Positions 1-27,969 of a stretch of 27,969 nucleotides of DNA are shown in pieces; the stretch's first letter is position 1, and the number at the start of each line of letters is the position of its first letter. The position numbers and the translations under genes were made by a program. Source of the DNA: a virus (Duplodnaviria; Caudoviricetes); the IMG/VR virus record IMGVR_UViG_3300042335_000320, positions 1 through 27,969 of that record; one strand, 5' to 3'. The notes under the pieces are model-generated. The model had not been told where the DNA came from, ran no database searches, and saw nothing but the letters and a program-made list of their open reading frames with translations.

Positions 1-57
1 ATATAAGGTTTCCGGATCCTCAAAACCGGTATTTTTTAACTCTTTAATAATTGAACC

Positions 58-312
58 ATGATTGAAACAACAATAAGATTTCGTAACTACTCAATACAAG
101 TAGTGGCAGAACACCACGAAGGGTATTCCGCAACACTGGAAGAGCCCGGACTGGATGAACAATTTGATATAATATCTTTAGTAATTAAAGAGACAGAATA
201 TGAGCCGGAGGAACTAGCCGAACTTCTGGAAATGACAGAAAAGGAACTTGATGATTTTTTATTTTTAAGACTTAAACAACAAATGGATTATGACAAACAC
301 AACAATTTTTGA
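58..312 (+). CDS. hypothetical acidic phage protein
   Basis: 84-aa ORF with ATG after an A/T-rich leader; overlaps the next gene; no recognisable motif. Confidence 0.7.
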   Translation: MIETTIRFRNYSIQVVAEHHEGYSATLEEPGLDEQFDIISLVIKETEYEPEELAELLEMTEKELDDFLFLRLKQQMDYDKHNNF

Positions 313-781
313 GATTGGTAACGAATACCAAAATATTATAAGCCTTATTGAGCAAAATAACGGCGAAATAACGGATGATTTACATGAAGCCTATATAAAT
401 AGTCGGGACGAACTAAATAACAAGGCTAAAGCCTATATTTACGTTATCAGGAATAAAGAAAATCTTATATCAAATATTGACGCGGAGATTGACAGGCTCA
501 AAGAGATGAAAAAACGTACCGAAAACGAAATTGACCGGATTAAAAATTATCTTTCAATGGCAGTCGATACTTTCGGGAACTTTGAAACAGGACTTCACAA
601 AATAAGTAACCGTATTTCAAAAATCGTGGAGGTTACAGATTGTAACCAACTGCCAAAAGAATATTTGAAAGAGAAAATCGAAATAAGCGCGGACAAAACC
701 GCAATAAAAAAAGCGATTGAATCAGGCGAAAATATTTCCGGCGCTTTATTAGTAACAAAATCAAACCTACAAATCAAATGA
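290..781 (+). CDS. Siphovirus Gp157 family protein
   Basis: Central coiled coil (IDAEIDRLKEMKKR) followed by LPKEY...DKTAIKKAIESGENISGALLV...LQIK, the typical Gp157 C-terminus. Confidence 0.88.
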   Translation: MTNTTIFEIGNEYQNIISLIEQNNGEITDDLHEAYINSRDELNNKAKAYIYVIRNKENLISNIDAEIDRLKEMKKRTENEIDRIKNYLSMAVDTFGNFETGLHKISNRISKIVEVTDCNQLPKEYLKEKIEISADKTAIKKAIESGENISGALLVTKSNLQIK

Positions 782-1122
782 TTGACAACAAAGGCGCGGC
801 CGATTTTTATCTACTCATTACCTGTCTAAATGCTGCCTGTTACGCCATTACAGAGATGGAGCCAGATAAGATGAAAGGCAACGACAAAGTAAATTTTAAA
901 AACCTTAGAAATTATATGCTCAATTTTCTCAAAGGTCTGGAACGCCGGACAACAAAAGAAAAGTTTGATGAACTAAAACAGTATAACTTTGATAACGTAG
1001 TTTTAATGACTGAACTCATGGCAACAATGAGTTTATTACCTCCGGGCCAAGTAGATTGGTTTTTAGGCGAGGTTAACAAACTAACTTTTGCCGCAGTAAA
1101 TAGGGCGCTATCTGAAAAATAA
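778..1122 (+). CDS. hypothetical protein
   Basis: 114-aa ORF, ATGA overlap with Gp157. Confidence 0.7.
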   Translation: MIDNKGAADFYLLITCLNAACYAITEMEPDKMKGNDKVNFKNLRNYMLNFLKGLERRTTKEKFDELKQYNFDNVVLMTELMATMSLLPPGQVDWFLGEVNKLTFAAVNRALSEK

Positions 1123-1171
1123 ACAAACTTTAACTATACTTCTGGGCGGAGTTATAAAACCCATTTTAATT

Positions 1172-1981
1172 ATGAATTATGTACAAACAGAACCAATGGT
1201 AATTTACCAAGTTCAAAATGCTGAAAACGTAAACAATGTTTACAAAACATCTGATTTATCAATCTTTAAACAAATTGGAGGGAATAGAATCCCAAATTTA
1301 CAACACGTGAAAAGATTGACAGATTCAATTTTAAATTATGGAATGAAATGTAATCCTATTTTAGTAAATGAAAAAATGGAGGTAATTGATGGTCAACATC
1401 GATTGTTGGCAGCAAAAGAAGCTAATTCATTCGTTTATTTTATTATTCTAAATGGATATACACTTTCGGAAGTTCACACCTTGAATCTTAATCAGAAAAA
1501 CTGGTCAAAAAAAGATTTTATGGAAGGTTATGCAAACATGGGTATTGATCCTTATATTAAATTAAGAGAATTTTCAAATAAACATGATGATTATTCATTT
1601 TATGATTGTATTTCATTTTCTCAAAATACAGTTGGTGATGGTCATAAAATGTTAGCTCAAAAAATTAATAAAAAAAATAATAAACAAATAGAAGTTTTTG
1701 AAGAAGGAACATGGAATTGCGGAGATATGAATATTGCTAATGAATGGGCAAATAAAATAAGAATGATAAAAACTTATTATTTTAATTATAACCGTTCAGT
1801 TTTTGTTCATACAATGATTTCTTTATTTAAAAACCAAAATTTTGATTTTAATGAATTTATGCACAAGCTAAGACTTCAACCGACTGCATTGGTTGATTGT
1901 GCAAATCGTGAACAATACAAAACTCTTATTGAAGATATTTATAATTATAAAAATAGAAATAAAGTAAATTTAAGATTCTAA
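1172..1981 (+). CDS. ParB/Srx-like N-terminal domain protein
   Basis: NPILVNEKMEVIDGQHRLLAAKE matches the ParB-N GxHR motif; more AT-rich than its neighbours. Confidence 0.82.
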   Translation: MNYVQTEPMVIYQVQNAENVNNVYKTSDLSIFKQIGGNRIPNLQHVKRLTDSILNYGMKCNPILVNEKMEVIDGQHRLLAAKEANSFVYFIILNGYTLSEVHTLNLNQKNWSKKDFMEGYANMGIDPYIKLREFSNKHDDYSFYDCISFSQNTVGDGHKMLAQKINKKNNKQIEVFEEGTWNCGDMNIANEWANKIRMIKTYYFNYNRSVFVHTMISLFKNQNFDFNEFMHKLRLQPTALVDCANREQYKTLIEDIYNYKNRNKVNLRF

Positions 1982-1985
1982 TAAT

Positions 1986-1993
1986 TATATTTG
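1986..1993 (+). promoter_or_regulatory. possible Bacteroidota -7 promoter box (TATATTTG)
   Basis: Exact TAnnTTTG just after the ParB-like stop codon; no clear -33 TTG. Confidence 0.4.
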
Positions 1994-2023
1994 TACTGTT
2001 TACAGGTTTAGTAATTGGCATTC

Positions 2024-2061
2024 AAAGAGGTTGGTAAAAAAGATACTGACCTCTTTTTTTT
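2024..2061 (+). terminator. intrinsic terminator
   Basis: AAAGAGGTTGGTA/TACTGACCTCTTT stem whose G-U pairs work on the + strand, followed by T8. Confidence 0.8.
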
Positions 2062-2067
2062 ATACAC

Positions 2068-2100
2068 AAAAAAAACCCTTCCTAATTGCTCAGGAAAGGC
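2068..2100 (-). terminator. intrinsic terminator on the minus strand
   Basis: Minus strand reads GCCUUUCCUGA-GCAA-UUAGGAAGGGU then a U run: 11-bp stem with a GNRA tetraloop; the G-U pairs form only in this orientation. Confidence 0.85.
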
Positions 2101-2136
2101 TAACAAATTAAAATATATAACAACAAATTTTATGAT
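2068..2136 (-). ncRNA. putative ~70-nt small RNA
   Basis: Bounded by a consensus minus-strand promoter (2141-2171) and a minus-strand terminator (2068-2100); no ORF. Confidence 0.6.
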
Positions 2137-2140
2137 ACAA

Positions 2141-2171
2141 CAAATGTAATCAATTTACTTGAAAATGTCAA
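2141..2171 (-). promoter_or_regulatory. Bacteroidota sigma-A type promoter (minus strand)
   Basis: On the minus strand: TTG (2171-2169), 20-nt spacer, TACATTTG (2148-2141). Confidence 0.68.
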
Positions 2172-2189
2172 TTAACCTCACTATATTTG
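2159..2189 (+). promoter_or_regulatory. Bacteroidota sigma-A type promoter (plus strand)
   Basis: TTG (2159-2161), 20-nt spacer, TATATTTG (2182-2189), 14 nt upstream of the ATG at 2204. Confidence 0.7.
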
Positions 2190-2203
2190 TTTAAAATAGT
2201 TAC

Positions 2204-2470
2204 ATGAAACAAACAACTTTAATGATAGTCGCGGCCGGATTGATACTCTTTACCTTTGCGATAATTTATATTGTCCGCTACCAGACATCAGCCGTTCATC
2301 AGATCTTCAAACACCATCGAGAACAACTCGAAAACGAAATTCAAGCCATTAAGTTGGAACGGGAACGACTGAAAAAATCAATTGATAGTCTGGAATACAG
2401 AATAAACCTCGAACAGGAAAACCTAATAATCGACATAGACAACTTCCTAAAAAATCATGGCAAAAGGTAG
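2204..2470 (+). CDS. N-terminally membrane-anchored coiled-coil protein (spanin-like candidate)
   Basis: Hydrophobic LMIVAAGLILFTFAIIYIV followed by an amphipathic helix. Confidence 0.6.
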   Translation: MKQTTLMIVAAGLILFTFAIIYIVRYQTSAVHQIFKHHREQLENEIQAIKLERERLKKSIDSLEYRINLEQENLIIDIDNFLKNHGKR

Positions 2471-2789
2471 TTTAATTTTTATCTTAATTTTGTTCTGTTT
2501 TCGAACAATGGCGCAGTCAGAATTACCGGAATGTTTGAATTTATTACAAAGGTCGAAGGTCATGATTCTGCAACAGGATACACTCATTAAACTGCTCAAA
2601 GACGATGCAAGGCTGATCACTTCCGAAAATATTGTACTTAGAAAACAGTTCGACAATTCCGAAATAACAATGCGATATCTAAACATAGAACTCAAAAAAG
2701 AGAAAACACAAAAAAAGGTCTGGCAGATGATCGGAATTTCAGCACTCACCGGATTATTAACAACATCAATAATTTTAATCACAAAATGA
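2457..2789 (+). CDS. exported coiled-coil protein with C-terminal membrane helix (spanin-like candidate)
   Basis: Signal-like N-terminus with TMA|Q, coiled coil, then KKVWQMIGISALTGLLTTSIILITK. Confidence 0.6.
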   Translation: MAKGSLIFILILFCFRTMAQSELPECLNLLQRSKVMILQQDTLIKLLKDDARLITSENIVLRKQFDNSEITMRYLNIELKKEKTQKKVWQMIGISALTGLLTTSIILITK

Positions 2790-3427
2790 ATTTTGAATTA
2801 CTACAATCGCAACTGATTCAAATATCAAAGCTAAAAAATAATGATGGGCAGATTCCAGACGTACCAAAAAACCCTCGTTTTATTAAAGATACAAGGTTTG
2901 AAAAGTTAGTCAAAAGTTTGCAAGATAACCCAGAAATGTTATCAGCGCGCGAACTATTAGTCTACCAATACGAAAATCAGTTTATTGTCATAGGTGGCAA
3001 CATGAGACTAAGGGCAGCAAAGGAATTAGGATATAAGGAACTGCCATGCAAAGTATTGACAGACCTGACCAGCGAACAGATACGAGCCATTGTCATCAAA
3101 GACAATATTAGTTTTGGCAGCGACGATTGGGAAAGTTTATCTAACGAGTGGGATTCTTTAGAACTGGAAGAATGGGGAATGGAAGTACCTAATTTTGTCA
3201 ATACACTTGAAATAAATCAAATGACAGAAAATGAACTCGATTTTACAGAAGAATTTGACCCAATAGGCGAAAGTAAAGGTTTAGTTAGATTAGTAGTAAT
3301 ATTTGATGGAATGATTGAAGCAAAAGACTGGATTGATAAAAATGTTCCAGAATTAGAATATAAAAAGAAAGGCAATGATGATAACATAATATTACAGGTA
3401 AATTTAGCTACGAATTATGGTATATAA
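2786..3427 (+). CDS. ParB-like nuclease domain protein of the type linked to phage DNA-modification genes
   Basis: NPRFIKDTRFEKLVKSL...VIGGNMRLRAAKELG...IKDN...WD...LEEWG. Confidence 0.88.
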   Translation: MNFELLQSQLIQISKLKNNDGQIPDVPKNPRFIKDTRFEKLVKSLQDNPEMLSARELLVYQYENQFIVIGGNMRLRAAKELGYKELPCKVLTDLTSEQIRAIVIKDNISFGSDDWESLSNEWDSLELEEWGMEVPNFVNTLEINQMTENELDFTEEFDPIGESKGLVRLVVIFDGMIEAKDWIDKNVPELEYKKKGNDDNIILQVNLATNYGI

Positions 3428-4193
3428 ATATCCTATATATATTATAAGTAAAGGCAGATATGAAAAACCATTGACTGCAAAATTATTTGAAAAATGCAAT
3501 ATTGATTATTTAATTGCAGTTGAACCACAAGAATATGACTTGTATGTTAATAAATTAGGAATAGATAAAGTTTTAAAATTACCATTTTCAAATTTAGGTT
3601 TAGGTAGTTATCCTGCTAGAAATTATTGTTGGGAACATGCCAAGTCTAAAGGTTATAAATATCATTGGTTATTTGATGATAATTTTTTGATGTTTAAAAA
3701 ATGGATAAATCAAAAAAGGGTTAGAATTGAAAATATACCAGATGCTATAAAATATGTAGAATTATTTTCAGAAAAGACTAACATAGATATTTTAGGATTT
3801 GAAAGACCAGAATTTTCTTGTAAAGTACCTAAAAAACCATTTAAGTTTAATTGTCATGTTTATTCAGCTATGTTAATAAAAAATGATTTATCTTATCGTT
3901 GGAGATTAAAATATAATGAAGATGTAGATTTGTGTTTACAAGTTTTACATAATAAAGGTACAACTGCAAGTTGTATATATTATTTAGCTAAAAAAGTAGA
4001 TACTGGTCAAAAAATGAAAGGTGGCAATCAAGATGAACTTTACAAAGGCAATGACCCTAAAAAAAAATTGTTAAAAGCAAAAATGTTAGAAGCTGTATGG
4101 CCACAATATGCAAAAACCGTAATTCGATTTAATAGATACCATCATTTTGTAGACTGGAAAGTATTTAAGAAAAATTTAAAACTCAATAAATAA
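3417..4193 (+). CDS. TET-associated glycosyltransferase (TAGT)/GREB1-related GT-A protein
   Basis: YPIYIISKGR, ARNYCWEHA, WLFDDN, YNEDVDLCLQVL and QKMKGGN motifs typical of phage TAGT-like enzymes. Confidence 0.78.
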   Translation: MVYKYPIYIISKGRYEKPLTAKLFEKCNIDYLIAVEPQEYDLYVNKLGIDKVLKLPFSNLGLGSYPARNYCWEHAKSKGYKYHWLFDDNFLMFKKWINQKRVRIENIPDAIKYVELFSEKTNIDILGFERPEFSCKVPKKPFKFNCHVYSAMLIKNDLSYRWRLKYNEDVDLCLQVLHNKGTTASCIYYLAKKVDTGQKMKGGNQDELYKGNDPKKKLLKAKMLEAVWPQYAKTVIRFNRYHHFVDWKVFKKNLKLNK

Positions 4194-4522
4194 TGTACAA
4201 ATTTAAAGGCACAATCAAAGAGGTTAAGGATACTCAAATCTTCGAAACTAAGTCTTTCAAAAAACGCGAGTTCGTACTGACTGAATCAGAATCAAAATAC
4301 CCGCAGTCAATCAAATTTGAACTCTTTAAAGATAACTGTAACCTAATCGAGGGATACAAAACCGGCGAGGAAGTGGAAGTAAAATTTAACATCAAAGGCC
4401 GCGAATATAACGGCAACTATTATATCACTTTGGAGGCTTATAGTGTCATAGGCACTAAGATACAAGCCGCGAAATCAATGTTAGTGACCGAAGTACAATC
4501 TGAGGAGGGATTCCCTTTTTAA
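4193..4522 (+). CDS. DUF3127 family OB-fold protein (putative ssDNA-binding protein)
   Basis: FKKREFVL...YPQSIKFEL...GEEVEVKFNIKGREY, with an acidic tail ending in PF. Confidence 0.88.
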   Translation: MYKFKGTIKEVKDTQIFETKSFKKREFVLTESESKYPQSIKFELFKDNCNLIEGYKTGEEVEVKFNIKGREYNGNYYITLEAYSVIGTKIQAAKSMLVTEVQSEEGFPF

Positions 4523-4524
4523 TT

Positions 4525-4722
4525 ATGCCGATACCAACACCAACACCGACAGAATCTTCAAAGGATTTTTTAGAACGTTGCATGAGTGATGAAGTGATGC
4601 TCAACGAATATCCAGATCAAGCGCAAAGATTTGCGATTTGTTCTGTAACGTTTGACAAACAAAAACTTGAATCAAAAAACTGTGATAAATCTGTGAAAAA
4701 TGCCAAATCCAGAAAATCTTAA
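4525..4722 (+). CDS. small conserved-type phage protein
   Basis: MPIPTP...FLERCMSD...EYPD..QRFAIC, a pattern recalled from small proteins of aquatic phages. Confidence 0.7.
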   Translation: MPIPTPTPTESSKDFLERCMSDEVMLNEYPDQAQRFAICSVTFDKQKLESKNCDKSVKNAKSRKS

Positions 4723-5035
4723 ACCTTTCAAAAAAGGCAAAGACGAAAGGCGAAACGAAAACGGTCGACCGAAAGACGAACTGCGGGAAATTAAAACCGT
4801 TATCGCCGATTTACTCAAACAACAGAAAAACAATCAGCAACTTGTTGACGGCTTAATGACCGTTGTGGTAAACAAGGCGCTCAAAGGCGATTTAAAGGCC
4901 GTTGATATGCTTTTGTCGTACTGCTATGGCAAACCAACACAACGTACCGAAATAACAGGCGCAGATGGCGAAAAAATAGATTTTAAAGTGGAAGTATTAC
5001 AAGGCGAAAAAACACTACCATACAAACCGGAATGA
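4700..5035 (+). CDS. terS: terminase small subunit (DUF5681-like N-terminus)
   Basis: NLKPFKKG...NGRPK, KALKGDLKA, YGKP and EITGADG motifs; directly upstream of TerL. Confidence 0.75.
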   Translation: MPNPENLKPFKKGKDERRNENGRPKDELREIKTVIADLLKQQKNNQQLVDGLMTVVVNKALKGDLKAVDMLLSYCYGKPTQRTEITGADGEKIDFKVEVLQGEKTLPYKPE

Positions 5036-6228
5036 AAACAACCTGCCTTTATTTGTGGAATAAATACCCGGACAAATATTATCCAAAATTAGATAATAAA
5101 AAAAAGGTTACAATCGTAAATCAGGGCGGAACTTCCTCCGGGAAAACTTATTCAATACTGCAGGTTTTGTTTACAATCGCAATCGAGAATCCTAAATTTG
5201 TTATAACTATTGTAGGTCAGGATATACCAAACTTAAAACGCGGTGCGATAAGAGACGCTCAAAATATTGTATCTGAAAATCTAAGTATTTCAAGTCAGAT
5301 TCTAAAATGGAATAATAGCGATAAAATTTACACGTTCCGTAACGGTTCGATAATCGAGTTCACAAGTTATGAAAGCAGTCAGGATGCAAAGAATGGAAAA
5401 AGACACGTTCTATTTGTAAACGAGGCTAATGGTATTGATTACAATGTTTTTTCTGAACTCGATCTGCGTACAAGTTACCGGACATTTATAGACTACAATC
5501 CAAACGCTGAATTTTGGGTACATGAAAAAGTGATACCACTTCCAAACGTGGCCTATTTTATCAGCAACTTTGAACACAATCCATTTTTAAGCGAAAATAT
5601 TATAAATGGTATATTAAGACTAAAAACGATTGACACTCAACTCTGGCGCGTTTATGGATTAGGACAGACCGGAAAAATACAAGGCTTGGTTTTTAACTAT
5701 CGAACAACGGACAGGATGCCAGAACAACTTAATAAACTTGCTTACGGTATGGACTTTGGATTCACGAATGACCCAACAACACTCGTAAAATGTGGCCTAT
5801 CCGATGGCGTTTTATATGGCGAAGAATTGATTTATCAAACAGGACTAACAAACCGAGATATAAACAAACTATTGATTGAGGCCGGCGTCACTAAACATGA
5901 TTTAATATTTGCTGATAGCGCAGACCCGAAAAGTATTCAAGAATTAAAACTTTACGGATGGAATATTAAAGGCGCGGACAAAGGCGCAGACAGTATAAAC
6001 TATTCCATCGATATTTTACGAAGCTATGGCGATATAAACCTCACGCGCAATTCTTACAATTGGATTAAGGAAGCAAATAGTTACAAATGGAAGGAGGAAC
6101 GATCTGGAACGAAAATAAACAAACCGATTGACGCGTTTAATCATTGTTGGGACGCGTGCCGATACTACGCGCTCGGAATGTTAGCAGCAAACAAAGGAAA
6201 AGGCATTTTATCATTCACAACTAAATAA
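5032..6228 (+). CDS. terL: terminase large subunit, PBSX family
   Basis: Walker A QGGTSSGKT, Walker B LFVNEAN, DYNP, GMDFGFTNDPT, ADSADPKSI, NHCWDACRY. Confidence 0.96.
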   Translation: MKTTCLYLWNKYPDKYYPKLDNKKKVTIVNQGGTSSGKTYSILQVLFTIAIENPKFVITIVGQDIPNLKRGAIRDAQNIVSENLSISSQILKWNNSDKIYTFRNGSIIEFTSYESSQDAKNGKRHVLFVNEANGIDYNVFSELDLRTSYRTFIDYNPNAEFWVHEKVIPLPNVAYFISNFEHNPFLSENIINGILRLKTIDTQLWRVYGLGQTGKIQGLVFNYRTTDRMPEQLNKLAYGMDFGFTNDPTTLVKCGLSDGVLYGEELIYQTGLTNRDINKLLIEAGVTKHDLIFADSADPKSIQELKLYGWNIKGADKGADSINYSIDILRSYGDINLTRNSYNWIKEANSYKWKEERSGTKINKPIDAFNHCWDACRYYALGMLAANKGKGILSFTTK

Positions 6229-6235
6229 TTTTATC

Positions 6236-6577
6236 ATGACAAACGAAGAATTAAAAACACTAACTGAAATTATCGTACTCAGCGCAAAATATCCTTCCGA
6301 CTTTGGACTACGCGCACTATCTCAGCAGGTTCAAAGATACCTACAAAACAACAAAGGTTCTGGGAACAGATTTCAACCTCAAAAAAACACTGGCGGAGGA
6401 ATTTTAAAGCCGGAAGAAAAAACAATATCAGAAATCATAACCGAAAAGCGAGTTACCTTGATGGAGGCAAAAGAAATCCGCGAGGAACTACTCGCAAACG
6501 AACCAGAACAGGAAGCAAAACCAAAGCGTTTTAAAAAGTCTAACAAATACAAAGCGGACGAAGATGCTCAAAATTAG
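6236..6577 (+). CDS. hypothetical protein
   Basis: 113-aa ORF filling the gap after TerL. Confidence 0.7.
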   Translation: MTNEELKTLTEIIVLSAKYPSDFGLRALSQQVQRYLQNNKGSGNRFQPQKNTGGGILKPEEKTISEIITEKRVTLMEAKEIREELLANEPEQEAKPKRFKKSNKYKADEDAQN

Positions 6578-7262
6578 TACAGAATCAGGAATTGAAATAA
6601 ACATACCTTCAGAACTCAAAGAAATAACCCTTAAACGTTATATCGACTTTTTGCAATTTGTCGAACCAACAAAGCCGGAATGCTTAAAAAAGATTGACAA
6701 GGCCGAAACGGAAGAGGAACGCGAAACCGCTATTTCAGAAATTGACGAACTGACCATTTCCAAACAGGTGCATCCGTATTTTATCCGTTGCATCTGTTAC
6801 TGGTCTGGTAACAATGAAAGCGATTTGCAAGATTTGGAGGTTGGATCATTAGTTTGGTTATTTCAATACATCACTAAGTTACTAAACAACCTTCCGGAGC
6901 CGGAATATAGCAACGTGATTGAGGTTAACGGCGAATTTTGGTATTTACCGGAGCGTTACATGGAAAACAGTACGGTTATTGAATACGCAGAGTCAGCACA
7001 ATTCCAACAAAACATGAAAGATTTATCCGGCGGCGATTGGGTAGCAATGGCAAAAATACTTTGCGTTCTATGTAGGAAGAAAGATGAAAAATATCATAGC
7101 TCATTACTAAAGCGCGAAAAGATGTTTTTGGATTGGAACTTATACGATGTTTGGCGCGTGGGTTTTTTTTTGTTGAAACGCAACGAACTATTGCATCTAA
7201 GTTTTCAAGCCTATATAAACGCTCAAGCTTTATCGAAATTAAGGCGGGAATTGAGCAATTAA
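6564..7262 (+). CDS. putative tail assembly chaperone (gpG-like, zero-frame product)
   Basis: IPSELKEITLKRY N-terminus; VGFF encoded by the slippery G GGT TTT TTT; overlaps a -1 frame ORF. Confidence 0.62.
   Translation: MLKISTESGIEINIPSELKEITLKRYIDFLQFVEPTKPECLKKIDKAETEEERETAISEIDELTISKQVHPYFIRCICYWSGNNESDLQDLEVGSLVWLFQYITKLLNNLPEPEYSNVIEVNGEFWYLPERYMENSTVIEYAESAQFQQNMKDLSGGDWVAMAKILCVLCRKKDEKYHSSLLKREKMFLDWNLYDVWRVGFFLLKRNELLHLSFQAYINAQALSKLRRELSN
7160..7171 (+). other. programmed -1 frameshift slippery site G_GGT_TTT(_TTT_TT)
   Basis: X XXY YYZ heptamer in frame with 6564..7262; the -1 frame stays open to 7459. Confidence 0.75.
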
Positions 7263-7459
7263 CATCTAAATACGGTTGGTATCTTACTTTAAAACGTTTG
7301 GCCGAAAGTGGTATATTTAACAGGCCAGACATGACACCAATGGAATCAGCAGAGGCCGCGCCGCTTTATGATGCTTTTGTTTATTTGTCCGCAGTTGAGG
7401 CAGAATTTGAATATCAAAATAAATATTCTGAGGAACAAAGTAAAAAGAAAAAAAAATAA
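7160..7459 (+). CDS. frameshift extension of the tail assembly chaperone (gpT-like)
   Basis: The -1 frame ORF has only a weak TTG start; it encodes KYGWYLTLKRLA...LYDAFVYLS. Confidence 0.62.
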   Translation, partial: GFFFVETQRTIASKFSSLYKRSSFIEIKAGIEQLTSKYGWYLTLKRLAESGIFNRPDMTPMESAEAAPLYDAFVYLSAVEAEFEYQNKYSEEQSKKKKK

Positions 7460-7460
7460 T

Positions 7461-7468
7461 TACTTTTG
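7461..7468 (+). promoter_or_regulatory. possible -7 promoter box (TACTTTTG)
   Basis: TAnnTTTG in the short intergenic gap before 7492; no -33 TTG. Confidence 0.3.
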
Positions 7469-7491
7469 TTTGATAATTAAAAAATATTTAT

Positions 7492-8064
7492 ATGAAATTA
7501 GTTCAAATATCTAATCTATTTAACCAGATATGTCAGGGCATAAACGCACAGACGGCCGGCAGGATTGGGTTTTATCATTACGGTTACTATTCAGATATTA
7601 ACATCAATATTCAAAATAATTGGACAGGCACAAATACCGTCGGGGTTTTATATCCGTCGGTTTTGTTTTTATATCCAACTGCTCAGGTCGAAATAAAGGA
7701 AAAATCAGTCAAAGGCACTTTAAATTGCAGCCTTATATTTTCAGATTTACAATATTACAATAACGACGCAACAACGAACCAACGTTCTATTATCGAGGTT
7801 CAAAGTGATTTGGAAGATTTGGCCGTTAACGTACTGAGCGAATTTAACCGCGTAGGCCGGACACCTAATTACCAATGTGGCATTACCGGAGCAATTGATA
7901 TTGATTACCTTAGTGACGCGCACAATAATAGTTTAGTTTTATTAGAAACGCGTTTCACTCTTTACTATATCTGGGATTGCCCGACCGATGTAGTCGATAT
8001 TGCAGGGTTACCCGCACCGTTTGATGATATTCCACCACCAACAACCGATTACGAACAAGAATGA
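7492..8064 (+). CDS. putative tail terminator/completion protein
   Basis: Size, acidic composition, LYPSVLF motif and position in the tail module; positional inference. Confidence 0.5.
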   Translation: MKLVQISNLFNQICQGINAQTAGRIGFYHYGYYSDININIQNNWTGTNTVGVLYPSVLFLYPTAQVEIKEKSVKGTLNCSLIFSDLQYYNNDATTNQRSIIEVQSDLEDLAVNVLSEFNRVGRTPNYQCGITGAIDIDYLSDAHNNSLVLLETRFTLYYIWDCPTDVVDIAGLPAPFDDIPPPTTDYEQE

Positions 8065-8609
8065 CACAACTATTTGAGCAATTAGGTAACGAAGTCGGTA
8101 AGGTTATTGTAATGGCCGTTAAAAAGGCTTTTATTATGCAAGGCCATAAAATGACAGGCGCGTTAAACGATAGCATAGAATACAAAGTTAACGCGACTAT
8201 GAATAGCGTTATGCTCGAATTTTTGATGTTAGATTACGGTATGATACAAAACTTTGGAATAGCGCCTGAAAAGATTCCATTTAATCCGGGCAGCGGAGCA
8301 AAAAAATCAAATTATATCGATGGTTTGAAAAAGTTTGCTAAATTAAAGTTAGGAAAAAACGATAAGGAAGCCGAGCGCGTAGCTTTTGCCATTGCATACA
8401 AACAAAAAAAAGAGGGAATGCCTACAAATGGCAGTAAACGAATGGGTAAAAAGACCGGAGCGGTATTGGACGCGCTCAAAGATTCTGAAGACGAAGTACA
8501 AAAACTAATAAATAAGGCTTTTGAAGAACTTTTAATAGGTAAATTTTACGATGTTATAACCGAAGTGAACAAAAAAGATTCTGATAATATTAAATTTTAT
8601 ATAAAATGA
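8061..8609 (+). CDS. putative neck/tail completion protein (HK97 gp10-like)
   Basis: Basic protein with TGALNDSIEY motif and AFAIA..QKKEG. Confidence 0.55.
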   Translation: MTQLFEQLGNEVGKVIVMAVKKAFIMQGHKMTGALNDSIEYKVNATMNSVMLEFLMLDYGMIQNFGIAPEKIPFNPGSGAKKSNYIDGLKKFAKLKLGKNDKEAERVAFAIAYKQKKEGMPTNGSKRMGKKTGAVLDALKDSEDEVQKLINKAFEELLIGKFYDVITEVNKKDSDNIKFYIK

Positions 8610-8917
8610 CATTAGAACAGGCACAGGCAAGCGCAACCGCGAATAATGAGATAATAAATGAATATACCGGTACGATTATTTATGAAGTTTTCGAATATTG
8701 GAATTTGCAATTTGAAAAGCAATGGAATATTGTTTTAATTCCGGCAGTTTATAAAACAAAATATGCAGCGGCCGACAATTCGCAGGCATTGGCATTCGCT
8801 CGCGTATCGAGAAAAACAAATATTTTACCTTTTACAACGGCTGACAGTTGGGTTGCAAATTTCGATACTGAGGCAAATAATGACACTGAATTAAAAAACT
8901 ATCTAAACGAAGAATAA
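8606..8917 (+). CDS. hypothetical protein
   Basis: 103-aa ORF translationally coupled on both sides. Confidence 0.7.
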   Translation: MTLEQAQASATANNEIINEYTGTIIYEVFEYWNLQFEKQWNIVLIPAVYKTKYAAADNSQALAFARVSRKTNILPFTTADSWVANFDTEANNDTELKNYLNEE

Positions 8918-10227
8918 TGGCAGTATTTTACACGCCTCCATACTTACCGAATAGCATGTATCGGCCTAACTATTACGTTACATCTCAGCCGAGTCCATTC
9001 CCTTTAGTTCGCGCAAGGGCTTTAGTTTTTGTCGATGGTTTATTAGTAACTGAGTTATACAAACCGCCGGCTTATACGGTAGGCGTTGCGCCAATAAACT
9101 ATTATTTTGAATTTGATGTCTCAAAAATACTACAAACATTAAGCGCACCGAACCCGACTGACATATCGAGGCCGTTCCCAAAGTTTTTAAACGCGGCGTA
9201 TGATGTTTTATGTGCTGACTGCCATACTGATACGGCTTTGATAATTTATTATTCGTATCGTGACCCAATAACAAACGATTTGGTACCTCTTATGAGTGGT
9301 TCATCGCCGGTAGTTGATACAATACCGTTTGGTACTTATTCTGTTATCGGTTGCAGACAAACATTGGGTTTTATTGGAATGGATAGTTACGCTATCGATT
9401 ATCCGACCGTAGGCGGAGTTTATGACCGTTATTTCTTAACAAATTTACCCTATGTTTACCCGACTGCGGCCACTACGACAACAAACCCAATACCTATTTG
9501 CCGGACAGATAATTTAAACATGACATATATCCCAACAAGCGGAACTAACGCGATTCGAGTTATTATTTATGACAATAATCAGGTAGTACAGGGAACTGCC
9601 GGTTATATCACAGTTGCGCCAAATTTGACATTTACACCGCGTTCTATTGGCGTAGGTATTCCACAGCTGGCAGCAACTACATTCACGCCGGTAAGTTTTC
9701 CAATAGGCCTTCCGGGTATTCCAAACGGTTGGTATTATAGTATTCAAGCCGGTAATTTAATCGGAACATCTTTCACGTTGCAATCTGTTAAGTATATGTT
9801 TCAGATTGTCGATTGTTGTGCAAATAAAATACGATTGCACTGGCTTAATAGGTTGGGCGGTGTCGATGCTTACACGTTCACAAACAAAAAAACCGTCTTT
9901 GAAGGTACAAAAAGTGATCAGGCACAAAAACCTCAATCGTTCAACTATTCAAACACTCCACCGACCACTACATACGACAAAGGCCGATTCAAAATTCAGC
10001 AGATAGTTAATAAAAGTTACGAACTTGAGTCAACTTTTTACGATGCGTTCTGGGGGCAATGGATAGCAGAGTTGTTAAGCAGTCCGGAAGTCTACATGGA
10101 AACATCAAGCGGATTAGTTGCCGTAGTGATTGAGGATTCGCAGATTAAAATCGAGGAAACGAACGAACTTGTTAACGTGACTTTGACTATTGTAGAGGCT
10201 AACGAAATAAGCGTACAACAAAATTAA
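8917..10227 (+). CDS. tail structural protein (distal-tail-like)
   Basis: Beta-rich; C-terminal LHWLNRLGGVDAYTF...ELLSSPEVY as recalled from Bacteroidota phage tail proteins. Confidence 0.65.
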   Translation: MAVFYTPPYLPNSMYRPNYYVTSQPSPFPLVRARALVFVDGLLVTELYKPPAYTVGVAPINYYFEFDVSKILQTLSAPNPTDISRPFPKFLNAAYDVLCADCHTDTALIIYYSYRDPITNDLVPLMSGSSPVVDTIPFGTYSVIGCRQTLGFIGMDSYAIDYPTVGGVYDRYFLTNLPYVYPTAATTTTNPIPICRTDNLNMTYIPTSGTNAIRVIIYDNNQVVQGTAGYITVAPNLTFTPRSIGVGIPQLAATTFTPVSFPIGLPGIPNGWYYSIQAGNLIGTSFTLQSVKYMFQIVDCCANKIRLHWLNRLGGVDAYTFTNKKTVFEGTKSDQAQKPQSFNYSNTPPTTTYDKGRFKIQQIVNKSYELESTFYDAFWGQWIAELLSSPEVYMETSSGLVAVVIEDSQIKIEETNELVNVTLTIVEANEISVQQN

Positions 10228-10228
10228 G

Positions 10229-12379
10229 ATGCAAAATATAAAAGTTCTAATTGACAATAAGCAGGTAGATCTTCCGACAGACCAATTTATCCTTAATATG
10301 ACTTATTCACTAAAGGATAAAAACGGAATTGCTATCAATACCGGCAGCCGCTCAGAATATTCATTTGAATTTCCGGCGACAAATAACAATAATTTGATAT
10401 TTAGCAGGTTTTGGGATATAGCAGAAAATACGGCAAACAAACAAATATTCTTAGATGCTTATATCGAGGTTAACGGCATGGCGTTTTTTCAGGGCAAATG
10501 TCAACTTACCGGCGTAGACATCAGGCCAGACCTTTATTATTGGCAAGGCAAAACTTATAAGGTCGCGTTTTATGGAAATAATGTTGATTGGACAGTACAA
10601 GTAGGAAATAAGTTTTTATATGAGTATGATTACGGCACGCACGTTTATAATTCATCAAATATTATAGATGGTATTTATGTAAATAATTATTTTGGTAATA
10701 ATTATAAATATATTTTAATCAAGTGGAAGGACTGGTTAGTTGCGAATGAGGTCAGCGTTTTTGAATTTACGCCTGCGATATTTATTAGAACTATTGTAAA
10801 CAAAATTTTTGCAGATATAAATTACACAGTCGTAAGTAATTTTTTTAATTCGAATTGGTTTGCAAAGTTAGTGATGCCCGTTCCATTAACTGATAAAATA
10901 TCAGACCCTCAATATGCAATTGATTATTTAAATGTTTCAGTTAATGATGTTATATTAGGCGCAAATGGTAATTATTACCCTTTTATTTTTACTAATCAAA
11001 CAGTAACTCCACCTTTAGCAGTTCCAAACCCTTATGATAATACAACAGGATTTTATACCGTTCCAGTTACTGGTTACTATTATGTTGTTTATAATGTAGA
11101 AGTTATTGAGCCTATAAACCCTTATCAAATAGTTACATATATTTCAAGAAATGCAAGTATTTTTCCAGTAACCGTTCCTGTTACTTATTATAATAGTTTT
11201 TTTGGCGTAAATGGTAATATTACATATTCATTTACATCAAATGTTTTAAGTATGAATGCAGGCGAAACGCTTTCATTATTTATGCAATCTGCTACGGTTG
11301 TAGGTACGACTCAATATACAATATCAATGCAGATATTTGGCGAAGCGCAAGTTTCAAGCGGATTAAATATTGACTTCCGTTATTTTATAAATCAAACTTG
11401 GAACGCTTTGGACTTTATAAAAGGTTTGGCTCACGCGTTTAATCTTACCTTTCAGACAGATGTAAACAATCAAACAGTAACAATTGAACCTGCAGATACA
11501 TACCTTTATCAAAGTAGTTTTCCGACCGTTACAAATTTACAAGGCGGTTTTTATACTACTCAATCAATAGACAAAACTCAAAACGTAGACCTTGACAAAG
11601 AGGGCGAAATATTCAGCGTGTCCGAAATTCCTAACCAGTTTATTTTGTCATGGCAGTACGATTCAAACGACCCGACACTCGATGCTATTAACGCCGGAGC
11701 CGGATTGGACTTGATGCAAGCGCAATTTAATTTTCCATCTGACCGCTTTCAACGTGGACAGGATGTTATTGAAAATCCTTTTTTTAGTGCAAGTTTATGT
11801 ATTGCCGATCCAAGTATTCAAACCCCTACATCTTTAGTTGCTTTTATTTGTCCTATTATCTGGAGTCAAAACTTTTTTACAACACCAATAAGCGCTGAGG
11901 CAAATTATGATATTTTGCCGCGTATTTTTATAAGCGAAGTAGGAATAAATTATAATTGGGGCGAAATTTATGTTAATACAGGCATTGGAACTTTTGCATA
12001 TTCCGCGCCTTTGTGTTACATGATAGACTATAATTCAAATAACGGTAATTTTATTTCGCTTACTTTTGGGAATGAAACTGTAAACGGTTTTGTTATTAAG
12101 GGTTTACTTGAAAGATTTTATTTATACGAATTTATAAGGCAGCAATCAGGCAAACAAGTTGAATGTTATGTTTTTTGGGATATAGTAGAAATATTTAATT
12201 TAGACTTTAGAAAACTTGTAAAAATTCATGGCGATAATTTTATATTGCAAGAGGTAAACAGTTTTAATGTCGCATTAAACCGTTCGACAAAAACATATTT
12301 ACTAAACAATTATTTAGGCGATGGAACTGAGGCAAGTCAAATAAGTTCCTCTTTATTATTAAGTAGATTAAACGCGTAG
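10229..12379 (+). CDS. tail tip/hub protein with variable central insert
   Basis: N-terminal QVDL...SYSFEFPAT-like NNNLIF motif; central YDNTTGFYTVPVTGYY (C1q/fibre-like strand motif); DFIKGLAHAFNL...IEP. Confidence 0.65.
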   Translation: MQNIKVLIDNKQVDLPTDQFILNMTYSLKDKNGIAINTGSRSEYSFEFPATNNNNLIFSRFWDIAENTANKQIFLDAYIEVNGMAFFQGKCQLTGVDIRPDLYYWQGKTYKVAFYGNNVDWTVQVGNKFLYEYDYGTHVYNSSNIIDGIYVNNYFGNNYKYILIKWKDWLVANEVSVFEFTPAIFIRTIVNKIFADINYTVVSNFFNSNWFAKLVMPVPLTDKISDPQYAIDYLNVSVNDVILGANGNYYPFIFTNQTVTPPLAVPNPYDNTTGFYTVPVTGYYYVVYNVEVIEPINPYQIVTYISRNASIFPVTVPVTYYNSFFGVNGNITYSFTSNVLSMNAGETLSLFMQSATVVGTTQYTISMQIFGEAQVSSGLNIDFRYFINQTWNALDFIKGLAHAFNLTFQTDVNNQTVTIEPADTYLYQSSFPTVTNLQGGFYTTQSIDKTQNVDLDKEGEIFSVSEIPNQFILSWQYDSNDPTLDAINAGAGLDLMQAQFNFPSDRFQRGQDVIENPFFSASLCIADPSIQTPTSLVAFICPIIWSQNFFTTPISAEANYDILPRIFISEVGINYNWGEIYVNTGIGTFAYSAPLCYMIDYNSNNGNFISLTFGNETVNGFVIKGLLERFYLYEFIRQQSGKQVECYVFWDIVEIFNLDFRKLVKIHGDNFILQEVNSFNVALNRSTKTYLLNNYLGDGTEASQISSSLLLSRLNA

Positions 12380-12381
12380 CA

Positions 12382-15300
12382 ATGGCAAATAAGATAGTAG
12401 GATTCACGATTAACATAGATGGAATTGATAGCATTAACGATCTAAACAAAGCTATCAAACAAACGGAAGCGGAACTTAAAAACCTCGCGGCCGGAACTCA
12501 AGAATTTGCCGATAAGGCAGAGGAACTCGCACGACTAAAGGCCGAACAAAAGGCCATTAAAAAACAACAAGACGACCTCAATAAATCGTTCATAGAACAA
12601 TCCAATGCAATCGGCTCTTATGATAAGCTATCAAACAAATTAAATAGGCTTAGAAAGGAATATAAAGACCTTGCAGTAAGCGAAAAGGCAAGCACAAAGG
12701 AAGCGCAGGATTTATTAGAGGAAATTCAAAAACTTGATAAACAGTTAAAAGATGTTGACGCAAGCGCCGGACAATTTCAGCGCAATGTCGGTAATTATCC
12801 GAAAACATTCGCAAAAATAACCCGAAGTTTAGTCAGTACGATTCCGGGTTTTGAGGCGTTTGATTCTATGCTTAGAAATGGCGAAGGTAATTTAACAGGA
12901 TTTGGAAAGGCGTTAATCGGTGGTTTTGTAGCATTTCAGGCCGGTAAATTTATTGTGCAAGCAGTCGGGCAGTTAAACGAATTAGTTAAAAAGATTGACG
13001 AAACAAAAAACGCGGTCGCTAATTTTTCCGGTGCAAGTGGTGACGAACTAAACAATTTAACGCGCGATGTTACGGCATTGGCTCAGACATTTAGTGTTGA
13101 CGCTAACGAGATAAACGAGGCGGCAAAAAGCATAGCAGATAAGACCGGCGTAAGTTTTGCCGATGCTTTAAAACAAGTAGAAACAGGGTTGTTATCCGGT
13201 ACAATGGCGAGTGATGAATTTCTTTCATCAGTTAGTGAAACGCCCGAAATTATGGCTCAGATTGGAGAGGCAACCGGCGAATATGCAGAAAGGCAAAAGG
13301 ATTTATTAGGCGCAAATAAGGAACTCGCACAGGCGCAGATTGAAACCGCTGCAAAGTTTGCAGATTTTGGCAACCAGATGCAAACCTTCGGAACGTATGT
13401 ACAAACCTATTTACTCAAAGCCTTACTTTATCTATTCGATTTAATTAAACCGATTGCCGGCTTTTTTTACGATATAGGCGTGGCAGTTTACGAGGCAGTC
13501 AATAATTTTGAACCCTTGCGAGTTGTAATTGGTGCAATCGGCGATTTCTTCCAGAACTTACCTTTTATATTTGCCGGAAATATCGAGGCTCTTAAACAGT
13601 TAGGTAAAAACTTTGTAAACTTTTTTAAGGTTTTGTCACTCGATGCTCAAATCTTTGGCGAAAACATTAAATCATTTTTTGGGGCGAATGTTGACGCGGC
13701 TATTGAGGAACTGAGGAAGAAACGCGCTGCCATTACTGACGAAAGTAGAACAGTTGGCGAGGCATGGCGCGAAGGGTACGAAAACGCCCGTAAGGAATCA
13801 GAAAAAAGTATTACAGACACAACACAGGCCGAAACGGCAAAGCGCACGCAGGTAAACGCTGAGGCAATAAAGAAAGCTAAGGAACAGGCAGAACAGGCGA
13901 AGAAAGATCGCGAAAAGTTTTTAAATGACGAAGCGAAATTCAGGGAACAGCAACTCGGCGTTATTGCGAACCTACAACAAAAGGCGGCCGATCTAACTAT
14001 TCAATTACTAAAAGACGAACAGGCAAAGCGCAAAGCGGAGGCAAAAAAGGCGTTCGATGAATCTATCAGCGCGGCCAAAAAACAGACTGAGGAACTAAAC
14101 AAACTAAACAAAGACAGAGAAGACGAAGCGGTTAAAACTTTTGGCGAGGCATCGCAGCAAGTCGCACAACTTAGAAAACAAAACAACGAGGCCGAACAAC
14201 AGGCGCAAAGTGATTTTCAGGCTTTCACGTTATTGGAGGAACAAAAATATATTGAGGAATTAAACGCTATTCAAAAAGATGGATTTGAAAAAGCAAAGGA
14301 ACAAAGGACAGAAGCATATAACAAACGTATTGATGAAATTGCAACCGTTCAAGATCGCGAAATTAACGCTTTAGAACAGGCAAGGTTAAAAGGAATTGTA
14401 AGCGAGGAACAATATAACCGCCAATTATTTGACATCAATAAAAAGCGAATTGATGCTGAAATTGAGGCAAACAAAAAGGTGTTTGAAGAAAATGAAAAAC
14501 TAAAGGCCGACGGTGTAATGATTGATGAGGAATTGAACGCTACCTTATTAGACAAAAACCAAAAGTTATACACAGACCTTTTAAATCTCGAAAAGGATTA
14601 TACAGATAAGTCAGGCGCATTGATTGAGGAACGTATCGCCAAAAGTGACGAAGAATTACAAGCGCGCCGCGATGCAATCCAAAAGAATATTGAGGACGCT
14701 GCGAATTATACAACTCAGGCGCTCGATTTAGTAAACCAATTTGCACAGGCGGCAGACGAACAAAGAAACGCGAGATTTGCCGCTCAGGAAGAACAGAACC
14801 AAAAGGCAATTGAGGACTTAAACGAAAGGTTAAGCACCGCGACAGGATTAGAACGTAGGTACTTACAACAACAACTGCAACGCGAAGAAAAAAATGCGGA
14901 TCAGATAGCGAAGGCAAAAGAGGAAGCAGAACAGGAAGCGGCCAAACGTGAAAAGGCAATTGCAATAATTCAGTCAATCATTCAGGGCGCTTTGGCAGTC
15001 AGTAAGGCAATCGCGAGCGCACCGCCTCCATTTAATATTCCGGCAATAGTTGCGGCAGGTATTCAGGCGGCAGCACAAACGGCACTAATCGCCGCGCAAC
15101 CTCTGGCGACCGGTGGCGTGGTTGGTAAGTTAAACGGCGAGATCGTACAATTCGCAGCCGGTGGCGTAGTTAAAAGTAAAGGCAATATAAAACCACTATC
15201 AAACGGCGATAACGTTCTGGCAACGCTAAAAACAGGCGAGGTCGTACTTAATCGCGAACAACAAAACAGAATCGGATATTCGACATTAAAGAGTGCAAAA

Positions 15301-15531
15301 ATACCCGGATTCGCAGCCGGTGGCGTGGTTGGTGCGCCAACAAGTTTAATCGCTGAGTCAAACATGGTAGCGGCCGAACAAAGACAACAATTTACGGCAT
15401 TTCAGGAGACAGTCGCAGCGATAAATGGCCGAGTAGATAGGTTACAGGTTGTTTATACTGCCAGTACGGATTATGATGTGGAACTTTCACGCGCGGATAA
15501 GAAAACAATTAAGGCAAATGCAAGTTTTTGA
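12382..15531 (+). CDS. tail tape measure protein
   Basis: 1049 aa, A/E/K/Q-rich and helical; GQFQRNVGNY motif; C-terminal (F/L)A(A/T)GGVV repeats and GEVVLN. Confidence 0.9.
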   Translation: MANKIVGFTINIDGIDSINDLNKAIKQTEAELKNLAAGTQEFADKAEELARLKAEQKAIKKQQDDLNKSFIEQSNAIGSYDKLSNKLNRLRKEYKDLAVSEKASTKEAQDLLEEIQKLDKQLKDVDASAGQFQRNVGNYPKTFAKITRSLVSTIPGFEAFDSMLRNGEGNLTGFGKALIGGFVAFQAGKFIVQAVGQLNELVKKIDETKNAVANFSGASGDELNNLTRDVTALAQTFSVDANEINEAAKSIADKTGVSFADALKQVETGLLSGTMASDEFLSSVSETPEIMAQIGEATGEYAERQKDLLGANKELAQAQIETAAKFADFGNQMQTFGTYVQTYLLKALLYLFDLIKPIAGFFYDIGVAVYEAVNNFEPLRVVIGAIGDFFQNLPFIFAGNIEALKQLGKNFVNFFKVLSLDAQIFGENIKSFFGANVDAAIEELRKKRAAITDESRTVGEAWREGYENARKESEKSITDTTQAETAKRTQVNAEAIKKAKEQAEQAKKDREKFLNDEAKFREQQLGVIANLQQKAADLTIQLLKDEQAKRKAEAKKAFDESISAAKKQTEELNKLNKDREDEAVKTFGEASQQVAQLRKQNNEAEQQAQSDFQAFTLLEEQKYIEELNAIQKDGFEKAKEQRTEAYNKRIDEIATVQDREINALEQARLKGIVSEEQYNRQLFDINKKRIDAEIEANKKVFEENEKLKADGVMIDEELNATLLDKNQKLYTDLLNLEKDYTDKSGALIEERIAKSDEELQARRDAIQKNIEDAANYTTQALDLVNQFAQAADEQRNARFAAQEEQNQKAIEDLNERLSTATGLERRYLQQQLQREEKNADQIAKAKEEAEQEAAKREKAIAIIQSIIQGALAVSKAIASAPPPFNIPAIVAAGIQAAAQTALIAAQPLATGGVVGKLNGEIVQFAAGGVVKSKGNIKPLSNGDNVLATLKTGEVVLNREQQNRIGYSTLKSAKIPGFAAGGVVGAPTSLIAESNMVAAEQRQQFTAFQETVAAINGRVDRLQVVYTASTDYDVELSRADKKTIKANASF
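15110..15333 (+). repeat. three short direct repeats encoding (L/F)A(T/A)GGVV
   Basis: ATTCGCAGCCGGTGGCGT at 15150-15167 and 15309-15326; CCGGTGGCGTGGTTGGT at 15110-15126 and 15317-15333. Confidence 0.8.
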
Positions 15532-15907
15532 TTTTGATAGTTACCTTTTTTTGGTAGGTAAACAAAGTATAGATTTATTCAATTACTTTAAACTTCCAGA
15601 ACTGCATGGCCTTAATATCTATGATTGTATTAACCATGTTGAAACGCCTAAAAACGTTTATATCGCCGGTATGTGCAATCTTATTCCATGCTCAGACAAA
15701 CCTTACCTATTTATAAATTTGTATCGTCTGGAGGGAAATTATAAAGATGTAACTTTAGTGATGCACGAATGCATGCATTTAGCTTTAAAGTTATTCGATT
15801 ATGATATTGAATATTATGAAGAGGAAATAATAACTTTAGCAGAACAAGAAACTCACAAATTATTATGTATATTAGAGAAATTCCGATTGAATCCAGAGGT
15901 ATTGTAA
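15518..15907 (+). CDS. small HExxH (zincin-like) protein
   Basis: Probable start ATG at 15518 (MQVFDF); PYLFINL...VMHECMHLA...YEEE. Confidence 0.62.
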   Translation: MQVFDFDSYLFLVGKQSIDLFNYFKLPELHGLNIYDCINHVETPKNVYIAGMCNLIPCSDKPYLFINLYRLEGNYKDVTLVMHECMHLALKLFDYDIEYYEEEIITLAEQETHKLLCILEKFRLNPEVL

Positions 15908-16107
15908 AAAAAATCATGGAGAAACAACAAACCAACTTAATTTTGTCCGGTAATGACAAAGAAACGTTATTTAATCTTTATTATCGGTACATTGTTAAAC
16001 TGAGAAACGGCGAAACGTTTCAATCTCGCATGAAACAGGATTTCAACTGTTCAGCGTGCATCGGAAAAGTAATCTATTATTTTAAAAATGAAGTTTTAAA
16101 ATGGTAG
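15865..16107 (+). CDS. hypothetical protein with CxxC
   Basis: FNCSACIGKV motif. Confidence 0.65.
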   Translation: MYIREIPIESRGIVKKIMEKQQTNLILSGNDKETLFNLYYRYIVKLRNGETFQSRMKQDFNCSACIGKVIYYFKNEVLKW

Positions 16108-16436
16108 AAAATATTTTAACTGCCAAAACTCGAAAAGCAAACGTTAAATTTTGCGAAGTTCTGGAGTCTCAGATAATTCAAAGTTTACAATCTGAGAAAA
16201 AAGACCAGAACCTTTTTAATATATTGGCTTTTTTAGTCAAACATAATGTCATTAGGCAGTCGATAGTCAATCGTTACCTTGTAATAATGCTTTACCCGGA
16301 CTATATCGAGCGGTTCGATACGCGACATGAGGCAGTAAAGGAACTTTCAAAGGTCGTACCGTTGGAAATTAACGCCATTTATCACATTTTAAGCAATCAT
16401 TATTGCTATTTCCACCCGAATAAGATGAAAATTTAA
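16101..16436 (+). CDS. hypothetical protein, possible C-terminal HTH
   Basis: 111 aa; AVKELSKVVPLEINAIYHIL resembles a helix-turn-helix; last gene before the accessory operon promoter. Confidence 0.55.
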   Translation: MVENILTAKTRKANVKFCEVLESQIIQSLQSEKKDQNLFNILAFLVKHNVIRQSIVNRYLVIMLYPDYIERFDTRHEAVKELSKVVPLEINAIYHILSNHYCYFHPNKMKI

Positions 16437-16478
16437 AATTTTTTTAAAAAAAAGTACAAAAATGTTTTTTTATTCAAA

Positions 16479-16504
16479 TTGTTGTTATATCTTTGTAACA
16501 ACAA
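16479..16504 (+). promoter_or_regulatory. promoter -7 box embedded in a perfect inverted repeat (operator candidate), copy 1
   Basis: TTGTTGTTA-TATCTTTG-TAACAACAA. Confidence 0.75.
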
Positions 16505-16544
16505 ATAAGGGAATTAAAATTATAACACACAAAAAATTAAGATT

Positions 16545-16883
16545 ATGAACACGATTAACGAATACGGAAACATTAAAAATGCCAATAAAGCATTATATGC
16601 TATTTCAAAAGGCGGTAAATTTAACGGTATAGTTTATGGCAAAAAACACAATGATTTAAAAACAGATATGACAGTTTATGTATCTGGTGATATTTACCCA
16701 TTAGGAAGAATTTCGCATAAATTTGTAGAAGATTTCAAAGCTGAATTTTTAGCAGCAGTTAATAATACAGAAATTGTTTCTCAACAAAAAACTAACATAT
16801 CAAAACCAACTGCAAAAGTTATTGACGAAAAGAAACAATATTCCACAATGGCTTGGTTAATGGATGGCATGAATTACGAATAA
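16545..16883 (+). CDS. hypothetical protein (first gene of accessory operon)
   Basis: 112-aa ORF with A-rich leader. Confidence 0.75.
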   Translation: MNTINEYGNIKNANKALYAISKGGKFNGIVYGKKHNDLKTDMTVYVSGDIYPLGRISHKFVEDFKAEFLAAVNNTEIVSQQKTNISKPTAKVIDEKKQYSTMAWLMDGMNYE

Positions 16884-16911
16884 AATTTTTAACACTTAAA
16901 ACTATTATCAC

Positions 16912-17094
16912 ATGAAAACTTTAAAATTAATCGGTCAAATTAAAGAAACTTATCTTGGTTTTTTCAGAAGGGTTCAACCAGATGTTGTTCAATGGGTTCC
17001 AAAAGAAGGAAAAATACAGGAACTTACAAACAAGCAAGCGCAAGAAATGTATTCTTACCAAAAGAAAAACGGTTATACAATACCAAACAAATAA
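16912..17094 (+). CDS. hypothetical protein
   Basis: 60 aa, MKT start after an A-rich leader. Confidence 0.7.
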   Translation: MKTLKLIGQIKETYLGFFRRVQPDVVQWVPKEGKIQELTNKQAQEMYSYQKKNGYTIPNK

Positions 17095-17126
17095 ATTTTA
17101 ACAAACTTTTTAACAACAAAAATTTT

Positions 17127-17375
17127 ATGATTATGAGAATGACAATGGAAGGATGGAGAAAGTCGCTCGGTGGCGCTATCAGTTGGAAAATGTTTGACCT
17201 AATGATTGATCCAGATAAGGGTCACCTAAGCAGGTTATCAAAGGAATGGCAAGAAATGGCAGCCGAATTCCAAACAAACTGGCAATATTTAAGTAAAGAG
17301 GAAAAACTTGAATTTATAAGTACGCACCCTCAAAAAAACGACAAACTTTATGTAGACTTTTTAAAAACACTTTAA
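17127..17375 (+). CDS. hypothetical protein
   Basis: Probable start ATG at 17127 (MIMRMTMEGW), after the intergenic A-rich leader; in frame with track ORF 16992..17375. Confidence 0.65.
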   Translation: MIMRMTMEGWRKSLGGAISWKMFDLMIDPDKGHLSRLSKEWQEMAAEFQTNWQYLSKEEKLEFISTHPQKNDKLYVDFLKTL

Positions 17376-17392
17376 CAAACAATCAAATTTTT

Positions 17393-17743
17393 ATGACAAT
17401 GAGAACTTTAATTTTTATTTTTGCAATGCTTTTTTCAGTTTTGGCATTTAGTCAGGAGACTCAAAAAACTGGTTTGTACTATTGTGTTCAGGTGGTTTCG
17501 ACTGAGAATCCAGAACTTTTAAAGCCGGATTATTTTGTAATGATGTACGATAAGCCAATGGTCGAAGAGGCAGTCGTCAAAGGGAAAAAATATTACAGAA
17601 TTATATTCATTTATGAATCAGTTGACGATCAGGATTCCGCTTTACACAATTGGCAGTTCCAATGGGGCAAAGCGTTTAGAGTGACTCGCACAAAGGAACA
17701 GATTGAAAAAATGTACCTATTATTTAAAGACGAAAAAATTTAA
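17393..17743 (+). CDS. secreted SPOR-like (peptidoglycan-binding) domain protein
   Basis: Signal peptide ending AFS|Q; YYCVQVVS...GKKYYRIIF...KAFRV resembles the SPOR strand pattern. Confidence 0.58.
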   Translation: MTMRTLIFIFAMLFSVLAFSQETQKTGLYYCVQVVSTENPELLKPDYFVMMYDKPMVEEAVVKGKKYYRIIFIYESVDDQDSALHNWQFQWGKAFRVTRTKEQIEKMYLLFKDEKI

Positions 17744-17745
17744 CT

Positions 17746-17823
17746 ATGACCTTATTACTTATTATCGCTTTTATTTGTATCTTGATAGGACTTATAATGG
17801 CCACAACAGAACAACCGAAATGA
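17746..17823 (+). CDS. 25-aa membrane micro-protein
   Basis: MTLLLIIAFICILIGLIMATTEQPK; starts 2 nt after the previous stop; ATGA overlap with the next ORF; not in the ORF track. Confidence 0.55.
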   Translation: MTLLLIIAFICILIGLIMATTEQPK

Positions 17824-17918
17824 TAAGATTTTTTTTAGTCTTAATAATCGTTTTAATAACCGCCGGCGCTTTTGTTTCTTTGCATAACTACAAAAGGAAA
17901 TATAAACGCCGAAGATAG
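17820..17918 (+). CDS. 32-aa membrane micro-protein with basic tail
   Basis: MIRFFLVLIIVLITAGAFVSLHNYKRKYKRRR, from the ATG at 17820. Confidence 0.6.
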   Translation: MIRFFLVLIIVLITAGAFVSLHNYKRKYKRRR

Positions 17919-17947
17919 TTTTCATTTTTTTGTTTTCCATAAGTGTT

Positions 17948-17979
17948 GACCTCTTACCACTCCGGTAAGGGGTTTTTTT
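17948..17979 (+). terminator. intrinsic terminator closing the accessory operon
   Basis: ACCTCTTACC-actcc-GGTAAGGGGT followed by a T run. Confidence 0.85.
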
Positions 17980-17998
17980 ATTTCGTTATTTTTTGGAA

Positions 17999-18022
17999 TT
18001 ATACAAATTTAGTTTTGTATAA
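17999..18022 (+). promoter_or_regulatory. inverted repeat overlapping a TAGTTTTG box upstream of the head module
   Basis: TTATACAAA-N6-TTTGTATAA; TAnnTTTG at 18010-18017. Confidence 0.45.
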
Positions 18023-18034
18023 ATTTTGCATTTT

Positions 18035-19084
18035 ATGGCTAAGAAATTAAATCAAATAGAATTTAATATATTAGGAACTATCGATAGTTTTCTGGAATCG
18101 AACAAAGGCGTTTTAAAATCGACTTTAGATTCCGCTGAGGGCAAACCGGTAGTTTTTAACATAGCATCAGAGGGCGGCGACTTTTTCGAAGGTCTGGCAA
18201 TGGCCGAACTTATCGCTCAGTATTCAGGCGAAACAACTGCCAAAGGTGTCGGCTTAGTTGCAAGCGCGGCAACAATTATAATGATGGCCTGTGACGAAAA
18301 GGTAATGACACAGAACAGTTATTTCATGATTCACTCAGCGTGGACAATGGTCGAAGGTAATGCGGATAAGATGCAAAAGTCTTTAAACCTTTTGAATAGC
18401 ATTGATGATCAGATGGCAAAAATCTATACTGCTCAAATACAAAGTAAAGACAAACTAATAAAGGGCAGTTATGAAAAAACCCTTGAGACGGTTAAACAAA
18501 TGATGAAGGCCGAAACATGGTTGACTGCAAACGAGGCGATGGAATTTGGTTTTATCGATAGCGTGATTGAAGAAAGTGAGGTTGACGGTTATCAAAACTA
18601 TGAGGCAGTAATGAATAAGGTTAGGGCTCAAAGCAAATTTAAAAATATTCCTAAATTAAAAATTGAAAAAAGTATGAATGACAAAAAAACATTCTTACAA
18701 CAACTTGCAACTTTTTTCGGTATGAAAGCAGAAATCACACCGGAAGAGGCAGAAGTCGTTGAGGAAACAATGCCAGCATCTGAGATGGAAATCGAGATAG
18801 AAAAATCATTTGAAGATTACACGCCGGAGGAAAAAATCGATTGGTACAAAAAACGTATTGCAGAACTCGAATCCGGTATGTCTGAGATGGAATCTAAAAT
18901 GAAAGAGATGAAATCCGCTATGGAGATGGGCGAAAAGAAAATGGAGGAAGCCGCTGCGGTTGCATTGGCTAAACAACAAAACTATAAAGTTGCTGCTCAG
19001 ACAAATAATGTTAGTAGTAACAAATATACAAAAGACCAGATTAAGGCGTCTTCTGATTTAGTAAAACAATTATTTAAAAAATAA
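18035..19084 (+). CDS. ClpP-type (S14) prohead protease with scaffold-like C-terminal extension
   Basis: IASEGG, GLVASAATII (catalytic Ser), FMIH (His), ETWLTANEAMEFGFID; acidic coiled-coil tail; probable ATG at 18035. Confidence 0.92.
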   Translation: MAKKLNQIEFNILGTIDSFLESNKGVLKSTLDSAEGKPVVFNIASEGGDFFEGLAMAELIAQYSGETTAKGVGLVASAATIIMMACDEKVMTQNSYFMIHSAWTMVEGNADKMQKSLNLLNSIDDQMAKIYTAQIQSKDKLIKGSYEKTLETVKQMMKAETWLTANEAMEFGFIDSVIEESEVDGYQNYEAVMNKVRAQSKFKNIPKLKIEKSMNDKKTFLQQLATFFGMKAEITPEEAEVVEETMPASEMEIEIEKSFEDYTPEEKIDWYKKRIAELESGMSEMESKMKEMKSAMEMGEKKMEEAAAVALAKQQNYKVAAQTNNVSSNKYTKDQIKASSDLVKQLFKK

Positions 19085-19096
19085 AAAATCAAAATC

Positions 19097-19903
19097 ATGG
19101 CTTTTAATAAAGAAAACTTTTATCAGGAAGGAAACTCACAAGAGTATTTTTTCAGCCGCACAAACCCATTGGCCAATGCCGGCAATGCTGAGATTTTAAG
19201 AATCAAAGATTGTTGCTGCGCAGGTGTTAGTATCGAATTAGTTACTGAAATAGTTTACACAACTGGCGAAGTTACATTTAGTTTTTCATCACCTACAAGC
19301 ACAATTGACACACGTTATTTGAAAGTTGTAATAACTGACGGCAATGGTAATTTTGCAACTACGGTAGGAACAGGAACTGTTTCAAGTTTAGTTGTAGATG
19401 TAACAGGATTGAATATCAATACTGAATGGACTATTAACGTTGTTATCGAGGTTGGAGATAATCCCGGTATCGAATGCCCATGCATGAAAGAATTTGATAT
19501 CTTATTCAATCCTTTTATCGGAACTATCGAAATTGACACTACAACTTTAGGCACTCAAAGAATTGCAATTCTTGAAGGCGACAACAGTACAGTAGTTGCT
19601 GATGGCGGAACTTATTCAATCGGTACTTTTGCAGCCGGTGGAACGACAGAACCTTTCACAGTTTATGTAAAAAATAACGGCGGTATGGTTTTGACTGTTA
19701 GCTCAGTTAGTTTTACTTCCGATGTTGCTGCATTTACTTTGCCTAATTTTGCAAACGTTGTTTATCCAACTCAGTCAATTGCATATTCTGGTACGGTTGA
19801 CACTTCCGGCGTGGCAGGTAGTTATACAGGTACTATTACAGTTAATTCTGACGATAGCACAAATACGGTTTATACAATCGACATTGATTTTACTTTAGCT
19901 TAA
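19097..19903 (+). CDS. Ig-like virion protein (capsid decoration candidate)
   Basis: T/V/S-rich beta protein; FTVYVKNNGGMVLTVSSV...YTGTITVNSDD resembles ASH/choice-of-anchor-D Ig folds; lies between protease and MCP. Confidence 0.55.
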   Translation: MAFNKENFYQEGNSQEYFFSRTNPLANAGNAEILRIKDCCCAGVSIELVTEIVYTTGEVTFSFSSPTSTIDTRYLKVVITDGNGNFATTVGTGTVSSLVVDVTGLNINTEWTINVVIEVGDNPGIECPCMKEFDILFNPFIGTIEIDTTTLGTQRIAILEGDNSTVVADGGTYSIGTFAAGGTTEPFTVYVKNNGGMVLTVSSVSFTSDVAAFTLPNFANVVYPTQSIAYSGTVDTSGVAGSYTGTITVNSDDSTNTVYTIDIDFTLA

Positions 19904-19934
19904 TTCATTCATTAAAAAATAAAAAATAATTATA

Positions 19935-20924
19935 ATGGCTACATACGAAAACGGTCAATTCAATATAAATTTGATTGGCGAACAGGCTCAGGAACTGTTA
20001 CTTAAACCGATATTTTTTGATGCAGAGGTGTCTGATATTTTCGACACTATGGTTACAATTAACAAAAAGCAGAATATCGGATATGTTGGTTTATTGGAAA
20101 ATCCTTTGCAGTTGGGTGACGGTTGCGGTTGGACTCCAAAAGGTAACTTTAGCATATTTGAAAGATGTATAGAAACTGAATTTGTAAAGGCAAATGTTGA
20201 ACTTTGCTTTGATGAATTTAAAGATACAATCTACAAACAACTCCTTAAAAAAGGAACTCAGATTGATAATCTTGATGGGACTATCTTCATGGATTTGTTA
20301 ATGACCAGATTACAACAGTCAGTTAGAAAACAGGCTTTACTACTTGCTTTCTTTGGCGACAAGGCAAGCGGAAATAACGATGTAAATATTGTTGATGGAA
20401 TGTGGTCTGTTTACCTTCCTAACTTAGTTGCTCAAAACTTGGTACCTTATATCAATTCAAATTCCGGTATTCCTTTGGGCGCGGGCGATGGTATCGACTT
20501 GTTGAATGCAGTTTGGGATAATGCTTCAAACGTATTGACTGCCGTACCTGAAGCTGAAAAAGTGATGCTTGTTTCTGCTAACGTTTACAGACAATATTTG
20601 AAAGACTTACAAAATAACGGTATATCTTCAAATATGCACCTTGAGTTATTGATGAACGGACAGTCCAGATTGACTTATAACGGTATCGAGGTAAAAGCCA
20701 TGTACGACTGGCAACAATACGCTTTAGACTATCAGGGAATCAATAACGCTAACTATGTTTTGTACACTAAGCGCGATAACATGGTAATGGGTACTGACAT
20801 TGCAAGTCCATTGAATCAGGTGTTTTCTTGGTACGATCTACACGATGAAAAATTGAAAGCTAAGTTGAAATTCTATTTAGGTTTTAACTACAAGCATAAC
20901 GAATTGATAACGGTTGCATACTAA
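19935..20924 (+). CDS. major capsid protein
   Basis: 329 aa downstream of the protease; GCGWTPKG, VELCFDEF, VDG and MVMGTD patterns as recalled for Bacteroidota phage MCPs; hairpin follows. Confidence 0.8.
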   Translation: MATYENGQFNINLIGEQAQELLLKPIFFDAEVSDIFDTMVTINKKQNIGYVGLLENPLQLGDGCGWTPKGNFSIFERCIETEFVKANVELCFDEFKDTIYKQLLKKGTQIDNLDGTIFMDLLMTRLQQSVRKQALLLAFFGDKASGNNDVNIVDGMWSVYLPNLVAQNLVPYINSNSGIPLGAGDGIDLLNAVWDNASNVLTAVPEAEKVMLVSANVYRQYLKDLQNNGISSNMHLELLMNGQSRLTYNGIEVKAMYDWQQYALDYQGINNANYVLYTKRDNMVMGTDIASPLNQVFSWYDLHDEKLKAKLKFYLGFNYKHNELITVAY

Positions 20925-20940
20925 TTAAACCTATCTATTA

Positions 20941-20964
20941 AGCCGGTGTAACAACCGGCTATTT
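20941..20964 (+). terminator. hairpin after MCP (weak terminator or stability element)
   Basis: AGCCGGT-gtaaca-ACCGGCT with only ATTT following. Confidence 0.5.
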
Positions 20965-20990
20965 AAATAACAATAATAAAAAATAAAAAT

Positions 20991-21524
20991 ATGAGTTGCT
21001 TAAGCACAGGATATAGTGTTGACTGTTCTCTCAGTTGCGCCGGCGGTTTAAATCGTTTTTGGCTTGCAAGCGTGGGCGATATTGCTTCGCTTACTTTTGT
21101 ATCTGGAGAATTGACAGTCATTACAATGACAGGTATTACAAAATTTTATGAAATTGTCCCATATCAAGAAACAGGAAGTTTTGTTGAAACAGGCGAGCGC
21201 GTAAACTGTAACACAGTAGTAACGCAGACCGTTACCGGCGTTTTTCCTTGCCATAATCAAGATGTGAAGGAATTGATTGATGATTTGAAAAATTGTTGCT
21301 GCGGTTTTGTTGTTATTCATGAGGAAAACAATGGAAGTAGATGGATTTGGGGCGTTCCTCAAAGTTTAACATCTGCAGGTGTTCAATTTCCGGCTCAGTT
21401 GACTGCATTCGAAACTACAACCGGAACGGCTATCAATGACCAAAATCAGGCGAGCGTGACATTAGTAAGTCGCGGAACTACTTTGGCCTATCCGGTAGAT
21501 CCAGCGGTTGTTATACCGGTATAA
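20991..21524 (+). CDS. major tail tube protein
   Basis: MSC.L..G...DC....GG start and VVIHEENNGSRWIWG; 177 aa, directly after MCP. Confidence 0.72.
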   Translation: MSCLSTGYSVDCSLSCAGGLNRFWLASVGDIASLTFVSGELTVITMTGITKFYEIVPYQETGSFVETGERVNCNTVVTQTVTGVFPCHNQDVKELIDDLKNCCCGFVVIHEENNGSRWIWGVPQSLTSAGVQFPAQLTAFETTTGTAINDQNQASVTLVSRGTTLAYPVDPAVVIPV

Positions 21525-21547
21525 ATTTTGATTAGAAAAAGTGTTTT

Positions 21548-21584
21548 AAAGGGGGTTGTATTTAATTATGCAACCCTTTTTTTA
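21548..21584 (+). terminator. intrinsic terminator
   Basis: GGGTTGTA/TGCAACCC stem followed by T8. Confidence 0.82.
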
Positions 21585-21598
21585 AATAAATAAAGATT

Positions 21599-21808
21599 AT
21601 GTTTAAAATAAAAGAAAAATTTAAAGGTTGTTTTGTAAGTTGCAATAAATTTGCAGTCAAAATAGACGATGCTACTCAGGAACAATTGGAACATCTGTTT
21701 CATCTGGGTCATTCCGGTATTGAGGCTACAAAAAAAGTAAGTAACAAAAAAATAGACAATAAGAATGAGTCGCAGACAACCGATAAAACAGATCAAACCG
21801 GCGAATAA
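21599..21808 (+). CDS. small hypothetical protein
   Basis: 69 aa; ATQEQLEHLF motif; A-rich leader. Confidence 0.7.
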   Translation: MFKIKEKFKGCFVSCNKFAVKIDDATQEQLEHLFHLGHSGIEATKKVSNKKIDNKNESQTTDKTDQTGE

Positions 21809-23468
21809 ACCCGAAAAGGTTAACGCATGGACAGGTGTTCAGTTAGGAATCAGTCCTTTTTTGATAGATGACATTTTTCGTCAACCGACTAAGGAATGGC
21901 TCGATACAACGACCATTGAATATATACCTTTTCAAACGTTCGACCTCTGGCAATTAGACAGGATTCAGGCAATTACTACAAATAGTCCGACAACGAGCGC
22001 GATAATTCAGCAAAAGGTAAATTATAGCGTCGGAGATGGTTTTTTCGTCGTTCCGGCGGCCACTATGTCGATGTTAACATCATTAAGACAACAAAAGATT
22101 GATAAAAATCAAATAACTTTAGAACAGGAACAACAACTAAACGAGTTTTTAACGGTTGTAAATGCTGAAGGAGAGAATATAGAGGAGTTTACAAGTAAGG
22201 TTATTAACGATTTTTGCAGTTTTGGAAATGCTTTTATCGAAATTAGTAAGATTAAAGTCGGTAAAACACTAAAATACTACATGAGATTACTGCCGATTAT
22301 GTGGTGCAGGCCTAAAAAAGCGGCCGAAAATGAAATGTACCCAACGCATATTGGAATAAGTAGCGAATTTGAGCAGCACTATTGGACAACACCAAAAGCG
22401 CCTTATGAACTTCCATTATTTCCGCACTTTGAAAAGATTGATGGCATTGAAAAAAGCGTTGTACACCTTAAAAATTATGAACCGACCTTGACTTATTGGG
22501 GCGTTCCGGATTGGATCAGCGCCAAAATCTGGGCGGAACTTGAATATAGAATACCAAAATTTAACCAGTCAAAATTTGAAAACGGCTTTACTCCTTCTGC
22601 AATTGTGTCTTTGTTTGGTTCAACGAATCAGGAAGAGGCGGAAACGTTAGTCAGGGCGATGAAAGACTGTTTCACCGGGACGGGGAATAATAGTAAAATG
22701 TTTATTCAGGCTTTAAGAGATGAAACTTACAAGTCCGATGTGCAAATATTGGAAAGTAAAAATGATGGCGAGTTTACGAAGTTACAGGAAATGAGCCAAA
22801 CGGCTATTATTAGCGCGCACAGATGGACACATAGTTTGACCGGACTAAGAACCGCCGGAAGTTTGGGAACTAACCAACAAATAAGATCTGAATTTGACAT
22901 TGTTTATAATACTGTTATCAGACCGATCCAAAGATTGTTTTTAACAAAGTTTTTGAATCCGGTTATACAAGATGCCGCCGCGTTTTTTGGCTACGATTGG
23001 TCAAATATGGCGGTAGATATTGCGAAGCCAATGCCGGTATCATTCGCGGGCGATTTGGATATTAAAACAGTATTGACGATGGACGAACAACGCGCCGAGT
23101 TAGGATTCCCGCCGTTGGAAGTTCAACCGGTTGTTATGGCAAAAGTACGAAGTGAAGAAACCTATAATGACTATCCAGAATCAGCGGTCAACAATGCAAA
23201 ACGAGCGATTAAGTGGGCGGAAGAAAACGGATGGGGTTCGTGCGGCGAGGCGACAGGTAAGGCGCGCGCTAACCAGTTAGCAAATAAAGAAAAGATTTCA
23301 CGCGACACGATCGCACGCATGGCAAGTTTTAAACGCCATCAACAACATAAAAACGTACCATATTCTGAAGGCTGCGGCGGTTTGATGTGGGACGCGTGGG
23401 GCGGCGATGAGGGTATAGAATGGGCAATAAGAAAGCTAAAACAAATTGACAATGCAAACACTAATTAA
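21765..23468 (+). CDS. portal protein with extra C-terminal domain
   Basis: SPTTSAII..KV...GDG, DFCSFGNAFIE, YWGVPDW, ENGFTPS, FTGTGN, IISAHR, LTMDEQRAELGFPPL; then a ~105-aa YNDYP...WDAWGG domain. Confidence 0.88.
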   Translation: MSRRQPIKQIKPANKPEKVNAWTGVQLGISPFLIDDIFRQPTKEWLDTTTIEYIPFQTFDLWQLDRIQAITTNSPTTSAIIQQKVNYSVGDGFFVVPAATMSMLTSLRQQKIDKNQITLEQEQQLNEFLTVVNAEGENIEEFTSKVINDFCSFGNAFIEISKIKVGKTLKYYMRLLPIMWCRPKKAAENEMYPTHIGISSEFEQHYWTTPKAPYELPLFPHFEKIDGIEKSVVHLKNYEPTLTYWGVPDWISAKIWAELEYRIPKFNQSKFENGFTPSAIVSLFGSTNQEEAETLVRAMKDCFTGTGNNSKMFIQALRDETYKSDVQILESKNDGEFTKLQEMSQTAIISAHRWTHSLTGLRTAGSLGTNQQIRSEFDIVYNTVIRPIQRLFLTKFLNPVIQDAAAFFGYDWSNMAVDIAKPMPVSFAGDLDIKTVLTMDEQRAELGFPPLEVQPVVMAKVRSEETYNDYPESAVNNAKRAIKWAEENGWGSCGEATGKARANQLANKEKISRDTIARMASFKRHQQHKNVPYSEGCGGLMWDAWGGDEGIEWAIRKLKQIDNANTN

Positions 23469-24102
23469 GCCTCAGGAGGTCGTAAATACAGGATTATATC
23501 GAGCCGCGCCGGTTAATGCAAGGTTTGATATAAATTTAATAAGTCCTTATATTTTAAGTACAGAGGAACGGTTTTTAATTCCGGTTCTGGGGCGCGCTTT
23601 TTATGATGATTTAGTTTTAGAACAAAATGCGGCGGTAAGTAATTACAATCCAGACGCGGGCGCGTTGGTTAATAAATTTGTTCCTCCAGCACCGGCACCA
23701 TACGAAACGCTATGGGTATCTTATTTGCTTAGATACGCAGCCTATACTGTTTATTACGAAGCATTACCTTTTATAACTTTTCAAGTTGCGAGCAAAGGTA
23801 TTTTTTTGAATGATTCTGAGTTCGCTCAAAATGGCGGCGCTCAGGCGTTTAAGATTATGCAAGACAACATGATGCAAAAGATTGATAACCTTAAAGAATA
23901 TTTAATTAAATTTCTTTGTCAAAATAAGGCCGATTATCCGTTATTTGATGCAAAAAAACATTGTCCATGCGACTCAGGTTGTGATGATTGCGGTTGCGGT
24001 TCAAATCATTACCTTTGCAATTATTATAGCATATATGGTGTTTATTGTAACTCATGCCAGAACAAACGTAATTCTTCAACCAATATAATTTTTTACCGAT
24101 GA
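23446..24102 (+). CDS. head-tail adaptor (DUF6712-like) with Cys-rich tail
   Basis: Follows the portal; PYI...E..FLIPVLGRAFYDDL, KGI and FLCQNKADYPLF motifs. Confidence 0.62.
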   Translation: MTMQTLIKPQEVVNTGLYRAAPVNARFDINLISPYILSTEERFLIPVLGRAFYDDLVLEQNAAVSNYNPDAGALVNKFVPPAPAPYETLWVSYLLRYAAYTVYYEALPFITFQVASKGIFLNDSEFAQNGGAQAFKIMQDNMMQKIDNLKEYLIKFLCQNKADYPLFDAKKHCPCDSGCDDCGCGSNHYLCNYYSIYGVYCNSCQNKRNSSTNIIFYR

Positions 24103-25367
24103 CCTTATATACAATTGTTAAACAGTCGACAGGAAATGTCGTATTAAAAGATGCAAGCACAAATTTAATTTTATTTGTCTTTGTGAATGTTAATGCTTTA
24201 GAGGTTAAAAGCGATGCGGAAGTAATTGTTAAGTTTGGCTTTAATCAATGGAAGAGTTTATACGCTCAGCAGGTTAAATTTACACAAATAGAACCAGCAG
24301 CGGCGATACCTTTCACCGGCGATGCTTACGATTTGGCCGACTTGTTATCAGGGTCTTTTTTTTTTGAATTAAGCGGCGGGAGTCAAAATTTAAGTCAGGT
24401 TTTAACGGTTGGAAATTCAGCCGGTGCAACTAGTATTGATGTTAATAATAATGATTTATTAAACGTAGACAAAACAACGTTTAATTTAGCAACGACTGAA
24501 ATTTCTGGCGTTGGTCAACTAAATTGGAATGATACTGACGGAACTTTAAATTTAGGTTTAAAGGGTGGAGCAGTAACTTTACAAATAGGTCAGGAGATTG
24601 TCGCAAGGGTAGTAAATAAAACTGTTCCATTGATAGATTTGTTGGAAGCTAACTATCAAGTCGTAAGAATTGCCGGTGCGCAAGGTCAACGCCTTGCAGT
24701 TCGTTTGGCTCAGTCCGATACGGAAGCAAACTGTCAAAGTACACTTGGAATAGTAACAGAAACAATAAATAAAAATCAGGAGGGTTTTGTTACGGTTTTG
24801 GGGCAGGTCAGACAAATTAACACAACGGGAAGTTTACAGGGCGAAACGTGGAATGATGGCGATGTACTTTATTTAAGCCCAACTACGGCAGGCGCAATTA
24901 CAAAAGTAAAACCGACATTTCCGAATAAAATTATAATTGTCGGTTACGTTGAATATGCGCACGCGGTTAACGGTAAAATTTACGCAAATATAAACCGTTT
25001 AGAAACATCTATTATTGACATACAAGCCGCCGCGAGTGATGAAACAACTGCACTAACAACAGGAACGGCAAAGGTTACATTTAGAACGCCAGCGGCCTTC
25101 ACGCTTACAGGGGTACGCGCAAGTTTAACAACGGCGCAGGCCTCAGGGTCAATTTTTACGGTAGATATAAATCAAAACGGATCTTCGGTATTGGGTACTA
25201 AATTGACAATTGACAATACAGAAAAAACAAGCGTAACGGCAGCCACGCCCGCGACAATAACGACCTCAGCAATTTTGGACGATGCAGAAATTACCGTTGA
25301 CATTGACCAGATTGGAAACGGAACGGCAAAAGGTTTAAAAATAACTTTAATAGGCGTAAGGTCATGA
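24099..25367 (+). CDS. virion fibre/appendage protein
   Basis: QNLSQVLTVGN, GQLNWNDTDGTL, GDVLYLSPTTAG and a C-terminal SDETTAL...AKGLKITL module; modular fibre-type composition. Confidence 0.68.
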   Translation: MTLYTIVKQSTGNVVLKDASTNLILFVFVNVNALEVKSDAEVIVKFGFNQWKSLYAQQVKFTQIEPAAAIPFTGDAYDLADLLSGSFFFELSGGSQNLSQVLTVGNSAGATSIDVNNNDLLNVDKTTFNLATTEISGVGQLNWNDTDGTLNLGLKGGAVTLQIGQEIVARVVNKTVPLIDLLEANYQVVRIAGAQGQRLAVRLAQSDTEANCQSTLGIVTETINKNQEGFVTVLGQVRQINTTGSLQGETWNDGDVLYLSPTTAGAITKVKPTFPNKIIIVGYVEYAHAVNGKIYANINRLETSIIDIQAAASDETTALTTGTAKVTFRTPAAFTLTGVRASLTTAQASGSIFTVDINQNGSSVLGTKLTIDNTEKTSVTAATPATITTSAILDDAEITVDIDQIGNGTAKGLKITLIGVRS

Positions 25368-26158
25368 TTATAAATTCTTATGTTTTCGGATTGGATCCAG
25401 ACGCGCAGGCGTTTTTGACTGCCACAGGAATAACGGACGCGACTATATCAGGCGCGATAAATACCTTAGTTTTAGATTTAAAAGGTTTTAATCTATGGTC
25501 TAAAATGTACGCTGTTTACCCTTTTGTAGGTGGTACAAGTGCTACACATAAATATAATTTAAAGACTCCAGCCGATACAGACTCGGCTTATAGGTTGGTA
25601 TTTAATGGAGGTTGGACGCATAGCAGCACGGGTATATTAGGTAATGGCGTTAATTCATACGCAGACACAAAATTCCCGATGAATGGATTACCTCAGGATA
25701 ATTCGCACCTATCTATATATTGCCGTACAAATACAACTGCCAATATAATAGATTATGGCGTTCAATTTACTTCAATTTCATATAGTAGTTTTATCTCATG
25801 TAAGTTATCCGGCAATTTTAACAGTAGGTTAAATACAAGCGGATTTACAGACGGTTTAACGGCAAACACAGATTCAAGAGGTCAGTTTATAAGTTCACGT
25901 TCAGACGCCATTAAGATAACAACCAGAAAAAATAATAACGCCGCGACAAATTTCACGCAGGCGTCCACTACGGCAGGCGCAAATGTACTTCCTATTTTTT
26001 TAGGCAACTTAAATTTTAATGGAACGCCTTTGAGCGGTTACTATTCAAATAGGGAATATGCTTTTGCCACTATTGGAACGGCATTCAACACAACTGAAAG
26101 CGGCGACTTATATACTGCTATACAGACATTTCAAACCACTTTAGGAAGACAAGTTTAA
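25364..26158 (+). CDS. virion protein, lectin/LamG-like candidate
   Basis: DPDAQAFLTATGI...AVYPFVGG...QTFQTTLGRQV, a family recalled from freshwater Bacteroidota phages. Confidence 0.62.
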   Translation: MIINSYVFGLDPDAQAFLTATGITDATISGAINTLVLDLKGFNLWSKMYAVYPFVGGTSATHKYNLKTPADTDSAYRLVFNGGWTHSSTGILGNGVNSYADTKFPMNGLPQDNSHLSIYCRTNTTANIIDYGVQFTSISYSSFISCKLSGNFNSRLNTSGFTDGLTANTDSRGQFISSRSDAIKITTRKNNNAATNFTQASTTAGANVLPIFLGNLNFNGTPLSGYYSNREYAFATIGTAFNTTESGDLYTAIQTFQTTLGRQV

Positions 26159-26784
26159 TGAAACACTTTCAACAGATATTAAAAGATAGGGGATATTATT
26201 CCGGAGCCATTGATGGTATAATTGGCTCATTAAGTTTGACCGGAGCAAAACGTTTTATAAATGACGAATTATTCAAAAGAGATTGGAAACAACCGAAAAC
26301 GGAATTAGTCTGGTTGCGCTTAAATAAAACTTTTGATAATCGTTTTTCTGATATTTGTTTACGTTTCAATAATGGTATAGTTGATCTTATTTTGCCATGT
26401 TCAACGCGTCCGGGTAATTATTGGATATATAATCCGGTAACGACCGGAGGCATCACAGGAACGGCCATTGCGCGCGAACAACAAGTAATAAACAGTCATA
26501 CTTTTATTACTTCCGCAAATTGGAAATCTTTATGGCTCGGCGCTCCTTACTTTATGCAAACAGGCGCGATTGGAATTTATCGAGACGGAAATAAAGATAA
26601 TAATATTGATAAAAACATAAACACAAATGGTTTTTATGGAATAAACTTCCATAGGGGCGGCATAGGTTCAGCGGTCGATAATTGGTCAGCCGGTTGTATG
26701 GTGGTGCCAGATTCAAGATGGTTCGAGGCTATCAAAGTTTTTAAACATAATCAATTAACTAACTTTACACTTTTGGAAATATGA
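26158..26784 (+). CDS. putative endolysin: short PG-binding motif plus YkuD/L,D-transpeptidase-like His-Cys domain
   Basis: QQILKDRGYYSGAIDGIIG; GINFHRGG...NWSAGCMVV. Confidence 0.72.
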   Translation: MKHFQQILKDRGYYSGAIDGIIGSLSLTGAKRFINDELFKRDWKQPKTELVWLRLNKTFDNRFSDICLRFNNGIVDLILPCSTRPGNYWIYNPVTTGGITGTAIAREQQVINSHTFITSANWKSLWLGAPYFMQTGAIGIYRDGNKDNNIDKNINTNGFYGINFHRGGIGSAVDNWSAGCMVVPDSRWFEAIKVFKHNQLTNFTLLEI

Positions 26785-26993
26785 TTTACGTTGGATTATT
26801 AACGCCGGAACAGGCAGAGGAAATAAACGGCAAGGAATACGCACCGGATAGTTTTTATAATGTCATTACAGATTTTAACGAAAATTTCGTCATAAGTACG
26901 GAAGAAATTGACAATACGACAAATCCGTTATATATTTGGGTGAAAAATTTGCCTTTGATTGAATACATTCCTAAACAATTAGATTTTCAGTAA
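26781..26993 (+). CDS. small acidic protein (probable partner of the 25364 virion protein)
   Basis: VGLLTPEQ...YAPDSFYN...ISTEE...WVKNLPLI. Confidence 0.65.
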   Translation: MIYVGLLTPEQAEEINGKEYAPDSFYNVITDFNENFVISTEEIDNTTNPLYIWVKNLPLIEYIPKQLDFQ

Positions 26994-27322
26994 TGGATAA
27001 TAACTCAATTATAGATTTAAGCGCCGCAACGGGACTATTTCTTTTTACCGGCGCTGAGGTTGGTTTGGATTCTACACTTTTCGAAATTATATCTAAGTTT
27101 GGCGTGGTTGCCGTTTTATGGTTCTGGCTCAGGGACATGAAGATTCAAATGAAAGATCAGCTTACAACTTTTAGCACAGAAACGGAAAAACTAAGAATTG
27201 AACATCAAAGTAACTTGAAAGATATTAGCGACATACATAAAGACTTCCGCGACCGTATGGAAAAACAAATAACGGTAAAGGACGACCAGATAAAAACCCT
27301 TCAGGACAAACTCAAAGATTGA
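26993..27322 (+). CDS. holin-like membrane protein
   Basis: Hydrophobic segments including FGVVAVLWFWL followed by a charged coiled coil; next to the endolysin. Confidence 0.55.
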   Translation: MDNNSIIDLSAATGLFLFTGAEVGLDSTLFEIISKFGVVAVLWFWLRDMKIQMKDQLTTFSTETEKLRIEHQSNLKDISDIHKDFRDRMEKQITVKDDQIKTLQDKLKD

Positions 27323-27348
27323 TTTTATTGACTATTTTTAGGGAATTG

Positions 27349-27381
27349 ATAGGCAGCTTTAACCGGTTGCCTATTTTTTTT
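27349..27381 (+). terminator. intrinsic terminator ending the late region
   Basis: ATAGGCAGC/GTTGCCTAT stem followed by a T run. Confidence 0.82.
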
Positions 27382-27438
27382 GTAAAAAAGTAAAAATATT
27401 TTAATCAAAAGTGAAAATAAATTTTTTTATGTCAATAT

Positions 27439-27460
27439 GTTGTTATATATTTGTAACAAC
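27439..27460 (+). promoter_or_regulatory. promoter -7 box embedded in a perfect inverted repeat (operator candidate), copy 2
   Basis: GTTGTTA-TATATTTG-TAACAAC; 21 of 22 nt identical to 16481-16502. Confidence 0.78.
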
Positions 27461-27489
27461 TTATTAAATAACAATTAAAAATTATTACA

Positions 27490-27768
27490 ATGAAAACAAA
27501 TTATGTTTGGATTAGACGCAATCACGCACCATGTGATATTTTCGAGGAAAGTACACACAAAAGAAATGAAAGAATCAAAAACTACAATGATTGGTTTTTA
27601 GCTATTCAATTGGACGAAAACTTTTATCAGTCATTTAGTGGAAATCAGTTCTGGGTTCAAAAAATTGAGGTTAGTACGGAGGTAGTTACAAGACCTTACA
27701 ATAATGACGAACTTCACGAACTTTACGAACAGGAAGACGAACTTAAAAAGATTTTTTCAATACTTTAA
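27490..27768 (+). CDS. hypothetical early protein
   Basis: 92 aa, MKT start, first gene after the promoter. Confidence 0.75.
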   Translation: MKTNYVWIRRNHAPCDIFEESTHKRNERIKNYNDWFLAIQLDENFYQSFSGNQFWVQKIEVSTEVVTRPYNNDELHELYEQEDELKKIFSIL

Positions 27769-27779
27769 AAATTAAAACT

Positions 27780-27969
27780 ATGGAATACAAACAAAGCGAT
27801 AATGTAAGCCTTTTGGTTGAGGCTTTAATTAACTTCCAAAAAGATTTACATGAGATAAGCCTAAAAAAAGACAGGAAGAACGACCATTTAAAAAATGCTT
27901 ATCTAACCTTAGATAACATTCTTAATAATATCCGGCCTTTACTATCTAAAAACGGTTTAGTTATCGTTC
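27780..27969 (+). CDS. ERF family ssDNA-annealing protein (partial, runs off the window)
   Basis: Hand translation MEYKQSDNVSLLVEALINFQKDLHEISLKKDRKNDHLKNAYLTLDNILNNIRPLLSKNGLVIV matches the ERF N-terminal pattern. Confidence 0.82.
   Translation, partial: MEYKQSDNVSLLVEALINFQKDLHEISLKKDRKNDHLKNAYLTLDNILNNIRPLLSKNGLVIV

What the first reader, a model, noticed from the sequence alone, without database searches (positions are those of the whole stretch)
2068..2171. Self-contained minus-strand small RNA antisense to the start-codon region of a gene 15 kb away
Seen: all protein genes run on +, yet this region has a complete minus-strand unit: promoter TTG-N20-TACATTTG, about 36 nt of U-rich sequence, and an 11-bp GCAA-loop terminator. 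The RNA would begin near 2136 as 5'-AUCAUAAAAUUUGUUGUUA. Its complement (2118-2136, TAACAACAAATTTTATGAT) matches 17111-17131 (TAACAACAAAAATTTTATGAT) except for two extra As, and covers the ATG at 17127. A further TAACAAA block matches (2101-2107 vs 17099-17105). The complementarity starts at the predicted 5' end. Known: Bacteroidota mostly lack Shine-Dalgarno sites and initiate translation on A-rich leaders. Inference: a trans-acting phage sRNA that masks the A-rich leader and AUG of an accessory gene, acting as a shut-off switch or antitoxin-like control.
Basis: partly seen in the sequence, partly recalled or inferred. Interest (0 to 1): 0.85.

Follow-up and report, generated by a model that had tools for sequence, protein, structure and literature searches.

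The report
Phage RNA mirroring early-gene leaders
A Bacteroidota-type phage carries a conserved reverse-strand promoter motif, 36 U-rich bases and a terminator hairpin, and those bases are complementary to the start regions of several of its own early genes and change in step with them in related phages, so they likely make one small RNA that would turn down those genes together, though no transcript has been seen.

Summary
Minus-strand TTG-N20-TACATTTG, a 36-nt U-rich stretch and a terminator lie at 2171→2068. The stretch is unchanged in 5 of 5 close relatives; in one, the terminator stem has two compensatory pairs.

The single-target reading fails. Gene 17127 is absent from 19 of 19 other records, including two near-complete phages that keep the unit. 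Its match alone is not beyond chance (31 of 300 shuffles).

The stretch instead mirrors a leader tag shared by several early genes (16545, 17127, 290). In blind scans it ranks first of 5,000-7,000 windows in three close genomes. A distant clade has a different leader tag, and at the same position a different antisense stretch, a 3' UTR. Each stretch fits its own clade's leaders (0-1 of 100 shuffles) and not the other's (31-59 of 100). Support is weaker in a third clade and absent in two genomes of a fourth.

Best reading: a trans-acting sRNA that likely blocks translation of early genes as a group, working like GibS/FopS or P1 C4, in phages with no detected integrase or repressor. No RNA data were available. 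This scan noted similar RNAs in other Bacteroidota phages (unchecked notes).

The parts
2169..2171 (-). TTG at the -33 position of the minus-strand promoter motif; one arm of an imperfect inverted repeat 2159-2171 whose other arm is the -33 TTG of the plus-strand promoter
   Evidence: invariant in 5 aligned sequences
2141..2148 (-). -7 box TACATTTG of the Bacteroidota sigma-ABfr type; start site predicted at 2137/2136
   Evidence: consensus from PMC7366714 passages; invariant; start site inferred, not mapped
2101..2136 (-). 36-nt U-rich seed, weakly folded, complementary to early-gene leaders and AUG
   Evidence: identical in G001, G004, G005, L239, L240
2068..2101 (-). intrinsic terminator: 10-12 bp stem, GCAA loop (GUAA in some relatives), U8 tail
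   Evidence: 2 pairs changed on both sides, 2 on one side and 2 loop-closing pairs broken, all in L239
2024..2061 (+). plus-strand terminator closing the upstream early block, converging tail to tail with the unit's terminator
   Evidence: conserved
2159..2189 (+). divergent, overlapping plus-strand promoter motif (TTG-N20-TATATTTG) ahead of gene 2204 and the packaging and structural genes
   Evidence: downstream gene families; 'late' is inferred from gene content
16507..16549 (+). predicted target: leader and AUG of gene 16545, first gene after the early-type promoter at 16488
   Evidence: rank 1 of 40 starts; pairing spans -38 to +4; leader kept with a different gene behind it in G001, G004, G019
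   Evidence: rank 2 of 40, rank 1 of 38; same leader type before the 17393 ortholog in relatives
262..294 (+). predicted weaker target: start region of the Mu Gam-like gene 290
   Evidence: rank 3 of 40 and 3 of 38; family
16481..16502 (+). early-type promoter TATCTTTG inside a 7-bp inverted repeat
27439..27493 (+). second early-type promoter (TATATTTG at 27446, same inverted repeat) and leader of gene 27490, a weak predicted target
   Evidence: rank 7 of 40

Best explanation
The unit is a conserved minus-strand promoter motif, seed and terminator that likely makes a ~69-nt trans-acting small RNA, whose 36-nt seed is predicted to pair with a leader tag and AUG shared by several of the phage's own early genes and would block their translation together. 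Shown: the sequence elements, their conservation, compensatory pairs in the terminator, the complementarity, and its clade-matched change. Inferred: that host sigma-ABfr polymerase transcribes it from about 2136; that pairing over roughly -38 to +5 hides the upstream adenines and AUG that Bacteroidota ribosomes use instead of a Shine-Dalgarno site; that the effect is to damp or switch off early genes. Least certain is timing: the promoter overlaps the promoter of the packaging and structural block back to back, so a role at the early-to-late change is my best guess.
For: (1) Seed identical in 5 of 5 close relatives while the flanking genes differ by 5-10%. (2) In L239 the stem changes and still folds at -18.6 kcal/mol on the minus strand. 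(3) In G001 the three promoter-proximal early genes rank 1, 2, 3 of 61 starts. (4) Reciprocal specificity: window seed against 7 clade-A early leaders mean z -2.93 (0 of 100 shuffles), against 6 clade-B leaders -0.22 (32 of 100). The two clade-B seeds at the same position score -4.16 and -3.37 against B (0 and 1 of 100) and -0.17 and +0.26 against A (31 and 59 of 100). (5) Blind scans of both strands: the unit is rank 1 of 5678, 7279 and 7449 windows in G000, G001, G004. A terminator-adjacent window is rank 1 in 6 of 13 records with own early leaders and in 0 of 13 with own late leaders, although only 0.2-1.2% of windows lie beside a terminator. (6) Early leaders pair better than late dedicated leaders: p 0.076, 0.005, 0.026 in G000, G001, G004, with no such preference in four clade B/C genomes. 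(7) Precedent: GibS and FopS repress by pairing at the start region in Bacteroides (PMC7366714, PMC11697453; passages).
Against: No transcript has been seen. Duplexes are AU-rich, gapped and modest (-12 to -19 kcal/mol). Against late leaders the unit still ranks 4, 4 in G000 and G001, so part of the signal is generic. In clade C the matching 3' UTRs are weak by the energy test (10, 4, 59 of 100) and rank 1, 3, 3, 11, 35 in the scans. G009 and G008 show nothing (ranks 32, 331), and the homologous minus-strand gene in G002 ends at a terminator with no obvious anti-leader. All compensatory pairs come from one sequence (22 of 500 shuffles). The neighbouring 1980-2067 intergenic stretch is also 93-100% conserved. 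The early/late split and start codons are my own calls, records within a clade are not independent, and clade B was noticed before it was tested.
Confidence: 0.65

Rival explanations
1. By-product and insulator: the late promoter is symmetric and fires backwards, the terminator only protects the upstream early block from antisense transcription, and the U-rich stretch is an ordinary pre-terminator sequence that resembles any A-rich leader.
For: The two -33 elements form an imperfect inverted repeat. Divergent firing from symmetric promoters is reported as common (10.1101/2020.01.31.928960, search listing only). U-rich stretches precede many terminators in these phages. The unit ranks 4 against late leaders in two genomes. 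Best-of-38 match reached by 31 of 300 shuffles.
Against: It does not predict clade-matched sequence. Two other pre-terminator stretches of the window show no fit to own early leaders (49 and 38 of 100), and a third is marginal (6 of 100). The seed is invariant while the stem drifts. In clade B the same position carries a different seed on an mRNA 3' end.
Confidence: 0.16
2. DNA site or promoter mimic: the stretch is a binding site for a phage or host regulator that also binds the early promoters, or an RNA that acts on those promoters.
For: The seed shares 15 nt in the same sense with the promoter at 27446 and 12 nt with that at 16488. These promoters sit in a 7-bp inverted repeat.
Against: Clade-B seeds share only 6-8 nt T-rich runs with their own promoters, and the clade-C seed 6-9 nt. 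In clade B the matching stretch lies between two terminators and a stop codon, about 400 nt from the nearest promoter motifs. The matched tags keep a fixed distance to AUGs, also of internal genes. No HTH_3 protein in 5 of 5 records.
Confidence: 0.07
3. One reading: a dedicated antitoxin-like or shut-off RNA for the 82-aa gene at 17127.
For: Best single match by duplex energy, 2 of 300 shuffles for that leader alone; pairing begins at the predicted 5' end.
Against: Gene absent from 19 of 19 other records, including G001 and G004 that keep the seed. Other leaders pair equally well. The protein has no Pfam or PHROG family at E 0.001, so toxicity is unsupported.
Confidence: 0.04
4. Plus-strand relic or mini-gene: 2101-2149 is a duplicated early leader with a 5-codon frame, left from a lost gene.
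For: The plus strand reads leader, ATG, 5 codons, stop. In G008 and G009 an A-tract, hairpin, leader and ATG is the true leader of a structural gene.
Against: A plus-strand terminator lies just upstream and there is no plus-strand promoter motif between it and the ATG. The hairpin folds far better on the minus strand. The short frames differ between clades (5, 7, 3 codons) or are absent. A relic would not stay invariant while neighbours drift.
Confidence: 0.04
5. The RNA is real but acts mainly on host mRNAs with similar A-rich leaders, or in a carrier state to exclude related phages.
For: Bacteroidota leaders are A-rich in general (PMC6847099 abstract; PMC7366714 passage). P1/P7 C4 RNA underlies heteroimmunity (PMC12197685 section 9).
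Against: The seed tracks the phage's own leader tag. No tyrosine integrase in 5 of 5 records, 4 of them at least 90% complete. The host is unknown, so host targets were not tested.
Confidence: 0.04

Closest known systems
GibS and FopS sRNAs of Bacteroides thetaiotaomicron (PMC7366714, PMC11697453; passages and section 8 read)
   Same: [quoted passage not shown]
   Different: Those are host multicopy RNAs with a conserved R1 seed that control glycan and metabolic genes (a FopS sequence was also noted in one Bacteroides phage). This is a single-copy phage unit with a clade-specific seed aimed at the phage's own early leaders. No Rfam match.
C4 antisense RNA of phages P1/P7 (PMC12197685 section 9); P4 CI RNA (recalled, search listing only)
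   Same: Phage RNA acting by pairing near a ribosome-binding region of the phage's own genes; specificity differs between related phages.
   Different: C4 is structured, presents its pairing sites in loops, and controls one antirepressor operon in temperate phages. Here the seed is nearly unfolded, the targets are scattered early genes, and no integrase or HTH_3 repressor was found.
Lambda OOP and aQ RNAs (PMC12197685 passages)
   Same: Short phage RNAs from the strand opposite to neighbouring genes that steer development.
   Different: Those overlap their single target in cis; this unit overlaps no gene.

Membership tests
FopS/GibS family | 5' single-stranded seed plus intrinsic terminator | tested here: met
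   weak 5' hairpin and a strong terminator
FopS/GibS family | canonical sigma-ABfr promoter motif | tested here: met
   exact -7 box; TTG rather than full TTTG at -33; activity not shown
FopS/GibS family | R1 seed homology or Rfam family match | tested here: inconclusive
   No Rfam match reaches gathering score (best RF02838, 21 bits against 43). I could not confirm that a FopS model is in this Rfam copy, and the R1 letters are in a figure I could not see.
FopS/GibS family | 12-15 copies per genome | tested here: not met
   One copy per phage record
FopS/GibS family | RbpB binding; repression shown by reporter or EMSA | not testable with these tools
   needs bench work
C4 / CI antisense RNA | match to the C4 Rfam model | tested here: not met
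   no C4-type hit at E up to 10 in 1960-2230 or E up to 1 in the window
C4 / CI antisense RNA | temperate context with repressor and antirepressor operon | tested here: not met
   PF00589 0 of 5 and PF01381 0 of 5 records; no such Pfam hit in 49 selected ORFs of G004 and G017; unrecognised regulators remain possible
Type I antitoxin RNA | co-occurs with one cognate small toxin gene | tested here: not met
   gene 17127 in 0 of 19 other records; the seed is kept without it
Trans-encoded base-pairing sRNA (general class) | complementarity to target start regions that changes with the targets | tested here: met
   clear for clades A and B, weak for C, absent in G008 and G009
Trans-encoded base-pairing sRNA (general class) | a discrete transcript exists | not testable with these tools
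   no reads could be laid; see Tried and rejected

The most novel reading that the evidence does not exclude
These phages run their early-to-late switch with RNA alone. Early and accessory genes carry a lineage-specific leader tag, new genes join the regulon by landing behind a tagged leader, and one minimal anti-tag RNA (stand-alone in this clade, an mRNA 3' end in others) silences all of them. Because tag and anti-tag drift together, the same RNA would also set which relatives a phage can exclude.
Probability: 0.3. Interest if true: 0.82.

Novelty: new variant of a known kind. Interest (0 to 1): 0.64.

Why it matters
How small Bacteroidota phages without a recognisable repressor turn off their early genes is open. 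This gives a 69-nt candidate with named targets and a built-in control: clade-A and clade-B RNAs should each repress only their own leaders. It would extend start-region blocking by sRNA, shown for Bacteroides host genes, to a phage's own gene programme, and show a regulator moving between an mRNA 3' end and a stand-alone gene. Four library searches listed no paper on such an RNA in a Bacteroidota phage; the library lacks most subscription journals. A short orthogonal RNA-leader pair would also be a useful repression tool in a phylum that lacks Shine-Dalgarno control.

Tried and rejected
Expression: the one search for sequencing runs listed no RNA holder, so no reads were laid; this is no evidence either way.

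Rfam: nothing at gathering score.

Relatives of the 82-aa gene: no locus returned from viral contigs.

Intermediate relatives through gene 2204: the six loci at 58-61% identity (L241-L243, L247-L249) belong to a differently organised phage group, where another gene lies directly upstream and the unit is absent. L159 (terminase 90%) ends before the locus.

The 110-aa minus-strand protein of clades B-D: no Pfam family; only hypothetical relatives. Its function, and so the timing of its 3' UTR, stays unknown.

The plus-strand stretch 1997-2064 as a second anti-leader RNA: no fit to early leaders (49 of 100 shuffles) and no shared top target in G000 and G001.

The G017 plus-strand unit looked matched by eye but failed the test over clade-C leaders (61 of 100).

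In one search, G018 scored 103 because my distance cut-off missed its 3' UTR locus; ranked directly it is 4 with early and 270 with late leaders.

IntaRNA and RNAup were not run; RNAduplex and cofold ensemble energies were used instead. Host mRNAs were not scanned because the host is unknown. No supplements were read; FopS/GibS seed letters in figures or supplements could bear on membership.

Full report
Setting. The window is a whole 27,969-nt virus record, about 77% complete. It encodes terminase, portal, protease, tape-measure, Gam-like, ERF and ParB-like proteins, all on the plus strand. Its promoters are of the TAnnTTTG type, and the terminase relatives in GTDB are almost all in Bacteroidota genomes, the closest at 90% identity. 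The host is otherwise unknown. No tyrosine integrase or HTH_3 repressor was found in 5 of 5 records, four of them at least 90% complete, nor in 49 selected ORFs of two near-complete relatives.

The observation. The minus strand reads TTG, 20 nt, TACATTTG, 36 U-rich nt, a 10-12 bp GCAA-loop hairpin and eight U. It folds at -17.3 kcal/mol; the plus strand of the same DNA gives -6.7. The promoter motif alone is common (9 in the window), but this is the only full motif followed closely by a terminator. The unit overlaps, back to back, a plus-strand promoter motif ahead of the packaging and structural genes, and its terminator converges with the one that closes the upstream early block. There is no Rfam match at gathering score.

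Conservation. Five close relatives hold the unit: G001, G004, G005, L239 and L240. The -7 box and the 36-nt seed are unchanged in all five, while the flanking genes differ by 5-10% (four of the five compared). In L239 the terminator stem is rewritten: two pairs change on both sides, two on one side, and the two loop-closing pairs open, yet it folds at -18.6. This rests on one sequence (22 of 500 shuffles). The neighbouring intergenic stretch is also 93-100% conserved, so seed conservation alone is modest evidence.

The proposed target. The 17127 leader is the best of 38 by duplex energy (-17.5), but shuffled seeds find an equally good leader in 31 of 300 trials. The 16545 leader is as good (-17.3), and two such leaders arise in only 4 of 300. 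The 82-aa gene is in 0 of 19 other records. G001 and G004 carry a different gene in that cassette. The leader type, however, persists in G001, G004 and G019 in front of the ortholog of gene 17393. The site matters, not the gene.

Several early targets. With the full 69-nt RNA and ensemble energies, the top three of 40 starts in the window are 16545, 17127 and 290. In G001 the three genes directly behind early-type promoters rank 1, 2 and 3 of 61. In G004 they rank 4, 5 and 9 of 55, and the methylase gene behind a fourth such promoter is not among the top nine. Pairing covers about -38 to +5 around the AUG in most cases. Early leaders pair better than late dedicated leaders in clade A (p 0.076, 0.005, 0.026) and not in four other genomes.

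Change in step. More distant relatives (terminase 62-71%) carry, at the same position, a minus-strand gene for a 110-aa protein of unknown function (8 of these records plus G006, which lacks the terminase). In clade B (G003, G006, G018) its 3' UTR, just before the terminator, is complementary to a different leader tag, the one that clade B's early genes carry. Against promoter-proximal leaders chosen by promoter pattern, the window seed fits clade A (0 of 100 shuffles) and not B (32 of 100), and the two B seeds fit B (0 and 1 of 100) and not A (31 and 59 of 100). Sixteen seeds were tested. Among the other thirteen, own-clade results were 0, 4, 4, 6, 10, 15, 38, 49, 59 and 61 of 100, and three clade-D seeds had no own-clade set.

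Blind scans. I slid 32-nt windows over both strands, left out windows antisense to a called start, and ranked them by mean complementarity to own early leaders. The unit came first in G000, G001 and G004. With a wider exclusion over 13 records, the first terminator-adjacent window ranked 1, 1, 1 (clade A); 1, 103 (B); 1, 1, 3, 11, 10 (C); 5, 32, 331 (D). With late leaders the ranks were 4, 4, 8, 74, 150, 25, 79, 49, 63, 75, 65, 8, 129. The 103 is a cut-off miss; that locus ranks 4 directly. Only 0.2-1.2% of windows lie beside a terminator. The records within a clade are related, and the early/late labels and starts are mine. The rank of 4 with late leaders shows that part of the signal in clade A is generic.

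Mechanism. Bacteroidota mRNAs lack Shine-Dalgarno sites and rely on upstream adenines (PMC6847099 abstract; PMC7366714 passage). GibS and FopS repress by pairing at the start region, and FopS consists of a single-stranded seed plus terminator (passages and section 8). I infer that the unit makes such an RNA and that it hides the tagged leaders of early genes. Timing is a guess from the overlap with the late promoter; constant damping or exclusion of kin remain possible. Transcription, pairing and repression are all unshown.

Rivals. A promoter by-product with an insulating terminator is the main rival (0.16). It explains the layout but not the clade-matched seed. A DNA-site or promoter-mimic reading rests on 15 nt shared with the promoter at 27446, but other clades share only short T-rich runs with their promoters. 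A dedicated antitoxin and a plus-strand relic are each unlikely.

Comparison and novelty. It works like GibS/FopS and, as a phage RNA aimed at its own genes, like P1/P7 C4 (PMC12197685 section 9). It is not shown to belong to either family. Four searches listed no paper describing this in a Bacteroidota phage. Earlier notes of this scan describe similar RNAs in other, mostly temperate, Bacteroidota phages. I reached the multi-target reading before seeing them, did not check them, and do not count them as support. Verdict: real feature, new variant of a known kind, interest 0.64, best explanation 0.65.

Noticed in passing
window 1986-2064 (+): A TATATTTG box directly after the stop codon of the last upstream gene, about 30 nt, then the plus-strand terminator; 93-100% conserved in relatives. 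Possibly a second short RNA converging on the unit; it does not match early leaders.
   Followed up: partly
window 16481-16502 and 27439-27460 (+): Both early-type promoters sit inside a 7-bp inverted repeat that flanks the -7 box; kept in clades A and B, not in C. Looks like an operator, but no HTH_3 regulator was found.
   Followed up: partly
window 1172-1981 (+): The 269-aa ParB-like gene is an insertion; G001, G004, G005, L239 and L240 join the 114-aa gene directly to position 1980.
   Followed up: partly
window 16545-17375 (+): Accessory cassette behind the 16488 promoter: three small genes here are replaced by one 92-aa gene in G001 and G004, with the leaders kept.
   Followed up: partly
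window 17915-17975 (+): The 3' UTR before the cassette's terminator also reads as an anti-leader with a CAU; marginal against clade-A leaders (6 of 100), better against clade B (1 of 100).
   Followed up: partly
L003 9590-9922 (-) and homologs in G002, G006, G010, G011, G014-G018, G028, G029: A 110-aa protein, the only clear minus-strand gene in these phages, divergent from the late block; no Pfam family, viral Atlas clusters named hypothetical.
   Followed up: partly
G016 24818-24890 (+), G017 8256-8330 (+), G010 23963-24070 (+), oriented as the terminase: Short plus-strand box-seed-terminator units at the end of the accessory cassette; the G016 one ranks first in the blind scan, the G017 one fails the shuffle test.
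   Followed up: partly
window 2786-4193 (+): ParB-like gene followed by a beta-glucosyl-HMC-alpha-glucosyltransferase-like gene; relatives swap in methylase and other modification genes at this spot.
   Followed up: no
window 2204-2789 (+): Two small genes with hydrophobic N-termini and likely coiled coils; homologs at about 60% follow the tape-measure region in another phage group, possibly lysis (spanin-like) genes.
   Followed up: no

Follow-up and report, generated by a model that had tools for sequence, protein, structure and literature searches.

The window, by which we mean the whole 27,969-base stretch of DNA analysed here (contig IMGVR_UViG_3300042335_000320), encodes a Gam-like protein, ParB-like proteins, a terminase, a tape measure, a Clp-type head protease and a portal. 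Its operons are preceded by boxes of the form TAnnTTTG, the Bacteroidota sigma-A element at positions -12 to -5 (PMC9723704), and sigma-70 promoter scans of the window gave matches at chance level. Of its relatives, one belongs to a Bacteroidia MAG and one to a bin that carries the name Methylococcus; the host of the window phage is probably a member of the Bacteroidota. Compared with phage records, the capsid gave one weak match, to Bacteroides phage BS-TP3 (19.5%). The relatives used below are G001-G003, about 90% identical to the window (G002 is 96% and G003 98% complete); G002-G004, which at about 90% identity are not independent of it; G024, a 16.7-kb fragment with 95% capsid identity; and a sister clade with 67-69% capsid identity. 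Gene starts in these relatives were assigned heuristically. Four DNA runs of lake data were also read for differences around a minus-strand unit at 2136-2066, hereafter the 2136 unit.

Two promoters of the plus strand share an architecture. In the first, at 16481-16502, the -7 box (16488-16495; predicted +1 at 16500) lies within a 7-bp inverted repeat, and this repeat recurs at 27439-27460 around the box 27446-27453 of the second, which together with the leader of gene 27490 spans 27439-27492. Such promoters occur in three to four copies per near-complete genome (G002, G003), and we infer that they are early promoters; the repeat itself is a possible operator or activator site. A repeated hairpin with a T tract is also found just 5' of several early-gene leaders (window 1-40; L013:1230-1275; L010:15060-15105; G005) and is possibly a processing, attenuation or cassette-shuffling element. 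A different -7 box, at 2182-2189 on the plus strand, heads the terminase/tail operon and presumably marks a late promoter. Between 2200 and 16480 our scan gave no intergenic plus-strand terminator, the one match lying inside ORF 7492, so that late read-through into the region behind the 16481-16502 promoter is plausible. The ParB-like gene 1172 (1172-1981) is missing from G002-G004, and a pair comprising a ParB-like and a TET-associated glycosyltransferase gene (2786-4193) is missing from G002 and G004; both loci look like mobile insertions, and two RNA units lie between them.

The region that follows the 16481-16502 promoter is a variable island (16545-17918, plus strand). The original prediction described it as a promoter-to-terminator stretch placed between the tail and head modules, and this description holds: it runs from the TAnnTTTG-type promoter at 16488-16495 to a terminator stem at 17948-17974 and has the tape-measure region on one side and the Clp-type head protease on the other. 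It comprises six ORFs, not three (16545-16883, 16912-17094, 17127-17375, 17393-17743, 17746-17823 and 17820-17918), and none of the four larger ones could be assigned to a Pfam or PHROG family at E<=0.001. The last two overlap and encode small hydrophobic peptides of 25 and 32 aa, in place of which relatives L066 and L067 carry a single 36-aa peptide. A minus-strand ORF at 17940-17755 was rejected as a gene, being interrupted by a stop in all three relatives examined. Among the assembled relatives, on which our view of island variation is based, the position of the island is constant and its gene content variable: genes 16545, 16912 and 17127 are missing from G001-G003, where 16912 and 17127 give no tblastn match. 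Homologs of gene 16545 occur elsewhere, at 72% in the Bacteroidia-MAG relative and at 38% in another virus contig (L055:8883-9239 reverse strand; L066:8225-8560); the contig of the 38% homolog has no other window gene, yet it has similar promoters and repeated leader tags. The island leaders belong to a common motif family rather than being unique addresses, the motif occurring three times in L066.

It had been proposed that three consecutive island genes, 16912, 17127 and 17393, are each silenced by a complementary segment located just 5' of a different intrinsic terminator, at 17917-17947, 2136-2101 (minus strand) and 21521-21547, respectively. The complementary blocks are indeed present at these sites: 8+9 nt for 16912 (16891-16898 and 16912-16920, within 16891-16920), 10+12 nt for 17127, and 10 nt plus a 7-nt block for 17393 (within 17364-17394). 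When each segment was compared with 40 leaders and 300 dinucleotide shuffles, two of the claimed partners came first, 17127 at -18.0 kcal/mol (pair P 0.010) and 17393 at -14.6 kcal/mol (pair P 0.013), and 16912 came fifth at -14.5 kcal/mol (pair P 0.030); taken singly, none of them withstands a best-of-40 correction, with P values of 0.10, 0.43 and 0.91 for 17127, 17393 and 16912. If the segments are trimmed as in the original prediction, with boundaries fixed post hoc, the best z values place the three genes at ranks 2, 4 and 8 of 40. Of 2000 draws of shuffled sets, 1.4% contained some consecutive triple of equal quality, which puts the three matches jointly beyond a plain shuffle null (joint P about 0.014). 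For none of the three segments does the longest uninterrupted complement in the window exceed chance, 174, 165 and 247 of 300 shuffles being equally long; for the 2136 segment this is a perfect run of 13 bp (174 of 300). Leaders of distant relatives, which retain real leader composition, provide a harsher null than shuffles: the best leader of six such relatives paired at least as well as the claimed partner in 6/6 cases for 17917-47 and in 2/6 each for 21521-47 and 2136-2101.

If separate segments guided separate genes, segment and leader should change together between relatives, and for two of the pairs they do not. The 17917-47 segment is kept in all three relatives (31/31, 28/31 and 31/31) though gene 16912 is absent. 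For 21521-47, the leader of the 17393 homologs differs and lacks the 10-nt block, and the segment is barely changed, pairing with those leaders at -11.5, -7.7 and -13.5 (27, 83 and 12 of 300 shuffles as good). A 3' UTR-derived sRNA would be expected to keep its pairing with its target, and for these two segments the pairing with the claimed targets is not conserved. Neither has an own -7 box within 75 nt or a group preference for early leaders (39-173 of 400 shuffles), and their settings are those of a U/G-rich 3' UTR with the island terminator (17917-17981, plus strand; UTR 17917-17947, stem 17948-17974) and of the 3' end/UTR of gene 20991 with an ordinary terminator (21521-21584, plus strand; stem 21552-21578). 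The 17917-47 segment has a better partner in gene 26158 than in 16912, and its 8-mer enrichment is equally strong in foreign genomes. The match to the 26158 leader (26123-26168) is the strongest pair in the window (-23.1; best-of-40 P 0.03; -15.5 to -20.7 in relatives), but it was set aside because energies of -20.6 and -22.0 are attained with foreign leaders and changes in the 26158 leader are not compensated; it is probably a chance match. Gene 26158 itself has a weak peptidoglycan-binding Pfam match (E 0.014). Neither 16912 nor 17393 is supported as a specific target, and their pairs are best explained as U/G-rich 3' UTRs meeting an A/C-rich leader family. The notion of a gene-by-gene guide set finds no support, given the missing co-change of these two pairs, the lack of promoters and the shared leader motifs. 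What survives is the more general notion that an antisense segment before a terminator may be directed at early leaders, and it does so for 2136-2101 only, not for 17917-47 or 21521-47, and in a one-to-many form.

Among the three segments, only the 2136 unit consists of a short non-coding stretch with its own promoter and its own intrinsic terminator. Its -7 box (TAnnTTTG, Bacteroidota sigma-A type) lies at 2141-2148 on the minus strand, is kept in G002, G003 and G004, and predicts a +1 at 2136, which is the segment boundary given in the original prediction. The first 36 nt of the candidate sRNA (2101-2136, minus strand) fold weakly, are complementary to early-gene leaders and are followed by a terminator at 2066-2100 with an 11-bp stem (2075-2100) and a U tract. 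The promoter stands back-to-back with the 2182 box and is without the inverted repeat typical of early promoters. The unit is intergenic, the opposite strand of 2066-2136 having a 5-codon ORF alone, and its neighbours are the Gam-like gene, the ParB-like genes and the terminase. That the units generally serve to encode a mini-ORF on the opposite strand was rejected, because in the sister clade several units face no ATG. Rfam gave no match at the gathering score in the window and six sub-threshold matches in 1900-2300 (E at least 1.3), none of them c4.

The 36-nt segment is identical at 36/36 positions in all three relatives (G002-G004), a degree of identity shared by 95 of 2725 sampled 36-nt windows. 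No differences are listed within it in any of the four lake runs, and the adjoining stem differs at nine places in one of them. The changes in this stem include compensatory ones at 2080/2095 and 2083/2092 (run X4), with wobble pairs valid on the minus strand only. Other non-coding stretches are mostly 93-100% conserved too, so that the invariance of the 36 nt is by itself moderate evidence. With a predicted opening cost of 2-3 kcal/mol for its pairing region, 2136-2101 has the conserved and accessible pairing region expected of a stand-alone sRNA. A second, convergent unit lies at 1986-2063 on the plus strand (box 1986-1993, predicted +1 at 1998, stem 2025-2055) and shows compensatory stem changes at 2034/2046 and 2036/2044 in three of the four runs; for its predicted transcript (1998-2063) we found no target in the window's clade and no early-leader preference (168 of 400 shuffles).

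A unit of the sister-clade genome G010 matched the first leader of its island (rank 1 of 28, -23.8), which led us to try the 2136 segment on all early-promoter leaders; this leader set is therefore post hoc, and its promoters were picked by eye. The mean pairing of the segment to these leaders was equalled by 6 of 400 shuffles in the window, by none in G002 and G003, and by 9 in G024, as opposed to 252 of 400 for the early leaders of the distant G016. Early leaders rank 2 and 7 of 40 in the window, 7, 3, 13 and 4 of 54 in G002, and 1, 4 and 5 of 59 in G003. Complements of 8-mers of the segment occur in 17/40, 23/54 and 21/59 leaders (P <=0.03), and their enrichment in ten other records reaches P 0.07-0.64. 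The best island target is the leader of gene 16545 (16512-16547, plus strand; core 16512-16533), where the predicted pairing extends to the AUG with a duplex energy of -17.3 and, net of opening, -13.9 kcal/mol; this target was absent from the original prediction, and the homologous leaders rank 7 of 54 in G002 and 1 of 59 in G003. The leader tag of gene 17127 (17111-17131, plus strand) is a further predicted target (rank 1 of 40; net -9.9). In G001-G003, a nearly identical tag stands before the 17393 homolog, where the predicted duplex spans the AUG and has 16-18 bp and a single bulge (0-5 of 300 shuffles as good). The conserved element is the leader tag, not the gene behind it. The leader of gene 27490 is a weaker predicted target in the window (rank 7 of 40, -12.5), its homologs in G002 and G003 reaching -16.5.

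The predicted pairing covers the A-rich region that governs initiation in Flavobacterium, where adenines at -3, -6, -12 and -13 are the drivers (PMC6847099). The duplexes of the window's 2136 segment are bulged and AU-rich, and the segment also pairs with foreign early leaders, ranking 4 and 2 of 30 in G024 and 4 and 10 of 49 in G020, so that its specificity is one-sided.

The only divergent ortholog of the 2136 unit that we found is in G024, where both convergent units occupy the corresponding position with different sequences. With the leader of the 27490 homolog of G024, the G024 minus unit can form 19 consecutive base pairs, one of them G-U, a length that none of 300 shuffles attained, and its longest runs in two foreign genomes are 11 and 13 bp. 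It pairs at -20.6 with its own leader versus -6.4 to -8.4 with the homologous leaders of the window's clade; the window's 2136 unit in turn pairs with 27490-type leaders at -16.5 (G002, G003), -12.5 (window) and -12.2 (G024). As a group, the early leaders of G024 are favoured by the minus unit (6 of 400 shuffles as good, versus 243 of 400 on the early leaders of G002) and also by the plus unit (L168:15861-15930; 3 of 400), and 8-mer complements of the G024 unit are not enriched over all its own leaders (5 of 30, P 0.36). This match of a unit to its own leader is the strongest single result, though it comes from one genome. The homologs of genes 2204/2457 (window 2204-2789) are inverted in G024 (L168:15930-16509) and stand directly behind the minus-unit terminator, which ends 7 nt before the gene start, a layout compatible with a simple attenuator. 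No match to sequence 1980-2210 turned up among 50,697 phage records. Scans with patterns of the unit motifs found solely known relatives or matches without a terminator, and a viral scan for orthologs of the 2136 unit gave five loci, four of them already known, and no new ortholog.

In the sister clade, stand-alone units appear at a different place. Of a redundant set of 49 island-end terminators, 19 have their own box 30-40 nt upstream (e.g. L048:3090-3165); the stand-alone unit of the sister clade is placed at the island end, that of the clade of the window at the late boundary. Three of five sister-clade genomes pass the group test on early leaders (7, 8 and 16 of 400 shuffles) and two fail (109 and 156 of 400). 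The preference for own over foreign leaders is weak (permutation P 0.045, from 15 non-independent pairs, of which 6 reach P<=0.05), in a matrix that leaves out the 17 of 32 loci without an own promoter and in which two units with 22-nt spacing fail. In G010, the complement of the unit's first 14 nt lies in the leader that opens the island (18 of 300 shuffles as good over the whole genome). Since the stand-alone units of the sister clade occupy the position of 17917-47, a guide role for this position is conceivable.

We propose that the 2136-2066 unit encodes, on the minus strand, one multi-target antisense RNA, predicted at 70 bases, that damps the translation of early genes as a group, a proposal that we hold to be somewhat probable. 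The unit would be transcribed into a 70-nt RNA made of 36 free bases and the terminator. This RNA would be made together with the transcript of the back-to-back 2182 promoter of the terminase/tail genes, a late timing suggested by that arrangement and by the lack of the early inverted repeat. The free bases would pair with the leaders of several early genes and hide the A-rich region and the AUG, which Bacteroidota use instead of a Shine-Dalgarno sequence, and translation would fall. Within the island, the targets would be 16545 and 17127, including island genes that are read through late. Transcription, timing, pairing in vivo and repression are all deduced here from sequence; among 24 listed sequencing runs, no RNA run containing the phage was found. 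No integrase, repressor or antirepressor match was found in 39 window proteins and 21 G002 proteins (part of the G002 ORFs), nor any antiterminator among the window and G002 proteins scanned; the lack of an integrase or repressor makes a lytic early shut-off likelier than a role in immunity.

The unit may instead be a by-product, which we regard as a possibility on the unlikely side. Its terminator would then serve as an insulator that stops the minus promoter from running antisense into the early operon, or as an attenuator that gated downstream genes before an inversion, and the 36 nt would descend from an inverted leader copy, leaving a short RNA with no target. Several observations fit such a history: the stretch 2139-2191, which contains the promoter, forms an imperfect palindrome, a leader, an ATG and a 5-codon ORF can be read on the plus strand at 2101-2148, and the G024 unit directly precedes the inverted 2204/2457 homologs. 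In the sister clade, the place of the 2136 unit is taken by a gene on the minus strand whose 3' UTR is U/G-rich, and three UTRs of this type did not favour early leaders (220, 221 and 322 of 400 shuffles). A by-product leaves unexplained, however, why the 36 nt are invariant beside a varying stem, and why units of two different sequences are each matched to the early leaders of their own genome, over 19 consecutive bp in the case of G024. It is improbable that the element acts at the DNA or protein level, either as a decayed copy of an early promoter or operator or as an RNA site for a U/G-binding protein. The minus strand at 2125-2111 reproduces, over 15 nt, the promoter region 27438-27452, but this likeness is due to the inverted repeat, whose second arm is the leader start, and the G024 unit is unlike its own early promoters yet complements its own leaders. 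U/G-rich pre-terminator segments are general in the phage family (T+G of at least 0.6 in 45 of the 49 island-end terminators) and seldom seen in sampled Bacteroidia genomes (2 of 67 at 0.65 or above), although the comparison with hosts is uneven, host terminators being mostly bidirectional with short UTRs.

That separate pre-terminator segments act on 16912, 17127 and 17393 we consider very improbable. All blocks are present, two of the three claimed targets rank first, the joint P for any such triple is 0.014, and the claimed pairs have net energies of about -9 to -10 kcal/mol; these points are outweighed by a 17917-47 guide kept without its target gene and favouring 26158, by a 17393 pair that did not change together, by foreign leaders that pair equally well, by an 8-mer enrichment of 17917-47 that is as strong in foreign genomes, and by two segments that lack a promoter. 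A wider scheme, in which early shut-off is by RNA alone, anti-leader segments at two fixed terminators shift between stand-alone sRNA and 3' UTR, 17917-47 is also a guide and the units divide the early leaders among them, seems doubtful to us, though the two convergent units of G024 appear to share out the leaders in this way (3 and 6 of 400 shuffles). Of the readings considered, the single multi-target antisense RNA is the one that we carry forward. If it is correct, one small RNA would silence a dispersed class of early genes through a shared leader and provide a protein-free switch from early to late expression, in a host group that initiates translation without a Shine-Dalgarno sequence. 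It would also account for island genes that can be swapped while keeping identical leader tags. In the literature we searched, which excludes most subscription papers, we found no description of a multi-target RNA against early leaders in a Bacteroidota phage.

The c4 RNA of phages P1 and P7 is a processed cloverleaf. Encoded at immI, it is a phage antisense RNA needed for repression of the icd-ant operon through binding sites on the mRNA (PMC8198154). The 2136 unit resembles c4 in being a candidate phage-encoded antisense RNA against phage genes, but c4 is encoded in its one target operon in a temperate phage, whereas the 2136 unit stands apart from several dispersed predicted targets. It is also unlike the family of P1/P7 c4 and P4 CI RNA in having no Rfam match and no icd/ant or kil immunity operon. 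Pairing is likewise the means by which sar of P22 (68/69 nt), which blocks translation initiation, and OOP of lambda (77 nt), both of them short RNAs, silence a gene of their phage; OOP and aQ are cis-acting (PMC12197685). These RNAs have one target each, whereas the 2136 unit overlaps no gene and is predicted to pair imperfectly with leaders more than 14 kb away; in particular, 2066-2136 does not overlap a target on the opposite strand as a cis-antisense RNA of the OOP or aQ type would. The sar RNA, too, overlaps its target.

Another parallel in layout is StxS, the short promoter-to-terminator transcript at the late boundary of lambdoid phages (PR'-tR') that gained trans-regulation; it is bound by Hfq, processed by RNase E and targets rpoS and stx1AB (PMC7547250). 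The G024 layout, with a terminator just before a gene, resembles this arrangement. The window unit differs from StxS in that no gene lies downstream of it and its predicted targets are the phage's own early leaders. The phage antisense RNAs described in the literature cited here target either a single gene of the phage or genes of the host; the 2136 unit would instead direct a single RNA at a group of early leaders of the phage that encodes it.
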